Positions 1 through 64,000 of a stretch of 64,000 nt of DNA are shown piece by piece (position 1 is the first letter of the stretch; every line of letters begins with the position of its first letter). The notes under the pieces were generated by a model that was given only the letters and a program-made list of their open reading frames with translations, did no database searches and had not been told where the DNA came from. The stretch comes from a virus. The DNA lies in IMG/VR virus record IMGVR_UViG_3300046499_000680, positions 19,202 through 83,201 of that record; one strand, written 5' to 3'. The position numbers and the translations under genes are program-made.

Positions 1-87
1 CGACCTACCGCCTATCGCCAGTACACCTGGATCGGGAAAGTGAAACCGAACAACCTGGTCGAAAACGACATCTGGATCGAAGCCTAA
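1..87 (+). CDS. C-terminal fragment of a probable tail/fibre protein
   Basis: Frame 1 reads RPTAYRQYTWIGKVKPNNLVENDIWIEA*; TAA overlaps the next ATG. Confidence 0.5.
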   Translation, partial: RPTAYRQYTWIGKVKPNNLVENDIWIEA

Positions 88-1487
88 TGGTCCGCAATCT
101 CAACTGCAAAGGCTTCAGTCAGAACGCGAAACTCATCACCTCGATGGGGGGGATGGACGTGACCGGGGCGTCCTCCCTCGTCTTCCTGATGAAACCGGAA
201 GAAGAAAGCCGCTTCTACCAGCGGCAGAACGGTGCCAACGGAACGCAGTTCGTAGTCGCAGAAAACGGCGGTGAAGGGAAACCCAGCATCCTTACCGGCG
301 GTGGCACCGTGTTCTGCCCGACCAAATTGTATAAACGAAAAGAATGGGTGTTGCTGATCGTTCAGTTCCCCGGCGGGGCTGAAGCCAAACCGATCTTCCG
401 GGCCTACGGCTTCGCCAGCAAAACCTGGACTCACGCCGAAGGTGCGACCAACCTCAAAGCCCCGAAAACGACGGCGGGCGGCGAAGTCATCTTCGGTACC
501 AGCAAAGAAGTCGGCGGCAACTTCAAGATCGCGGCCTTCGCCCAGTACGCCATCAGCTTCACCCAGGCCGAAGCCGAAGCCTTCTCCTCGATGGCGACCA
601 TCGAAGCGATGGGGACGAAAAGCCCCGTCGCCTTCATCGACTTCGGCCAGCGCGAAGTCGCGCAGGGGATCAAGGACTGGTCCGGTAGCGGCGCGGCGCA
701 GACCTCCCAGGAAAACAGCGAAGTGATCGAAGAAGCGCCGCCGATCTTCTTCTCGCCCAGGATGCAGATCACCTGGCTGATCGTTACCGACAGCCTCAAA
801 CATGCCGCCCTGGAATCCTTCTTCACCGCGATCCCCTGGAACAACGGGGGCACCGGCACCTGGAGCGCGACCCTGGGCTGGGCGCCAGCCTCCTTCCTGA
901 ACTCGCCGACGATCGCCCAGGACCGGAGCGGCATCTACTTCAACACCACGACCTACACCGGCAGCGCGGCCGGGAATGCGGCGGCGGCCCTCCAGATCAG
1001 CACGAACATCGTGGCCGCAGAACGTACGCTCAACACCTGGATATTCCTCAACGCCAGCAAATCAACTCCGACGGGGTACCAGATCAGCGCGGTAGGTACG
1101 AACCCGGCCGTCACCAGCACCTACGACATCTACATCAAAGAGTGGAACGAAGGCGTCGAAGTCAAATCGGTGAAAGTCGCCTCGCAGCTCATCGAACCGA
1201 CGGGTGAATTCGCCATCGCTGTTTTCGGCGGCGTCGTCTACGGCTTCATCAGGAAACTCTCCAGCTCTGACTGGGTGCAGGTCGCGGAATTCAGCTCGAC
1301 CACGTTCACTGAAGGCCGAGCTGGGATCGGCGGCAACGGGTCCAACCCGAAGGTCCTGAACTTCCGGGGGGCGAACCTCGACGGTCCCTCCGGTGCCGCT
1401 GGCAAAACGGTCCAGGTCCTGAAGGAAGGCGCCTTGGTCAAAGCCAAACGGTGGGTTCTGCGAAGCGGCGAACTTGTCAACGCCTGA
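87..1487 (+). CDS. Probable minor tail / receptor-binding protein (beta-rich, LamG/ConA-like character)
   Basis: 466 aa rich in Gly/Thr/Ser and aromatics, coupled to both neighbours, at the end of the structural module. Confidence 0.55.
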   Translation: MVRNLNCKGFSQNAKLITSMGGMDVTGASSLVFLMKPEEESRFYQRQNGANGTQFVVAENGGEGKPSILTGGGTVFCPTKLYKRKEWVLLIVQFPGGAEAKPIFRAYGFASKTWTHAEGATNLKAPKTTAGGEVIFGTSKEVGGNFKIAAFAQYAISFTQAEAEAFSSMATIEAMGTKSPVAFIDFGQREVAQGIKDWSGSGAAQTSQENSEVIEEAPPIFFSPRMQITWLIVTDSLKHAALESFFTAIPWNNGGTGTWSATLGWAPASFLNSPTIAQDRSGIYFNTTTYTGSAAGNAAAALQISTNIVAAERTLNTWIFLNASKSTPTGYQISAVGTNPAVTSTYDIYIKEWNEGVEVKSVKVASQLIEPTGEFAIAVFGGVVYGFIRKLSSSDWVQVAEFSSTTFTEGRAGIGGNGSNPKVLNFRGANLDGPSGAAGKTVQVLKEGALVKAKRWVLRSGELVNA

Positions 1488-2950
1488 TGAAATACAACTT
1501 CACGAATGGCACCGACACGCAGAAAGAACAGTGGCGCCAGGCGGCCCACCGTTTGCTGCACCTGCCGTTCGATGAACTGCCTCTCAGCATCGAAGTCACG
1601 TTTGTCCCGTCGAGCAGCCTGAACAAACAGACCACGCTGGCGGAGACCAACTGGTCCTACGGGTCCAGCTTCTCGACCACCGAAGTGCGCAACGACGCGC
1701 CCACCTTCGGCTCCCTTGCCAGCCTGAAGGCCGAGGCGGCGGCCCTGGGTCTCACCTGGTCAACGGAGAAGTTCTACGCCGAGACCTCCGTGCATGAGCT
1801 TGGGCACGCCGCATATGCAGCGCTGCCGGAAGACGCGCGGATCGCGATCGCCAAAATGTTCGGAGCCAAATCGGACGACATCGAAGAACTGTCGGCGCCG
1901 AGCAAATGGCAGAACCGGATCATCGAGGGTATCGCGGAGACCTTCAAGGAGGCGTTCCTGCCTGCTCGCCACCGTGTGTTTCCAAACCGTACGAATAAGA
2001 AGATCGCCTACAGCCGCTTCCCCGAATTCAGGAAACTGTTCCGCTCCTACGAAACGATGGACGGTGGCGAAGGCGGCGAAGGCGGCGGTGGGTGGAAACC
2101 GCTGCCGAAAGCTGACACCGCGCGCATCGGCGACGACCTCCACAATGACCCCCTCGGCTTCGCCACCCCACGGGTCGGACTCTATGACCGCTATGAATGG
2201 GAAGGCAGCCCGATCGGCGGAGTACCGACCGAGCCGGTTCACTACATCTGGGGGTCACGGGCAAGCTCGAACTGGATGGGGCACGCCAACGAAAAACTCG
2301 AAGTGCGGCAGCCGATCGTGCCTCCCAACATGGCGTTCTTCGCCCCGACCGCTGAGTGGGCAGGAGGCTTCACCGAGGGGGAACCACCTGCATTCGGCTG
2401 GGTCAGTTGGAACGCTTGGCAGATGTCGGCCTTCATCGTGATCCGGGATGCCGCTGGCAAAGACTGGAGCATGGAAGTGTCACTCCAGATCATCCCCGAG
2501 GTCGAACAGAAACTCTTTGAATTCCAAACCGAACTGAAATGGTGGCTGGTTGGGCTGCGGAAGCTCCCGTTCCAGGAAACCCCCGAAACGTTGTACGGCT
2601 CCAGTGTCCTCTCGATCATCCTGGACGGTTGGGGGGTCAGCGGCGAGGAAATCTTCCAGGCATGGGAAGCCAAAGGGCAGACCATCACCCGCAACGAAGA
2701 CGGCAGCGACGTGTACTTCATGCGGGCTGGCGCGTTCTGCGCTTGCGGCAACGCAAACCTGCTGGCGCAGGTGCCGCCGCGCCGGACGATCGAAGCCGAG
2801 CCGCTGGAAGAAAACATGCTCGAACTCTGGGCGCGGCCCCTCGAAGCGACTGAAGAAGAAGGCACGAAAGTCAGCATGACCGCGCCCGGCGGATCGCTCG
2901 AACCGACCGGCTCCAAGAGCGGGCGCCACCTGCACCCAGTCGCCTCCTGA
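1487..2950 (+). CDS. Zincin metallopeptidase domain fused to a Trp-rich C-terminal domain
   Basis: HELGH motif, downstream EGIAETF (gluzincin-type third ligand), Gly linker DGGEGGEGGGG; ATG overlaps upstream TGA. Confidence 0.65.
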   Translation: MKYNFTNGTDTQKEQWRQAAHRLLHLPFDELPLSIEVTFVPSSSLNKQTTLAETNWSYGSSFSTTEVRNDAPTFGSLASLKAEAAALGLTWSTEKFYAETSVHELGHAAYAALPEDARIAIAKMFGAKSDDIEELSAPSKWQNRIIEGIAETFKEAFLPARHRVFPNRTNKKIAYSRFPEFRKLFRSYETMDGGEGGEGGGGWKPLPKADTARIGDDLHNDPLGFATPRVGLYDRYEWEGSPIGGVPTEPVHYIWGSRASSNWMGHANEKLEVRQPIVPPNMAFFAPTAEWAGGFTEGEPPAFGWVSWNAWQMSAFIVIRDAAGKDWSMEVSLQIIPEVEQKLFEFQTELKWWLVGLRKLPFQETPETLYGSSVLSIILDGWGVSGEEIFQAWEAKGQTITRNEDGSDVYFMRAGAFCACGNANLLAQVPPRRTIEAEPLEENMLELWARPLEATEEEGTKVSMTAPGGSLEPTGSKSGRHLHPVAS

Positions 2951-2954
2951 ACGA

Positions 2955-2982
2955 CGAAGGGCCGCCTCTCGGCGGCCCTTCG
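2955..2982. terminator. Hairpin between convergent genes (probable bidirectional terminator)
   Basis: Perfect 12-bp stem CGAAGGGCCGCC-tctc-GGCGGCCCTTCG. Confidence 0.75.
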
Positions 2983-3003
2983 ATGCGGCGGGAGAGCGAG
3001 GGG

Positions 3004-3483
3004 CTACGCCGGGGGCGCGCCCTCCGGCGGGGTCTCGCCCTCGGGCGGGGTGCCCTCGGCGGGCGGGGTCTCCCCGGCGGGCGGCTCGCCACCTTCGGCG
3101 GGCGGGACCTCGCCGCCGCCCTCGGGCGGAGCGGGCGGCGCGGCGGCGGTCGCCAGCGCGGTCGCCACGTCGGTCACCTTGCTGGTGATACCGTCGATCT
3201 GCTCCTGCGTGATCTCTCCGGCGGTGAGCTGCGCTACCTCGTCCTTCAGGGCGGTCAGCTCGGCCACGGCCGCGCCCTCCGCCGCCGCGAGGGCGTCCAC
3301 CGCCGCTTCGAGTCCTTCGACGTTTGCCATCAGTCGGTTCACCTTTCTGTGCAGGGCGCCGAGGGACAGCAGGATCAGACGGACCTCGGGGCCAAGGTTG
3401 ATCTCGATGTCGATCTCGATCTCCTCCAGCTCCTCCGACCGGCAACCCAACTGCTCCAGGATGCGCCTCTCGTTGTCGTTCAT
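3004..3483 (-). CDS. Coiled-coil protein with Pro/Glu/Gly-rich tail
   Basis: MNDNERRILEQ...; heptad region then PPAEGG repeats; -10-like TATGGT 7 nt before the ATG (leaderless). Confidence 0.7.
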   Translation of the reverse strand: MNDNERRILEQLGCRSEELEEIEIDIEINLGPEVRLILLSLGALHRKVNRLMANVEGLEAAVDALAAAEGAAVAELTALKDEVAQLTAGEITQEQIDGITSKVTDVATALATAAAPPAPPEGGGEVPPAEGGEPPAGETPPAEGTPPEGETPPEGAPPA

Positions 3484-3615
3484 CCGGGGCACCATACCCC
3501 CTCGCAGCGACGACGCGGTGAACAGCTTGTCGCGATTTGCGGGATCGAGCCTGGTGGCGTCGTGGGCGCCCGCTACTGTCGTCGGCCCAGACAGGCCCAG
3601 CGAAGGAGACAGGCG

Positions 3616-4680
3616 ATGGCAGATGCGGTGGATGCGACCCTTGAGCGGCGGATAGGCCAGGAGGGCAGCCGCTGGTACAACGCTCCTCCGACCGGCGCCG
3701 AACTCGCCAAGTGGTTCGAGGAGAACGTCCCGCTGCACGACGGTCTGGTGCCGAAACCTTACGTCCCCGGCGTGACGATGATCCCGGCGACGGAGAAAGC
3801 CAAGACCGTCACCGGCTGGCAGGGCAACACCCCGATCATCCAGCAGATCGAGAACCTGGTTTTCGTCCCGTACGCGAAGGTCGAGACCAGGGTGAAGTAT
3901 TTCCACGACCTCATGGCGAAGCACGACGACTGGCTGGGTGTGATCGAGCCGGTCGCCACCGAGAAACAGGTCGCCACCCTCCCGAAAGGCTTCTTCCGCT
4001 TCCAGGTGCAGACCGACAAGGGGGTCGTGAACTACGTCTGCTGCACCATGAAGGTCACCGTCTTCGACCGCGAGAGCGTAACCGTCAAGGAGAGGTTGAA
4101 CCCCAAGACCGGCGAGCTGGAACGTTGGCGCGACGGAAAGACGATCATCGACTCCGCCCCCGCCACCAAGATGATCGCCACCCTCGATCGCTGGGGCGCC
4201 GATGACTACTCGCTGATGAAGGCCGAGACCGGCGCCGTCGGCCGCGCGCTCGGAATGGCTGGGATGCTCGTCATCCCCGGCACCGGGATCGCGACCGCCG
4301 AGGACATGCAGGAGGCCAGCGCGGCGGAGGGCCGCTCGACCCCGGCGCTCCCGGAGGAGACCGGCGAGGCGGCCCAGGCGCCACCCGTCACCACCCAGGA
4401 GGCGGCCGACCGCGAGGCCCTGACCGACGCCCGCCAGGAAGCCGTGCTGCTCCTCAACACGATCAAAGAGGAGTTCCCGCCGCTGTTCGAGGGCTTCCTG
4501 GAGTGGGCGAAAGAGCGGAAAATCGGCGAGGTCGGCAAACTCGATGACCTGCGCATCCTGCGCGGCATCGTCACCAAAGCCGAGCGCGAGCTGGCGGAGG
4601 CTCGGGAGAAACGGGCCGCCGACGCCAAGGCCGAGGCGCCCACCGTGGAAACTCCGGCCGCCGACGCCGACCAGGGCTGA
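3616..4680 (+). CDS. Sak/Rad52-like single-strand annealing protein
   Basis: AAGGAG RBS; motifs YAKVETRVKYF and KAETGAVGRALG...IATAEDM; near the exonuclease. Confidence 0.65.
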   Translation: MADAVDATLERRIGQEGSRWYNAPPTGAELAKWFEENVPLHDGLVPKPYVPGVTMIPATEKAKTVTGWQGNTPIIQQIENLVFVPYAKVETRVKYFHDLMAKHDDWLGVIEPVATEKQVATLPKGFFRFQVQTDKGVVNYVCCTMKVTVFDRESVTVKERLNPKTGELERWRDGKTIIDSAPATKMIATLDRWGADDYSLMKAETGAVGRALGMAGMLVIPGTGIATAEDMQEASAAEGRSTPALPEETGEAAQAPPVTTQEAADREALTDARQEAVLLLNTIKEEFPPLFEGFLEWAKERKIGEVGKLDDLRILRGIVTKAERELAEAREKRAADAKAEAPTVETPAADADQG

Positions 4681-4781
4681 AACGGGAGAGGCCCGATGAC
4701 GAATGAAACGCCACCGGGCCTCTTGCAGAGCGCAGCCCGCGAAAGCTGCTGGTCGGATCGGAAAGCTATAGGTGCGTTCGG

Positions 4782-5276
4782 ATGAACTTTCGACTGGAGT
4801 TGGCCGAAACGCCGCCGAGCCTCAACCGCTTCGGCTCCGTCGGCGGCGGGACCTACTACCTCTACACCCGGCTGAAGAAGGAATGGCAGCAGACGCTCGG
4901 GGTCGCTCTGATGGCGGCCGGGGTGCCGCGCGGGATGGGGAAGGTCACGGCGACGGCGACGATGCGCTTCAGCACCCGCCGCAAGCGCGACGAGGGCAAC
5001 TTCCGCTTCATGCTGGAGAAGGTCCTGGGCGACACGCTGGTGAACGGCGGCTGGCTGGAGGACGACACCGAGGGCGCCTTCACGTTCGGCGCCGTCACCT
5101 TCGATCCCGAGGTGGGCGATCCGCTGACCATCATCGACCTGGTGGTCGAGTCGCCAGACGAGGCTCGGCAAGCAGCGGCTGCCGTATCACCAAACGCGCA
5201 ACGGGAGTCGGGCGAAAAGCTATCGGCCCCATCAGCTTCGCCGGGCCGCCGCTGGCGCCGGAGGGTCAAGGGGTGA
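4782..5276 (+). CDS. rusA: RusA-like Holliday junction resolvase
   Basis: PPSLN start; RDEGN...K...D.L...G...DD catalytic pattern. Confidence 0.75.
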   Translation: MNFRLELAETPPSLNRFGSVGGGTYYLYTRLKKEWQQTLGVALMAAGVPRGMGKVTATATMRFSTRRKRDEGNFRFMLEKVLGDTLVNGGWLEDDTEGAFTFGAVTFDPEVGDPLTIIDLVVESPDEARQAAAAVSPNAQRESGEKLSAPSASPGRRWRRRVKG

Positions 5277-5485
5277 GCAGCTTGTTCCGCATCCCGGAGT
5301 TCGAGCCGCCGCCCGGCGAGCCGAGCTGGGCCGTGATCGGCGGCCTGGTCGCGGCGGCCGTCATCTGCGCGATCGTGATCCTGGTGGTCAGCGGCTGCGG
5401 CAGCCAGGACCCCTGCAAGGAACTGGTCGGCGTCATCAAGGGCATCCCGATCTTCCGCGACAAGCCCGGCTGCGTGGCGCCGTGA
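5273..5485 (+). CDS. Small membrane protein
   Basis: GTGA overlaps at both ends; hydrophobic WAVIGGLVAAAVICAIVILVVSGC. Confidence 0.6.
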   Translation: MSSLFRIPEFEPPPGEPSWAVIGGLVAAAVICAIVILVVSGCGSQDPCKELVGVIKGIPIFRDKPGCVAP

Positions 5486-6639
5486 AGATTCCGAGCAACC
5501 AGGTCGGGATTTCCGACATCAACACCTACCGCGACTGCCCGGTCCGCTTCGAGTATGCGATCCGGCGCTGGACGGAGGGGTCCGAGCCGCCGGAGCGAAA
5601 GCACCCCGACATCATGTACGGCTCGGCGATCCACCACGCGATCCACCTCATGGAGGCCGAGGTCCTGCCGATGGAGGAGGCGGTGCAGCGGGCCTTTGAC
5701 GAGTTCGCGGGCTACCTCGATCCCGAAGACATGCGGCGGCTGGAGGACGACCTGGCGACCTACGTGCGCCGCGACTACAAAGGCGTCCGCACCATCGCCA
5801 ACGAGACCGAAGTGCGGGTCCCGCTGTTCGTCGTCGGCGGCGAGACCATCCACTTCCGGGCGAAGCTCGATCGCGTCTACGAGCGCATCGCCCAGCCCGG
5901 CTCGTTCGTCCACATCGACTACAAGTCGTCCAAGTGGCGGAAGACGGAGCAGGAGGTCCACGAAGACATCCAGATGTGGGCCTACAACATGGCGATCTTC
6001 GAGTGGTGGCCGGAGTGTGATCGGTTGACGCAGGTGTACGACCAGCTCATGTACGGCGCCGTGCCGACGCGGAAGTCGGCGGCGCAGCGAGCGCAGATGA
6101 AAACCTGGCTGAAGCGTCAGGTTCGGGCGATCCTGAACAACACCAACCCCGAGCCGAAGTTCAACCAGTGGTGCCCTTACTGCGCGCTCCTCCCTGACTG
6201 CCCCGAGCCGAAGCGTACGGCGGAGTTTGCGGCAGCGCGGATCGCGGGCCTTGCACCGCCCGACCCGGAGAGCGGTAAGCTCGTCCTCGACCCCGACCTG
6301 ATGGACGTATATGTATCCGAGCTTCCCGAACTCAAAACCGCAAAGAAAGCGATCGAGGAGTTCGAGAAGGCGGTCACCAAAGCCCTCCAGGACATGCCCG
6401 AGGCGGTCCGGGCCTACCACGGCTACCGGCTCAAAGGCGGCCGGAAAATGGACGCCTGGACTCCCGAGGCGATGCGGATTGCGCACGAAGCCCTCGGCGA
6501 TGATTTCTACGCCCTCGTCAAGATGACTAAGACGCGCGCGAAAGAGTACCTGGGGGGGGACAAGGAAAAGCTGGAGCAGTTGCTGAACCTCGCCGAAAAA
6601 GAGGCGGGTAAGCCCTCCCTGGAGAAGCTAGGTGAGTAG
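5482..6639 (+). CDS. PD-(D/E)xK exonuclease, RecB/AddB/Cas4-like, with Fe-S cysteines
   Basis: YRDCP, GSAIH, KLDRV, IDYKS, CPYC...C. Confidence 0.85.
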   Translation: MKIPSNQVGISDINTYRDCPVRFEYAIRRWTEGSEPPERKHPDIMYGSAIHHAIHLMEAEVLPMEEAVQRAFDEFAGYLDPEDMRRLEDDLATYVRRDYKGVRTIANETEVRVPLFVVGGETIHFRAKLDRVYERIAQPGSFVHIDYKSSKWRKTEQEVHEDIQMWAYNMAIFEWWPECDRLTQVYDQLMYGAVPTRKSAAQRAQMKTWLKRQVRAILNNTNPEPKFNQWCPYCALLPDCPEPKRTAEFAAARIAGLAPPDPESGKLVLDPDLMDVYVSELPELKTAKKAIEEFEKAVTKALQDMPEAVRAYHGYRLKGGRKMDAWTPEAMRIAHEALGDDFYALVKMTKTRAKEYLGGDKEKLEQLLNLAEKEAGKPSLEKLGE

Positions 6640-6901
6640 GGCCTGGGACATCTGCTGGGGCGGCTGGAGTAAACGGCCATCGCATCCGAGAGGGGCGCGA
6701 TGACGAGCTAAAACGCAACGAGCCTCCCCGGTCTACTGGCTGGTAGCTGTGGGGAGGCCCGCGCATTGCACCGATCCGGTCGTTCCTTCGCCCTCCCACA
6801 TAGCAGGGTTGAAGCCCCGGCCTTTTCGGTGCCTGAAGGCTATCAGCACGGGTGCAGAAAAGCAGCAAAACGCGAAGAAAACTGGTCAACGGAGGTGCGG
6901 T

Positions 6902-7825
6902 ATGAGCGCAGAGGCAACGTCCTGGGCCTGGAGCCACGGACACACGGTCGAAGGCTCAGGGCAGCTATTGGTGCTGCTGGCCCTGGCAGAGCATGCAACC
7001 CCCGACGGAGAGTCTTTCCCCAACCGGCGCACGATCGCGCGGATGTGCGGGTTCTCTCCGAAACCGAGCGGGCAGGGCAACGTCACGAAGCACATGAACG
7101 CCCTCGAAGCCCTCGGCCTGATCGCGAAAGCGCCGCGATTTGAAGCCGAAAAAGCTGGTCGGCAGACCTCGAACATCTACCAACTCCAGTTGCAGCAATC
7201 GGGATCGACCCCCAGTGGCGCAGTAGCTACCCCCCCCGTATCTCCTGGGCCACCCCCCCCCGGTGCCCCCAGTAAACCCCTGGAACCCACTGCTTCTAAC
7301 CAAACAACGAACCAACAGACTGTGGGCGAGGATGTGAAAGAGGTGTACGGCCACTTCCTCACGATCTTCAAGCCGGACACGGCTCCAAAGCTCGGCCCTT
7401 CACTGATCCGTCAGATCGAAAAGGGCCTGAAGGAGTACGACGCCACCGCTCTCTGCCGCGCCGTCGAGGGACTGCGCGAGTGGCGGAAGCAGAAGCCGGG
7501 GAAGGAAACCCTGGGGGCCATCTTCGATACCTACCCCGGCGGCAAGCCTCTCACCGAGCAGATCGCGTTCTTCATCTCCCGGGCGAAAGGTTCAACCGGA
7601 GTCGGGCGAAGTTTTCCGTCCGCCGATCGTGCCATCGTCGCGGAGAAGCAGAGGCTGGTGCAGCGAGGCCACCGACTCCAGCAGAACGAGGAAGCGGTGA
7701 AACAGGCGAAGGAAGCAGAGGCATGGCTACGCGAACACGGGATCGGAACGACGCTCAAACCAGACGGCCACCCCGTGTTCGCCCCACTCGCAGCTCCCGA
7801 CGCCGACGCGGGGAGTGCCAGTTGA
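6902..7825 (+). CDS. HTH replication initiator
   Basis: GGAGG RBS; MSAEATSWAW...LVLLALAEHA...FPNRRTIA...TSNIY pattern; directly upstream of the helicase. Confidence 0.8.
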   Translation: MSAEATSWAWSHGHTVEGSGQLLVLLALAEHATPDGESFPNRRTIARMCGFSPKPSGQGNVTKHMNALEALGLIAKAPRFEAEKAGRQTSNIYQLQLQQSGSTPSGAVATPPVSPGPPPPGAPSKPLEPTASNQTTNQQTVGEDVKEVYGHFLTIFKPDTAPKLGPSLIRQIEKGLKEYDATALCRAVEGLREWRKQKPGKETLGAIFDTYPGGKPLTEQIAFFISRAKGSTGVGRSFPSADRAIVAEKQRLVQRGHRLQQNEEAVKQAKEAEAWLREHGIGTTLKPDGHPVFAPLAAPDADAGSAS

Positions 7826-9195
7826 CGCAGGTGAAACCTCCCCACTCCCTGGAGGCGGAGCGCGCCGTCCTCGGCAGGATTCTCGCCTACGGGGTGAAGG
7901 TTGCTGGCGAGGTCATCGAGACCAAGCTGGAGCCTCGACACTTCTACGTGCCCGCCCACCAGGTTCTCTACGAGGCCGTCTACGACGCCTACTACTCCGA
8001 CTCGCCCATCGAGCCGCTGGCGATCGGCGACTCGACCTCGAAGCGGCTGGCGAAGGTGTGGTCGTGCGACGAGCAGGATGCGCAGGTCCGGGTCCGGGAG
8101 CTGGCGACGGGCCAGACCTTCACCGGCTCGATCATCGACCACGCGAAAGTCGTCAAGCGGAAGTGGGACCTGCGGCAAATCCTGGAGGTCGCCGCGACGA
8201 TGCAGCACCAGGTCGCCGAGGAGCAGAAATCGCCCGAGGAAATCGCGGGCATCGCCTCCCAGGAATCCATGAAGATCGCGACCTCGACCCTCCTGACCCA
8301 TGAGCTGATCCAGTTCGGCGAGCTGGGCCGCCGGTTCGTCAAACGCGCCCGGCTGCTCCGCAAGGCCCGCGAAAGCGGCCTGGAGCTGGGCGCCTACACG
8401 GGCCTCGACTTCATCGACAAGTACACGCGCGGCATCCAGCCCGGCGAGCTGGTCATCGGCGGCGGCGAGCCGGGAGTCGGCAAGTCGGCGATCTGGTGGA
8501 AGGCCGGGATGGGCTTCGCCGAACGCCAGATGGCGAAGCCGGAGGAGGACCGGATCGGCACGTTCATCCTCTCACTGGAGATGTCGGAGCCGCCGTCGAG
8601 CGACCGCATCGCCTCCTCCGTCGCGTCGATCGACGGCGGGCGCATCCGCGAAGGCGACGTGGACGAAAACATGATGCGGACGATCATCTACGAGTGGGGG
8701 CGCAGGAAAGACATCCCCCTGATCTTCAACTTCACCTCGATGCTCAGGGCTTCGCAGCTCCGCGCGCTTGTTGTCGAGGCCATCCGCAAGTACAACGTCG
8801 GTCTGGTCGTCATCGACCACTTCCGCTACTTCGACATGGACAAGCGGCACCCGAACCAGGTGCAGGAGGACGAGGAAAAGGCCCGCTTCCTGAAGGAGGC
8901 GATCGCGAAGGAGCTGAACGTCGCCGTCGTCTGCCTCGCCCACACCACCAAGGGGATCGAGAACCAGCCGGACCGGCGGCCGACCCTCTCGCATCTTCGC
9001 GGCTCCGGCCAGGTCGCCGCGCACGCCGACTTCGTGAACTTCATGTACCGGCCTTACGCCTACGCCACCGACGAGCAGAAAGCACTGGGCGAAATCCGCG
9101 AAACCGACGCGGAGCTGATCTGGAAAAAGAACCGCCACGGCCTCGACGGGATCGCACCGTTCCACTTCGAGCCGTCAATCATGCACATCAAATAG
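7822..9195 (+). CDS. dnaB: DnaB-like replicative helicase
   Basis: PPHSLEAERAVLG, Walker A GEPGVGKS, SLEMS, VVIDH, LRGSG, KNRHG; TTG start overlaps upstream stop. Confidence 0.93.
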   Translation: MTQVKPPHSLEAERAVLGRILAYGVKVAGEVIETKLEPRHFYVPAHQVLYEAVYDAYYSDSPIEPLAIGDSTSKRLAKVWSCDEQDAQVRVRELATGQTFTGSIIDHAKVVKRKWDLRQILEVAATMQHQVAEEQKSPEEIAGIASQESMKIATSTLLTHELIQFGELGRRFVKRARLLRKARESGLELGAYTGLDFIDKYTRGIQPGELVIGGGEPGVGKSAIWWKAGMGFAERQMAKPEEDRIGTFILSLEMSEPPSSDRIASSVASIDGGRIREGDVDENMMRTIIYEWGRRKDIPLIFNFTSMLRASQLRALVVEAIRKYNVGLVVIDHFRYFDMDKRHPNQVQEDEEKARFLKEAIAKELNVAVVCLAHTTKGIENQPDRRPTLSHLRGSGQVAAHADFVNFMYRPYAYATDEQKALGEIRETDAELIWKKNRHGLDGIAPFHFEPSIMHIK

Positions 9196-9210
9196 AGAGG
9201 AAACGACCTG

Positions 9211-10194
9211 ATGGACGACACCGCAACCCACGTCGAGCCGACCCCCCCGGCCGAGGACGCTGCTCCCCCGGCCGAGCCGACCGGCGCCGAACCAGACCCC
9301 TTCGCCGAGATTCCCTCGGACCCGCTCGGCGAGGGCGGCGAGGAGCTGCCGCCCGGCGTCCAGCCCGGCAGTCTCGGGGGCGACAACCCCAGTGCCGAGG
9401 AGGCGGAGCGGGCCGCCCAGGCGGAGGCCGACGCCGCCGCCGAGGCCGAGGCCGACGCGGCGGCGGAGGAGCCGTTGGCCGAGGAGCCGATGGGCGGGGA
9501 GTTCCTGGAGGAACCGCCCGAGCCGGACGACCTCGCCGCCGACCCGCCGCCGGAGCCGGAGGCCGCGCCGCCGGTCGAGGAGCCGACCCCCGAGCCGGAC
9601 CCGCTGGCGGCCACCGACGACACGCCTCCAGCAGAAGCTGCAACTCCCGTTGAGGGTTCAGGGGGTTCCCCCCTTGGGGGGGACCCCCTGGGTTCCGACG
9701 GAGCGGACGTTTCGCCCCCGGCCGCCGAGCCGGACGCGGAGCCGGAGCCGCCCGCCGCGCCGCCCGCTGAGGACCCGCCGCTCCCGGCCAACCCGCCAGG
9801 GGATGGCGGCGAGACCCCGGCGGCGGCTGAGCCGGAGCCGGAGCCGAAACCGGCCAAACGGAAACGGAAACCGCGCAAAAAGAAGGCCGAGAAAGGCCGC
9901 CGGGGCTACGTGGTCCTGCGGCTCTCGGAGCGGACCGAGGCCGTGGTCGATGGGACCTTCTACCCGATCTGGGTCGAGGCGTTCGAGCGGGAGATTCCGA
10001 TCGGCGACGACGGCAGCGAGCCGGTCACGATCGACACGCGGTCGGGCGAAATGGCGCTCCGCAACGCCTACCGCAAACTCACCGAGAACGGTGAGGCCAC
10101 GATGGAGCTGGTCGCGATCCCGGCCAAGCTGTTCAACCCGAAGAAGGTGGAGGGCAAGGTCCCGGACAACGCCCTCACGATCAAAGTCCAGTAG
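9211..10194 (+). CDS. Acidic Pro-rich low-complexity protein with a C-terminal folded domain
   Basis: RBS; about 210 aa E/D/P/A-rich, then basic KRKRKPRKKK and a globular tail. Confidence 0.75.
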   Translation: MDDTATHVEPTPPAEDAAPPAEPTGAEPDPFAEIPSDPLGEGGEELPPGVQPGSLGGDNPSAEEAERAAQAEADAAAEAEADAAAEEPLAEEPMGGEFLEEPPEPDDLAADPPPEPEAAPPVEEPTPEPDPLAATDDTPPAEAATPVEGSGGSPLGGDPLGSDGADVSPPAAEPDAEPEPPAAPPAEDPPLPANPPGDGGETPAAAEPEPEPKPAKRKRKPRKKKAEKGRRGYVVLRLSERTEAVVDGTFYPIWVEAFEREIPIGDDGSEPVTIDTRSGEMALRNAYRKLTENGEATMELVAIPAKLFNPKKVEGKVPDNALTIKVQ

Positions 10195-10198
10195 TCGA

Positions 10199-10360
10199 AT
10201 GGGCGCCCGGAAGAAGCGACACACGCGGAAGAAGCGCCGCCAGGGCAACGCGGCGCTGAAGTTCGGCCCCGAGGCCAAGCCGCGTCACCAGCTTCTTTCC
10301 GGGCGCACCGGCAAGGCCCACTCGAAGAAGCTCCAGAGCAGACGACCGAGGAAGCAGTAG
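10199..10360 (+). CDS. Very basic small protein
   Basis: MGARKKRHTRKKRR...; fills the gap between two genes. Confidence 0.5.
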   Translation: MGARKKRHTRKKRRQGNAALKFGPEAKPRHQLLSGRTGKAHSKKLQSRRPRKQ

Positions 10361-10729
10361 ATGGAACGGAAACCCTTCAAAAAGAAGATGTGCGTGACCC
10401 ACCAGAAGGTTATCGCTACGTGGCCCAACACTAAGGGTACGAGTGAGACCAATCTGTATGAGATCACGGCGGTTGACGAGCATGGGCAGCCGATCACGGA
10501 GAAGCTGCGTTCGTTCGCTGAAGTGGAGCTAAACATCCTGATCGAGTACGACCTGGAGCCTTACTCGCATCCGCAGCATGGTGAGTCGTGGACGGTGAAA
10601 AAGCCACGCTCGAACACCACCCAGCGAGTCGGCCACCTGGAGAAGCAGGTCGAGGACCTGGGCGACCGGCTGTCGGCGGTCGAAGCCCAGCTCGCCAAGG
10701 TTGCCCCCACCCAAGAGAGGAGCTTTTGA
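10361..10729 (+). CDS. Hypothetical protein with C-terminal coiled coil
   Basis: Tiles the operon; TGA overlaps the next ATG. Confidence 0.7.
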   Translation: MERKPFKKKMCVTHQKVIATWPNTKGTSETNLYEITAVDEHGQPITEKLRSFAEVELNILIEYDLEPYSHPQHGESWTVKKPRSNTTQRVGHLEKQVEDLGDRLSAVEAQLAKVAPTQERSF

Positions 10730-11145
10730 TGGAGATCAAATGCAGGCCGATCTCGACCTTCCCCGAGGAGTTCAAGGCGGGGCGCATGGCGAGCAGCCCG
10801 TTTCGCAGCGGCTGGACGGCGACGATGGAATTGCTCGAACGGGAGTTGGACAAGCTCGGCGCGCGCGGCGCGGTCATCGAGCTGGCCCTGACCGAGCGGG
10901 AGATCAGGTTGGACGGCTGGCCGCGCGCCGAAGCCCGGCCGAGTCACCCCGGCGTCGTCATCAGCTTCGACTCCCGCCACGGGCCGCTCCGCTACGGCAC
11001 CGACGCCTTCCCCTACTGGCAGGACAACGTGCGCGCCATCGCGCTCGGCCTGGAGGCCCTGCGCAAGGTCGATCGCTACGGGATCGGCAAGCGCGGCGAG
11101 CAGTACCAGGGCTGGCGCCAGCTCGGCGGGCCGCCCTGGAGCTGA
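10729..11145 (+). CDS. Actinophage DnaJ-like family N-terminal domain, no J domain
   Basis: IRLDGWPR...HPGVVISF...WQDNVRAIALGLEALRKVDRYG...QYQGW; ends before any HPD motif. Confidence 0.65.
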   Translation: MEIKCRPISTFPEEFKAGRMASSPFRSGWTATMELLERELDKLGARGAVIELALTEREIRLDGWPRAEARPSHPGVVISFDSRHGPLRYGTDAFPYWQDNVRAIALGLEALRKVDRYGIGKRGEQYQGWRQLGGPPWS

Positions 11146-11149
11146 TCTG

Positions 11150-12406
11150 ATGTCGGCCGAGCCTGCGGCACTGAAGGAGGGCGGCGGTCAGGGGATCAAC
11201 CCCTCACACCTCGCCATCCTGGAGCGCTACGGCGGCAAGCGCGGTGCCCAGGCCCTCGCGCTGGTCAGCGCCGGGCAGCTCCTGTGGCCGATCGCGAAGA
11301 AGCTGCGCGAGCGGCTGAACGCCAAAGAGGACTACTCGATCACCGTCCCCGGCGTCGATCCGCTCTACCCCGACCTCCACGACTGGGTGCTGGAGCGCAT
11401 CCCCGCCGAGGAGCGGAAAGCGATGATCGCCTCCACCGAGACCGAGGGTAACTACGGCCCGGAGGGTGTGACCGAGAAACAGGAACTCCGGTTGCGATAT
11501 GACGGCACGCGCAAACAGGTCGTACGGCTCGACGCTCACCGGATCACCGTCGAAGTGCAGCGGGAGGAGGTGCCGGAACGGGTCAACCTGACCGACAACT
11601 GGCGCCGGTTCACCGAGAAGATCGTCTTCGTCGCCAGCTCGATCCAGGGCCGCGAAGCCATCGTGCAGATGATCGACGGGCTGCTCGCCGCCCGCAAAGG
11701 CGAGCCGGAGCCGCCCGCCCTCTACATGCCCGCGAGCTGGGGACCGGAATGGCGGCGCCGGGGCGACCTGCCGCCGCGCACGCTCGACAGCACGATCTTG
11801 AAGGAGGGCCAGCTAGAGCGGCTGGTAGAGGACCTGGGCGACTTCCTCGCCCGCGAGGAGGAATACGCCCGCTTCTCGCAGCCGTGGCACCGGGGCTATC
11901 TGTTCCACGGGGCGCCGGGCACCGGGAAGACGACGCTCGCGCGGGCGCTCGCCAACCACTTCGACATCCCGACCTATTACCTGCCGCTCGGCGACATCGA
12001 CAAGGACGCCGACCTGACCCAGTACGTCGCCGCGATCGCGCCCCGGTCGATCCTCCTGCTGGAGGACATCGACAACTTTCACTCGGCGACCGAGCGCAGC
12101 GATGACAAGGGCAAGGCATCCCTCGCCGCGCTGCTGAACGCGACCGATGGAGTGTGGACGCCGCATGGGCTGATAACCGTGATGACGACCAATCACCGCG
12201 AAGTGCTGGACGAGGCGCTGGTCCGGCCCGGCCGCATCGACGTGGAGGAGGAATTCACCGTCCTCGACTGGTACCAGGCCACCGGCATCGCTGACTTCTA
12301 TTGCAGCCTGGAGGGCTTCCAACCGCAGGAGTGGGAGGAGCAGCCGCCCGCCAAATTGATCGAGACCCTGATGCGAGAGAGAGGTAAGAAATGCGTGGCA
12401 TCCTGA
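11150..12406 (+). CDS. BCS1-like AAA+ ATPase
   Basis: RGYLFHGAPGTGKT, LLLEDID, LLNATDG, MTTN, LDEALVRPGRID. Confidence 0.88.
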   Translation: MSAEPAALKEGGGQGINPSHLAILERYGGKRGAQALALVSAGQLLWPIAKKLRERLNAKEDYSITVPGVDPLYPDLHDWVLERIPAEERKAMIASTETEGNYGPEGVTEKQELRLRYDGTRKQVVRLDAHRITVEVQREEVPERVNLTDNWRRFTEKIVFVASSIQGREAIVQMIDGLLAARKGEPEPPALYMPASWGPEWRRRGDLPPRTLDSTILKEGQLERLVEDLGDFLAREEEYARFSQPWHRGYLFHGAPGTGKTTLARALANHFDIPTYYLPLGDIDKDADLTQYVAAIAPRSILLLEDIDNFHSATERSDDKGKASLAALLNATDGVWTPHGLITVMTTNHREVLDEALVRPGRIDVEEEFTVLDWYQATGIADFYCSLEGFQPQEWEEQPPAKLIETLMRERGKKCVAS

Positions 12407-12516
12407 AACTCGTTGTCCGCGTCGCCGTTGACGCGATGATCCTGGACCTCTACCACTCCTTCGAGCGCGCGGTCCTCCGGCGCCTGAAGCACCGACAGGA
12501 GGAGTGGGGTGGCTGA
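12391..12516 (+). CDS. Small hypothetical protein (41 aa, not in ORF track)
   Basis: GAGG RBS; MRGILKLVVRVAVDAMILDL...; bridges neighbours. Confidence 0.45.
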   Translation: MRGILKLVVRVAVDAMILDLYHSFERAVLRRLKHRQEEWGG

Positions 12517-13480
12517 GACCTCGATCGAGTGGGCCACGGAGGTCTGGAACCCGTTCACCGGGTGCGATCGGGTCTCCCCCGGCTGCGCTCACTGCTACGC
12601 GGCCACCTCCGCCGCCCGCATCCAGAAACAGGAGCGCGGCCGGGTCAAGAAAGCTCGCGCTGAAGGCAAGCCCGACCCGAAGACGCGCTACCAGAACGAC
12701 GGGGACCCGCTGTCGAGCGGCCCCGGCTTCGGCTTCACCGTCCACTGGGACAAGCTGGAGGAACCGCCCCGGTTCAAACCCGGCGCCCGCGTCTTCGTCA
12801 ACTCGATGTCGGACGTGTTCCATGAGGAGGCGCCGGTCGAGGCCATCGCGAAGATGTGGCAGGTCTTCGCCGACCGCCCCGACGTGCAGTTCCTGGTCCT
12901 CACCAAGCGGGCGGAGCGGATGCAGTTCGTCCTCAGCGCCTGGGACGAGATCGACAAGGTGGAGAACCTGCCGCCGATCGGCCCGCTCCCGAACGTCTGG
13001 CTCGGCGTCACGATCGAGAACCGGAAGTTCGTCCACCGCGCTGACCTCCTTCGCGCCACCCCCGCCGCCGTCCGCTTCATCTCGGCGGAGCCGCTGCTGG
13101 GGCCGGTCCTCGACCACCATGAGCATGAGTGGGGGCTGATCTCCGAGGAGGACCCAGACGAAACGGAGCTGTGCGGGAGGTGCGGGCGCCAGCGCGATCG
13201 GGGCGGCATCCTCCGGGAACGCGCCTTCATCACCGGAGGCTGGCCGAACCCCGAACTCAACCTGGAGGGGATCGACTGGGTGATCGTCGGCGGCGAGTCG
13301 GGGCCTGACCACCGGCCGTTCGATGTGGAGTGGGCGCGGGCCATCTACAAGGACTCGCGCTCGACCGGGACGGCGTTCTTCTTCAAGCAGCTCGGCGGGT
13401 CGCATCCGGGCAACGAACTGAGCGAGCTTCCGGCTGGACTTCAGGTCCGCGAGTTCCCGCAACGGGAGTTGGTCGGATGA
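12509..13480 (+). CDS. DUF5131 / phage Gp37-Gp68 family (radical-SAM-like three-Cys motif)
   Basis: IEW...WNPFTGC..VSPGCAHCYA, FVNSMSDVFH, LTKR, NVWLG, SAEPLLG, WVIVGGESG, FFFKQ. Confidence 0.92.
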   Translation: MAETSIEWATEVWNPFTGCDRVSPGCAHCYAATSAARIQKQERGRVKKARAEGKPDPKTRYQNDGDPLSSGPGFGFTVHWDKLEEPPRFKPGARVFVNSMSDVFHEEAPVEAIAKMWQVFADRPDVQFLVLTKRAERMQFVLSAWDEIDKVENLPPIGPLPNVWLGVTIENRKFVHRADLLRATPAAVRFISAEPLLGPVLDHHEHEWGLISEEDPDETELCGRCGRQRDRGGILRERAFITGGWPNPELNLEGIDWVIVGGESGPDHRPFDVEWARAIYKDSRSTGTAFFFKQLGGSHPGNELSELPAGLQVREFPQRELVG

Positions 13481-13950
13481 TCTTCCAGGCCGATCTGGCT
13501 CGCTCGATCATCCGGGGCGACAAGCGCGCGACCCGGCGCCGCAAGGTCCCCGGCAAGCCGCGCTCGCCCTGGTACAGCCACCGCTGCTCCTACTCGGTCG
13601 GCCAGGTGTTCACCGTCAACCCCGGCCGTGGCATCGCCCGCGTCGCCGAGGCGAAGATCACCGCCGTCTACTCCCAGCAGCTCGGGCAGATGACGGAGAA
13701 AGACGCGAAGCTGGAGGGCTGCAAAAACCTGAAGCACTTCCGCGAAACGTGGAAGGCGATCAACAAGGTCTGGAATCCCGCCGAGGAGGTCTGGGTCATC
13801 GAGTTCGAGCTGGACGGCTCGACCTGCATGGGCTGCGACGGCTGCGGCTGGTGCGAGGGGTCGCCCGCGTTCCTCTGTGACGACTGCTACTCGACCGGCA
13901 TCGAGGTGACGGCGGCTGGTCGCGCGCTGATGGAGGCCGATGAATCTTGA
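13477..13950 (+). CDS. ASCH-domain protein with C-terminal CxxCxGxG zinc finger
   Basis: GDKRATRR, DAKLEG, VWVIEF; CMGCDGCG...CDDCYSTG. Confidence 0.75.
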   Translation: MIFQADLARSIIRGDKRATRRRKVPGKPRSPWYSHRCSYSVGQVFTVNPGRGIARVAEAKITAVYSQQLGQMTEKDAKLEGCKNLKHFRETWKAINKVWNPAEEVWVIEFELDGSTCMGCDGCGWCEGSPAFLCDDCYSTGIEVTAAGRALMEADES

Positions 13951-14194
13951 AGTCGTCAAACGCCAGTATCCCTGCCGCTGGTTCGCATCCGACCCGAAGT
14001 CAACGAAGTGTCGGTCGTGCCAGCTCCTTCACCACGTCCGGCCCGACGGCACCGACACGACCTACTGCGGGCACCTCTGCCTGGAGGAGAACGGCTGGTA
14101 CGTCCTCGCCGACACGCACCCCGAGGACATCGACCAGCTCCAGCGCTGCACGGTCTGTTACTCGCGGCTCCCAGAGCAGGAGACCATCCTGTGA
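13940..14194 (+). CDS. Cys-rich putative zinc-binding protein
   Basis: CRSC, CGHLC, CTVC; GGAGG RBS. Confidence 0.6.
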   Translation: MNLEVVKRQYPCRWFASDPKSTKCRSCQLLHHVRPDGTDTTYCGHLCLEENGWYVLADTHPEDIDQLQRCTVCYSRLPEQETIL

Positions 14195-14988
14195 GTAAGC
14201 GACCGAAGCCGCTGGTGGTCATCCCGACCTACCTGACCAACGAGGAGGGCCGTCAGGCCACGGAAGACGCGATCACGTCGGTGCGGAAAACCGCTGGCGA
14301 TGGGGTCGGCATCCTGCTCGTTGACGACGGTTCGCCCGAGCCGGACCTGATGACCGAAATCGAAAACATGCAACTGGAGTTCGAGGTACACAGGAAGTCC
14401 AAAAACTCTGGATTCAGCAAAACCGTCAACGTCGGATTGAGGCGCGCGTTGCAGGAAGGTCGCGACGCGGTGCTGATGAACGCCGACGTGGAGATCATCA
14501 CGCCGGGCTGGGTCCGGCAGTTCCGCTCGACCCAGGACCAAAGCTCCCAACCGGCGGCCGTCGTCGGTGCGCTCCTGCTCTACCCGAGCGGCTTGATCCA
14601 GCACGGCGGCGTCTACTTCTCCCTGCTCACCCGCACCTTCGACCACCTCTACAAGTACGGGCCGATGAACCTGCCGGAGGCGCTGAAGAAAAGCATCTGC
14701 CCGGTCACCGGGGCGCTCCAGTACATCCGCCACCGGACCCTGGAGACCATCGGCCTCTACGACGAGAGCTTCTACATGGGGTGGGAGGACGTTGACTACT
14801 GCCTTCGCGTCTTCGCGCACGGCGAGCAGTGCGTCTACAACCCCAACGTCCGCGCTTACCACTTCGAGTACATGTTCCGGGGCAAGCCTTCGCCGAAAAT
14901 TGCGGACTGGCAGGCGAAATCCTGGATGTACCTGTGCGAGAAGTGGAAGGATCAGAGCTTCAGCGACCTCGTTCCGACGATCTGGTGA
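14191..14988 (+). CDS. GT2-family glycosyltransferase
   Basis: VVIPTY, LVDDGS, NSGFSKTVNVG, MNAD, EDVDYCLR. Confidence 0.9.
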   Translation: MSKRPKPLVVIPTYLTNEEGRQATEDAITSVRKTAGDGVGILLVDDGSPEPDLMTEIENMQLEFEVHRKSKNSGFSKTVNVGLRRALQEGRDAVLMNADVEIITPGWVRQFRSTQDQSSQPAAVVGALLLYPSGLIQHGGVYFSLLTRTFDHLYKYGPMNLPEALKKSICPVTGALQYIRHRTLETIGLYDESFYMGWEDVDYCLRVFAHGEQCVYNPNVRAYHFEYMFRGKPSPKIADWQAKSWMYLCEKWKDQSFSDLVPTIW

Positions 14989-14999
14989 AAGGACAAGCG

Positions 15000-15719
15000 A
15001 TGCCGACCAACAAGAACTGGTGGGAATACGACGAGCTGCCCTCGGGGGAGCCGTACGACTGGGTAGGTCAGTCACACGGGGACTCCGCCGCCGCGCGCGG
15101 TGACTCGCCCTACGACAACCTCGACTTCCACCTCGACCTCGGCTGCGGCACCCTGCCCAAGGCCCGGCTGGGGATCGACCGCTTCCCCGGCAACGGGGTC
15201 GGGATGCTGCTGGACCTCGACGCGATGATCCCGGCGTCCTTCGGGACGCTGGACAGCGACGGCGAGAAGGTCCTTCAGCGCACGCTGGAAATGTTCAACC
15301 AGATGGCGCTCGGCGGCGAGCGGTTCACCACCGGCCTGCCGTTCCCGACCGGCTCGATCGAGTCGATCATCAGCCACCACATGATGGAGCATCTGAGCAG
15401 CCGGGGATTCATCGCCCTGATTGACGAGTGCCACCGCGTGCTGAAACCCGGCGGCATCCTGCGCGCGATCACGCCGCTGTTCCCGTCGCGGTCGGCGGTC
15501 GAGGACCCCGATCACAAGCTCTGGATCATGGAGGGGACGTTCGAGACCTTCTGCGGCGCCCCCGACGGCTCGCACTGGCACGAATCGTTCTCGCGGCCCT
15601 ACACCGAGAGCCGCTTCGAGATGGTGGACAAGGACTTCACCGCGCCCGTGTCGCCGGAGGAAGCCTGGGGCGACAACGACGTGCGGGAGATTCGCGTCGC
15701 GCTAAGGAAATACGAGTAG
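15000..15719 (+). CDS. Class I SAM-dependent methyltransferase (type 11-like)
   Basis: LDLGCG, LPFP, HMMEHL, RVLKPGG, EDPDH. Confidence 0.88.
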   Translation: MPTNKNWWEYDELPSGEPYDWVGQSHGDSAAARGDSPYDNLDFHLDLGCGTLPKARLGIDRFPGNGVGMLLDLDAMIPASFGTLDSDGEKVLQRTLEMFNQMALGGERFTTGLPFPTGSIESIISHHMMEHLSSRGFIALIDECHRVLKPGGILRAITPLFPSRSAVEDPDHKLWIMEGTFETFCGAPDGSHWHESFSRPYTESRFEMVDKDFTAPVSPEEAWGDNDVREIRVALRKYE

Positions 15720-16460
15720 ATGGACATATCCCTCCTGATAACGACGCACCAGCGCGCCCACCTGCTCGAACAGAGCCTGGACCGCCTGCTGGGGCTGACG
15801 TTGCCCGCCGAGCTGATCGTCGTGGACGACGGCGGCGACGACGCGACGCCGGAGATCGTCGCCGAGTTCGGCACCCGATCGGGAGTGGAGACCACCTACA
15901 TCTACACGCACAACCCCGGCGCCCAGCTCTGCTCGCACGCCCGCAACGTCGGGATCAAACGGGCGAAGTACGACTGGATCGTGACCTCGGAGCCGGAGCT
16001 GTGTTTTCGCACCGACGCGCTGGCGCAGTTCCCGGAACTCCAGTCGCGACATCCGAAGATGGTCATCTCGACCGGCCGAGTCTTCTTCGCCCCGGACGGC
16101 GCGGCGCCGGTCTTCGAGGGCGAGCCGGGCTGGGAGGTGGCCCACGTCTGGACCGCGCCGCACGCCGCGCTCTGGAAGCGGGAGTGGCTGCTGGCGGTCG
16201 GGGGCTGGGACGAGGGCTTCCCCGGCGCCTGGGGCTGGGATGACACCGACCTGCTGACCCGGCTCCGGCTCAGCGGCCACGGCCAGTACATCGCCCCGGA
16301 GATCGAGGCGGTCCACCTTTGGCATCCGCTCGGCGGCGACACCGACTCCCAGAACGAAGAATATTTCCGGGCAAGGTCGTTCATCGTTGACGAGTCAGAC
16401 CTGACCGATCTGGTCGCGAATAAGGAGGGGGAATGGGGAATCGCAAAACCCCGGCCGTAG
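15720..16460 (+). CDS. GT2 glycosyltransferase with galactosyltransferase-like C-terminus
   Basis: IVVDDG, ARNVG, GGWDEGF..WGWDDTDL, HLWH. Confidence 0.88.
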   Translation: MDISLLITTHQRAHLLEQSLDRLLGLTLPAELIVVDDGGDDATPEIVAEFGTRSGVETTYIYTHNPGAQLCSHARNVGIKRAKYDWIVTSEPELCFRTDALAQFPELQSRHPKMVISTGRVFFAPDGAAPVFEGEPGWEVAHVWTAPHAALWKREWLLAVGGWDEGFPGAWGWDDTDLLTRLRLSGHGQYIAPEIEAVHLWHPLGGDTDSQNEEYFRARSFIVDESDLTDLVANKEGEWGIAKPRP

Positions 16461-17128
16461 ACCCGGCCGAGAAGTTCTACGCCGACCAGCTTCAGGCGGA
16501 GGTCGATACCTGGTGCATCGAGGACGAGGACCGGCGCCATGAGAAGTTGCAGCGCGAGCGCATCCGGCATCCGAAACTGATCCGGGACCTCAAACTCGAC
16601 CAGCTCGACACCCACCTGATGGACGTGCTGGAGATCGGCGGCGGCCCCTGCCCGGTCACCGACCTGCTGGAGTTCGACACGCGGATGGTGGTCGATCCCA
16701 ACACCGACGACTATGCCCGCTACTTCCCCCTCAGCGAAACCGAACACTTCACGATGCGCGTGGAAGAAATGGGCGACGACTTCGAGGAGCGCTTCGACCT
16801 GATCGTCTGCACCAACGCGCTCGACCACGTTCAGATTCCGGTGGCGGCCGTGGACCGCATCCGCAAGATGGTGAGGCCCGGCGGCTACGTGGCGATCATG
16901 TGCGCCGAGAACAACGCACTCACCAACCCCCACCCCTGCCACACTCACAACCTGACGGCGAAGCAACTGCATCGCTGGTTGGACCCTGAGTTCGAGACCT
17001 GCTGGGAGTTGAACTTCGCCGAGCATGGTTACCGCTACGGGTGGGTGGAATACCAGGGCAAACGCGGCCAGCCAGCCTTCGCCTTGCTGATGCGCAACTG
17101 TGCTGGATACCCCGAGAGGAGACCCTGA
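16433..17128 (+). CDS. Class I SAM-dependent methyltransferase
   Basis: VLEIGGGP, VVDP, FDLIVCTNALDH, VRPGG. Confidence 0.82.
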   Translation: MGNRKTPAVDPAEKFYADQLQAEVDTWCIEDEDRRHEKLQRERIRHPKLIRDLKLDQLDTHLMDVLEIGGGPCPVTDLLEFDTRMVVDPNTDDYARYFPLSETEHFTMRVEEMGDDFEERFDLIVCTNALDHVQIPVAAVDRIRKMVRPGGYVAIMCAENNALTNPHPCHTHNLTAKQLHRWLDPEFETCWELNFAEHGYRYGWVEYQGKRGQPAFALLMRNCAGYPERRP

Positions 17129-17868
17129 TGTTTGCCACCGCCTGCGTCCTGAGCTACGAACGGCCCGACTTCCTCAAACAGTCGATCGAGACCATGATCG
17201 CGAACGCCGACTGGCCGCTGGAGATCATCGTCCACGACGACGGCTCCCGCGACCCTCGCGTCAACGCCCTGCTCCAAGCCCTCCTCGCTGAAGGGAAAGT
17301 CTCGACGGTGATGCTCAACGCCCCCGGCCACAACGAGGGCCAGGGCATCGCGCTCAACCGGATGTTCAACGCCGCGCAGGGCGACCCGATCATCAAGCTG
17401 GACCAGGACCTGGTTTACCAGCCGGGCTGGCTGCGCGAGTCGGTCCACGTCCTCGAAGCCAACCGGGCGCGGATGCAGGACCCGAACAACCCGCTGGAGG
17501 GCGAGCCTGCGATCGGCGCGCTCGGCCTGTTCCGGTACCCGGCCGAGCCGGTGCGCTACGAGGACATGTTCATCCAGCACTGGGGCGGCGAGTGGGAGGA
17601 GTGCAAGGATTTCGTCGGCTCGGCGATGGTCATCCCCCGCGATGCCTGGGAGGCATTCGGCCCCTTCGACCACCACTCCGACGCCTTCGCCGAGGACCGC
17701 GAATTCAAGATGAAACTGCGGACTGAAGGGCTGGCGCTGGCGCTCCCGAGCGGCGGCGATCTGGTCGTCAACGTCGGCTTCGGCGTCGGTCCGTCAACCG
17801 TCGTCGTGGACCACGGCACCGTCGCCGGAATCCACCACGGACCACACATCATCGGAGGAGGAGCATGA
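17128..17868 (+). CDS. GT2-family glycosyltransferase
   Basis: SYERP, IIVHDDGS, ALN, KLDQD, FAEDREF. Confidence 0.85.
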   Translation: MFATACVLSYERPDFLKQSIETMIANADWPLEIIVHDDGSRDPRVNALLQALLAEGKVSTVMLNAPGHNEGQGIALNRMFNAAQGDPIIKLDQDLVYQPGWLRESVHVLEANRARMQDPNNPLEGEPAIGALGLFRYPAEPVRYEDMFIQHWGGEWEECKDFVGSAMVIPRDAWEAFGPFDHHSDAFAEDREFKMKLRTEGLALALPSGGDLVVNVGFGVGPSTVVVDHGTVAGIHHGPHIIGGGA

Positions 17869-18800
17869 ACACTGCCGTCGTCATCCCGGTGGGGCCGGGC
17901 CGCCTGGAGAACCTGGTGCAGGTCCTTCGCTGCCTCTCCCAGCAGACCGTCAAACCCGATCTCGTCGCCGTCATCTGCGACGGCCCCGAGGCCGCCTTCG
18001 AGGTCGATGGCGCCTATGACATCCCGCTCGCGGTCCTCCAGTCGAGCAAGCATGAGCCGGGCGAGGAGCAGCCACGCAACATCGGCGTCCGGCTCGTCCG
18101 CGATCTGGAAGGCCAGGGCAACCAGACCTTCAGCCACGTCTGGTTCCTCGACAGCGACGTGATCGTGGGGCCTGACTGCCTGGAGATGTACGAGGCGGCG
18201 ATGCAGGCCGAGCCGATCGACCGAGTGATGGTCGGCCCCTACGACTGGATGCCGCCCGGCGTCCGCGAGCCGATGCCCGACCTGAAGAATGACCCGCGCT
18301 GGGTCAGCTTCGACACGCAGGAGCCGTGGGAGATGCTGCGCAACGATCTGTCTGCGGGGCTGGCCTGCTTCTCCGGCAACCTGATCTGGCCGATCGCGGA
18401 GTTCGAGCGGGTCGGCGGCTTCTGGAACGACCTGCACCACGGCCGCTGCGAGGACGGCGAGCTGGGCCTGCGCGCGGTCTCGATGCAGGTCCCGATCAGC
18501 TACGTCAAAGCCGCGCGGGGCTGGCACCTCTACCACGACTTCGACCCGGAGGTGGTAAAGGCTCGCAACGCCCGCGACGTGCCGATGCTCAACGAACGCC
18601 ATCCGTGGGTCGAGGGCGCCGGGCTGTTCGTGGAGGACGCCGACGGCAAACGGTTCTCGGTCAGATGTCCCAACTGCCGTTGCGAGTTCCCGTCGTCGCA
18701 AATCTGGGCGCACAAGGCCGACTGCATCACGCCCGGCGAAGACGAGCCGATCCCGGATGACGCACCTCGCGATTGGGGCGAGGGCGAGGGTCCGAAGTGA
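17865..18800 (+). CDS. GT2-family glycosyltransferase with C-terminal Zn ribbon
   Basis: VVIP, ICDG, RNIG, FLDSD, GGF...EDGELGLR, HLYH; CPNC. Confidence 0.85.
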   Translation: MNTAVVIPVGPGRLENLVQVLRCLSQQTVKPDLVAVICDGPEAAFEVDGAYDIPLAVLQSSKHEPGEEQPRNIGVRLVRDLEGQGNQTFSHVWFLDSDVIVGPDCLEMYEAAMQAEPIDRVMVGPYDWMPPGVREPMPDLKNDPRWVSFDTQEPWEMLRNDLSAGLACFSGNLIWPIAEFERVGGFWNDLHHGRCEDGELGLRAVSMQVPISYVKAARGWHLYHDFDPEVVKARNARDVPMLNERHPWVEGAGLFVEDADGKRFSVRCPNCRCEFPSSQIWAHKADCITPGEDEPIPDDAPRDWGEGEGPK

Positions 18801-19864
18801 ACGAGGAGCTGGACATCTCGCGCGACGTGCTATTCGTCGGCCTCGGGGCCTCGCCGGTCTGTTACTACCGGGCGATGCTCCCGGCGATGGCCCTCGGCGC
18901 CGACTGGATCGGGCTGAACGGCGAGCCGCCGAAACTGGGCTGGGCGACCGGCCTGGCGAAGGACGAGAACGGCGTGCCGCAGTCGGCGATGCCGGACCTG
19001 TTCCGCTACAAGATCGTCGTCCTCCAGCAGCCGCAGGGACCGAACTGGGTGAAGCTGATCCGTGGCCTGCGCGAGGCTGGGGTGAAAGTGATCTTCGAGA
19101 TTGACGACTACCTCCACGGGATCAAGCACCTGGAGGATCACGACTGGTCGGACAAGTTCGACAACGAGGTGCTGAATCGCTACGAGGAAGCGATGAAAGC
19201 GTGCGACGCGCTGATCGCCTCGACGGAGTGGATCAGGGGCAACTACTCCCACTTCAACAAGCACGCCTTCCTCTGCCAGAACGGCATCGACCTGGGCCGC
19301 TACAAACTCACTCGCCCCAAACGCGACACGGTGAACGTCGGGTGGGCGGGGGCGACCGGGCACCTGAAAGCCATCACCCCCTGGCTCCAGCAGCTCGCCA
19401 ACGTGATGCAGGCCAACCCCAACGTCAACTTTGTCAGCATCGGGCAGACCTTCGCCGACGGCTTCAAACCCCACTTTGGCGAGGAGCGGTCGGTGGCGGT
19501 GCCGTGGGCCGCGATCGAGCAGTACCCCAGCGCGATGACCATGTTCGACATCGCGCTGGCGCCGGGCGGCTCCGGCGGCTGGTGGCGCGGCAAGTCCGAC
19601 CTGCGCTGGCTGGAGGCGGGCGCCCTCGGCATCCCCATCATCGCCAACCCGGAGGTCTACCCCGAAATCGAGGACGGCGTGACCGGCATGTTGGCGCGCA
19701 ACCCCGAAGACGTGGCGGAAAAGCTGTTCGGCCTGATCGGCGACAAGAGGCTGCGAGAGAAGGTCGGCGAGCAGGCCCGCGAGTTCATCACCGAGAACCG
19801 GAGCATGAAACAGGTCCGGGAGCAGTGGGTGCAGGCGTTTATGGCCGTCGTCAGCGCTGAGTAA
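18797..19864 (+). CDS. GT-B fold (GT4-like) glycosyltransferase
   Basis: YYR, FEIDD, NGID, VGWAG, FDIALAP, KSDLRWLEAGALGIP, DGVTG. Confidence 0.88.
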   Translation: MNEELDISRDVLFVGLGASPVCYYRAMLPAMALGADWIGLNGEPPKLGWATGLAKDENGVPQSAMPDLFRYKIVVLQQPQGPNWVKLIRGLREAGVKVIFEIDDYLHGIKHLEDHDWSDKFDNEVLNRYEEAMKACDALIASTEWIRGNYSHFNKHAFLCQNGIDLGRYKLTRPKRDTVNVGWAGATGHLKAITPWLQQLANVMQANPNVNFVSIGQTFADGFKPHFGEERSVAVPWAAIEQYPSAMTMFDIALAPGGSGGWWRGKSDLRWLEAGALGIPIIANPEVYPEIEDGVTGMLARNPEDVAEKLFGLIGDKRLREKVGEQAREFITENRSMKQVREQWVQAFMAVVSAE

Positions 19865-19875
19865 GGTCCAGGGCC

Positions 19876-20043
19876 ATGCCAGTTCCGATCCTCGACCCCG
19901 GCGCCGACCCGCAGGAGAAGAAGCGGCTGGAGATGCTGCGTGGCCTCGCCTCCCAGAGCAAGGACGAGCAGAAGAAGAAGCGCCCGCCGCCTCCGCCGCG
20001 CAAGAAGAAGAAGCTGATCCTCCCCGGCGGCGGCGGGTACTAG
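19876..20043 (+). CDS. Small Lys/Pro-rich protein (not in ORF track)
   Basis: MPVPILDPGADPQEKKRLEML...; phage-like codon usage. Confidence 0.5.
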   Translation: MPVPILDPGADPQEKKRLEMLRGLASQSKDEQKKKRPPPPPRKKKKLILPGGGGY

Positions 20044-20109
20044 CCGAACATACGTTCTGGGGATTTTTGTCCAGCGCCTGGGCAGAAATCGCGATCGTCC
20101 GACCGGAGT

Positions 20110-20194
20110 TGCTACCTTTCCCATGCTGCGAAACGGGCTGTGGCCTCGTCCCTCCGAAGGTGGGGGGCATCCGAGGCTGACGGCCCCTTTTTTT
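20110..20194 (+). promoter_or_regulatory. Extended -10 (TGcTACCTT) followed by a terminator-like hairpin and T7 run abutting the sigma-factor ATG
   Basis: Stem GGGCTGTGGCCTCG / CGAGGCTGACGGCCC (20135-20186), T run 20188-20194, ATG 20195. Confidence 0.55.
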
Positions 20195-20815
20195 ATGCAC
20201 GCTCAGACCGCATCAGACCCGAAGCTAATCCGCCGCTATGAAGGTGTGGTGCGAACGACCGCCTCGATGACTGTGGAACGGTGCGAGGAAGAATTCGAGG
20301 ACATCTGCCAGCTCTTTCGGATCAAGGTGTGGATGGCCTTACTGAGCTATGACCCTGCGAAGCTGACCAACGAAAAACCTGACGCCAAGGGTCGTACTCC
20401 TCTGGACAGGTACGTCTTCGCCTGCATCAAAAATCAGCAGAAGGACCTCGAAAAGAAAGTGAAGCACGCCCACCGAGTGACCTATATCGAGGGTCTGGAC
20501 AAGGGGCACGGTGAGCGGTTCGAGGCAGAGTTCCTGGCGGTCTCCGACGAAACGATGTTCATCGCCGCCGAAGACATCGCCCCGCTGATCCCCTCGACGC
20601 TGGACGAGCGCGAGCGCCGGATCGTCACCCTGCTCTACATGGACTTCGACAACGGTGAGATCGGCGACCGGCTCGGCATCAAACGGAAGCAGGTCGCGAC
20701 GATCATCCGGGGCATCCGGGAGAAGCTGGCCGACTGGGCGCCCACGGGCTGGCGGTCGGCGACGGAGCCGCCCCCGCTGGCCCCCGCGTCCGAGCCGATG
20801 CCGATCGCCGCCTAG
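20195..20815 (+). CDS. Phage sigma-70/ECF-type sigma factor
   Basis: Region-2-like EFEDICQ...YDP...RYVFACIKN; region-4 HTH LDERERRIVTL...EIGDRLGI; alternative in-frame start at 20123. Confidence 0.8.
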   Translation: MHAQTASDPKLIRRYEGVVRTTASMTVERCEEEFEDICQLFRIKVWMALLSYDPAKLTNEKPDAKGRTPLDRYVFACIKNQQKDLEKKVKHAHRVTYIEGLDKGHGERFEAEFLAVSDETMFIAAEDIAPLIPSTLDERERRIVTLLYMDFDNGEIGDRLGIKRKQVATIIRGIREKLADWAPTGWRSATEPPPLAPASEPMPIAA

Positions 20816-21657
20816 GGCTTCCCGAGCTGCGCGATCCGGTCGTGAACGTCGTGGCCCCGCCGCCGCGCCAGCTCCGCCTTCCGGCGCCGCACGCGGTCCT
20901 TCTCGGCGGCCTTGCGGCCCACCAGGTCCCCGACGCTGTACCCCAGCTCTTTCATCGACTTCAGGGTGTCGGCCATCGCCTCGTCGGTCATCGGGTCGCG
21001 TGCCGAGCGCGCCGGAGGTAGGTCCGGCAGGTCGGGCAGCTCCTCCACGTCCTCGTAGATGCCGATCAGGCCGTGCGTCTTCGCCATCACCGAGTCGTAG
21101 AGGCCGTCGCCGGGGTGAGAGTCTTCCCAGTCGGAGCAGGTTCGGTAGGTCACCACGTCTGGGTGCGCTTCGTAGGTGAGCATCCCGCCCTCCGGGAGCA
21201 GGAAGCCCTGGCGCACGCCGTCGTAGAGCCACGTTTCGAGCTGGTCGTCGTCCTCGAACTCAATCATCGTGGGCCTGACGTGGTAGTCGTAGTCGGCCCG
21301 CGCGAACTGGTCGGCGCTGGGGTCGAGCATGAACCGCCCGCCCGCGATCAGCACAAGGTGGCCCGGCCAGTTCGTGCCTTCTGGGTCTTCGCTGTCGGGG
21401 TCAACCTTGCAGCGCGCGCCGAACGCCCGCTCGTCTGGGTCGGTGGCATCGAATTCTTCGCCCTTCTGTTCCTTCTCCAGCGCGACCTGGTTCAAGCCGA
21501 TGACATCGACGGCGACCGGCATCGCCTTGACCCCGAGCTGGTTCATCAGGTCGCACAGAAGTTTGGTGCTGAGGATGCACGACTCCCGCGTCGAATGGCG
21601 AAGAATCTCACACCTCGCATGCCACATCGCGAAGTACATCAGCGTCGGTTCGTCCAT
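20812..21657 (-). CDS. Transglutaminase/papain-like fold protein
   Basis: Cys-His-Asp pattern: SCILST...GHLVL...MLDPSADQF. Confidence 0.55.
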   Translation of the reverse strand: MDEPTLMYFAMWHARCEILRHSTRESCILSTKLLCDLMNQLGVKAMPVAVDVIGLNQVALEKEQKGEEFDATDPDERAFGARCKVDPDSEDPEGTNWPGHLVLIAGGRFMLDPSADQFARADYDYHVRPTMIEFEDDDQLETWLYDGVRQGFLLPEGGMLTYEAHPDVVTYRTCSDWEDSHPGDGLYDSVMAKTHGLIGIYEDVEELPDLPDLPPARSARDPMTDEAMADTLKSMKELGYSVGDLVGRKAAEKDRVRRRKAELARRRGHDVHDRIAQLGKP

Positions 21658-22190
21658 CAGGGTGAAGCCTTCCGGTCGGAATGGATACGTTCGATCAGCG
21701 CGTGGCCGTGGCGCTTGAACAACACGCTGTACGTCCCGGTTTCTTCCAGGACTTCGTTCAGACCCTCGAAGTCAGCGACCCGAACGCCGAAATAGGTAAC
21801 GGTCTCCTCGGTCGTGCGATCCTGGAGGGTGGGATCGACCAGGGTGCCGTCGTCGGTCACGCACCAGGCATGGTGGATGGGGATTGGGAGACCCGAGGAC
21901 AAGACGTAGCCCTCGCAGTAAGTCAGGTCGGGCACGTCCTCACCGAGCAGGCCGCCGACCTGTTCATCGACAAGGATGAAGGCGTTCATAAAGCACATCT
22001 TTGGCGTCATCTGCTCAACCCACTCCGGGCGGGCATTGGCCGTGAACTCCTCGCCGTACTCCAGAAGGAACGCCTCGACGCTGACGGTATTTCCTCCGTG
22101 CGAGCTGTGGAAGTACGCCATCATTTCGCAGTTCCCTTTGGCGGTGGCGGGGAAGCTCGGGCCGTCGGCTACTTCGATCTTGTCGCTCAT
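21657..22190 (-). CDS. Transglutaminase/papain-like fold protein
   Basis: CFMNA...YCEGY...HHAWC...VDPT. Confidence 0.6.
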   Translation of the reverse strand: MSDKIEVADGPSFPATAKGNCEMMAYFHSSHGGNTVSVEAFLLEYGEEFTANARPEWVEQMTPKMCFMNAFILVDEQVGGLLGEDVPDLTYCEGYVLSSGLPIPIHHAWCVTDDGTLVDPTLQDRTTEETVTYFGVRVADFEGLNEVLEETGTYSVLFKRHGHALIERIHSDRKASP

Positions 22191-22465
22191 AGTGGGATCA
22201 GGAGGAAGCGTTTGGTGTGGTTCAGCTCGATCCCCGGCGCGCACTGGCCGCAGAAGATCACCAGCTTGCCGCTCTCCAGGTCGCGGAACATGAACGCGCC
22301 TGCCGTCTTCTCCTCGTCCAGCTCCTGCTGGCAGGTGGAGTTGGCGCAGAGCTTGATCCCGCCGTAGGGCGGCAGCAGCTTCCCGAGCTGGGACCCCGGC
22401 TCGGCGTCGTAATCCTCGGGGACGTGAATCTGGAAGCCGTCGGCGAATCCGTCGTCGGGGGTCAT
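22187..22465 (-). CDS. Small zinc-finger protein
   Basis: CANSTC...CGQC; overlaps both neighbours. Confidence 0.65.
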   Translation of the reverse strand: MTPDDGFADGFQIHVPEDYDAEPGSQLGKLLPPYGGIKLCANSTCQQELDEEKTAGAFMFRDLESGKLVIFCGQCAPGIELNHTKRFLLIPL

Positions 22466-23469
22466 CGCGCACCTACCGCTTCTTCAAACTCCCGTTCGGA
22501 CTTCGCGATCGCCTCGTGCAGGTCGTCGCGGACCAGCTTGGTGTAGGCGAGGGTCTGCTGGAGGTTCGAGTGCCCGAGCAGTTTCTGCACGATCTCCAGC
22601 CGCCGCGTCGTCCGCAGCCACTCGGTCCCGGCGGTGTGCCGGAAGCGGTGGAGCTGCCACTGGCTGGGCTGGTGCGGGATCGGGTGGCCGATCGTCCGCA
22701 TGAGACCTTTGAATCGGGTGTAGCGCATCGGTTTCAGCGCGTGGACCTTGTTCGCCAGCGACAGCCAAGGGGTGTCGTGGGTCGGCCCGAGCTGGGTGCG
22801 CAGCTCGATCCAAGCTCGGACGGCGGCGCGGCTCGTCGCGGTGTGCGGCACCTCCCGTTGCTTGTCGCCGTCGTTGTCACCCTTGGCGTGCTTCACCACG
22901 ATGTAGGCGTTGTCGTAGTGGATGTCATCGAGGCTGGCCCGGAAAATCTCCTGGCGCCGGAGACCACAGTGCAGGGCGAGGGCGATGATCGCCTCCATCT
23001 GCACCCGCATCGCGTGGGTCCTGATCCGGCGGAACGGCGAGGTCCCCCGGCCGAATCGCGCCCAGAATTTCTCGTCCACCTTCGGCCACGCTTCATCGAA
23101 CTCCTTCCAGAACTGGGCGAGTTCTTTCTTCGAGTACGGGCGCGGCTTCGACTTGCCGGTGGACTGCCGGGGGGCGCCGATCTGCTGCACCGCGACCAGC
23201 CGCTCGGCGTCGATCACTTTGGCGCCCCATCCCCAGGAGAACCACGGCCGGAGCATGTTCAGCTCCTTGCGGATCGTGTTGACGTGGCAGCCTTCGTCGG
23301 CGCGGTGGGCGAGGAAAGCGCGCACGTCCTGGTCGTCGCAATCCTCCGGTGCTTTGCCCGCGAGGTCGCCCATGCCGGTGATCGCCCGAATCTGTTCCTG
23401 GCGACGGCCGGGGCTGATCCCTTCGTACTGCTGATAGTCGCGCTCGAAGCGTTCGATCGTGGTGGTCAT
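22462..23469 (-). CDS. Tyrosine recombinase/integrase (XerC/D-like)
   Basis: GLRRQE, AKG, HRFRH, LLGH, TLAY catalytic set; N-terminal core-binding domain; GGAG RBS. Confidence 0.92.
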   Translation of the reverse strand: MTTTIERFERDYQQYEGISPGRRQEQIRAITGMGDLAGKAPEDCDDQDVRAFLAHRADEGCHVNTIRKELNMLRPWFSWGWGAKVIDAERLVAVQQIGAPRQSTGKSKPRPYSKKELAQFWKEFDEAWPKVDEKFWARFGRGTSPFRRIRTHAMRVQMEAIIALALHCGLRRQEIFRASLDDIHYDNAYIVVKHAKGDNDGDKQREVPHTATSRAAVRAWIELRTQLGPTHDTPWLSLANKVHALKPMRYTRFKGLMRTIGHPIPHQPSQWQLHRFRHTAGTEWLRTTRRLEIVQKLLGHSNLQQTLAYTKLVRDDLHEAIAKSEREFEEAVGAR

Positions 23470-23490
23470 GGTCTTCTCCAAGTGTCGGGT

Positions 23491-23502
23491 CATCCTACAC
23501 AT
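23491..23502 (-). promoter_or_regulatory. Extended -10 promoter candidate ATGTGTAGGATG upstream of the recombinase
   Basis: TGnTAnnnT; identical 12-mer at 55182-55193 (+). Confidence 0.5.
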
Positions 23503-23558
23503 AGGGCCGCCGAGCAATGACGCCCGACGGCCCTGGAACTGCGGTATTTGCGCCCGGC

Positions 23559-23927
23559 CTATTTGGCGGGCGGCGAGTAGTTCCGGCCGTTCTTATCGAC
23601 GCGGCCTTCCTTCTCCAGGTCGCCGAGGACCCGGTAGAGGTAGTTCGGCTTGATCTTCATCGCCTTCGCGATGTCCGAGGCCGAGATGCCCGGCTTCTTC
23701 TCAATCAGCGCGACGGCCTGGTCGGCACGCTTGCCTCCCCGGCGTTTGCGGCGGGCTTTTTTCGGCCCCGCCGGGAGGGCCTTCGGCTTCGGCCTCCGCG
23801 ACTTCGGCGCCTTGCCGTTGAAGATCGCGATCGAGTCGGTGACCTTCTCGCGTTCCTCGTCCAACGTGGCGAGGCGCCGTTCGAGGAACGCCAGCGGCGA
23901 CTCCTCGACCTGCGGTTCTGCGTTCAT
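23559..23927 (-). CDS. Winged-helix DNA-binding protein with N-terminal coiled coil and basic linker
   Basis: RADQAVALIEKKPGISASDIAKAMKIKPNYLYRVLGDLEKEGRV. Confidence 0.8.
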   Translation of the reverse strand: MNAEPQVEESPLAFLERRLATLDEEREKVTDSIAIFNGKAPKSRRPKPKALPAGPKKARRKRRGGKRADQAVALIEKKPGISASDIAKAMKIKPNYLYRVLGDLEKEGRVDKNGRNYSPPAK

Positions 23928-24154
23928 CCTGATCCTTTCTTTGACCTGGTGCGTTTCTTACGCCAGTGGTCAACGATCTGTTGGGGGGTGACACTATAGG
24001 TAGAAACGTGACTACCTGGAAGTGGTTGGATGGAGAGGACCCGCCGCTTGGTCATCGAGTCGATGTGTGACTCCTCCGTGACCAGCGCGTAGAAGGTTTG
24101 ACCGCGAACGTCGCACTTCACGATGTCGCCCTCACGAATCCCCGTGGTCTGCAT
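23924..24154 (-). CDS. Small hypothetical protein (SH3/KOW-like start)
   Basis: IREGDIV...; tiles the operon. Confidence 0.65.
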   Translation of the reverse strand: MQTTGIREGDIVKCDVRGQTFYALVTEESHIDSMTKRRVLSIQPLPGSHVSTYSVTPQQIVDHWRKKRTRSKKGSG

Positions 24155-24550
24155 CTACTCGCCCCCTCCCGCCAGCGTCGTGTGCATCTGGTCCAGCGCT
24201 TCGCACAGGACCACGGCGCCCGTGTTCGGGCCATCGGCGCAGGAGAACAGAGCGTCCCCCGTGATGATGATGAACCCGAGGTGGGTGTCGGTCGGGAAGT
24301 TGTCGAGGAAGGGCCGAACGTCGGCGGTGACCAGCCGCGCGCCCTGATCCCCGGACTCCAGTTGCGGGTACTGTGCCTGCGCTCGCACGCCAAGCGCGCG
24401 GGTCGCGGACTTCAGGTCCTCGACGGCCGAGTGGTCGAACATCAGCATCGTCGTCACCAGGTCCACCCAGTTGCGGACCTTCTCGGTGTCGGCGCGCGAG
24501 TAGAGGCCGCCATCGACTTCGACCAGCTCACCAACGGGGTCGGTTGACAC
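24155..24550 (-). CDS. Hypothetical protein
   Basis: Coding-like codon bias; start uncertain (GTG 24550 or 24559). Confidence 0.6.
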   Translation of the reverse strand: MSTDPVGELVEVDGGLYSRADTEKVRNWVDLVTTMLMFDHSAVEDLKSATRALGVRAQAQYPQLESGDQGARLVTADVRPFLDNFPTDTHLGFIIITGDALFSCADGPNTGAVVLCEALDQMHTTLAGGGE

Positions 24551-24667
24551 GGTGTTCACGCTCCCTTCTGCGGACTTCGAGGTTGATGTCGTGCGACGAT
24601 CGCCGCCGACCCGGCTCTGCTGGCGAGAACGCGCGGCCAACCGCCGCGAGCGCCCGCCGTACCCGGC

Positions 24668-24919
24668 TCATTTCGATTTCCTCCGATCGTTCGGGTCTTC
24701 CGTCATCGCCTCGCCCACCATGTCGGCGACGAACTTCGCGTCCGTGGTGCCAAGGTGCGGCTCCAGCACCTCGAAGACCTGTTTGGCGTCGTCCATGCCC
24801 TCCTCGGCGTAGATCGCGAACGCCTCGACCAGGGCCTCGTACTCGGAGAACTGGACGAACGTTCCGGTCTCATGCTCGGCAAGCGGCGAGGGCGACGTGA
24901 ACCGTTTCGGCCCGGTCAT
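24668..24919 (-). CDS. Hypothetical protein
   Basis: MTGPKRF...; ATGA overlap. Confidence 0.65.
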   Translation of the reverse strand: MTGPKRFTSPSPLAEHETGTFVQFSEYEALVEAFAIYAEEGMDDAKQVFEVLEPHLGTTDAKFVADMVGEAMTEDPNDRRKSK

Positions 24920-25371
24920 GGCTGCACCTTGGCGACTACCGGCTCGGCAATCGCCGCGCAGGCATCTTCGATCGTCTGCGAACGGCTCAGCAGGTCGGCG
25001 CCGCTCATGCCCGTGGCCTTGTCCTCGGCGCGGTCGCGGAGCAGCTTGGCCTTGTTCTCCAGGTAGGTCAGGGCCTGCTGTTCGAGGACCTGCTGGTAGG
25101 CGATCGTCAGGCCGTAGACCAGCATCCCCATCGCTTTGCCGGTCTGCAAGATGCCATCGGCGACCAGCTCGTCCAGCACCGTCGAGTGCCGGTCGTACCA
25201 CTCCTGGGGCGGCAGTTCGTCGTCGTCGGGCGTCGCGTGGTCGGGACCAAAGACGACCTCCTCGGTCACGGCGGGCGCGTTCAGGATGCGAGCGGTGTGG
25301 GGCATCTCGCGGGTGAACACCGCCAGCACCACTTCGCGGTCGTTCTGGCGTAGCTTCGGTGCGTCGGTCAT
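24916..25371 (-). CDS. Hypothetical protein
   Basis: MTDAPKL...; ATGA overlap. Confidence 0.7.
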   Translation of the reverse strand: MTDAPKLRQNDREVVLAVFTREMPHTARILNAPAVTEEVVFGPDHATPDDDELPPQEWYDRHSTVLDELVADGILQTGKAMGMLVYGLTIAYQQVLEQQALTYLENKAKLLRDRAEDKATGMSGADLLSRSQTIEDACAAIAEPVVAKVQP

Positions 25372-25697
25372 CGGATCGACTCCGGGAAGCGCGCGGCCTC
25401 GTTGGGCGCGAAGGTCTCGACCCAGGCTTTCAGGACCTCGCTGCCGCGCAGGACCGCTCGGCGGCTGTCGTCGCCTTCGCCCCACTCCAGCTCGATGAAG
25501 TCCGTGCCGAGACCGGCGCCGACCGACACGCTGCCCATGCCGTCGCCGATCTCCAGCATGTTCTGGCGGAAGCCGAGGACGATCGACTGGCTGACGCTGA
25601 TCGGCTCCCGGATCGGGACCAGCAGCTTCGCTGGCTCCAGTGCGATCACGTCGGCCGTGCTGATGCCGCCCTTCTCGTCTTTGGTCGTGGCTCTCAT
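25368..25697 (-). CDS. Hypothetical protein
   Basis: MRATTKDEKGG...; ATGA overlap. Confidence 0.65.
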   Translation of the reverse strand: MRATTKDEKGGISTADVIALEPAKLLVPIREPISVSQSIVLGFRQNMLEIGDGMGSVSVGAGLGTDFIELEWGEGDDSRRAVLRGSEVLKAWVETFAPNEAARFPESIR

Positions 25698-26380
25698 AGG
25701 AAGTCCTGCCAGGGCCGAACGCGAACCCGCCCGGCCGCGATGCCGTGTTTGCGCAGCACTTTCCGAGCGGCGGCGACGAAGCTCTTGGCCTCGTCTTTGG
25801 TCTGGCCGTTGAACAGGTCCGACCCCTTGCGGCTCACGGTGATCTCGTTCTCGCCATCGAGGGGCGGCAAGCCGCGCAGTCCGTCGTCGTCCCACCCTGC
25901 CTTCCGCAGGTCCTCGCGCAGGCTCTCGTACTCCTTGCCTTCGCCGTCGGGCCAGTACAGCACCAGCCATACCGACACACGGTTTTCTTTACGTTGGAAC
26001 TCGGCTCTCACTTTTTCGCCTCTCGGTAGTAGTTGCTTAAGGTGCCCGACCTCGCCCCGAACTTCGGCTACCTCATCCCGGAACTGTTCGAGGGCGAGGT
26101 TGGCGACCTCCTGGCGAATGTCATCGGGATCGAACCCCACCCCGGTCACGTACGTCTGGATGCACTGACCGCAGAAGGTGGCGTCCTCGGGGGCCTAGCC
26201 GGTGGTGTCTACGAAGATGCCCGCCTGCCCGGTGAACCCGCCGCACCGTTCGCAGGGTTTGAGCGGGTCGGGGATCGGGTGCCATCCCAGCGCCCAAGAC
26301 TCCGGGCTGCCGATCAGCTCGGCGCAGAGCAGGCGAGCCTCCCCGTGAAGCTGCTGGGGGGTCAGGGTGGTCGCTCTCAC
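25694..26380 (-). pseudogene. Zn-finger-containing gene interrupted by one in-frame TAG (26195-26197): nonsense allele, sequence error or readthrough
   Basis: ORFs 26195-26380 and 25694-26149 share a frame; reading through gives CERC...TTG*APEDATFCGQC. Confidence 0.65.
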
Positions 26381-26583
26381 TTCCGCCCCTTCGGGTAGGT
26401 GTGGAGCCTGTCAGTCGGTATGTCGGCGGCGTAGGCGGCTCTCCGGTTGTCGAGGTAGGTGATCCTCGCCCGGCGGTAGCGGGACTCTCCGTAGCCGAAG
26501 CTGTAGACGTAATCGACCCGCGCTGAGCGACCGTCGTGCCTGACCTTCCTGCCCTTCCGAATTCGCGATTCCTTGGTCGTCAC
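26377..26583 (-). CDS. Small basic hypothetical protein
   Basis: GTGA overlaps at both ends; GGAG RBS. Confidence 0.6.
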   Translation of the reverse strand: MTTKESRIRKGRKVRHDGRSARVDYVYSFGYGESRYRRARITYLDNRRAAYAADIPTDRLHTYPKGRK

Positions 26584-27722
26584 GGTCGTTCTCCTAGTAG
26601 CTCGCGGGCGCGCTCGACGCCCTGGTCGGTGAGGGTGCGACCGCCGTGGCCCACCTGCACGAAGCCACGCTCGATCAGGTACGGCTCCACGCGCAGCGCG
26701 ATCGCCTTGCTGTCTCGGCTCTTGCCGATCGCGGTGGCGATGGTGCCGACGCTGGCCTGGTAGCGAATCTCGTCCTTCACTTTGCGACCGGCGCGGGTGT
26801 AGAGGAAGGTCAGCATCCCCTGCATGTCGGCGGTCAGGCCGTCGGCGGTGACGCCGCTCACGTCCAGCACCTCGTCGGCGACGGCCACGCTGATCGTGTT
26901 GTCGGGGCCGACCAGGGATTCGCCGTTCAGGATGAAGTTATTCACCTCGCGCGGCACGCCACGGGAGGCGTTGGCGAGCCTCACCGCCGCCGAGACCGTG
27001 ATCTGCACACCCAGCCGTTCAGCGTTCCAGACCGCCATAACGGCGATGTCGTCGGCGCTGTAGCGCTCCAGCCGAGGCCGGATCGGGAAGCGGTTGATGA
27101 AGGCGTCCGGCAGCATGCCCTCGTCGGTGGTGGTGCCGACGATCGTGATCGACGGGTAGGGCAGCACGCCGGTCCCGGTGGTGATCGTTCGATCCTCCAT
27201 CACCTCGTACAGGACCTCCGGCGTCATCGCCGAGCTGCGCCCGCGCCGGTCGCCCGCACCCTGCTGGTGAATCTCCTCGATCCGCAGCAGGTCGCCGTCC
27301 TTCATGGTCTCGCGCAGGAGGAGCAGCGTTTCATGGGAAACGGGGGCCTCGACGGCGAACACATCCACGTCGAGTTCGTTGGCGATGACGTGCGAGAAGG
27401 TGGACTTGCCGGTGCCGCTCGGCCCGATCAGGAGGATGTGGTCGAGCGGACGGTCCCGGTTCGCGGCGGCGGCGACGAACCGCTGCATCGTCCTCACCGC
27501 CCGTTCCTGCCCGACGATCTCAGCGAACGTGGCGGGCCGCAGGGGGTTGGAGGTCCGTTCGGCGGCCGTGACGGGCGACGGGGCCGCTGAGGGCGCCTGG
27601 TGGCCTCCCAGCGGTGCTACACCGTACGCCGTAGCACCTGGCGCGAAGTCAGCACGGCGAGCCGCGAGTGCGGCGCCGTCAGCAAGTGCAGAAGTGACCG
27701 TGCGGTGGGGCAAAGTTCTCAC
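26580..27722 (-). CDS. ruvB: RuvB-like Holliday junction branch-migration ATPase
   Basis: LRPATF.E.VGQ, DHILLIGPSGTGKST, EEIH, LYEVMED, RGVPR, EPYLI..G. Confidence 0.85.
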   Translation of the reverse strand: MRTLPHRTVTSALADGAALAARRADFAPGATAYGVAPLGGHQAPSAAPSPVTAAERTSNPLRPATFAEIVGQERAVRTMQRFVAAAANRDRPLDHILLIGPSGTGKSTFSHVIANELDVDVFAVEAPVSHETLLLLRETMKDGDLLRIEEIHQQGAGDRRGRSSAMTPEVLYEVMEDRTITTGTGVLPYPSITIVGTTTDEGMLPDAFINRFPIRPRLERYSADDIAVMAVWNAERLGVQITVSAAVRLANASRGVPREVNNFILNGESLVGPDNTISVAVADEVLDVSGVTADGLTADMQGMLTFLYTRAGRKVKDEIRYQASVGTIATAIGKSRDSKAIALRVEPYLIERGFVQVGHGGRTLTDQGVERARELLGERP

Positions 27723-27782
27723 CTCCTACGGAAGTTTACGCAGGTTCCAAGGAAACATGCGTTAGATGGGCGAAAGGATGTA

Positions 27783-27889
27783 GGCTCGAACAGCGCCGAG
27801 CCGGTTAGGAACAGCGAGCAGCCGGGGTTCGACTCCCCGGTGGGGCGGTGGGCTACCGTTGCCAGCTCGACCAGTACGGTCGGCTCGGC
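27783..27889. ncRNA. Intergenic multi-hairpin element with a tRNA-T-arm-like hairpin
   Basis: GGCTCG-aacagcgc-CGAGCC; second AACAGCG; CCGGGG-ttcgact-CCCCGG (27822-27840); hairpin 27861-27889. Confidence 0.4.
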
Positions 27890-27895
27890 GTCCAG

Positions 27896-28870
27896 CTAGT
27901 CGTTGGTCCGCAGCACCAGGGCCTCTAGCTGCTGATCGAGCAGGCCCAGCTTGATCTCCATCTCCTCCAGCGAGGTGCCGAGGAGGCCGACGTAGCGTTC
28001 ACGATGCTCGCCGAGGAATTTGCGCTGGGCGAGGATGTTGCCGACGCGATCCTTGCGCATTTTCCGTTCGTCGTTCTTCAGCGCCTCGGTCACGTCGGCC
28101 ATCAGCTCGTCTATCTCCGAGCTGACGTTGGCGTTGAAGTGGCGTTCGATCAGTTCGCGCTGGCCCTCCGCCGACACCGTGGGGATCAGGTGCAGCTCGG
28201 CCCTGTCGATGCCGTACAGCTCGGTGATGACGGTTTCGAGGGAGTCGAGGTCGTCCTTGCCCGCCTTCGGCACGAAGTAGACGCCGCTGCCGCCGCTCCG
28301 CTTGCGGATGTTGACGGCGCCGATCTCTTTCAGCAGCTTGCGGATGCCGGAGCGGACCCGCGAGCCGGGCACCTTTTTCGCGTTGCGATCGAAGTGGTTC
28401 TGGATCAGGTCGAACAGGCCGGAGAGGTCCGAGGCATCCATGTCGGTCAGCCTGTCGATCGGCTCCCAGGACATCAGTTCGGTGTTCTTGTCGAAGGTCA
28501 GCTTCATCGCCTTCGGGTGGTCGATCAGCTCGTTGCGCGCGTCACGGGCGAGCTTGGTCACCTGGTAGACGACGCGATCTTTGTCCTCGACCACGGGGTC
28601 CACCTCGATCTCGATGCGCCGACTCTGCGCGTCGGTTCGACGGCTTCGGCTCTCGATCGACCGCGCCGCGACCTGGAATGCGTTCTTCGCGGAACGGGAG
28701 TTGGGGATTATGTCGTGCGGCAGTCCCTCCGAAATCCACAGCCGGTTGAGCTTGCTGGCGGACACGGGTTCGTCGGGCACGGTGAACAGGGCGTAGAAGC
28801 CCATGATGTGATCCAGGGTGATCTCGCCGCCGGGGGTGACAGCGACCACACCTTTCGGTACGCGAGCCAC
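27896..28870 (-). CDS. Conserved phage protein (DUF6744/DUF3150-like)
   Basis: Motif around SGVYFVP; helical C-terminus; AAGGAGG RBS; family assignment from memory. Confidence 0.55.
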   Translation of the reverse strand: MARVPKGVVAVTPGGEITLDHIMGFYALFTVPDEPVSASKLNRLWISEGLPHDIIPNSRSAKNAFQVAARSIESRSRRTDAQSRRIEIEVDPVVEDKDRVVYQVTKLARDARNELIDHPKAMKLTFDKNTELMSWEPIDRLTDMDASDLSGLFDLIQNHFDRNAKKVPGSRVRSGIRKLLKEIGAVNIRKRSGGSGVYFVPKAGKDDLDSLETVITELYGIDRAELHLIPTVSAEGQRELIERHFNANVSSEIDELMADVTEALKNDERKMRKDRVGNILAQRKFLGEHRERYVGLLGTSLEEMEIKLGLLDQQLEALVLRTND

Positions 28871-29319
28871 TATGGGCCTCCTTCGGTTGATGGTTCGGGG
28901 ACGATTTCCTTACCGCATTCGGGGCAGTTGTCCGATTCGCGGTTGACGATGGACTCCACCGTCGTCATAAAGCCGTGGTTGCAGTGCGGGCACGAACACC
29001 AGACCAGTGCGATGCCGCCTTCGGGCGGCTGCTGGCCTGGTTTGAGGCTGCCGGATGCAAGCGACCGCACCGTGCTGGCAGAGGCGAGGATCGGCCGTGA
29101 CGCCTGTTCGGCGCCGGGCTGGGGCAGGGTCACGTTGCCGAGACCGATGCGTTCCATCACCTTGTCGATCATCGGGCCGACGGCGAGTTCGTAAAGCGCC
29201 TCGGGTCCCACGGTGAGCATCAAGTCCTCGATGACCTCGCGATCCCAGTCGTCCGCGCGGTCGGCGATGACCGCTGCGATCTCGTCGTAGATCGTCCAGC
29301 CGTCGCCGAACCGGCCCAT
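28870..29319 (-). CDS. Hypothetical protein with C-terminal Zn ribbon
   Basis: CPHC...CPECG. Confidence 0.65.
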   Translation of the reverse strand: MGRFGDGWTIYDEIAAVIADRADDWDREVIEDLMLTVGPEALYELAVGPMIDKVMERIGLGNVTLPQPGAEQASRPILASASTVRSLASGSLKPGQQPPEGGIALVWCSCPHCNHGFMTTVESIVNRESDNCPECGKEIVPEPSTEGGP

Positions 29320-29320
29320 G

Positions 29321-29818
29321 TCAGGCGCCCTCGACCTGCGTGAAGCGCACCCACGGCGAGTTCGATGCGCCGGGCGCAATTTTGAAGTCGGTCTCGGGGT
29401 CGGCGATGCACTGCGCGGCGACGTGCATGATCTGTTCCTTACGTTCGGCGGAGACTCGCTCGCCTTCCGCAAACATGCCGTGGATCAGCGCATCCAAGTT
29501 GGCGTACGCGGTGATCTTCCGACTGGGGCGGATGACCATGAAGATGTACTCGGGTGACAGTGGGCTGATCGGGAACTTCGCCCGCAGGTCGCGGCCTATG
29601 TCGGAGTCGGACATGTCGGTCGATCCGACAAGTTTCACCCACTCCGTATCCCAGGCGTCACCCTCGGGGTTGTTCTCCGTATCCGTCTTCGGGGACATGA
29701 CCAGGATCGTGCTGTCCTCGTCGTCGCCGGTCAGCACGACGCCCATCACCTTGCCGCTGCCATCCCACTTCGGGCCTTCGAGAACGTCGCCCGGTGCCAG
29801 CTCGTCGCGCCAGCTCAT
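29321..29818 (-). CDS. Hypothetical protein
   Basis: Tiles the operon; TGATG overlap. Confidence 0.7.
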   Translation of the reverse strand: MSWRDELAPGDVLEGPKWDGSGKVMGVVLTGDDEDSTILVMSPKTDTENNPEGDAWDTEWVKLVGSTDMSDSDIGRDLRAKFPISPLSPEYIFMVIRPSRKITAYANLDALIHGMFAEGERVSAERKEQIMHVAAQCIADPETDFKIAPGASNSPWVRFTQVEGA

Positions 29819-31449
29819 CAGGTAATCGCCTCAGCGAGGTGCTGGGTTGCGTCATTCGTTCCGGCCAGGTCCCAAGCCGCAACCGTGTCGTCGCACATCT
29901 GCTCCAGGTAGGCGTTGGATTTCATGCCGATGGCGACACCGTGCAGCCGCACGCCGCGTTCCCGCAGCTCGTCGCGCAGGGCTACGTCGTCCTCCTGGAA
30001 GTAGTCCATGCCGTCCGTCATCAGTACGATGTCGGCGGTCTTGAACTCGGGCACCATGTCGATCAGCTCTTTTGCTTTCTCGACGCCGCCGGTCACATCG
30101 GTGCCGCCGTGGAACATGTGCGATGCGAAGTCCACGATGCGCAGCGGGTTGATCGGCTCTTTTGCCATGAAGTCCCACCGCTTGGTCTGGCCGTACGAGC
30201 TGAACTCGACGGCGGCGGCGTCACGTTTCTCCCGCTTGGCGATCGCGATGAAGCTGATTGCCAGCGAGCGCGCCCAGACGTTGGGCATGCCGTTCATCGA
30301 CCCTGAGCCGTCCAGGCAGACGATGATCGGCCCGCGCCCGGCCTCGGCGTAGCCACGGGTCTCATACTGGACCAGCGACCGTTCGTAGAAGCGCCGGATG
30401 AAGTCGCGGCGAAGTACCGGATGGCGCAGCTTCACCTTCTCGCTCGGGAGCAAGAGCGGCAGGTCGTCGCCGAGCTTCACGTCGATGATCTCCTCGCGAC
30501 CACCAACAACACGGTTCGTTCGCCGGTAGCGGATGTCACGTTGCATCCGGCCGATCATTTTCGCCATGTCAAACAGCTCGGGATTTTCCTTCCACTTCTG
30601 CGCCAGTTCGATCATTTCGTCGGGCGACAGCTTCTGCCCGCTGCCCGGCTCGGTGCCGGGCAGGCTGCCGATGGCGTCAGTGGCTTCCTGCGCGCCTTCG
30701 AGTGCCTGGTCGATCGCTTCGATGGCACCGACGCCGATGCCTTTCTGCTGCTGTTCGGCCTGTTCTTCGGCGAGGCCCTGGCGCGCTTGCGTCTTCTGCT
30801 GCGCCTGTTCCTTGATCGCCTGCTTAAGTTCGGGGTTGACTTCGCCGCTTTCCTGGTGTTCCTGCGCGGCCTGCTGGCGCATCTGTTCGAGGGCTTCCTG
30901 CGCCCCCGTGATCTGCTGCTCCTGGTCGGACATCCTCTTGGCGCCGACCACCATCTCTTTCATCTGCTCCTGAAGCGACTCGCGCAGACCCTCAGACATG
31001 TTGATCGTGGCGAACGCGGCCGAGATTTCGTCGTGGCGCGTGTCGGGCCGCATCGCCTGGAATTTCTCGCTGGCGATGATCTGCTGAAGGATGCGCCGGT
31101 TCAGGTCGCGCGAGGGCTTGAACTCGCCCTGGTTCTTCAGCTCCGGCTCCTGAAGCGTGTGCAATGCGCGGAAGGTGTCGCCGAACAGGTTCTGCCAAGC
31201 GACGTACTCCAGAACCTTCTCGCGTTCCTCGTCGCTCAGTTCGATGGCTTTGCCCTCGTCGTCCGTGAGGTTGTCAAGGTCCACCTCGGGCACATCGAAC
31301 ATGGCGCCGCGAAAGTGTGACGCGCGTTCGGTCATGTCTTCCAGCACCCCGTCATCAAGGCGGTCGTGCCGGACTACGCTGTCGCTCAGCGCGGGAAGGT
31401 TCTTGGTGCGCTTGAACAGGTCATACACACGCTGCGACATGTCCGTCAT
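29818..31449 (-). CDS. VWA-domain protein (ViaA/CoxE-like)
   Basis: MIDAS DGSGS, GGTD, MTDG; long coiled-coil middle. Confidence 0.88.
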   Translation of the reverse strand: MTDMSQRVYDLFKRTKNLPALSDSVVRHDRLDDGVLEDMTERASHFRGAMFDVPEVDLDNLTDDEGKAIELSDEEREKVLEYVAWQNLFGDTFRALHTLQEPELKNQGEFKPSRDLNRRILQQIIASEKFQAMRPDTRHDEISAAFATINMSEGLRESLQEQMKEMVVGAKRMSDQEQQITGAQEALEQMRQQAAQEHQESGEVNPELKQAIKEQAQQKTQARQGLAEEQAEQQQKGIGVGAIEAIDQALEGAQEATDAIGSLPGTEPGSGQKLSPDEMIELAQKWKENPELFDMAKMIGRMQRDIRYRRTNRVVGGREEIIDVKLGDDLPLLLPSEKVKLRHPVLRRDFIRRFYERSLVQYETRGYAEAGRGPIIVCLDGSGSMNGMPNVWARSLAISFIAIAKREKRDAAAVEFSSYGQTKRWDFMAKEPINPLRIVDFASHMFHGGTDVTGGVEKAKELIDMVPEFKTADIVLMTDGMDYFQEDDVALRDELRERGVRLHGVAIGMKSNAYLEQMCDDTVAAWDLAGTNDATQHLAEAIT

Positions 31450-32041
31450 CCGGCGCTCCTTTGTAGTTCGATTTGTGCGGGTCGAAGCCCGGCAGGATCA
31501 GCTCGTAAGCGTCCTCGTCGGGCATCGTGAAGCTGAAGTCGATGACGATGGGGATGCCCGTTCGCTCGGCACCAACAGCGTCGGTCAGGTACTCACGGTA
31601 CAGTTCCGCCGCGCGCCAACGCGGCAGGGGCAGGAAGTACGTTGCGCGATCGGCCCAGAGCTTCGAGAACTCGGGGATCGCCTCGCCGAAAATCTTCTCG
31701 ACATCGAACGGCTGGTCGCACGTTCGGCGCAGGACCACGATGCGATCGGGATCGGCGCCCGCGTCCTCGGGGTCCGGCTCCACGCAGTCGTCACAGTCGC
31801 AGTCTTCGGTGGTGCAATCCTCGTCTAGCGACGATCCGCTCCAGCCGCACGCCTGGCACTCGTAGCCGTCGTCCGTGACATCGACGTTGCCCTGGTAATC
31901 GGGTTCGGCGTTGCGGTCAACCTCGCCGTCGTCATCAAGCGTGTAGCGGATCAACTCCGTCGCCAGCTCGCGCTGGACCAGCGAGCCGCTGTCTGCTGGC
32001 TCCGAGCAGTGCGGGCAGCCGACAAAGGCGCGTTCGCACAT
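31421..32041 (-). CDS. Cys-rich acidic hypothetical protein
   Basis: CPHC, CQACG, CDCDDC. Confidence 0.65.
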   Translation of the reverse strand: MCERAFVGCPHCSEPADSGSLVQRELATELIRYTLDDDGEVDRNAEPDYQGNVDVTDDGYECQACGWSGSSLDEDCTTEDCDCDDCVEPDPEDAGADPDRIVVLRRTCDQPFDVEKIFGEAIPEFSKLWADRATYFLPLPRWRAAELYREYLTDAVGAERTGIPIVIDFSFTMPDEDAYELILPGFDPHKSNYKGAPDDGHVAACV

Positions 32042-32045
32042 CGGA

Positions 32046-33257
32046 TCAGCTCCCGATGCCGAGCAGCTTCTTGACGCTCTCGCGCGAGCCGGTGATGTCC
32101 TGGGCGAGCTGGTCGAGTTCGGCGGTCTCATGTCCTTCCTCTTTGCCGTTGTCGATCGCATCGCCGACGCGCTGGCTCAGCTTCTTGAGCATGTTCGACA
32201 CCACGCCGATGTTGCCCATCAGTTCGCTGTCGGGCACGCTGCCGTCGGCGGGCATTTTCTGCTGCAAGTCGCTCAGCGCGGCCTGCTGCTCGTCAAACTC
32301 GCCGCGCAGTTTGGCCGCCTTCTTGGCGACGGCGCCTGCGTAGTCCAGCGTCAGCTCGTACGCAGTGCTGTGATCTTCGGGGTCGCTCCAAAGCACATGC
32401 TCGAAGACCTTCATGTCCTCGACCGACACCTCAGTGCGGCCGGTCAGCGCCGCCGCCGCGAGCATCAGCTTGACACCCTCGAACAGGCGCCTGGCGCTGA
32501 TCGTCAGGTTCTCCGACTCAGCGCGGGAGCGCAGTTCGACCAGCGCCTTTTTCACGTTCGGCGGGACTTCGACCTCCGTGGCCGTCGCCTGTATGGCCGC
32601 GATCTCCTCGGAGGTGACCAGCGTGGGCTTGGCGACGATCGGCTCGCCGCGTCCACGGGCGAGCTGGCCGTCGAGTACCTGCGTCAGTCCTTCGCTGGTG
32701 CGGACATGCTCGACCATCTTGGTGATGCCGAAGCGGTCGCGGAAGGCCCGCAGGTCGTCGCGGTCGGTGCCGGGCAGCTCGTTCGATGCACCCACGCAGG
32801 TCCACAGCGGGACGGTCATCGAGTGCCCGTTGTTGTGGAAGATGCGCTCGTTGATGATCGACAGAAGCGCGTTCAGCACGGTGCTGTTCGCCTTGAAAAT
32901 CTCGTCCAGGAAGGCGACGTTCGCCTCCGGGAGCTTGTCGCGCGTGATCCGCCGGAATTCGTCGTTCTCCAGCGCCGCGAGCGAGACCGGGCCGAGGACC
33001 TGATCGCTCGGGGTGTCCTTCGCCAGCAGCACCTCGAAAAGCGAGGCGTCGGCGATGTGCGACATGAATTCGCGGATCAGGAGGGACTTCGCCACCCCTG
33101 GTTCGCCGATGAACAGCGGGTGCGAGCGGGCGATGATCGAACGGACCAGCAGGTCGATCTCGACTTCGCGCTCGGGCAGCCCAGCTTTCAGCTCGGCGAT
33201 GACGTTCTGGAGTTTGTCGGCGGGCGTCACCTTCGTCTTCGTCGCGGTCGCGGCCAT
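32046..33257 (-). CDS. MoxR/RavA-family AAA+ ATPase
   Basis: GEPGVAKS, AFLDEIFKAN, LNALL...NER, GASNELP, DRF. Confidence 0.9.
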   Translation of the reverse strand: MAATATKTKVTPADKLQNVIAELKAGLPEREVEIDLLVRSIIARSHPLFIGEPGVAKSLLIREFMSHIADASLFEVLLAKDTPSDQVLGPVSLAALENDEFRRITRDKLPEANVAFLDEIFKANSTVLNALLSIINERIFHNNGHSMTVPLWTCVGASNELPGTDRDDLRAFRDRFGITKMVEHVRTSEGLTQVLDGQLARGRGEPIVAKPTLVTSEEIAAIQATATEVEVPPNVKKALVELRSRAESENLTISARRLFEGVKLMLAAAALTGRTEVSVEDMKVFEHVLWSDPEDHSTAYELTLDYAGAVAKKAAKLRGEFDEQQAALSDLQQKMPADGSVPDSELMGNIGVVSNMLKKLSQRVGDAIDNGKEEGHETAELDQLAQDITGSRESVKKLLGIGS

Positions 33258-33263
33258 AGTGTG

Positions 33264-34013
33264 TTAATTCCTTCCGTTCGTTCGGGTCAACTGCGGATAA
33301 GGGAAGTCGGGTACCAAGCGCTTGACCGCGAGCTGCGTCAGCTCTTTCAGGTCGGTGCGCAGTTCTTCGCGGCCCTGCTCAATCAGCTTGTCACCATAGG
33401 CGCCGCCGTTCGAGGTCGGGCTACGCATGAAGGTCCCAAAGACCGGCGGAATCACGACCTCGCCGCGCTCGAAGTGATCGAGCTGGTGCGGCCAGTGTTC
33501 CTGCTCGGCATTGGCTTTCGAGCAGCACTCGCGCGGCTGCTCCCAGTTCTGCCATGCGGTGATGATCTTGTCCGCGTGGCGTCGAAGTTTCGCCGGATAG
33601 GTGGCGACGACTCGGGCGACGGCCGCGAGGAGCGCGGGGTCGATAGGCATCTCGCAACTCCCGTTGGGATTTACGTGCGCGCCGTGTGCGTACGGCACCA
33701 ACCCGTTCGCGGGATCGACCAACCAGGTCAATCCGCCCGCGCGCTCGATGCGCGCCGGAGTGAAGGTCGCTATTCGATCCAGGGTCACGTTCGTGAACCA
33801 GCCCTGATCGTTCGGCGAGCCTGGCCCGCGAAGGTCGATGGTCACGCCGTCGGGCCGGTACATGGCGATGATCGTGTCGTGCAGCTTCAGCCCGACCAGC
33901 TCGTCGGCGTAGTAGACCAGGCGCGTGTTCCGCGCGATCTTCTTGGTCGCCAACACCTCGCCGGACCGTTTGTGCTTCAGGGTCTCGACGGCATCGTTCG
34001 CAGTGGCAATCAT
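33264..34013 (-). CDS. Hypothetical phage protein
   Basis: KIARNT...LHDTII...GWFTNVT.DRI pattern; ATGA overlap. Confidence 0.7.
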   Translation of the reverse strand: MIATANDAVETLKHKRSGEVLATKKIARNTRLVYYADELVGLKLHDTIIAMYRPDGVTIDLRGPGSPNDQGWFTNVTLDRIATFTPARIERAGGLTWLVDPANGLVPYAHGAHVNPNGSCEMPIDPALLAAVARVVATYPAKLRRHADKIITAWQNWEQPRECCSKANAEQEHWPHQLDHFERGEVVIPPVFGTFMRSPTSNGGAYGDKLIEQGREELRTDLKELTQLAVKRLVPDFPYPQLTRTNGRN

Positions 34014-34189
34014 GCGCCACCGCTCACGTCTTCAAAGGTCGGTTCGCTGTCTTCGATCGAGAGCTGCACGTCCTCGGGGCCGTCCGTCAGCCCGCTGGCG
34101 ATTTCCTCGGCGCGTTCGCGGGCCTGCTTCTCAGAGTCAGCGCCGACGCGAAGCCAGCACTTGAACTCGTAGACGCCTGCGCCGGTCAT
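34010..34189 (-). CDS. Small acidic protein (59 aa, not in ORF track)
   Basis: MTGAGVYEFKCWLRVGADSE...; ATGA overlaps at both ends. Confidence 0.65.
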   Translation of the reverse strand: MTGAGVYEFKCWLRVGADSEKQARERAEEIASGLTDGPEDVQLSIEDSEPTFEDVSGGA

Positions 34190-34521
34190 CGTTCGGCCGC
34201 CTCTCGCAGCTCGCGCTCGGTCAGTTCGATGTCATCGGCCGGACGGGCGCGAAGCTGGTTGCACAGCTCGGCGAAGGCTCGGAAATACTCGGGGTTCCCA
34301 TCCAGCTCGCCCGGCTCCAGCAGCGAGCCTGCCACCTCGATCACGTCGCTCGCGCTCAGCACGCGCTCAGACTCGAAGTCGTCCTCTCTAAGCCCGTCTT
34401 CGATGGCGTCGGTGTCGCTGACGATCGCCTCGGGCACATAGCGCACCGTGCAGCCTTCGCTGCCCGTGAAGGTCTCGCCGTCGTTCAGCACGACGATCTC
34501 CGAATGGTCGGGGTGGTGCAT
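34186..34521 (-). CDS. Hypothetical acidic protein
   Basis: GGAGG RBS; TGATG overlap. Confidence 0.7.
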   Translation of the reverse strand: MHHPDHSEIVVLNDGETFTGSEGCTVRYVPEAIVSDTDAIEDGLREDDFESERVLSASDVIEVAGSLLEPGELDGNPEYFRAFAELCNQLRARPADDIELTERELREAAER

Positions 34522-34919
34522 CAGCGGAACCTCCGTTCGAGGTAGTGAGGATGGTTGAGCAGGAAAAGGTCGTGCATGAGGCACGTTCGCGGGAGGCGGG
34601 TGGAAGGTTCGCGCCCGTCGAAGATGCGCAGCAGGTCGGTGAAGACTTTGCACGACTTTGCAAAGTGGCCGCCGTCGGCGAGTTCGCGGCTCAGCCCGAT
34701 CGAGCAGGTCGCCAAATCGTATTCGGCGACGATCGACGGCGAGGCGAAGGCCGGGACGATCTGAGCTTCGACAGCACAGGCCGGGGGCGTTGCGTTCGCT
34801 GCCACGTTGTAGGCGAACTGAGCCGACGGCGACAGCGGCGCGGCGCGGGCCGTCGTCGCCAGCAGCAAGAGCATGAAGGCGCAGGCGCCTAGCGCGAAGA
34901 ATCGCTTGGCGGGCAGCAT
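34521..34919 (-). CDS. Putative secreted protein
   Basis: Signal-peptide-like N-terminus ending ARA-AP; paired Cys. Confidence 0.6.
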   Translation of the reverse strand: MLPAKRFFALGACAFMLLLLATTARAAPLSPSAQFAYNVAANATPPACAVEAQIVPAFASPSIVAEYDLATCSIGLSRELADGGHFAKSCKVFTDLLRIFDGREPSTRLPRTCLMHDLFLLNHPHYLERRFR

Positions 34920-35131
34920 CAGCGCGTCACCTGCTCGCGCGGCTCGCGGCGGCCGGAGATCGTCACAGATCGGCCGAAAACGCAGAAGCTGAGGTTCGCC
35001 GACAAGTGCGTCGGCGGCGCGAATTCGCCGTCGTCCAGATACCGGCAGATGACGAGGTGCGGACGCTGAAACCAGACACGCCGAATCCGCCCCTGACGCT
35101 GCCGTTCGAGCGTCCCGATGTTGACGGCCAT
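34919..35131 (-). CDS. Small hypothetical protein
   Basis: MAVNIGTLER...; TGATG overlaps. Confidence 0.55.
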   Translation of the reverse strand: MAVNIGTLERQRQGRIRRVWFQRPHLVICRYLDDGEFAPPTHLSANLSFCVFGRSVTISGRREPREQVTR

Positions 35132-35424
35132 CAGTTGAACACCGCCCGGCCGAGCCGATTCAGGTGCTGGCCGAGCCGTTCGTGGAAGACCTCGACCTCT
35201 GGGTCGTCGTCCGCCAGGGCGGCCGTGACGGACCTGGGAATCTCGAAGACCCTGGAGGTGCCGTTCGCCGTGTCGTGGGCGCAGACGATGGCTGAGCCGT
35301 CGCCGTCGGCAGCGAGCGCGTGATGCTCGGTGAAGTCGGGCAGCTCGGCGACCATCCCGAGGGCGTCCATGCCAGCCATCGCGGCGAAAGCCTCGTCGGT
35401 GTCGATGATCGGGAACGTCTGCAC
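35131..35424 (-). CDS. Hypothetical protein
   Basis: GGAGGTG RBS before GTG. Confidence 0.7.
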   Translation of the reverse strand: MQTFPIIDTDEAFAAMAGMDALGMVAELPDFTEHHALAADGDGSAIVCAHDTANGTSRVFEIPRSVTAALADDDPEVEVFHERLGQHLNRLGRAVFN

Positions 35425-35493
35425 GGCTCACCTCCATTCGTTCGTAGGATCGGGCAACTCTAACCCTGTTCGTAGAAGACTTGCGACCAGGGG

Positions 35494-35608
35494 GTCAAAA
35501 GATCGTTCGATGCGCCGCCGCGTCGCGTTTTAACCCTGCGCTAGCACGGGCGTCCCCGCTGATGAACAGGACTGGCCGACTCGACGGCGCATCCAACGAT
35601 CCGACCTT
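35494..35608. ncRNA. Long hairpin / three-way-junction RNA candidate
   Basis: 16/17 inverted repeat 35501-35517 vs 35585-35601, extendable, enclosing two small hairpins. Confidence 0.4.
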
Positions 35609-35803
35609 TCAGGGTCGCTTGTCGGCGAGCTGGTCGAACCCGTAGCCTCCAACGGTGGTCCCGTTTTCGTCCCGGATGCGACCGCTTTGCTCGCCCATCA
35701 CCTCTAGTTCGTGCGCAGCTCGGCGAAGGGCATCCGCCACATGCTGAGCCGTTGACATGAGTTCGTTGCCCATGTCGATGTCGAGGCTGAAGTTCTCGGG
35801 CAT
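35609..35803 (-). CDS. Small conserved phage protein
   Basis: AAAGGA RBS; FSLDIDMGN...VADALRRAA...IRDENGTTVG. Confidence 0.7.
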   Translation of the reverse strand: MPENFSLDIDMGNELMSTAQHVADALRRAAHELEVMGEQSGRIRDENGTTVGGYGFDQLADKRP

Positions 35804-35809
35804 CGGGGA

Positions 35810-36345
35810 TTCCTTTCCGCGTTGTAGAGCCATGTTCGTCACCACGCGCAAACACGTAATGAGGGAGGCTCGGATTAAGGTCTTCCGCACGGCTTACGTC
35901 CCGTTCGCCATCGCGATCGTGGACTGCATGCGGGAAGGTCTTCCCCGAGGCCAGATCGGCGCGTTCGCAGGGAGCAACAGAGCTTTGCTACTGGCGACGT
36001 ACATCCTGGCGCTGCGGGGAGAATCGGCGCGCTACTCGGCTCGCTCGCAAGCGGCCGATCGCACGCGCCTAAAGTCTGAACTGGAGTTGCAAGTTCGTAA
36101 CGCCCGCCTGTTCGCTCTCGGGCCGCAGCGGGCTTCGTGCCATCCAAGCACGGCCCCAGTGACGTACTTACCCTTGGTCCAGGCTTTGCACGTCCGTTCG
36201 TAGACTTACACGCAACGAGTGATTCTGTTCGTTGCGAAGCGCAAACTTACGCTCCCGGAGGATGTGTGGGTCTGTGCTGAACGCTTGCTTTCGCGCCCGG
36301 CCGCTCGCTGTTCGCTACAGGCGGGGCGGATGGCACGAAAACAAG
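35810..36345. ncRNA. Large structured non-coding RNA candidate (~550 nt)
   Basis: No credible ORF; many nested helices including perfect 12-bp 36134-36145/36328-36339 and crossing 9-bp 36103-36111/36317-36325. Confidence 0.6.
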
Positions 36346-36382
36346 CGGCGGCGCGGGCACCCTTGCGGGCACCCGCGCCGCG
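36336..36382 (-). terminator. Intrinsic terminator-like hairpin after the 36386-36661 gene
   Basis: Minus strand GCGGCGCGGGTGCCC-gcaa-GGGTGCCCGCGCCGC then cgcttgtttt. Confidence 0.65.
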
Positions 36383-36385
36383 CGC

Positions 36386-36661
36386 CTACTCTTTCGGCGG
36401 GGTGAGCAGATGCGGGAACAGCGCGGTCACAGCGGTGAGCTGGACGCGCTTCATGCGACCGCCGCCGCGCGGCCTGTACTCGACGTACTCGACGCCCGAG
36501 GGCGACTGCACGATGTAGGCGTCCCCGTGTCCGCCCGCGACCTCGCAAGGCCCGAACAGCTCTTTGTACTGCGGGGACGCTTTGGCGGGCTGCGCCTGCG
36601 TGGCCGCGCGCTCCTGCGCGGCCTGGGCGATGTCCAAAGCGCTCTTGACGCTTGAAGCCAT
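36386..36661 (-). CDS. First gene of the leftward arm, hypothetical
   Basis: GGAGGT RBS; terminator downstream. Confidence 0.7.
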   Translation of the reverse strand: MASSVKSALDIAQAAQERAATQAQPAKASPQYKELFGPCEVAGGHGDAYIVQSPSGVEYVEYRPRGGGRMKRVQLTAVTALFPHLLTPPKE

Positions 36662-36692
36662 GTTGCGATACCTCCATGTCGGGTTTCACGGG

Positions 36693-36973
36693 GTCAACCG
36701 CGAGTGTTCACCCCCACCCGTTAGCCCATGTCGGGCAACGGGCAAGGTTCTACCGTCGGGGATACAACCGCCAGCATTCACCCCCCGCCGTGGCCGCCGT
36801 GCCTAGCCCACGCCTAGGGGTGAACACTGCCGGTTATCCCACTGAGGCCGGTACAGCACCACCGGCCCACCGGGATCACCCCCCGCCGTGACCAACCGGC
36901 GGCGGCCAACCCTTCCTAGAGAATCGACCCGATCCAGCCTGAGAACGGCGGGGGGTGAACACTCCCGGTTGAC
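36693..36973. repeat. Five copies of a ~28-bp motif (CAACCGSSAGTGTTCACCCCCCGCCGT) in mixed orientation
   Basis: 36693-36722(+), 36765-36791(+), 36817-36835(-), 36867-36889(+, partial), 36944-36973(-); outer pair is a 27/30 inverted repeat. Confidence 0.85.
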
Positions 36974-37005
36974 GTAGTGACCCTAGAACATCCGTCTACG
37001 CGCAC

Positions 37006-37033
37006 TTGCGCGCGGGGGGAGTAGGTTTAACAT
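37006..37033 (+). promoter_or_regulatory. Host sigmaA-type promoter candidate
   Basis: TTGCGC-16 nt-TAACAT upstream of the first rightward gene. Confidence 0.35.
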
Positions 37034-37066
37034 GGGGTCATGGTCACTTCTACGAAAGGTGCTGAC

Positions 37067-37273
37067 ATGGTTTCCAAGAGGCAGCTACTCCAAGAGCTTC
37101 AGCGGCGGATTGACGCCGCCCGCGATGCCGCCGACTGGCGCATGGCCGAGCTTTACACCTGCACCGCGCTGAGGATTCAGCGCGCGCCGAACCTTGCGGT
37201 AGCGGGCCAGACGGCCCGCGAAGTCGCCGCCACCGATGCCCGAATCAGCCTCACGGATCGGATCGGCCGATGA
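37067..37273 (+). CDS. Small hypothetical early protein
   Basis: GAAAGGTG RBS; ATGA overlap with the next gene. Confidence 0.6.
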   Translation: MVSKRQLLQELQRRIDAARDAADWRMAELYTCTALRIQRAPNLAVAGQTAREVAATDARISLTDRIGR

Positions 37274-38346
37274 TCTCCGCAAGCAAAGCTGAGGCCCAAG
37301 CGGCCAAGGATGGCGCCAAGGCTGGCGCCCAGCAGCGGGACCGGGAACTAGACGAGGCCGCCGCCCAGCATGAGGCGGTACGGCTCGCCGAAGTCTCCGG
37401 GCACGCCGCTACGTGGACCCGCTCCTACAGGGCGGGCACCACTGAGGATGGCAAATCTGACCGGCGCACCGTCACTATGCGGGAGACCGCAAGGCGGGAA
37501 GCCGACGCCGCCACCCTGCTAGCCCTCACGGGCGAAGCGGTCCGCCTAGCAGCGGGTCGCCTACGGGGTAGGCACGGCATACCTGAGCTATCGGGTGACG
37601 AGCGCGCGGACCTGCGGTCCGCCCTAGTCACCAAGCTGCTCAGTGAGTGCGAGCCGGGCAAGTTGCCCGACCGCAACAAGCTGACCCGCGCCTACCTGGT
37701 GAAGCGCGCTGAGGGTCTGGTCCTCAACGACCCCGACCGCAAGCGCGCCGATGCCAGTGACGACGGCATGTCCCCCGAAGACATCGCCGCCGCCGCTGAG
37801 AGCAAGGCCCGCGATCGGCACGACCGCCACGATCCGATGCTGAACCGTGGCGTTGACGGCACCTGGCCCGAAGTAGAGGCCGGCTGTGCCGCCCTCGCCG
37901 ACGCGGGCGAAGCGATCAGCCAGAAGGCAGCCCGGACGGCCGCCTACCTGGTCGCGGGCGGGTCGGTCAGGAACGACTGGTCCGACGCATGGGGGACCAG
38001 CGAGGGCTACGCCGCTACGCGGCTAGTGCCAGAGGGCGCGGCCCAACTGCGCGACGCACTGAGCGCGCTAACCGATTCCCCTCTCTACCTAGCCATAGAA
38101 GCAGCCCGCCTCCAGGACACGGACACGCTGGATCACCTGGAGGCTGCTCGCCGATGGCTCGCAGCGGGACTGAGCGAGTCGCCGGACCGAGCGCGCGCCC
38201 TGGTCGAACGCAGATGGCGGACCGAGCTTCCGCCCGACGAGCATGCGCCAGTGCAAAGCCGGACCGACAAACGGATCATCGTCACCTCGGATCGGTCGCG
38301 CGCTGTCGCCGCCGAGCGAGGCGGTTGGACCAGCCGTCCCAGCTAG
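37270..38346 (+). CDS. Hypothetical protein, possibly a diverged sigma-factor-like regulator
   Basis: 358 aa helical; DERADLRSALVTKLL...RAYLVKRAEGLVLND (region-2-like); ISQKAART...WSDAWGTSEGYAATRL (HTH-like); atypical codon usage. Confidence 0.5.
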   Translation: MISASKAEAQAAKDGAKAGAQQRDRELDEAAAQHEAVRLAEVSGHAATWTRSYRAGTTEDGKSDRRTVTMRETARREADAATLLALTGEAVRLAAGRLRGRHGIPELSGDERADLRSALVTKLLSECEPGKLPDRNKLTRAYLVKRAEGLVLNDPDRKRADASDDGMSPEDIAAAAESKARDRHDRHDPMLNRGVDGTWPEVEAGCAALADAGEAISQKAARTAAYLVAGGSVRNDWSDAWGTSEGYAATRLVPEGAAQLRDALSALTDSPLYLAIEAARLQDTDTLDHLEAARRWLAAGLSESPDRARALVERRWRTELPPDEHAPVQSRTDKRIIVTSDRSRAVAAERGGWTSRPS

Positions 38347-38749
38347 TAGGTGGCAAGCGGGATCGTCCAAGATCGGACGGTCCCGGCCACCCCCCCCTTT
38401 CTCACGCCTGGCCGCCCGGCGCTCGAAACGAGTACAACAGACACCCACGCTCAGTACCCCCAAAAAATTCGGCTCTGGAAGTGGGATTGCGGGGAATCCC
38501 CGGAAATCGACCCTCCACCTCCCCAGCCTGACCCCCTCCAGACCCCCTGGTAACCCTCCGATATGCCCCGGAAAGGGTCCCATCCCGAGGGGGAGAGGGC
38601 CTAGACCCCCCTGGAACCCCTCAGAAGGGACGAGAAGACGGCTACGCCGGAAGTAGCGAGCAATTTCCGACGAAAATGTCGCCGTAAGCGTCGCAAGGTC
38701 TGGTAGGGTCCCGCCTCGGCCCAGATCAGCGACGACCAGGAGGCTCCAG

Positions 38750-39088
38750 ATGGCGAAAGCAGGACCAGCCCGCGCAGCGGGCAGACTCGCTCCCCCGGCG
38801 ACCGGCCGGGTGGTCCCGAGGCAGCGGACGGTCAGGATCGAGACCAGGAGCGGCACCGTCCGCACCAAGAAGGGCGCCGACACGCCGTCGGTCGAGCTGG
38901 AGCTGGGCGGGAGCGAGCGGCTGCTGGACTTCGTGATCGGCGCCGAGGGCGGGCCGGGGCTGCTGGCCTCGATCGAGGCGCGGGTCGCGTTCGAGAAGCG
39001 GAAGACGATCGACTGGAGCTGGGAGGCGACGGTCGAGGTCGAACTGCCGGGCCTGAAACCCGCCCGCCGCCGCAAGGCGGCCTCCTGA
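38750..39088 (+). CDS. Hypothetical protein
   Basis: AGGAGG RBS; TGATG coupling. Confidence 0.7.
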   Translation: MAKAGPARAAGRLAPPATGRVVPRQRTVRIETRSGTVRTKKGADTPSVELELGGSERLLDFVIGAEGGPGLLASIEARVAFEKRKTIDWSWEATVEVELPGLKPARRRKAAS

Positions 39089-39561
39089 TGCCGGAGGCGC
39101 GCTCGATCCTGTTCATCCCCGACGCCGACACTGACGACGCCGCCAGCATCGAGCTAGCCAAGGTGGACATCGCGGTCGCCGGGAATCGCGGCGTCATCAA
39201 GGACCGCCACGGCGACGCCGACCAGGTGCTGCTGGCGCTGCGGGCCGGGCTGGCGGCCCGCGACCTCTCCTCGGAGCCGGAGGCGCCGACCCTGCTCGGC
39301 GTCCCCCTGACCGAGATCGCGGCGCTGACGATCGACGGCGCCCACTGGTTCGAGGTCTTCGGCCCGACCCTCCAGCTCTCGGCCCCCTCCGGCGGCCCGG
39401 TGCTGCGGTTCCGCATCGCCCAGACGCCCGGCGGGAAGAAGGGCAGGTTCGGGGTCTCCCAGGGCGACACGATCGCGGTGCGCGAGATCGCCGTTCGCGG
39501 CGTCCAGCGCAAAGGCGGCGAGCCGCTGACGCCCGATCCTCGCGATCCGGGGCAGCGCTGA
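39088..39561 (+). CDS. Hypothetical protein
   Basis: TGATG coupling. Confidence 0.7.
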   Translation: MPEARSILFIPDADTDDAASIELAKVDIAVAGNRGVIKDRHGDADQVLLALRAGLAARDLSSEPEAPTLLGVPLTEIAALTIDGAHWFEVFGPTLQLSAPSGGPVLRFRIAQTPGGKKGRFGVSQGDTIAVREIAVRGVQRKGGEPLTPDPRDPGQR

Positions 39562-39941
39562 TGGCGACCACCTGGGATCAGCTCCTGGGCGAGTCGGCGC
39601 TGCTGGTCCGACTGGGCCAGCTCGTCTTCATCTGGTCGAAGGACACCTCGATCGTCAAGGTGGTCCGCGCCGCGCCCAGCGAGGGCGAGGCCGAGCTGTC
39701 GGAGGCGATCGCCACCCTCGACGTGGCCCTGGAAGTCGAGGTCCCGCCGGGCCTCGTCTATGACGGCGACCCGTTCGCCGCCTTCTGCCGGAAGTTCGTC
39801 GGCGCCGAGGGCGGCTCGATCACCGCCGAGGAGGCGGTCAACCTGTTCGCCTGCTTCTCCGGCGGCCAGGTGGACGGCGACCTGCTGAACTCGGTCACGC
39901 CGAAGCTCGAAGCCATCGCCGAGCGGGAACTGGTGGCCTGA
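39561..39941 (+). CDS. Hypothetical protein (FxxFCRKF paralog family)
   Basis: TGATG coupling; motif shared with the 40417 and 45378 genes. Confidence 0.7.
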   Translation: MATTWDQLLGESALLVRLGQLVFIWSKDTSIVKVVRAAPSEGEAELSEAIATLDVALEVEVPPGLVYDGDPFAAFCRKFVGAEGGSITAEEAVNLFACFSGGQVDGDLLNSVTPKLEAIAERELVA

Positions 39942-40420
39942 TGTCGATGATCCGCAGGATCAACCTGCTCGACGGGCCAGAGGGACTGGAGCTGCACAAA
40001 CACGACAACGGGATCATCGTCTACGGGTCCCGGCACGCCAAAGAGCCGGTGCGGGTCGGCATCTTCTCGGCGACCGACGAGCAGTGGGACGGCCTGGTCG
40101 ATCACTTCGTCCACGGCGAGCGGCCGATCCCCCAGCAGCCCCCGGCGCCGGTCACCGAGACCTGGCTGGAGCTGCTGGCGCCGGTCGCGGAGATCGCGAT
40201 GTACCAGGCCGCCACCTGGTGGGGCATCCGCCGCGCCGTTCGCAAGGCGGGCGGGCCGCCGTGGGCCGTCAAGCTCGCGGGTCGCCTCGGCCTGCTGATC
40301 GCGTCCCCGCAGAGCTTCAAGGCCGCCGAGGTCGAGCCGAAGGAGCTGGGCGCCAAGATCGGCCAGAAGCTCACCGACTCGATCATCAGCGACGACGGCG
40401 AGTTCGAGGTGCCGCGATGA
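39941..40420 (+). CDS. Hypothetical protein
   Basis: Coupled overlaps. Confidence 0.7.
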   Translation: MSMIRRINLLDGPEGLELHKHDNGIIVYGSRHAKEPVRVGIFSATDEQWDGLVDHFVHGERPIPQQPPAPVTETWLELLAPVAEIAMYQAATWWGIRRAVRKAGGPPWAVKLAGRLGLLIASPQSFKAAEVEPKELGAKIGQKLTDSIISDDGEFEVPR

Positions 40421-40944
40421 TCGAGGCCCCGACCCCCAACGAAACCGTCCTGGTCGGCGAGGCCGACGGCCACACCCTGCCGCCTGTCCTCGAAGGCCGG
40501 GAGCTGCCGATCACGGCCACCGTCGTCGGCCCGGCCGGTTCCGGCGACGAGCTGTTCGTCGTCACCCTCGCCGAGAAGCACCAGCAGCGCATCCAGGTCC
40601 ACCGCGCCCAGCTCTACCCGCCGACGATGAAGTTTCGGTCGGGCAAAATCAGCCTGGAACTGGTCAAGCAGGCGGCCGTGGTCATCCTCGAACACGACGG
40701 CTCGAACGGCAACGGCCTGGCGATCGACGTGCCGCTCGGCTGGATGCCCGACCTGGAGCAGTTCACCCTCTGGTGCTGCCGCTTCCTGGGGATGGTGATG
40801 GAGGACAAGCCGGTCTTCACCGTCGTCAGTGACCCGACGGCGCGCGGCGACGAGGAGGACTCGTTCTCGGTCGCGCTGACGGGTCCCATCGGCGACATCG
40901 AGCGCGGCACCGTGCTGGCGGCGGTCCCGGAGGCGTCCCCCTGA
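40417..40944 (+). CDS. Hypothetical protein (FxxWCCRF paralog family)
   Basis: GAGGTG RBS; ATGA overlap. Confidence 0.7.
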   Translation: MIEAPTPNETVLVGEADGHTLPPVLEGRELPITATVVGPAGSGDELFVVTLAEKHQQRIQVHRAQLYPPTMKFRSGKISLELVKQAAVVILEHDGSNGNGLAIDVPLGWMPDLEQFTLWCCRFLGMVMEDKPVFTVVSDPTARGDEEDSFSVALTGPIGDIERGTVLAAVPEASP

Positions 40945-41351
40945 TGGCCGACGACCGGAAGGTGGCCGGGTTCTGCCCGGCGTGCGGCCACGGGACCCTG
41001 TTCCTCGCCGAGGAGGGCCACGTCACCTGTTCGTTCGCCGACTGCCTGAATCCGACCGGAGCAGACGAGCTTCTGGAGGGGGGCGACAAGTTTCACGCGG
41101 CCCTGAAACAGATCAACGTCATCCGCAACAGCATCATCGGGCGGCAGACGATGAACATGTCCCTCCACGTCTACCCGCTGGTGCAGGCCCTGGGCGAGGC
41201 CGGGTTCGACGGCATGGACTACGACGATGCCAGGGAGAAGTTCGGCGTGAAGAAGGGGTCGAACAGCGGCTACGAGGCCGAGCGGGTCGCGCTGGAGGCC
41301 GAGGGCCTGTTCTGCGGCTCGCTCGGCAGCAAACCGAGGGAGGGAAGCTGA
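40944..41351 (+). CDS. Zn-ribbon protein
   Basis: FCPACG...VTCSFADC. Confidence 0.7.
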   Translation: MADDRKVAGFCPACGHGTLFLAEEGHVTCSFADCLNPTGADELLEGGDKFHAALKQINVIRNSIIGRQTMNMSLHVYPLVQALGEAGFDGMDYDDAREKFGVKKGSNSGYEAERVALEAEGLFCGSLGSKPREGS

Positions 41352-41683
41352 TGGCCGACTCGATCAACCTGGTCGGCCGCCGGATGTGCGAGGAGTGCGA
41401 CGCCTTCCTCGGCCACGCCCACAAGGACACCTGCTCGAAACGGGGGAGGGTGGTAGAGAACGCCGACGCCACCGAAAAGTTCACCTCCATCGAGCATGCC
41501 GAACGCGAGGAGCCGCTGATCGGCATCGACCGCCAGGGCGCCGAGCTGCTGGTGAAGTGGCTGGGCGAACTCGACCTGGACGACCCGGCGGAGGTCGAGA
41601 AGGTCCAGGCGATGATCGACGGCCTGACCACCTTCATCGCCGCCGCTCGCGAAGTCGAAGACGCGCCGGAGGACCCGAGCTGA
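41351..41683 (+). CDS. Hypothetical protein with Cys/His cluster
   Basis: CEEC...H...C; TGATG overlaps. Confidence 0.65.
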   Translation: MADSINLVGRRMCEECDAFLGHAHKDTCSKRGRVVENADATEKFTSIEHAEREEPLIGIDRQGAELLVKWLGELDLDDPAEVEKVQAMIDGLTTFIAAAREVEDAPEDPS

Positions 41684-42381
41684 TGGCCGAGCGCGAGCGG
41701 CACTTCATCATCAGCGAGGCCGACCTGCGGGAGTTCGCCAGCCAGGGCAGCGCCGCGACGATGACCACGCTGGTCACCCTGTACGGGTTCAGCGTCGATT
41801 CCGAGGGCGCCGAGGCGATCGGCCAGGGCCAGGGTGACTTTTTCCAGCAGATGGCGGGCTGGATGAACGACCGGGAGATCGGCAAGGGGGTCGAGCTTCT
41901 TCCCGACGCCGACGCACTTCTCCCACCCGCCCTGAGAAAGGTCGCAGTGGACTCTCTATACGCGGCCCGCGAAGACAACAAGGTCATGGACCAGGCCGCG
42001 ATCATCGTCGCCATCAACGTGCTGCGCGGCGCCGATCTCGCCGAGGTCATCCGAGAGGTGGCGATCCCCAGCCTGCGGTACTGCGAGGAGAAGTACGGCC
42101 ATGACGACCAGGCCCGGCTCAACCTCGAAGCGGCGATCGGCGAACGGGACGGCGAAGTCGCCCTGCCCGGCCCCGAGGAGTCGATCCGCAACCAGATCAT
42201 CGGCTACCTCCGTGGCCGCGCCGCCGCCGACCAGGCCGAGGCGCTGGAGGTCGAGAACGGCAACGACGCCAACCGCCTGCTCGCCAACGTCGCGATCTTC
42301 GAGTCGGCCGCCGATGCGTTGGCCGCGACGGAAAAGCCTAACCCTGATCCGGCAACTGGAGTAGGAGGAACTGACGCATGA
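41683..42381 (+). CDS. Hypothetical protein
   Basis: GGAGG RBS; overlaps. Confidence 0.7.
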   Translation: MAERERHFIISEADLREFASQGSAATMTTLVTLYGFSVDSEGAEAIGQGQGDFFQQMAGWMNDREIGKGVELLPDADALLPPALRKVAVDSLYAAREDNKVMDQAAIIVAINVLRGADLAEVIREVAIPSLRYCEEKYGHDDQARLNLEAAIGERDGEVALPGPEESIRNQIIGYLRGRAAADQAEALEVENGNDANRLLANVAIFESAADALAATEKPNPDPATGVGGTDA

Positions 42382-42872
42382 CCCGACGCGAAGCTCTTGA
42401 TCTGATCGCCGACCAGGCGGCTGCCCGCTACGACTCGGTGGACTGGGCCGTCGCCGTCGCCACCGCGATCGACGGAACCGACCAGGACGCCGCCACCCGC
42501 GAGAAGGTGGTCGAGGCCGTCGGCGTGCTGCTCTCGATGCCCGTGGGTGAGCGCCGCTCGATCGGCGACGCCGTGCTGGCGCCCGCGACCGCCGGGGTCC
42601 CCGCCGACACCGGCTCGCTGGTGCTGCTGACGACCGGCCACAGCAAAGTCATCAACCTGGCGCCGGAGGAGTTGGCCGAGAAGATTCAGGACAAGATCGA
42701 GGAGGGCGGGATGCTGCGGATCGCGAGCAGCGAAGACAACACCTGGATCGGCTTCATCAACCCGCTGGAGGTGTCGGGCATCCTCCCCCACCGTGTCACG
42801 CGGCTTGGGGGCGATTCCGCCGGGGAGCCGATCGTCGTCGCCGACGAGGCCGATGCCGGAGGTGCGTCCTGA
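42378..42872 (+). CDS. Hypothetical protein
   Basis: AGGAGG RBS; ATGA overlap. Confidence 0.7.
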   Translation: MTRREALDLIADQAAARYDSVDWAVAVATAIDGTDQDAATREKVVEAVGVLLSMPVGERRSIGDAVLAPATAGVPADTGSLVLLTTGHSKVINLAPEELAEKIQDKIEEGGMLRIASSEDNTWIGFINPLEVSGILPHRVTRLGGDSAGEPIVVADEADAGGAS

Positions 42873-43228
42873 TGGACCCACAGTCGAAGATGCTGGCGGC
42901 CCTCAACCGCCTGACCAAATGGAGGACGGTCTTCACCGGCTGGCAGCTCGGCTCCCGTGCAAAGGGCGACCCCGAGGGCGATGCCGTTCGTGACCACCGC
43001 GAGGTGACGATGATCGTCCGCGCCGAGGTGACTGCACTCGTCGGTCTGCTGGTCGAGAAAGGTGTCATCACTATCGAGGAGTTCCAGGAGGCGGTCGCGA
43101 AAGAGGCCGACCTGCTCAGCGAGGACTTCGCCCGGCGGTTTCCCGGCATCAAGGCCACCGACGAGGGAATCGAAATGAACGCCGCCGAGCTGGCCCGCCA
43201 CGGCACGATGGAGGGGTGGAAGCCGTAA
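42872..43228 (+). CDS. Hypothetical protein
   Basis: GGAGGT RBS; LLVEKGVITIEEF motif. Confidence 0.72.
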   Translation: MDPQSKMLAALNRLTKWRTVFTGWQLGSRAKGDPEGDAVRDHREVTMIVRAEVTALVGLLVEKGVITIEEFQEAVAKEADLLSEDFARRFPGIKATDEGIEMNAAELARHGTMEGWKP

Positions 43229-43557
43229 TGCTCGGCAGGACCGTCAGCGGGCCTTACTACGACCTGCGGATCGCGCTGCCCGACACCCTCGCGCGGCTCG
43301 ACAACGTGGAGGGCCTGATCTCGATCAACATGGAACCGCCCGCGTCGGGGCCGGAGATCGAGCTGACGATCGGCACGATTGATGGCGTCGAACGCACCGA
43401 GGAGTACGTGCGTCGTCAGGTCGAGATCGTCACCAAGTCCTCGATCCTCGCCTCCCGCCGCCGCGACAGTGACCCCGCCGACGGCTTCGAGCTGGAGGAC
43501 CCAGGCTGGTTCTCTCGCACCAAACTCGGCCGCGCGCTCGGGCTGGGTGAGAATTGA
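43228..43557 (+). CDS. Hypothetical protein
   Basis: TAATG overlap. Confidence 0.65.
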   Translation: MLGRTVSGPYYDLRIALPDTLARLDNVEGLISINMEPPASGPEIELTIGTIDGVERTEEYVRRQVEIVTKSSILASRRRDSDPADGFELEDPGWFSRTKLGRALGLGEN

Positions 43558-43781
43558 TGGGCGACCTCCTCAAATACCTCGATCGCATCCCGGACGGCTA
43601 CCGGATCGAGGAGACCGACGAACGGGTGCAGTCGCTGGGCACTCGTTACCTGCGCTCGCGCGCGGAGGCATGGGCGCGGCGCTATGCACCGGAGACCCCC
43701 AGCTATCACCTCCGTGTCGAGAAGGTCGGCTTTCTGCTCTACGAGATCGTCGTCTACCAGAACAAGCTGGTGAAAATCTGA
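43557..43781 (+). CDS. Hypothetical protein
   Basis: TGATG overlaps. Confidence 0.62.
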   Translation: MGDLLKYLDRIPDGYRIEETDERVQSLGTRYLRSRAEAWARRYAPETPSYHLRVEKVGFLLYEIVVYQNKLVKI

Positions 43782-44284
43782 TGGCGATCACCCACGGCCG
43801 ACACACCCTTGTCCCCGAGGACGTGAGCTGCCACATCGACCTGGTGTTCGGTCACTTCTGTTCGATCGCGTCGGGCCTGACCGTCGTTTCCGGCCAGCAC
43901 CCCGGCGTCGATTACCGGGCGGCGGTCTCGAACTTCCCCTTCGCCGAGCATGAATGGGGCGAGTACCCGCCGAGCCGGATGGAGGGCCGCGTCGAGGTGT
44001 GTAATGACGTGTGGATCGGGCAGAACGTGACCATCCTCGACGGCCTGACCATCCAGAGCGGCGCGGTGATCGGCGCGGGCGCCGTGGTCACCCGGAGCGT
44101 GCGCCCCTACGCCACGGTCGTCGGCAACCCCGCGCGCGAGACCGGCCGCCGCCGCTTCCAGGACCACCAGGTCCAGCAGCTCCTCCAGGTTGGCTGGTGG
44201 GACTGGACCGACGACGAGATCAAGGCGGCGCTACCGTTGATGGCGCACGTCGGCAACTTCCTGATGAAGCACGGAGCGCGCTGA
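43781..44284 (+). CDS. Hexapeptide-repeat O-acetyltransferase (CatB/Vat-like fold)
   Basis: FCSIA, NDVWIG, GAVIGAGAVVTRSV.PYATVVGNPAR, RF, WWDW. Confidence 0.88.
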   Translation: MAITHGRHTLVPEDVSCHIDLVFGHFCSIASGLTVVSGQHPGVDYRAAVSNFPFAEHEWGEYPPSRMEGRVEVCNDVWIGQNVTILDGLTIQSGAVIGAGAVVTRSVRPYATVVGNPARETGRRRFQDHQVQQLLQVGWWDWTDDEIKAALPLMAHVGNFLMKHGAR

Positions 44285-45051
44285 TGGCCGTTCCCCAGCC
44301 AGGCATCTGCACCCGCTGCAAACACCCCCAGGCTCTGCACCCGGCCGACCGGAGCCGCCGCTGTATTTCGCCGCTGTGCGAGTGCGAGGGGTTCGAGGGC
44401 GAGGAAATCAAGTCCACCCTCGATATGCAGGTCGGCGGCCACGCGCCCCTGGAGACCGACGACCCGCTCGTCGTCCTCGTCTACGTGCTGCTGCGCGACC
44501 ACATCCAGGCCGGGGTGTTCGAGCGGCTAGTCGCCGAAATGGTCGCGGCGCCGGTCGCCCTCACCAACGCCTTCCTCGGCGGCTATGCGATCAACATCGC
44601 CGAGCGGATGCGGCTGCTGAACCCACCCGCCGCCGCCTTCGTGCTGACGACGACCGAGCGGGAGGCGATCGAGGACTGCATATCGGTCGCGGGCCGGATG
44701 GCGAGCAGCTACGAGTGCTACGGCGGCGTCGAGCTGCCCGGCGCGATCCAGGGCGCCCAGGATGCGCTGACCCGGATGGACCAGGAGCTGCCGCTGCCCG
44801 TCGATCCGCCCGAGGACCCAGAACAGGTTCGGCTGAAGCTGGCCGATCTGCTCGTCGCGGGCCGGACCGACCTGCTGAAGAAGATCGCGATCGAGACCCG
44901 CGAGCCTGCGCGCGAAGTGCTGATGCAGGCCGACGAACTGCTCCAGTCGATCTTTGACGCCTTCTGCCCGGAGCGGTGGAAAGAGGAGCTGGCCGAGTGG
45001 GATCGGCGCCACGGGGATACCCCCAAACCTGCAACGGGAGTCGAGGGATAA
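44284..45051 (+). CDS. Hypothetical protein with N-terminal Cys/His zinc-binding motif
   Basis: CTRCKH...H...C...CEC. Confidence 0.68.
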   Translation: MAVPQPGICTRCKHPQALHPADRSRRCISPLCECEGFEGEEIKSTLDMQVGGHAPLETDDPLVVLVYVLLRDHIQAGVFERLVAEMVAAPVALTNAFLGGYAINIAERMRLLNPPAAAFVLTTTEREAIEDCISVAGRMASSYECYGGVELPGAIQGAQDALTRMDQELPLPVDPPEDPEQVRLKLADLLVAGRTDLLKKIAIETREPAREVLMQADELLQSIFDAFCPERWKEELAEWDRRHGDTPKPATGVEG

Positions 45052-45375
45052 ATGACCATCCGAGATGCCGCCATCGCCAAGCTCCGGGGGATCGCCCACG
45101 ATCCCGACGGGAAACTGTCGATCCCGAAAGTCATCCGCCACGCCTTCCAGACGGCGGCGATGCTCCGCGACGAGGGCATGTCGATCGAAGTCGAGACCGC
45201 GATCGAGGTCCTGCTGGAGGAGACCCCGAAGTGCAGCTCGGCGCCCCCTGCCGTCGGCTACCTTCGAGGCAGGGCGCAGGCGAAGCGCGACGAGGCCCCG
45301 AACTCGCCGAAACCCAACGAGCTGACCGACGAGGCGGACGTGCTGGAGCGCGCCGCCGCGATCTTGGAGGACTGA
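45052..45375 (+). CDS. Hypothetical protein
   Basis: Tiles the operon. Confidence 0.65.
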   Translation: MTIRDAAIAKLRGIAHDPDGKLSIPKVIRHAFQTAAMLRDEGMSIEVETAIEVLLEETPKCSSAPPAVGYLRGRAQAKRDEAPNSPKPNELTDEADVLERAAAILED

Positions 45376-45377
45376 CC

Positions 45378-45863
45378 GTGCCGAAAGCTGTTGTCATCGG
45401 AATCTGCGTCGTCGTCATCTTGGTCGCGATCGGCGTCATCTGGAAGCGCGAGGGCGAGGCCCGGCGCCGCCGAATCCGGGAGGAGGCCGCGCTGGATGGT
45501 CGGCCCCCCGCCGAGCTGATCTGCAAGTTCGGCAACTTCCGGTTCAAGTGGCCGTACGGTCAGTCCACGATCGACATCTACCTGATCCTCGAAATGGGCA
45601 TCCCCGACAGGTTGATGGGGCACCTGGAGACTGTGACCCCCGAGGGTGAATTCATCGACTACCACTGGGAGCCGTTCAACACCTGGTGCAGGAGGTTCGT
45701 CGCCGAAATGGGGCGGGCCAAGCTGCCGTCCGACCTACCCGCGTGTCGAGAGTGCGGTAATCAGATCGGCGAGTTGCACACCCTGGAATGTCCAAACAGC
45801 GGTATCGGTCCTCACGACCACCCGCCGAAGAAGCCGCGAGTCGTGGAAACGAGGGAGACCTGA
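45378..45863 (+). CDS. Membrane-anchored protein (FxxWCRRF paralog family) with Cys/His tail
   Basis: GGAGG RBS; N-terminal TM; CREC...H...C. Confidence 0.68.
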   Translation: MPKAVVIGICVVVILVAIGVIWKREGEARRRRIREEAALDGRPPAELICKFGNFRFKWPYGQSTIDIYLILEMGIPDRLMGHLETVTPEGEFIDYHWEPFNTWCRRFVAEMGRAKLPSDLPACRECGNQIGELHTLECPNSGIGPHDHPPKKPRVVETRET

Positions 45864-46069
45864 TGACCGTCGCTGAGTGGCCCACCGTCGAGGAGGTCTC
45901 GGCCTGCGAGAACGTCGAAACCTGCCTGCGCTGGAACCGCTTTCTGCCGAGGCCGGAGAACGACGAGCATGTCGCGATCATCAACGCCGTCGTCCGGCGG
46001 CTCGGCATCCTCCGCTCGCGCGACAACGATGCCTATGTCCGTGCCTCGAAGTCGCTGGGATGGGACTGA
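45863..46069 (+). CDS. Small hypothetical protein
   Basis: TGATG overlap; LRWNRFLPRP motif. Confidence 0.65.
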   Translation: MTVAEWPTVEEVSACENVETCLRWNRFLPRPENDEHVAIINAVVRRLGILRSRDNDAYVRASKSLGWD

Positions 46070-46070
46070 C

Positions 46071-46400
46071 ATGAGCAACGATCCACAGCCGCAGAAGTGC
46101 CTCGACTACAACCTCGCCCGCGAAATCCAGCGCGACATCGAGGAGCTGCCCGGAGCCTGGTCCTCCTCGCTGGTCTCCCTGGCCGAGCGCGAGCCGAACG
46201 CCTACCGCATCGAACTCAACGTCAGTGGTCTGAGCGGTGAGGCCGCCGCCAGCTTCCAGGTGATCGCCGAGGCCCACGGGGTCTGGCTGAGCATCGCGCC
46301 CGACCCCGATCGCAGCGTCGCCACCAACCTCCGTGTCGTCTTCAACCGCCCCGGCCAGTGGTACGCCGAAGGCAACCAGCACCGTCTGGAGCAGTCGTGA
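46071..46400 (+). CDS. Hypothetical protein
   Basis: Tiles the operon. Confidence 0.62.
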   Translation: MSNDPQPQKCLDYNLAREIQRDIEELPGAWSSSLVSLAEREPNAYRIELNVSGLSGEAAASFQVIAEAHGVWLSIAPDPDRSVATNLRVVFNRPGQWYAEGNQHRLEQS

Positions 46401-46597
46401 GCGCGCCGCCTCCCAAGAAGCTGCTGAAGCTCACCCGGTCGATGTCGCGCTACGACTTCTCGAAAGCCCCGCTGGCGGAAGCCGACGTGGTGATCGACAA
46501 GACCGGCCGCATCTGCAAGCACCGGACGGGCAAGGCTGGGGATGACGCGACGGCGGAGCAATCGGCCGCCGCCGCCCCGGTCGGCCCGAACCGCTGA
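46397..46597 (+). CDS. Small hypothetical protein
   Basis: GTGA overlap; GGAG RBS. Confidence 0.58.
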   Translation: MSAPPPKKLLKLTRSMSRYDFSKAPLAEADVVIDKTGRICKHRTGKAGDDATAEQSAAAAPVGPNR

Positions 46598-46651
46598 GCC
46601 GTTAATCCCACAAGTTATGGAAGTCCCGACTCCCGTTAGGAGAACAGCCGA

Positions 46652-47209
46652 ATGACCGACCCCGACGCCATGAAACGACTCGCCTTCTTCCTGGAGAAGC
46701 GGCACGTCGAAGCCCTGCTCGACCCCGAGAGCGCCCGCGCCGACGTGGTGCAGGAAGCTCGCGACCTCCTGCGCGGCGTCCTCGGCGGCGACAAGCTCGG
46801 CCTCCAGACCGACGACCCCCGCGCCGCTGGCGGCACGATCGTCGGCGACTCCGGGCCTCACGACCGCGACTCGATCCTGTTCGACACGCGCAAGGCCATC
46901 CTGCCGGAGGAAATGGAGTTCGCCATCGCCAACGGCACCTCCGACGGCTCCGCGATGCCCGAGTCGGTCGCGATGCTGGTCCGGGGCCGGATCAACCGGC
47001 CGCCCGACCATGAGGCGACCCGCGAGGCCCCCGCTGAGCAGGTCGAACACCTGCATCTTTTCGGCTGGGAGACCGCCGCCGACATCGTGGTGGACATCCA
47101 GGCCCTGGCGGGCCGGAACGGGACGATGCCGGAGCTGCGCGCGCTCCTGGAGGGCAAGTGGGCCGACATGCAGGCGAAAGGGCTGACGACGCCGGGGGAG
47201 GGATCGTGA
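46652..47209 (+). CDS. Hypothetical protein
   Basis: AGGAG RBS. Confidence 0.72.
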   Translation: MTDPDAMKRLAFFLEKRHVEALLDPESARADVVQEARDLLRGVLGGDKLGLQTDDPRAAGGTIVGDSGPHDRDSILFDTRKAILPEEMEFAIANGTSDGSAMPESVAMLVRGRINRPPDHEATREAPAEQVEHLHLFGWETAADIVVDIQALAGRNGTMPELRALLEGKWADMQAKGLTTPGEGS

Positions 47210-47553
47210 AGCCGTTCATCGTCGTCATCTACTCGCTGCTTACCGTCGTCGCCATCGGCTTGTTCCTCGGCCACGGCTTGTTCGTCGCCGTCGTCTTCAT
47301 CATCGGCACCGCGCTCGCGGGCGGCTCGAACTACACGCTCGGCTGGATGGCCCGAAACCGCATCGCCTCGGCGCCAGACCCCCTCCGCGACGGGATGCGG
47401 GTCACTCCGCCGCTGGAGCTGCGCCACATCGACGCGCTGGTCGCGTTCGGGGAGAACTCCTTCGGCCCGATGGAGCTGGACGACGACCACGACGACGCCC
47501 TGGCGATCCTGCGGGAACACCGCCCGATCACCCAGAGAGAGGACCCACGATGA
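47206..47553 (+). CDS. Membrane protein
   Basis: Two hydrophobic N-terminal segments. Confidence 0.68.
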   Translation: MKPFIVVIYSLLTVVAIGLFLGHGLFVAVVFIIGTALAGGSNYTLGWMARNRIASAPDPLRDGMRVTPPLELRHIDALVAFGENSFGPMELDDDHDDALAILREHRPITQREDPR

Positions 47554-48014
47554 CCCAGAAGTTCTCCCCGATCGTGCTGATCGAGCGCACCCTTGGCAAG
47601 GGGATCGACCAGCGCGCAGTCAACCGGCTCATGGAGCTTTGCCCGACGGCGGTGGTGCGCGTCTATCACACCCGACCGATCGAAAAGAAGCCCGTGAAAC
47701 AGATCGTCACTATGCGCGGCAAGAAGGAGTACCTGGAGCGGCTGCGCGCGTCGAGCTTGATGTCGAAACGTGAGGATCAGGTGAAAGAGTTCGTCTTCGC
47801 CCAGTTCGGCGGGACGACGGAAGTAACGATCGCGGAAGGCCCCGATCTTCCCCCCACCGCGAAGGCGATCGCGAACTGCCGCTGGGACGAGCAGTTCAGC
47901 CGGGAGATCGGCCGGTCCCTGGCCTTCAATCGTGCCCTGGAGCGCTTCAAAGAGGTCAGCGTGTTCCAGGAAGAAGATGCGCGCGGCATCGGACCGGCGC
48001 TGGGCGACGACTAG
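47550..48014 (+). CDS. Conserved phage protein
   Basis: GGTTEVTI...ANCRWDEQFSREIGRSLA motif. Confidence 0.72.
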   Translation: MTQKFSPIVLIERTLGKGIDQRAVNRLMELCPTAVVRVYHTRPIEKKPVKQIVTMRGKKEYLERLRASSLMSKREDQVKEFVFAQFGGTTEVTIAEGPDLPPTAKAIANCRWDEQFSREIGRSLAFNRALERFKEVSVFQEEDARGIGPALGDD

Positions 48015-48024
48015 GGAGCTGTGA

Positions 48025-48384
48025 GTGGCGAAGCGCAAACCCGAGTCGATCCAGGTCGGCGGCTTCACCTGGTTCAGCCAGCCGCCGCTGTCGGACCCTG
48101 CCCGCGAGCGCTGGATGCTCCACATCGCCGCCATCCACGTTTGCGTCAGCGACTACGGCCCGGACGATCCACGCGGCGGCTACTTCAGCGGCTGGCGGAT
48201 CGTGGCCGGGGCGCCGCTGAAAGAGGAGTTCCCGACGCGGGACGCTGCCATGATGGCCGCCCGCGACACGATCAAGAACGAGGTGCTGGGCCAGATGAAG
48301 TACGCCAGCGAAGTCGCCGAACGTACCCGCGCCGCGATGAAAACCTGCGAAGCGGCGGGCATCGAGCTGGTGAAGAAGAAATGA
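48025..48384 (+). CDS. Hypothetical protein
   Basis: GGAG RBS. Confidence 0.65.
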   Translation: MAKRKPESIQVGGFTWFSQPPLSDPARERWMLHIAAIHVCVSDYGPDDPRGGYFSGWRIVAGAPLKEEFPTRDAAMMAARDTIKNEVLGQMKYASEVAERTRAAMKTCEAAGIELVKKK

Positions 48385-48394
48385 GGTGTTTCTG

Positions 48395-49087
48395 ATGGAC
48401 GGCAAAGCGAGCTGCACCACCTGCAACCACCCCGCCTCCGAGCATTCGGAGATCGAGGGCCTGGACGGACGCGGCCACTGCAAAGTGCCCGGCTGCGAAT
48501 GCGGCGCGTTCGTCCTCGGCGCCGAGCAGCCATCGTCGCCGCCCCAAGGCGCGCGCCACACGCTGATCGCGCGCGCGACCGATGCCGAGGGGATGAAAGG
48601 GATCAACCTGGTCGCTGCTGGCGGGCCGGGAATCTCGGTTGAAATCCCCGAGGACGTGGCGATGGAGCTTGGCAAACAGGCCCAGCGTGAGTACCGCAAC
48701 CTGTTCGGCGAGGACGCCGTTCACGTCGGCGTCGCCGGGCTGCCTTTCCTCCACGACCAAGACAAAGAACCGGGCGGCTACAACATGCCCGCGTCCCCAG
48801 GCATCTACCTGAAGGACGGCGGCACGCTGGAGGACGCGATCGAGGCCATCGAGGAGTGTGGCCCGATCATCGAAAAAGTCCCGACCGAAAATCTGCGGCC
48901 GAGGGACAAGCTGCTCGCCGCCCTCTACCCGATCGACAAGGTACTCGCCGCCAGGGTGCTGATGGACGAGTACGAGACTCAGGGCGCCCTGGTCACCCTC
49001 GCGATCAAGCTGGCGGAACTGGGAACGACGCAGGCGATCGAGGTGTCGAACCGGATCAGGGCCGGAGAGTTCGACGGTGAATCTTGA
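48395..49087 (+). CDS. Hypothetical protein with N-terminal Cys/His zinc-binding motif
   Basis: CTTCNH...H...C...CEC, same pattern as the 44284 gene. Confidence 0.68.
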   Translation: MDGKASCTTCNHPASEHSEIEGLDGRGHCKVPGCECGAFVLGAEQPSSPPQGARHTLIARATDAEGMKGINLVAAGGPGISVEIPEDVAMELGKQAQREYRNLFGEDAVHVGVAGLPFLHDQDKEPGGYNMPASPGIYLKDGGTLEDAIEAIEECGPIIEKVPTENLRPRDKLLAALYPIDKVLAARVLMDEYETQGALVTLAIKLAELGTTQAIEVSNRIRAGEFDGES

Positions 49088-49352
49088 ACGCTACCGCTGC
49101 CCCAAGTGCAACACGTACGTCCTCGCCCATGAGGTCGATGAAGTCGTGGAAGTGTGGCCGCCGGATGTCGAGCCGAACTCGTCCGAGCATGGGCTGGTGA
49201 AGGTCGTCGTGAGGCCAGGCCCGCTGTTCTGCCACTCCGAGCATCACCCGCATCCGGTGGGGATGAAACGCGAGTCGTTCGAGTTCGACCAAAGCTCGAT
49301 GGTCGGACGCGGGCTGCTGCGCAAGATCGTGAGGCGGGAGTCGAATGGCTAA
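49077..49352 (+). CDS. Small Zn-ribbon protein
   Basis: YRCPKC...C...H. Confidence 0.6.
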   Translation: MNLERYRCPKCNTYVLAHEVDEVVEVWPPDVEPNSSEHGLVKVVVRPGPLFCHSEHHPHPVGMKRESFEFDQSSMVGRGLLRKIVRRESNG

Positions 49353-49794
49353 GGACGCCAGCGACCTGAATCAGCGGCTCACCCTGGAGCAGGTCGAACG
49401 GTTCGTCGGCTTCCTACCCGACGACGTGATCGACCTGCTCTGCCTCGGCGCCGTCCCCGACCTAACTCCCGAGCAGCCCGAGTATTGGCTGAAGGGGAAC
49501 AAGGACTGCCGTGTCTGCCAGGCGCTCGAATCCATCGAGCCGATGCAGGGACCGGCGAACGCCCTCTACGAATGGCACTCGTTCGTCGGCGCCTCCTTCG
49601 AGATGCTGCAAGAGGTCGCGAAGTCCCCGAAGATCGGCGAGGACCTGGAGCGCGAGCTGCAAGATGAACTGCTGAGCCTGTTCGGGACCCTCGCCTTCTC
49701 GCGGTGCATCGTCATCTACTCGGTCGCCCGAGCCGAGCGGATGAGGCGCGATGCCAAAGCCGCAACTCCGGTTGGGGGAAAAGATGTCAGCTAA
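49345..49794 (+). CDS. Hypothetical protein
   Basis: GGAG RBS; overlap. Confidence 0.65.
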   Translation: MAKDASDLNQRLTLEQVERFVGFLPDDVIDLLCLGAVPDLTPEQPEYWLKGNKDCRVCQALESIEPMQGPANALYEWHSFVGASFEMLQEVAKSPKIGEDLERELQDELLSLFGTLAFSRCIVIYSVARAERMRRDAKAATPVGGKDVS

Positions 49795-49833
49795 AACCGG
49801 CGCCGCACGGCGCCAGCGAAAAGGAGGCTCGAA

Positions 49834-50223
49834 GTGAGAGAACAGAATCGACTGAACAGGGTCGGACCAGGAGGGGCGGTCATCGGCGGGGTGATCGTGC
49901 TGGTAGTCCTCGCAGTGATCGCGGCATGTGCCGTCAGCCTCTACAGCGTCTATGGCACCCAGCGGACCGTCACCTTCAAGGTGAATCACCGCGAGCGCAC
50001 GGGCGGAGACAGCGGCAAGTATCTGATCTACACCGACGAAGAAGGCGTCTTCCAGGACACCGACGCCATCTGGTACTTCAAGTTCGATAGCTCCGACGTT
50101 TACAACCAGCTTCGCGAAGGCGGCGAATACGAATGCGAAGTGTACGGGTGGAGGGTGCCGTTCTTCTCCTGGTATCCGAACATCAAGAGCTGCGTGACGC
50201 TGAAGGAAGGCCACGATGGCTGA
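49834..50223 (+). CDS. Membrane-anchored conserved phage protein (DUF1523-like)
   Basis: AAGGAGG RBS; TM helix; KFDSSDVY...YGWRVPFFSWYPNI. Confidence 0.75.
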   Translation: MREQNRLNRVGPGGAVIGGVIVLVVLAVIAACAVSLYSVYGTQRTVTFKVNHRERTGGDSGKYLIYTDEEGVFQDTDAIWYFKFDSSDVYNQLREGGEYECEVYGWRVPFFSWYPNIKSCVTLKEGHDG

Positions 50224-50404
50224 CAAACGGAGAGCGGTCGTCTTCGACCGCGATCCCCGCGAACGGACCGGCGACTACATGGGCAACATGCAGAAGCTGG
50301 CCGACGCCGACCTGGCGCTGGTGGTCAAGGGCGACACCGCCGAGATCATCAAGCTGCGCTGGGCGGAGCCGGAGGACTACGAGGTGGAGGTGGTGCGGCC
50401 GTGA
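50216..50404 (+). CDS. Small hypothetical protein
   Basis: RBS and overlaps. Confidence 0.6.
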   Translation: MADKRRAVVFDRDPRERTGDYMGNMQKLADADLALVVKGDTAEIIKLRWAEPEDYEVEVVRP

Positions 50405-50739
50405 GCGACGACGATCGACTGAGGGTGCAGAGCCTCGCGGCGGAGATCGCGGCGATGGCCGAGGAGAATTTCCCTATGCACCGTAGGGATATTGCCGTCG
50501 CCGCCAAAACGATCATTGAATGCGCCGACCCCTCCGGCGCCGAGGAGACCGCCGAGCTGGTCATCCGGCTCTCGCCCTACGTGCCCTCGGCCGATCGGGT
50601 CGAGCTGCGCAACGGCACGCTGGTCAAGGGCGTCAAAGCGATCGAGATCAAGGACGACTACGGCGAGCGCCGGGAGGCCCGGATCACGATCGCGGGTCTG
50701 CCCGTCCTCGGCCAGACCGAGCTGAGGCCGCAGGCGTAG
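50401..50739 (+). CDS. Hypothetical protein
   Basis: GTGA overlap. Confidence 0.62.
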   Translation: MSDDDRLRVQSLAAEIAAMAEENFPMHRRDIAVAAKTIIECADPSGAEETAELVIRLSPYVPSADRVELRNGTLVKGVKAIEIKDDYGERREARITIAGLPVLGQTELRPQA

Positions 50740-50742
50740 ACG

Positions 50743-51279
50743 ATGGCGGGCGGTCTCAAACCAGGGCAGGTCCCCGACTGGCGCCCCGGCGCCGAGTTCT
50801 GGAAGCCGCTCGCCGACGGCCGCGAGGTCACGGTCTACCCCCTCCTGCACGGAAAGGGCCGCCTCTGCGTCGGGCCGCTCGCCGACCCCAACGGCTACGA
50901 CATCGCCTACCGCTACAAGTCGGTCGCGGAAGCGGTCACTGCGGCGAAGGTCTGGGACGGCGAGAGGAGCGAGCATCCGCCGAACTACGAGGAGATCGAA
51001 TTCGGCGGCGGCACGATCCCTGGCTCTGCGCCGATCCACTCCCAGGCATTTCAGCCGGGGGCCAAAGTCGAACTGAACGAGACCTTCATGCGCGGCTTCA
51101 CGGTGACGGAAGAACGCAAAGCGCCCGATCAGACCAGTTGGTACAGCCTGGAGGGTGTCACCGAAGATGGCAAGCAGGTCGAGGTGAAGGCGATCCGACA
51201 CACTGGCGATCCAGTGGGAGCGAACGGAACTCCGATCGTCACCGTCCTGTCCGTAACTGCAAACTCGATCGAGCGGTGA
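50743..51279 (+). CDS. Hypothetical protein
   Basis: GYDIAYRY...WDG..EHP motif. Confidence 0.65.
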   Translation: MAGGLKPGQVPDWRPGAEFWKPLADGREVTVYPLLHGKGRLCVGPLADPNGYDIAYRYKSVAEAVTAAKVWDGERSEHPPNYEEIEFGGGTIPGSAPIHSQAFQPGAKVELNETFMRGFTVTEERKAPDQTSWYSLEGVTEDGKQVEVKAIRHTGDPVGANGTPIVTVLSVTANSIER

Positions 51280-51671
51280 AGCGATGCTACTACTGCGGGT
51301 TTGCCATCAAGAACGGTCAGAAGCCGGTAGTGGTCTTGGCGACCGGCGACTACTACCACAAACCCTGCGCACGACTGAGAGATAATCGAATGGCGAAAGC
51401 ACAAGCTGACAGTAGGTACGGGAACATCACCAGCAGCAAGGTGAAGTTCCGCGAGGGCGAGCCGGTCTTCCTGATCCGAGGCACCGATCCCCTTGCCGCC
51501 AAAGCGATGATCGACTACGCGCGCCAGGCCGAGAAAGACGGTGCCGCGAAAGCTGCCGTGGACGAGGTGTTCGACCACGCGATGCTGATCGCGCAGTGGC
51601 AGCGGAACAACCCCGAGCTGGTCAAGCCCCTGCCCGAGACCGAGGAGGCGCCCGATGGCGACTCTGGCTGA
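51276..51671 (+). CDS. Hypothetical protein (N-terminal Zn finger plus EPVFLIRGTD domain)
   Basis: CYYC...HKPC; EPVFLIRGTDPLA...YA; alternative start 51390. Confidence 0.62.
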   Translation: MKRCYYCGFAIKNGQKPVVVLATGDYYHKPCARLRDNRMAKAQADSRYGNITSSKVKFREGEPVFLIRGTDPLAAKAMIDYARQAEKDGAAKAAVDEVFDHAMLIAQWQRNNPELVKPLPETEEAPDGDSG

Positions 51672-52101
51672 GACCGGCGAGCGGATCGGCATCCCGACCG
51701 ACCTGCTCGAAGACCTGATCGAGCTTCCCGTCGTCGCCGAGGCGCTGCATAGCGCGGCGGCGAATCCGAACTGGGCGCCGAAGTCGATATGGAAGGGAGT
51801 CGGTCGCCCGACGATCTTTGAACGGGAGAAGCTGAAGGTCGAGCAGTTGCAGATGGAGCTGGTCAAACGGCGCGAGCTGGCGACCCGGACCACCGATGGC
51901 AGGATCATCCCGGAGCGGCACGGCAGTCCAATCTCGACCGGGCGACTCCAGAAAGCCGAGACCATCGCCCGGCGGCGGCTCCAGGTGATCGTGAAGCTGA
52001 GCGAATTGATGAAGCGCCCGCATGAACCGAGGGCCATGAAGGAAATGGACGATTGGGTGAAGGCGGAGCTGGAGAAAGCGAAAGGAGCTGGGGAACTATG
52101 A
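51655..52101 (+). CDS. Hypothetical protein
   Basis: AGGAGG RBS. Confidence 0.68.
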   Translation: MATLAETGERIGIPTDLLEDLIELPVVAEALHSAAANPNWAPKSIWKGVGRPTIFEREKLKVEQLQMELVKRRELATRTTDGRIIPERHGSPISTGRLQKAETIARRRLQVIVKLSELMKRPHEPRAMKEMDDWVKAELEKAKGAGEL

Positions 52102-52304
52102 GAGTCACGAACGAGGAGATGTTGTCGCCGCGCGACTTTGGAAGGTCCCCGGCCGGACACCTCGATCGGCTGGAGGCTGGTGACGTGGAGAAGCTGGTCC
52201 TCACGCGCGCGAGCGAGATGCGGTTCGTCGTCATCACCGTCGATCGGTTCGAGGAACTGGAGCTGGCCGAGCAGGCGATGAAAGCCCAGGGGGAAACGCC
52301 GTGA
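52098..52304 (+). CDS. Phd/YefM-like antitoxin (orphan)
   Basis: EMLSPRDFGRS...LDRL...EKLVLTR...VVITVDRFEEL matches the Phd/YefM beta-alpha-beta pattern. Confidence 0.6.
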   Translation: MRVTNEEMLSPRDFGRSPAGHLDRLEAGDVEKLVLTRASEMRFVVITVDRFEELELAEQAMKAQGETP

Positions 52305-52492
52305 CGCGGCCGATGCTGGCGGTCGTCCGGGTCAGCGAAGAACCCGAGCCGCCGATCCCGTCGGTCGAGAAGACGTGCGGTTCCTGCGAAAAGCCGGTGT
52401 GGGTCTCGAAGGGCAACGACAAGCTCTCCGACCGCTGCGACATCATCTGCCCTCCCTGCCTCGCGGCGCTGGCAACCACCTCCCAGAACTGA
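52301..52492 (+). CDS. Small Zn-finger protein
   Basis: CGSC...CPPC. Confidence 0.62.
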   Translation: MTRPMLAVVRVSEEPEPPIPSVEKTCGSCEKPVWVSKGNDKLSDRCDIICPPCLAALATTSQN

Positions 52493-52863
52493 TGCGACCC
52501 CTCATGGCCCAGAAGGTGGCGACGCCTCCGCAGATCGAAGAACAGCTCGGCGGCGCGCTGCATATCGAGTGCTACCGGATCGGGAACTGCGCCGTGATCC
52601 TGAGCCGAGCGGACGTTGCTGATGGGCGGAACAGAACTCGCGACTTCCGTTGGCACTTAGAGTTGTCGCATTCCGAGCGCTCGCCGACCTGGGACGAGAT
52701 CGAGATCGCCCGCGAGCTGCTTCCCGAGGAGGTCCACTTCTGCCTGCCCTTCCCCCGAGCTGGCTTTCGCCCCAAAGAGGGGCTTTCCCTCCACTTCTGG
52801 GAGGTCAAGGACACCAATCTGACCGAACAGTGGGAGTACGATTCGGTCGTTCACCGTGACTAG
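52492..52863 (+). CDS. Conserved phage protein
   Basis: WHLELSH..R.PTWDEI...LHFWE motif. Confidence 0.7.
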   Translation: MRPLMAQKVATPPQIEEQLGGALHIECYRIGNCAVILSRADVADGRNRTRDFRWHLELSHSERSPTWDEIEIARELLPEEVHFCLPFPRAGFRPKEGLSLHFWEVKDTNLTEQWEYDSVVHRD

Positions 52864-53119
52864 CAGCACTGCCCTCAATCTCGAAGCGATCGACAAGGCG
52901 CTGGATGACCACGCCGCTCGCTGCATCGGCGAGATCGTGGAGATCACCCTGAATCCGTTCGAGGTCGAGCGGCTGGGCTTCACCGAGTTCAAAGGCATCC
53001 CGATCGTCGCCGACGACAAGATCGGGACCGGGCGCTTCCGCCTGGTTTGCGCACGGGAGCAGGCGGGTGGGGACCTCGCCGAGACCGCCGACGCGAAATC
53101 GGTCCCCGCAGCGGCGTAG
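52856..53119 (+). CDS. Hypothetical protein
   Basis: LNPFEVERLG...KGIPIVAD. Confidence 0.65.
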   Translation: MTSSTALNLEAIDKALDDHAARCIGEIVEITLNPFEVERLGFTEFKGIPIVADDKIGTGRFRLVCAREQAGGDLAETADAKSVPAAA

Positions 53120-53130
53120 GCTGCTCGATC

Positions 53131-53910
53131 ATGGCGGAGAAGACGACGAAGAAAAGCCTGCGCGAACGAGTCACGGCGGCCGTACATCGCTTCTCGTTCT
53201 TCGGCAAGGTCGAACAGGTCGCCGACAACCGGCGCCACACCTTCAACCAGCAGGTGCTGGCCGCGCGGGGCAAGGTCGCCGCTGCCAGGAAAGCCGTCGG
53301 CGAAGCGGAAGCGACCGGCCATCTGGGGCGGATCGAAGACGAGAACCAGGTCCTCGCGATCGCGGAAGGTGTCCTCCGTCGCAAGCTGAAAAAGCGGGAA
53401 TTCTGGCGGGACCGCTACACCTGGGCGGAGGCTCGACACAAGCACTGGGGCACCGTCCTGAAGCACCGCCGCGACCGCATCCGCCGCTGGATTCGACAGC
53501 ACGAAGATTTCCAGCCGTTCATGGCGAACGGCAAGCCCTGGGAGAAGCTGACGCCGGAGGCCAAGCACGCGATCTACCTCGACTTCCGCGACGGCAATTT
53601 CGTCACCTCCACCTACGAGGGCTTCCCCGGCGATGGGGTCCACGCGACCAGCTCCTACCACTACATCCAGAACCAGCCGGACGGCAAGGCGCGGTGCTGG
53701 GATGCGGGCGCCGGGACGCGCGGGCCGATGGTCAAGGCCCAGGTGCGCGAAGCCCGCCGCTGCCCCTCCTTCCTGATCGAGATGTTCGGCCCGGAAAACT
53801 CCTTCGCCTTCAAGAACGGTGTCCAGTTCAGCCTGGTCGAGGGCACCGAACTGGAGAACATGCACGACAACCACAAGCACACCTGCATACGGGACGGAGC
53901 GCCGAAATGA
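53131..53910 (+). CDS. Putative cell-wall peptidase (M15/LAS-like) with N-terminal coiled coil
   Basis: VTS...H..SSYH...WD...IEMF...HDNHKH pattern; adjacent to the GH25 lysin. Confidence 0.62.
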   Translation: MAEKTTKKSLRERVTAAVHRFSFFGKVEQVADNRRHTFNQQVLAARGKVAAARKAVGEAEATGHLGRIEDENQVLAIAEGVLRRKLKKREFWRDRYTWAEARHKHWGTVLKHRRDRIRRWIRQHEDFQPFMANGKPWEKLTPEAKHAIYLDFRDGNFVTSTYEGFPGDGVHATSSYHYIQNQPDGKARCWDAGAGTRGPMVKAQVREARRCPSFLIEMFGPENSFAFKNGVQFSLVEGTELENMHDNHKHTCIRDGAPK

Positions 53911-54533
53911 ACCGCCTTGGCATCGACGTGAGCAACAACAACGGCACGGTCTCCTGGGCCGCCGTTGCCCCGCACATCAGCTTCGCGCTGCTGAAGTCGA
54001 GCGAGGGGTTGTCGTTCGTGGACAGCTTCCTGCACGGCAACATCAAGGGCTGCCGGGAGAACCACATCCCCTGCGGCCCCTACCACTTCGCCAGCAACGA
54101 AGGCGCCAGCGGCAAGGCCGAGTGCGACCACTTCCTCGACACCGCGCTGAAGGCCGGGTGGGGGAAGGTCGGCGATCTGCCCGGCACCCTCGACATCGAG
54201 CATGGGCAGGGCGGCCGTCCCGGCGTCCGGTTCGTCCGCGAATTCGCCCGCCGGTACCGCCAGCGCACCGGCCACAGGGTGATGGTCTACACCGGCTCCT
54301 TCTGGCGCGACATCCTGCTGAACCCGGTCGTCCTCGGCCGGTCGAAGCTGATCCTCGCCGCCTACACCTCGACCTGGCACGGCTGGTCCCCGCGCGCCTG
54401 GAAGAAACCCTGGATATGGCAGTACACCGACCAGGGCACGCTGCCGGGTCTCAGCGGCAACGTGGACCACGACCGCTTCCTGCGGAGTGAGAAGAAATTC
54501 CAGCGCATGAGGCTGAAGGAGGCCGTCCGTTGA
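53907..54533 (+). CDS. GH25 muramidase endolysin
   Basis: GIDVS, KSSEG, YHF, LDIE, VYT, WQYT, VDHD. Confidence 0.92.
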   Translation: MNRLGIDVSNNNGTVSWAAVAPHISFALLKSSEGLSFVDSFLHGNIKGCRENHIPCGPYHFASNEGASGKAECDHFLDTALKAGWGKVGDLPGTLDIEHGQGGRPGVRFVREFARRYRQRTGHRVMVYTGSFWRDILLNPVVLGRSKLILAAYTSTWHGWSPRAWKKPWIWQYTDQGTLPGLSGNVDHDRFLRSEKKFQRMRLKEAVR

Positions 54534-54799
54534 ACCTGAAAGAAATCTCGCCGAAGGTCTACGTTCCCGTCGCCGTCGCCGTCCTCGCGGGCGTCGCGCT
54601 CTACTTGCTGACCGGCGACAAAACGTTCCTGATCTCCGTCCTGGTCAGCCTCGCTGCCGGGGGCGCCGGAGTCGCGGCCAAACCCGCGCCGGGCGTCACC
54701 CAGAAGGAAGTCGCGGCGTTGTCGCGGGTGCGGCAGATGCCCAAGCCCCCGCCCGCGCCGCCGACCGGCCCGACGCCTCCCGCGCCGCCCTCCTCGTAG
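54530..54799 (+). CDS. Holin candidate
   Basis: Two TM segments immediately after the lysin; ISPKV start. Confidence 0.68.
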   Translation: MNLKEISPKVYVPVAVAVLAGVALYLLTGDKTFLISVLVSLAAGGAGVAAKPAPGVTQKEVAALSRVRQMPKPPPAPPTGPTPPAPPSS

Positions 54800-54805
54800 A
54801 TTAGG
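54794..54805 (+). promoter_or_regulatory. Late-promoter candidate TCGTAGATTAGG (copy 1)
   Basis: Exact 12-mer also at 56501 and 62156, each just upstream of a gene. Confidence 0.7.
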
Positions 54806-54825
54806 AAGGACGGAAGGAGAAGTCG

Positions 54826-55128
54826 ATGTCAGACGAGTCACAGGCCCAGACGCCAGCACCCGAGGGTTCCCAGCCCGACGCAGCCCAGACGGACGCGGCC
54901 ACGCCGCAGCCCGACGAGCAGCCGACGGTCGAGAGCGCGGAGGAGCAGGCGCCCGAGGCTCAGCCCCAGGCTGGAGGGGATGTCTCCACGACTCCCGCCA
55001 CCGCGCCAGTACCGCTGCCGGGCGTTCCGGCGGCTCCGGTGAATGCCGAGGCCAACGTCGGGGACATCCCCGGCGCTCGGATGGAGCCGGGGCGCATCGG
55101 CGAGGCCCTGCGGTCTCCCGAGGCATAG
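54826..55128 (+). CDS. Acidic Pro/Ala/Gln-rich low-complexity protein
   Basis: AAGGAG RBS. Confidence 0.65.
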   Translation: MSDESQAQTPAPEGSQPDAAQTDAATPQPDEQPTVESAEEQAPEAQPQAGGDVSTTPATAPVPLPGVPAAPVNAEANVGDIPGARMEPGRIGEALRSPEA

Positions 55129-55181
55129 CCCTCCCACCTGATCCACCATCGCGGAGGCTGCCCTAGCGGGTGGCCGCCGCG

Positions 55182-55193
55182 ATGTGTAGGATG
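55182..55193 (+). promoter_or_regulatory. Extended -10 promoter candidate ATGTGTAGGATG
   Basis: Identical to 23491-23502 (-). Confidence 0.5.
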
Positions 55194-55201
55194 CCCCTAC
55201 A

Positions 55202-55753
55202 GTGTCGCCGTTGGCCAACATCCCCTCGCTGGACAACCGGCCGGACATGAAAACGGCGATGGAGCTGATCGAGGCCGCCATCGAGGCGATGGAGCCGGAC
55301 GGCCAGCTCGCGGAACGCTGGGACGAGTACAAGGGCACGATCCTCTCCTGGGTCCGCTACGAGGAGGCGATCAGCCCCCAGGCTCTGCACGGCCTCCGGC
55401 TCAGCCTGGAGGGCATGGCCGGAGACAGCGAGACCGGCGAGATGCTGGTCGCCGCCGTCAAGCTCGGCATCTCGGCCGTCCTCACGGCGGCGCCGAACCC
55501 CTACTGCGTTCTGCTCCACGATCGGGACCCGATGCACGACGACATCGCGCCGCTGATCGAAAAGGCGATCAACCTGCTCCACAAAGCGAAGGTCCAGGAG
55601 CCGTTCGATCCGATCGTCCGCGTGGACTACGACATCCAGGATCGGCTGGAGGCGAAGCGCACGGAGATCGCGGCCGAAGCCGTCGAAGACCAGAAGAAGG
55701 ACTGGGTGACCGAGCTGATCGAGAACGCGGTCCGCCCGGAGAACCAGAACTAA
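55202..55753 (+). CDS. Hypothetical protein
   Basis: Strong codon bias; start 55202 or 55247. Confidence 0.7.
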   Translation: MSPLANIPSLDNRPDMKTAMELIEAAIEAMEPDGQLAERWDEYKGTILSWVRYEEAISPQALHGLRLSLEGMAGDSETGEMLVAAVKLGISAVLTAAPNPYCVLLHDRDPMHDDIAPLIEKAINLLHKAKVQEPFDPIVRVDYDIQDRLEAKRTEIAAEAVEDQKKDWVTELIENAVRPENQN

Positions 55754-55953
55754 TGATCGAGCCGACCTGCGGACGATGCGGTCGGCCTGTGCGCTGGGTC
55801 GAGGTCGATGGTGACCGGGTGGCCCTCGATCCGACGCCGACGAACGACGGCCGCTTCCGCCTCGTCGCCGAAGATGCCGGGAAGGCCGAACGGATCGACC
55901 GCCCCGGCCATCAGGGTTACCAGCCCCACGACGAGACCTGCTCCAGGGCATGA
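55753..55953 (+). CDS. Small Zn-binding protein
   Basis: CGRCG...W...LDP.P...H..TC. Confidence 0.68.
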   Translation: MIEPTCGRCGRPVRWVEVDGDRVALDPTPTNDGRFRLVAEDAGKAERIDRPGHQGYQPHDETCSRA

Positions 55954-56150
55954 ACGCCACCGTCGCCCGGCAACGACTCCGTGCGATCGGGTCCCGGCGG
56001 AAACGCTGGCGCCGGAGTGGGGAGCAGCTAGCCGAGGACACCGAGCAGGTGCTGCGCGAGACCCGCGATGTGGTCCCGGTCACCGAGGCCGCCAAGCTCG
56101 CCGACATCCACCGCACCACGGCGCATGAGTACCTGAAAGCCAGCAACTGA
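55950..56150 (+). CDS. Small HTH DNA-binding protein
   Basis: VTEAAKLADIHRTTAHEYL. Confidence 0.68.
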   Translation: MNATVARQRLRAIGSRRKRWRRSGEQLAEDTEQVLRETRDVVPVTEAAKLADIHRTTAHEYLKASN

Positions 56151-56152
56151 AG

Positions 56153-56506
56153 TTGGAGGATCGCGTCCGGTTCAGCGAGTGGCCGCCGCGCGACAGCTCC
56201 GGCGCCATCGAATTTCATCGGCACAACGGGATCACCTCGTTCCGGGCGCTGCCCTGGATGATTAGGGCGTTCGACCTGGTGGTACCTCCCGAGTTCTGGC
56301 ATCGGTACGTTGACCCCGAGCGCGACGAGCCGATCGCGGTCATCGAGTGTGGGTGCGGTGTCTGCCCGTGGGTCAGCGGCGCCAAGATCATCGAGTGCGA
56401 CTGCCACCGCTTCTTCATCTTCATCGGCGACCAGGTGCGCTGCTACCGTCCAGGCGACGAGGCGATTGCGGCCCTTTTGGAGCTTGACGACGGTACCGAG
56501 TCGTAG
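56153..56506 (+). CDS. Cys-rich hypothetical protein
   Basis: CGCG...CDCHR; start uncertain. Confidence 0.55.
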   Translation: MEDRVRFSEWPPRDSSGAIEFHRHNGITSFRALPWMIRAFDLVVPPEFWHRYVDPERDEPIAVIECGCGVCPWVSGAKIIECDCHRFFIFIGDQVRCYRPGDEAIAALLELDDGTES

Positions 56507-56512
56507 ATTAGG
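56501..56512 (+). promoter_or_regulatory. Late-promoter candidate TCGTAGATTAGG (copy 2)
   Basis: GTG start 6 nt after TAGATT (leaderless geometry). Confidence 0.7.
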
Positions 56513-56515
56513 TCC

Positions 56516-56797
56516 GTGGGACCGCCGCCCGATCACGACCAATTGATAGACGCACAGAAGGCGGCGATCGAGCTTGCGCGCTGGCAGGGGGAAATGGACG
56601 AGCGAATGAAGGCCGGAGACAAACGCTTCGGCGAGGTCCAAGAGTCCATCCAGCGCATCGAGAAGAATCAGGGAGACATGCAGGTTGAGCTTGCGACTGT
56701 CAAGACGAAGGTGGCCTTCTACGGGGCGCTCGGCGGGATGGCCGGTAGCGTGATCGTCGGCCTGGTGATCGCGATCGGGACGAGGGCGTTCGGGTGA
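56516..56797 (+). CDS. Coiled-coil plus C-terminal TM protein (XhlA/holin-like)
   Basis: Heptads then [19 protein letters not shown]. Confidence 0.68.
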
Positions 56798-57432
56798 GCC
56801 GCCGGGACAAGATCAGGATCGGGGCTGCCGGTGCGGTCCTGCTGGTGCTGGTCGCCGCGCTGGCCCTGGTGCTGCGCGGCTCGACGGACTCCAAGCAGCA
56901 GGAAGCGACGGAAACGAAACACACCGCCAACGAGGCCCACCGGCAGTCTCAGGCGAACAAAACCAAAATCACGGCGGTCACCAAGTACCTGCGAGGCGAA
57001 CGCGGCTTCCCCGGCGCTCCCGGCTCGAAGGGGAAGCCCGGCGAACCGGGTCCCGTCGGTCTTCCGGGTCTGATCGGCCCGCAGGGGAAACTCGGCCTGG
57101 TTGGTCCCGATGGCCCCCCTGGTCCCACTGGTCCGCCCGGCGAAAACGGCAACCCCGGCCAGATCGGTCCGCCCGGCCCAGAAGGCACCGTCGGCCCCGA
57201 GGGACCCAAAGGCGATCGCGGCGACAACGGCGCGCAGGGAGAAGCTGGGGCGCCCGGCGTTCCCGGTGCCGAAGGGGCTGCCGGTCCCGCTGGTCCTCCC
57301 GGCCCTGAAGGTCCCCCTGGCCCGCAAGGACCGCCTGGGCCGCCGGGACCCGAAGGCGCTCCTGGTGCTGGGCCGACGACGCTGCTCTGCTCGCCCAACG
57401 GCGACGGCACCTTCACCTGCACCCCGGCCTGA
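56794..57432 (+). CDS. Membrane-anchored collagen-like protein (accessory lysis candidate)
   Basis: N-terminal TM, about 40 Gly-X-Y triplets, C-terminal Cys pair. Confidence 0.8.
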
Positions 57433-57545
57433 CATATCACAGGTTTTAGGGCGGGTCGGATTTCTGCCAGGTTTCGCCAAGCTCGGCCGAAGCTGCAACT
57501 CCCGTCAGGCGAAGATAGTTTTTGACCGTCCTCGACCCCGGTGCT

Positions 57546-57658
57546 AGGGTCGTCAAATGGCTGGTAGCGACCCTTGGACCCTCGGTGAGCTTACGAGCTA
57601 ACTGGGGTCTCCAATCCCTCGACTCGGACGACCCCGACCAGGGCGAATCCTCAGTCGA
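57546..57658 (+). ncRNA. Three-hairpin structured intergenic RNA candidate
   Basis: Stems 57546-57574, 57576-57610 (TACG loop), 57619-57658; TAGTTT upstream. Confidence 0.3.
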
Positions 57659-57686
57659 TCCGTTCGGCAAGGCACAATTGGCGGCC

Positions 57687-57971
57687 ATGAACCTCGTCGC
57701 CCCCGCCGCCTCCGACTGGATGTTCGACGTGTCGATCGAGACCCCGATGGAGGAGCTGCTTCGCCTCCACGGACTGACGGCACGCTCGAACGGGCGCCTC
57801 TACAACGAGGGCCAGGACTGCCACCTTCGATGGCGTAGCGATGTGAGCTGCGCCACCTGCCCGCTGAGCGACGCCGAGAACCCCGGCGCGCCGAAGTGTC
57901 AACTCTGCCGAACGAGCCTCCAGGAAGAACGACTTGAGACCTTCCTGGTAGCAAAATCCGGTGGGGTCTAG
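57687..57971 (+). CDS. Cys-rich hypothetical protein
   Basis: C...CATCP...CQLC; start moved from 57522. Confidence 0.6.
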   Translation: MNLVAPAASDWMFDVSIETPMEELLRLHGLTARSNGRLYNEGQDCHLRWRSDVSCATCPLSDAENPGAPKCQLCRTSLQEERLETFLVAKSGGV

Positions 57972-58443
57972 CGGCTCCCACGGGCCGCGACCCTTCACCC
58001 AGCGTCGCGCCTCCACCATCTTCCTGCGCGTCCCGCCCAACGAGTGGGTGGACATCACTCGCGGGATCAAGACCGAGTTCCGCGCATCGCCGAACGCGGT
58101 GACTCAAGCGCTGCACATCGAACCCCCGACTCCAGTTGTGGCTTATCGCTATGTCCGAGGCCGCAGTGCGGATTCCTCCCACGACTCGGCGCTGATGATG
58201 TTGGAGGAGACCTGGCAGGAGCCGCTGGCGGCGATCTCCCCGGAGTCGCTGCGGCGGGAGTGCCAGCCCGACATGGCGCACTTCCGCCGCTACTGGATGG
58301 GCCGCACCCGACGCCGGTTTACGCCGACTAGGATGGTGCGCGTCTTCCGCGTCCGTCCGTGGGCGGAGGGAGACTGGCAGGCAGGAGCTGAGACCCTGAT
58401 GAACCGACTGTACGGAGAATTCCGTGAAGCGAAGCCGACTTAG
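57961..58443 (+). CDS. ASCH/PUA-like domain protein
   Basis: I.RG.KTEFR, EPLAAISPESLRRE...FRRYW. Confidence 0.6.
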   Translation: MGSSGSHGPRPFTQRRASTIFLRVPPNEWVDITRGIKTEFRASPNAVTQALHIEPPTPVVAYRYVRGRSADSSHDSALMMLEETWQEPLAAISPESLRRECQPDMAHFRRYWMGRTRRRFTPTRMVRVFRVRPWAEGDWQAGAETLMNRLYGEFREAKPT

Positions 58444-58858
58444 GCGCAAGCCTCGGGCGCAGATCAGCGAGGCCGAGCGGCTGTCGCACGAACTGTTCCG
58501 GGAAGCCGCCCAGCGCCAGCGTTGCTGCCAGATGTGCGGGAACGCGCGCGCGTCCTGGCACCCGCACCACGTCGTCTACGCCCAGCACCTGCGCCGCGCC
58601 GGGCACCCGGTCTACGACACTCGGAACGCGATGCGGCTCTGCGTCGATTGCCACGCCTCTCACCACAGCCGCTCGATCGTCATCCCCTTGCTGAAACTGA
58701 CCCTCCAGCACATCGAGTACGCATTCCAGACACTCGGGGCCGGAGCCGACTACTACCTGCGCCAGCGCTACGGGGGCGAGGACCCCAGGGTGGACGAGTG
58801 CCTGGGCAGGTTCGAGGGAGGTGAGCTAGATGGGCGAATCGCCAGCGCCGAGGTATGA
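58424..58858 (+). CDS. HNH endonuclease (terminase-associated)
   Basis: CQMCG...HHVV...N...LCVDCH..HH. Confidence 0.85.
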   Translation: MKRSRLRRKPRAQISEAERLSHELFREAAQRQRCCQMCGNARASWHPHHVVYAQHLRRAGHPVYDTRNAMRLCVDCHASHHSRSIVIPLLKLTLQHIEYAFQTLGAGADYYLRQRYGGEDPRVDECLGRFEGGELDGRIASAEV

Positions 58859-59489
58859 AGTCAGCCGTCCCGGCGGCGGCAAACTGATCCTGGTCTCGCA
58901 GGACGAGGTGGAAGTCTGGGACGAGCTGCGTGACAAATACATCAAGGACTACTCGCTGGCGAAAGCGAACGACCTGGCGCTCCTGGGGACGATCCTCTCG
59001 CAGCATCTGGTGATCTTCCGCGCCGAGCAGAAGCTGAACGGGATGGAACCCGAGCTGGACCACGGCAACGTTCCGACCGGGCGCTACAAACACAACCCGC
59101 CGAAAGACGCGGACATAACCTCGGCGCACAAAGCGATCAACAGCGCCTCGAAAGAGATTCGCGAGCTGGAGTCATCCTTGGGGGTGGACAAGAAGACTCG
59201 CGAGGCCGGGGGGCAGCACACCGTCGCCGACTACGTGACGAAACTGAAGAAAGCCGGGCACCAAATGGGTGTCCACATCTCGAAGCGGGTCCTGGAGTAT
59301 GAAGCGTTCTGTATGGAGCTGAAGTGGAAAGTGCGGCTCCTGGAAAACGGGGATGCGGAGGACAAGGCGTACCATGACCTCTCGCCGGAGAAGATTCTGG
59401 AGTGGGCTGGTAGGGAGCTTGCACGCCTTGAAGAAGTGGACAAGAAATACGCGAAAGAGAAAGGTCAGGTCTTCATTGGAGCGCTCTAA
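58830..59489 (+). CDS. Terminase small subunit candidate
   Basis: Helical; IRELESSLGVDKKTR; between HNH and the large terminase. Confidence 0.6.
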   Translation: MGESPAPRYEVSRPGGGKLILVSQDEVEVWDELRDKYIKDYSLAKANDLALLGTILSQHLVIFRAEQKLNGMEPELDHGNVPTGRYKHNPPKDADITSAHKAINSASKEIRELESSLGVDKKTREAGGQHTVADYVTKLKKAGHQMGVHISKRVLEYEAFCMELKWKVRLLENGDAEDKAYHDLSPEKILEWAGRELARLEEVDKKYAKEKGQVFIGAL

Positions 59490-59613
59490 GCGACGAAAGA
59501 TCACCTGGCAGTTCGTCGGCGACTGCATCATCACCTTCCTCTGGCTCTCGGTGCTGACGCTGGCGGAGTTCGACTTCTGGGTCGTGGTGCTGAAGGGCAC
59601 CGGCATCTTGTAA
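59476..59613 (+). CDS. Small membrane protein
   Basis: Hydrophobic IITFLWLSVLTLA...FWVVVL. Confidence 0.35.
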   Translation: MERSKRRKITWQFVGDCIITFLWLSVLTLAEFDFWVVVLKGTGIL

Positions 59614-59728
59614 ATGCTCGACGTTCGCCGAGCCGCCCCACCTCGCTGTCCTCGCTGCCCGTGCCCGGCGATGCTCTGGATGGGGTCGGCCTGGCAGTGC
59701 CCGGAGTGCCAGTGGAGGGACGGCTGCT

Positions 59729-61501
59729 GTGGCTGAAGTCGTCAACCTCCAGGAACAGCGGGCGAAGAAGGGTCTCGGCGAGATCGTCGGCCTGGGCGTC
59801 GGGGCCGCGATCAACTGGACTGAGGGCATCTGGAACCTGGACGAGGATGACTTCCTGGTCCTGGCCCTCTTGCAGGACGAGATTTTCGCGCCGGAGCTGT
59901 GCTGGTTCGACCCGGCCAACCGCGAGTACGGCGGCTGCTATCGGGTCCGCGACTACCAGTACCCACTGTTCAGGGTTGACGAGCGCTACGCGGGCGCGGC
60001 GTGCGCGCGGTCGGTGGGGAAGACCGAGAGCATCAAGTCGCGCGCGTTCACCCACGCCTTCCGGCGCCAGTCCGAGAACCTGCTGGTCACGGCGCCCGAG
60101 CTGATCCACCTCCTGCCGCTGACCGACGCGATCGAGGAGCGCATCCTGGACACCCGGATCACGCGCGAGTTCCTGGACACGCGCGGCGGCAAAACCGGCT
60201 TCACCCACCGGCCCTTCGGCGTCGAGTTCCAGGACGGCACCAAGATCGTCGGCCGCATCCCGAAGATCACCGGGACCGGCGTGAAGGGTCAGCACCAGCC
60301 GGACCTGATCGTGGAGGAGGCCCAGGACTACCCCGAGCGGGGCTGGACTGAGGTGCATGAGACCGTGGAAAAGGACCACACCGACGCGGAAGGCGAAGCC
60401 GACTTCAGCTACCACTTCTACGGGGTTCACTCCGGCGCCCGCGACTCCGGCTTCTTCAAGCGAGTGAACGAGGGTGTGTTCAAGCTGATCCAGATCACCG
60501 CGATGCAGCGGCCGGGCTGGTCGGCGCAGGAGAAGGAGGCGGCGAAGGCGGCCTACGGCGGCACCTCCTCGCCGGACTACCGCCGCAACATCTACGGCGA
60601 GCCGGGGTCGGCCGCGTCGCCCTACTTCGTCACCTCCCGGCTCATTGCCTGCGTTGACCAGGAGCGCGAATCGACCTACAACGAGATCGAGTACGTCCAC
60701 CAGGAACTGCGCGCCGAGGAGGTGGACGAGATGCGGATGCCGATCACCGATGTCCTCGACCTGCCCACCCAGTTCGGCGAGATTTTCTGCGGCGCCGACA
60801 TCGGCCTCACGGTGGCGCCGACGGTGATCTCCGTCTTCAGCCGCGAGACCATCGGCAAAGTCCCCCGCCTGAAGCTGCTCCGGCGCTACACCCTGGAGCG
60901 CTTCCGCGAGCGCTCGATCCGCGAGGCCATGTACGCGCTCGGCTGGCACTTCGGCGGCAGGCTCCAGGCGTTCGGCATCGACGCCACGGGCCTCGGCGCC
61001 CCGATCTTCCAGGCGATGGAGGACGACGAGACCGCGCCGGGCCGCCTGCTCGAAGTCCAGCGCGGCTACAAATTCAACGCGCTGGTGCCGGTCAACGTGG
61101 ACCAGACCTTCGTGACCACCGACTCGCGCGGCCAGCTCCGGGACCAGTTCGGCGCCGCCGTGAAGATGGAGCTGGACCCCGACACCGGAGTCGAGCGGCC
61201 GGTCACCTACATGCCGATGATCGAGGCCAGCACGCGCTACCTCCGCGACTTCGTGGACAGCGGCTTCCTCCTGCTCCCCTTCGACACCGCCATCACCAGC
61301 GACATGCAGGGCGAGACCCAGCAGCGGGTGAAAGCGATCGGCGAGCGGAAAAGCAAGCCGCAGATGTTCCACATCCTCGACTCGTTCCGGGCGATGGCGA
61401 TGGCCCTGAAGTCGGGGGAGATCGAGGAGCAGCTTCAGGGCGCTCCGGCGCCGGTCCTCGACATGGCGCTCGACCTCTCCGACCCGATGGGGCCGATGTG
61501 A
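59729..61501 (+). CDS. terL: Terminase large subunit
   Basis: Walker A ARSVGKT, Walker B LIVEEAQ, nuclease motifs GADIG, GIDATG, HILDS. Confidence 0.88.
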   Translation: MAEVVNLQEQRAKKGLGEIVGLGVGAAINWTEGIWNLDEDDFLVLALLQDEIFAPELCWFDPANREYGGCYRVRDYQYPLFRVDERYAGAACARSVGKTESIKSRAFTHAFRRQSENLLVTAPELIHLLPLTDAIEERILDTRITREFLDTRGGKTGFTHRPFGVEFQDGTKIVGRIPKITGTGVKGQHQPDLIVEEAQDYPERGWTEVHETVEKDHTDAEGEADFSYHFYGVHSGARDSGFFKRVNEGVFKLIQITAMQRPGWSAQEKEAAKAAYGGTSSPDYRRNIYGEPGSAASPYFVTSRLIACVDQERESTYNEIEYVHQELRAEEVDEMRMPITDVLDLPTQFGEIFCGADIGLTVAPTVISVFSRETIGKVPRLKLLRRYTLERFRERSIREAMYALGWHFGGRLQAFGIDATGLGAPIFQAMEDDETAPGRLLEVQRGYKFNALVPVNVDQTFVTTDSRGQLRDQFGAAVKMELDPDTGVERPVTYMPMIEASTRYLRDFVDSGFLLLPFDTAITSDMQGETQQRVKAIGERKSKPQMFHILDSFRAMAMALKSGEIEEQLQGAPAPVLDMALDLSDPMGPM

Positions 61502-61947
61502 GCGGAGGCGCGCTGGACGAGTGCCGCGAGGTCCTGCGCGCCGTCAGCCTGGTGAAGATGCCGAACCTCCGGGAGCGGCCCGGCGACGAGGAGCTGCCCA
61601 GCGGGATGTCATTCGGCACCTGGAAGATCGACCAACTGGAGTCGTACCTTCTGGAAACCGCCATCGCTCGGCAGGAAGCGCATCTGGCCCGGCTGGTCGT
61701 GCAGGAATCGCTCGATGTTCTCCAGGGAAAGTGGGACGACATCGAGGGCTGGGAGGTCGAGCTGCCGAGCGGCGGGCGCCGGACCCAGGGCGATGTGGTC
61801 GATGCCAAGCGCCGGATCGACCCCGACCTCTACAGCTCGATCCAGACCGGCAAGCGCCTGGTCGATCGCCTCGGCGAGCAGATCAAGCGGCTGGAGAAGG
61901 ACGACGCCGCCACGTCCCGCGTCTACACGATCATCACGGGTGGCTAA
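61498..61947 (+). CDS. Helical/coiled-coil hypothetical protein
   Basis: GTGA overlap; long amphipathic helices. Confidence 0.68.
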   Translation: MSGGALDECREVLRAVSLVKMPNLRERPGDEELPSGMSFGTWKIDQLESYLLETAIARQEAHLARLVVQESLDVLQGKWDDIEGWEVELPSGGRRTQGDVVDAKRRIDPDLYSSIQTGKRLVDRLGEQIKRLEKDDAATSRVYTIITGG

Positions 61948-61978
61948 ACCTTCGCCGGGGGGCCGTAAAGTTCTGCTA

Positions 61979-62098
61979 GGGTAGTGAGCGCCTGCCCCAC
62001 CCGGCCTCTCGGAGAAGCCAGATAGTGCGCCAGGTGAAGTGACCTAGGGGTCGATCGCCCCCGCTAGCGCCCCCAAGTCAGTCCGGGGGCGCTGGTCG
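61979..62098 (+). ncRNA. Structured intergenic element ending in a terminator-like hairpin
   Basis: Short stems from 61979; 11-bp stem 62064-62074/62085-62095. Confidence 0.3.
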
Positions 62099-62155
62099 TT
62101 AAGGCGCGAAATCTCCGGGCTAAGACGGCCAGCAACGGGCGACAGCCGGGCGGAC

Positions 62156-62167
62156 TCGTAGATTAGG
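62156..62167 (+). promoter_or_regulatory. Late-promoter candidate TCGTAGATTAGG (copy 3)
   Basis: Portal ATG 7 nt after TAGATT. Confidence 0.72.
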
Positions 62168-62171
62168 GACG

Positions 62172-64000
62172 ATGGAGACCGAGACCGGGATCGTCTTGCC
62201 GCCGGGTGTCCAGCGGCCCAGCGCCGCCGAGGAGATGCCCGATCGGGTCATCATCGACAACCGGACGCCGCTGCCGGACGCCGACATTCAGGAGGCCGTC
62301 CGCGACATGTTCGTGGAGAACGCCTCCCTCGCCGGGGTCGAACGCTCGACCTTCCAGACCTACGCCGCCGAGGGGTCGATGCTCGCCCGGCGGAGGTATC
62401 AGACCCCGGCCAACGTCATAGACGAGATCAGGCTGGCCCGCTCGCTCGCCGAACGTGACGACGACGTGGCCGCCGTCCTCGGCGAGACCGTCGCGATCGC
62501 CTTCGGCGACGGCTACGAACACCAGGGCGACGACGAGGCCACCGTCGAGCTGTTCACCGAGATGGCGAAGGCGAAGTACATGAACCTCTCGCACGCGCTC
62601 CAGGAGATGTACCGGGAGCTGCTGATCTCCTCGCAGGTGAACACCGCGATCCTGTTCACCAGGGAAACGATCAACTACACCCTCCAGGGAAGCGACCGTC
62701 GGCTGAGCAAAAGCGTGGCGGTCCCGCTGATAGGTGTGTTGCACGCCGAGAACATCAGGGTGATCGGCAACGACATGTTCGGTACGGGTCAGCTCGCTTA
62801 CTACCCGGAACAGGACCGGCTGCGCCGCTGGCTGGAGAAATACTTCAACCCTCGCACCGAGCCTGCGGTGAAAGCACAGATGGGCCGCGAGGACAGGGTG
62901 TCGGCCAACATGTTCACCGGCAAGGTGCCCCAGGGATTGATCGAGGCGGAATCCAGCAACTGGGGTGAACGGTGGAGCGCCGACAACCTCTACTTCCTCA
63001 ACCCGAAGATGGTCCACCGCTCGACCTTCCCCAAGGGCCAGTGGAAGTACCCGCGCCCGCTTCTCACCCGCGACTTCTCGCTGCTGGAGGCCAAGCGGCT
63101 GCTGAACATCATGGACTACGCCCTCCTCCAGGGCGGCTCGAACTTCATCGTCGTGGCGAAGAAGGGCAGCGACAAACGCCCGGCCCAGAAAGAGGAGATC
63201 GAAAACCTCCAGAACGTCGTCCGCACCGCCTCGAAAACCGGAGTGATCGTCGGCGACCACCGGCTGGAGTTTGAAGTCATCACTCCGAAAATGGAGGCGC
63301 TGCTGAACCCGGAGAAGCGGCGGCTCCTCGGCCGCAAGATCGTCCAGGGCATGCTCCGCATTCCCGAGACCGCGCAGGAACAGCCCGCGCGCAGCTCGAC
63401 GGCGAACCCCGAGCTGGAGAGCAAGGCCCGCGTCATCACCTCGGACCGGAAAATGCTGAAAGCCCACACCGAGGATTACATCTACGACGAGATCGTCAAC
63501 CGCAACCCCAACGTCTTCAAAAAAGAGGCGCCGTGCATCGCCTTCCCGAAAATCGTTCTCCAGGGCACCCAGTTCTTCACCGACTACATGCTGAAGCTCC
63601 GGGACCGTGGCGACATCCCCCGCAAGTGGGCCGTCGAGTACGCGGGCTTCGACTTCGATGCGGCTGTCGAGCAGCGCAAACTGGAGAAGGAATCCGGCGC
63701 CGACGACATCCTGACCCCGGCCGAAGTTCCCTTCTCGACCAACGAATCCGGCCCGCAGGACAACCAGCCGGGTCGGCCGCCGGGCAGCCCCGACAAACCG
63801 CCGGGATCGCCGCCGGGCCTGCCCGCGCCGAAAACCTTCACCCACCAGAACCCCGGCGAAACGATCCACTCCTGGTACGAGGACGACCTGGATGCCGTCT
63901 GCCGGATGGGCGAGGTCACCTACGCCGTCCTCGACCAGTACCCGAAACGGGCCGTCGGCCGGATGACCGAGACCGAGCGCCGGGTCCTGGAGGACGGCGG
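62172..64000 (+). CDS. Portal protein (3' end beyond the window; absent from the ORF track)
   Basis: Open frame from METETGIVLPPG to the window end; position after terminase; AERDDDVAAVL, KRLLNIMDYALL.GG.NFIVVAKKG segments. Confidence 0.78.
   Translation, partial: METETGIVLPPGVQRPSAAEEMPDRVIIDNRTPLPDADIQEAVRDMFVENASLAGVERSTFQTYAAEGSMLARRRYQTPANVIDEIRLARSLAERDDDVAAVLGETVAIAFGDGYEHQGDDEATVELFTEMAKAKYMNLSHALQEMYRELLISSQVNTAILFTRETINYTLQGSDRRLSKSVAVPLIGVLHAENIRVIGNDMFGTGQLAYYPEQDRLRRWLEKYFNPRTEPAVKAQMGREDRVSANMFTGKVPQGLIEAESSNWGERWSADNLYFLNPKMVHRSTFPKGQWKYPRPLLTRDFSLLEAKRLLNIMDYALLQGGSNFIVVAKKGSDKRPAQKEEIENLQNVVRTASKTGVIVGDHRLEFEVITPKMEALLNPEKRRLLGRKIVQGMLRIPETAQEQPARSSTANPELESKARVITSDRKMLKAHTEDYIYDEIVNRNPNVFKKEAPCIAFPKIVLQGTQFFTDYMLKLRDRGDIPRKWAVEYAGFDFDAAVEQRKLEKESGADDILTPAEVPFSTNESGPQDNQPGRPPGSPDKPPGSPPGLPAPKTFTHQNPGETIHSWYEDDLDAVCRMGEVTYAVLDQYPKRAVGRMTETERRVLEDG

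Follow-up and report, generated by a model that had tools for sequence, protein, structure and literature searches.

Conserved minus-strand hairpins in an early-operon spacer of an uncultured soil phage are candidate cis-acting RNA elements

We find that the 582-nt gap at positions 35804-36385 of the window, a 64,000-nt stretch of viral DNA, is a real, non-coding interval that is conserved in related uncultured soil phages. It lies between two small minus-strand genes, encoding proteins of 91 and 64 amino acids, and it reads best as a patchwork of short, separately conserved minus-strand hairpins made up of a terminator, here called T1, and at least three stem-loops. As judged by comparison of related sequences, these elements form a new set of candidate cis-acting phage RNA hairpins in an early-operon spacer.

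The window corresponds to bases 19202-83201 of an IMG/VR record (83,201 bp, direct terminal repeats, 66% G+C), whose source is an uncultured soil phage that is probably temperate. A codon-usage gene map divides the window into three gene blocks (Table 1), and the leftward block encodes a MoxR ATPase, a VWA protein, a DUF6744 protein, a RuvB-like ATPase, and a tyrosine integrase. The leftward block and the second rightward block in fact diverge at 36662-37039, and the gap sits one gene further into the leftward block. The original prediction had placed it at the head of the leftward operon, a position that has to be revised, as the gap comes after the operon's first gene and that gene's terminator. 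It had also been called the longest gene-free stretch; the gap is real, but on the codon-based gene map it is the second longest, after 53911-54529 (619 nt). Within the divergent region upstream of the 91-aa gene, positions 36685-36973 contain several repeats of ~25-30 nt in both orientations that look like operators. These repeats are kept in three of the related contigs introduced below (L048-L050, by blastn), and the 150-nt fold z-scores reach down to -5.3 there.

The 91-aa protein belongs to a small conserved orphan family, with 18 homologues at 62-99% identity (alignment A1), and matches no Pfam or PHROG family. Its AF2 model has a pLDDT of 77.5, and fold searches with this protein returned generic β-sheets only, none of them significant (Foldseek E >= 0.39; VIA Z <= 5.5). 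On the other side of the gap, the 64-aa gene is an exchangeable cassette: in contigs of soil runs X2 and X3, positions 35522-35824 are swapped for 303-327 unrelated bases, and the conserved flanks of the swapped cassette are an element that we term block E on one side and 35400-35521 on the other. After the 64-aa gene, a long minus-strand hairpin at 35500-35605, with GTTGGATGC and GCATCGAAC in its arms and then a U-run, has two clear homologues in the distant contig L003, at 2745-2845 and 3070-3180 (plus strand), each flanking a small gene. It appears to represent another conserved family of early-left hairpins and is probably a terminator. Beyond the leftward block, the 230-aa protein is predicted to contain a sigma-70 region 4, and the phage may be able to redirect transcription with a factor of its own.

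A further observation concerns the 173-nt gap between the RuvB-like and DUF6744 genes, where positions 27770-27870 hold a plus-strand near-copy of the apical sequence of hairpin H2 (Table 1), adjoined near 27.83 kb by a tRNA T-arm-like stretch, GGGGTTCGACTCCCC. ARAGORN called no tRNA at 27770-27870, and the exact 25-mer of the T-arm-like stretch, a candidate attP core, had no match in GTDB genomes. Either an attP core or, if read on the minus strand, a further CGAAC hairpin could account for this feature.

Table 1. Genes and sequence elements in and around the gap, in window coordinates
Feature	Position	Strand	Basis or description
Rightward structural genes	up to ~20.8 kb	+	Codon-usage gene map
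230-aa protein gene	20123-20815	+	Sigma-70 region 4 match, E = 2e-5
Leftward block	36661 down to 20812	-	Codon-usage gene map
Tyrosine integrase gene	22462-23517	-	
64-aa protein gene, next after the gap	35609-35803	-	Codon score; preceded by GGAAAGGA; PHROG matches weak
Block E (54 nt)	35816-35869	-	nhmmer and alignment; gapless in five phages, one copy per genome
123-codon ORF (P0001)	35832-36203	+	Predicted by gene finder; judged not a gene
Hairpin arm	35882-35938	-	Direct repeat AAGGTCTTCC on its flanks; covered by contigs of four soil runs
Long irregular hairpin (TCCCCG/CGGGGA arm)	35942-36020	-	Minus-strand folds
Hairpin C	36026-36069	-	Outer stem 6-7 bp, internal loop, inner stem 4-5 bp
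Block D	36070-36101	-	YACGAACU, then a short stem-loop; blastn to L048 892-943 and L049 1785-1850
H3, local hairpin	36102-36133	-	6-bp stem; AGCGAACAG in loop
Local hairpin (8-bp helix)	36211-36236	-	ACGAACAGAAU in and around loop
H2 hairpin	36283-36346	-	5' arm is the U-tract of T1; apical loop with invariant A.CGAAC.G
T1, intrinsic terminator	36338-36381 (stem 36348-36381)	-	Terminator scan
91-aa protein gene, first of leftward unit	36386-36661	-	Gene-like codon score
Second rightward block	starts 37040	+	Codon-usage gene map

A gene caller predicts a gene inside the gap, a plus-strand ORF that would, if it were a real, lineage-specific and divergently transcribed gene, leave the rest of the gap as its 3' region. 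The first half of this ORF has a moderate codon signal (margin 0.17), and its third-position G+C is raised as far as ~36020, but the second half is without coding signal. The ORF as a whole has a codon log-likelihood of -4.13 per codon and a margin of 0.06, below nearly all other ORFs of the gene map. A search of 5.8 billion proteins returned no match other than the ORF itself, and among 1.8 billion representatives, scanned exhaustively, there was one marginal match of 42 residues. The relatives keep the DNA but no reading frame: their long antisense ORFs at the same place do not align with it as proteins, and the tblastx matches of the conserved gap blocks are spread over all six frames alike. 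Long antisense ORFs tend to arise in G+C-rich DNA, and all of the structural evidence presented below favors the other strand. According to the original prediction, a conserved coding signal in this ORF would speak against an RNA; with no homologues, a weak codon score, and unconserved frames, no such signal was found, and we consider a plus-strand gene extremely unlikely.

We compared the locus with five metagenome contigs that carry the 91-aa gene (L048-L052) and with the distant L003, and also with the contigs of four soil runs over the region. In L048-L051, a non-coding stretch of ~500-640 nt follows the 91-aa gene, and the gene that comes next differs between phages; the L052 contig ends ~520 nt past the 91-aa gene, and L003 likewise has a non-coding stretch after its 91-aa-family gene. 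The L003 ATPase, which is the best ATPase relative, is only 47% identical to that of the window, and synteny with L003 is confined to the downstream side. Between the window and its relatives, third codon positions of the 91-aa gene are 41-58% identical and thus near saturation, whereas the gap blocks show 72-86% identity (blastn), which indicates that the blocks are under selection. Among 50,697 phage records, neither the gap DNA (blastn) nor the 91-aa protein (tblastn) found a match, and the cultured-phage relatives of the MoxR ATPase are all below 40% identity. Scans of IMG/VR with the flanking proteins, the family alignment, and a degenerate block E pattern yielded no close relative, and GTDB genome contigs contained no prophage copy of the 91-aa family.

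Behind the stop codon of the 91-aa gene, T1 displays the hallmarks of a Rho-independent terminator, namely a G+C-rich stem-loop with an immediate U-rich tail, located downstream of a stop codon. Its 15-bp stem includes 13 G-C pairs and is capped by a 4-nt loop, and its tail reads CGCTTGTTTT. A hairpin with a U-rich tail right behind the stop codon is also found in L048-L052, with different stem sequences, and T1 is absent from L003. H2, which shares sequence with T1, forms with an ensemble probability of 0.99 and in the window has a z-score of -4.46 on the sense strand versus -1.69 on the antisense strand. In alignment A5, made with MAFFT and imperfect for L051 and L052, 79.7% of the H2 cells are paired, compared with 29-49% for slid partners. 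The H2 covariation score was matched by 7 of 500 shuffles, a frequency that, like the other shuffle statistics reported here, overstates significance because only 6-7 homologous sequences, mutually related, are available. The covariance model of H2 (R2) found one extra match outside its training set, at L003 2689-2738. This L003 hairpin has 20 bp, a z-score of -7.2, and UAGCGAAC in its loop, and it comes directly after the gene for a 100-aa distant homologue of the 91-aa protein. H2 therefore stands behind the 91-aa gene in seven of seven phages. The covariance models of H2 and hairpin C found no second copy of either element within the window.

Hairpin C, which the original prediction had picked out as a set of nested stems, is the best example in the gap of an RNA-type stem with compensatory changes. 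In alignment A6, 100% of its 50 cells are paired and 4 of 10 pairs are changed on both sides; the slid controls are 12-54% paired and have zero compensatory changes. It folds with a z-score of -3.95 and occurs as a single copy per phage. Both H2 and C thus show the comparative signature of a candidate cis-acting hairpin, in that the helix is kept through compensatory substitutions and on one strand. Block E contains a small hairpin at 35839-35862 and, after it, an invariant TGGCTCT, and the ribosome-binding site of the next gene, whichever that is, follows immediately downstream of the block. The block E hairpin is 86.7% paired in the sense orientation versus 75.6% in the antisense orientation, with one A-U to G-C exchange, and in the soil-run contigs the homology picks up again at 35811-35837, past the replaced downstream cassettes. 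Among the other modules, the hairpin at 36211-36236 lies in a segment that some relatives replace, and the apical part of the long irregular hairpin recurs in an insertion found in L050 (75% identity over 73 nt, L050 2307-2377).

The strand, which the original prediction had left unresolved, is now settled: the conserved elements are on the minus strand, co-directional with the flanking genes. The counts of G-U pairs, the orientation of the terminator, the bias of the CGAAC motif, and the sense z-score of H2 all agree on this point. H2, C, and the block E hairpin together have 18 G-U cells when read on the minus (sense) strand and 4 when read on the plus strand. Within the gap, the minus strand has 8 copies of the pentamer CGAAC and the plus strand has 0; the corresponding counts in the relatives are 7-10 versus 0-2. 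Moreover, CGAAC is the most enriched sense-strand pentamer in the first ~9 kb of the leftward unit (27000-36400), with a density of 7.7 per kb, compared with 2.3 for other genes read in the sense direction and 1.7 for the antisense strand of these ~9 kb. This 3.4-fold sense-strand excess extends over all three codon phases, has no extended flanking motif, and is seen as the same bias in the loci of the relatives. With coding DNA enriched as well, the presence of CGAAC in the hairpin loops may partly reflect a regional bias.

Folding statistics place the signal mainly at one end of the gap. Compared with dinucleotide shuffles, the whole gap has a minus-strand z of -5.6 and a plus-strand z of -3.2, and these values weaken to -3.4 and -1.9 once the terminator is removed, so that a good part of the fold signal is due to the terminator at the right end. 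In 150-nt windows, only the T1/H2 end (36225-36449) stands out, with z-scores of -3.6 to -4.5; windows inside the gap range from -0.2 to -2.2, the same range as neighboring coding DNA. Folding better than dinucleotide shuffles is thus a property of the whole gap but not of its interior, where 150-nt windows do no better than the flanking coding DNA.

The gap had originally been read as a single ornate RNA of ~550 nt, held together by long-range helices and containing a pseudoknot switch. The helices on which this model was built do exist: the 12-bp helix 36134-36145/36328-36339 pairs at 12 of 12 positions, the 8-bp helix 36211-36218/36229-36236 at 8 of 8, and the 9-bp helix 36103-36111/36317-36325 at 9 of 9, and the helix 36202-36211/36264-36273 has 8 Watson-Crick pairs out of 10. 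The internal repeats AAGGTCTTCC and CTGTTCGCT are likewise real, with exactly two copies each within the 64-kb window. A perfect 12-bp inverted repeat is uncommon, arising in 1.4% of shuffles and in 3% of this genome's real windows, and the minus-strand z-score of the whole gap remains -3.4 without T1. The pseudoknot or switch formed by the crossing 12-bp and 9-bp helices, however, is absent in the relatives and thermodynamically negligible. Both helices have ensemble probabilities of ~0.001, and forcing the 12-bp or the 9-bp helix costs +7.0 or +5.0 kcal/mol, respectively, relative to the MFE. On the sense strand, the bases that the 12-bp helix would use on its 5' side (36339-36328) form the 5' arm of the conserved H2, and both long-range helices compete with H2. 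No equivalent long-range repeat is present in L048-L051, and when RNAalifold was applied to the whole gap with the three closest relatives, it predicted a long-range closure with a positive, that is, unfavorable, covariation term. In favor of the single-RNA model, the stretch 36101-36142, where the 9-bp helix has its left arm and the 12-bp helix most of its own, is almost unchanged, with a single difference over 42 bases, in an X5 contig that elsewhere is ~84% identical. This stretch is the CGAAC-loop hairpin H3 (the left arm of the 9-bp helix lies within H3, that of the 12-bp helix next to it), and its conservation therefore needs no long-range pairing.

The relatives also differ in how the gap is assembled. 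Block D precedes hairpin C in the window and follows it in L048-L050. L049, and only this relative, has a 54-aa ORF with a plausible protein sequence (1660-1824, plus strand) inserted between C and D, and in L050 an insertion of 190 nt follows H2. In a soil contig of run X5, positions 36143-36278 are replaced by 96 other bases, and the soil contigs keep block E and H2 while swapping 36143-36278 and the 64-aa cassette. Neither the fixed domain order nor the conserved closing helices of a single large non-coding RNA were found among the 6-7 homologues compared. With module order and content differing between relatives and long-range repeats lacking an equivalent there, the single ~550-nt RNA is not borne out, and we regard it as very improbable.

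Rfam 15 (4227 families) gave no matches at gathering thresholds over the whole window and nothing relevant in L048-L052. Over 35400-37100, with E-values up to 5, the only matches were chance ones of the miRNA type (19-21 bits), and no covariance model of a GOLLD/ROOL-type RNA, the resemblance suggested in the original prediction, matched at E up to 5. GOLLD and ROOL are, like the gap, phage-borne, non-coding, and several hundred nucleotides in length; unlike them, the gap has no conserved multi-domain architecture, and relatives reshuffle its pieces.

Several other identities were considered and rejected. An ECF-type promoter with CGAAC as its -35 element lacks a second conserved block, the conserved bases of block E miss the spacing of a sigma-54 promoter by one (by eye), and there are no GAAC-N4-GTTC palindromes that would mark LexA half-sites (by eye). 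For a retron, omega-RNA, or intron, there is no partner gene nearby and no Rfam match.

The main rival to an RNA-based interpretation is that the gap is a control region at the DNA level, with promoter and operator sites for delayed-early or "moron" genes, block E being the promoter, and with a cluster of terminators that insulates the first gene; on this view, the hairpins would count purely as terminators. Block E is well suited to such a role: it is gapless, has fixed spacing, is present in a single copy, and sits at the point where the downstream cassettes swap, and its invariant TGGCTCT is kept as sequence and not as a pairing partner. The 64-aa gene followed by its own long hairpin and U-run is the usual promoter-gene-terminator layout, and the phage encodes the protein with the sigma-70 region 4 match. 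The conserved hairpins of a G+C-rich phage could, moreover, be merely stacked terminators, a point that counts against our main reading. On the other hand, 35300-37200 contains no sigma-70-type promoter on either strand, and at 16-18 nt from the CGAAC sites there is no further conserved block. U-tails are missing from H2 and C, and a terminator would need neither the invariant loop of H2 nor the compensatory changes seen in C and in the block E hairpin. We therefore view control at the DNA level as a genuine possibility but an unlikely one.

The hairpins might instead belong to one or more stand-alone small RNAs acting in trans, for instance one that starts after T1 and spans H2 and the neighboring hairpins. 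The conservation of the hairpins, their strand specificity, and their conserved loop motifs would all fit, and the apical sequence of H2 is nearly complementary to minus-strand RNA from the 27.8-kb intergenic region. Such an RNA would run into the 64-aa gene, however, because no minus-strand terminator lies between H2 and that gene; no promoter was found, and the modules are gained and lost independently. A small RNA of this kind strikes us as improbable.

We favor the reading, at about even confidence, that the gap is a spacer in the early leftward unit in which H2, C, and block E are candidate cis signals for a factor that recognizes CGAAC loops, setting the read-through, processing, or stability of the delayed-early message. 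The option that the region is a leader controlling downstream genes, also raised in the original prediction, is plausible. In the scheme that we propose, T1 would stop most transcripts beyond the first gene, and RNA that passes T1, or that starts just downstream of it, would carry H2, C, and block E. These would act as cis signals, most likely as recognition or processing sites for a trans-acting reader of CGAAC loops, and would set the amount of stable message that reaches the exchangeable delayed-early genes, for which block E would provide a fixed 5' junction.

A bolder extension of this scheme is that the CGAAC-loop hairpins (H2, H3, the hairpin at 36211-36236, and their counterparts in the relatives) are the visible part of an undescribed phage RNA-recognition system, in which a phage factor, possibly the 91-aa protein, reads CGAAC in RNA for terminator read-through, processing, or protection of the early-left message. 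Both the 3.4-fold CGAAC excess and the placement of H2 after the 91-aa gene in every phage compared fit this idea, which we nevertheless think rather doubtful. With respect to an arginine-rich antiterminator of the N type, the 91-aa protein shows an RPRGGGR.KR stretch (alignment A1) and no family or fold match.

The layout of the locus is reminiscent of the lambdoid early operons with their tL1/tR1 terminators and N-nut boxA/boxB elements. In both cases, an intrinsic terminator stands behind the small gene that opens a divergent early operon, the transcript contains short hairpins whose loops are conserved, and an integrase is among the downstream delayed-early genes. Unlike in the lambdoid nut sites, H2, C, and block E lie downstream of T1 rather than close to the promoter, no boxA-like GCTCTTTA (with at most one mismatch) is present on the minus strand over 35300-37100, and the loops contain CGAAC and not a GNRA-like pentaloop. 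The putL and putR elements of HK022, which the original prediction mentioned, are, like the candidate elements described here, cis RNA composed of stem-loops in an early phage transcript and independent of any known phage protein, a likeness drawn by description only. HK022 put sites are ~70 nt long with two stems and are located upstream of the terminators that they suppress; the modules of the gap, by contrast, come after T1 and vary in number and order. A third comparison is with the RNase III hairpins of the T7 early region, which are intercistronic elements on polycistronic RNA whose cutting stabilizes the message. Hairpin C, intercistronic and with an internal loop, resembles these sites; T7 RNase III sites are not known to have a conserved loop motif like CGAAC.

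The locus also carries a more general caution, in that perfect long helices and apparent pseudoknots found in a single G+C-rich sequence failed once homologues were aligned. If the hairpins are functional, they would represent new cis-regulatory RNA motifs for a temperate soil phage lineage without cultured members or annotated early genes, and they would help in understanding how immediate-early and delayed-early expression are kept apart in this lineage. An orphan early protein combined with an invariant-loop hairpin lends itself directly to testing.
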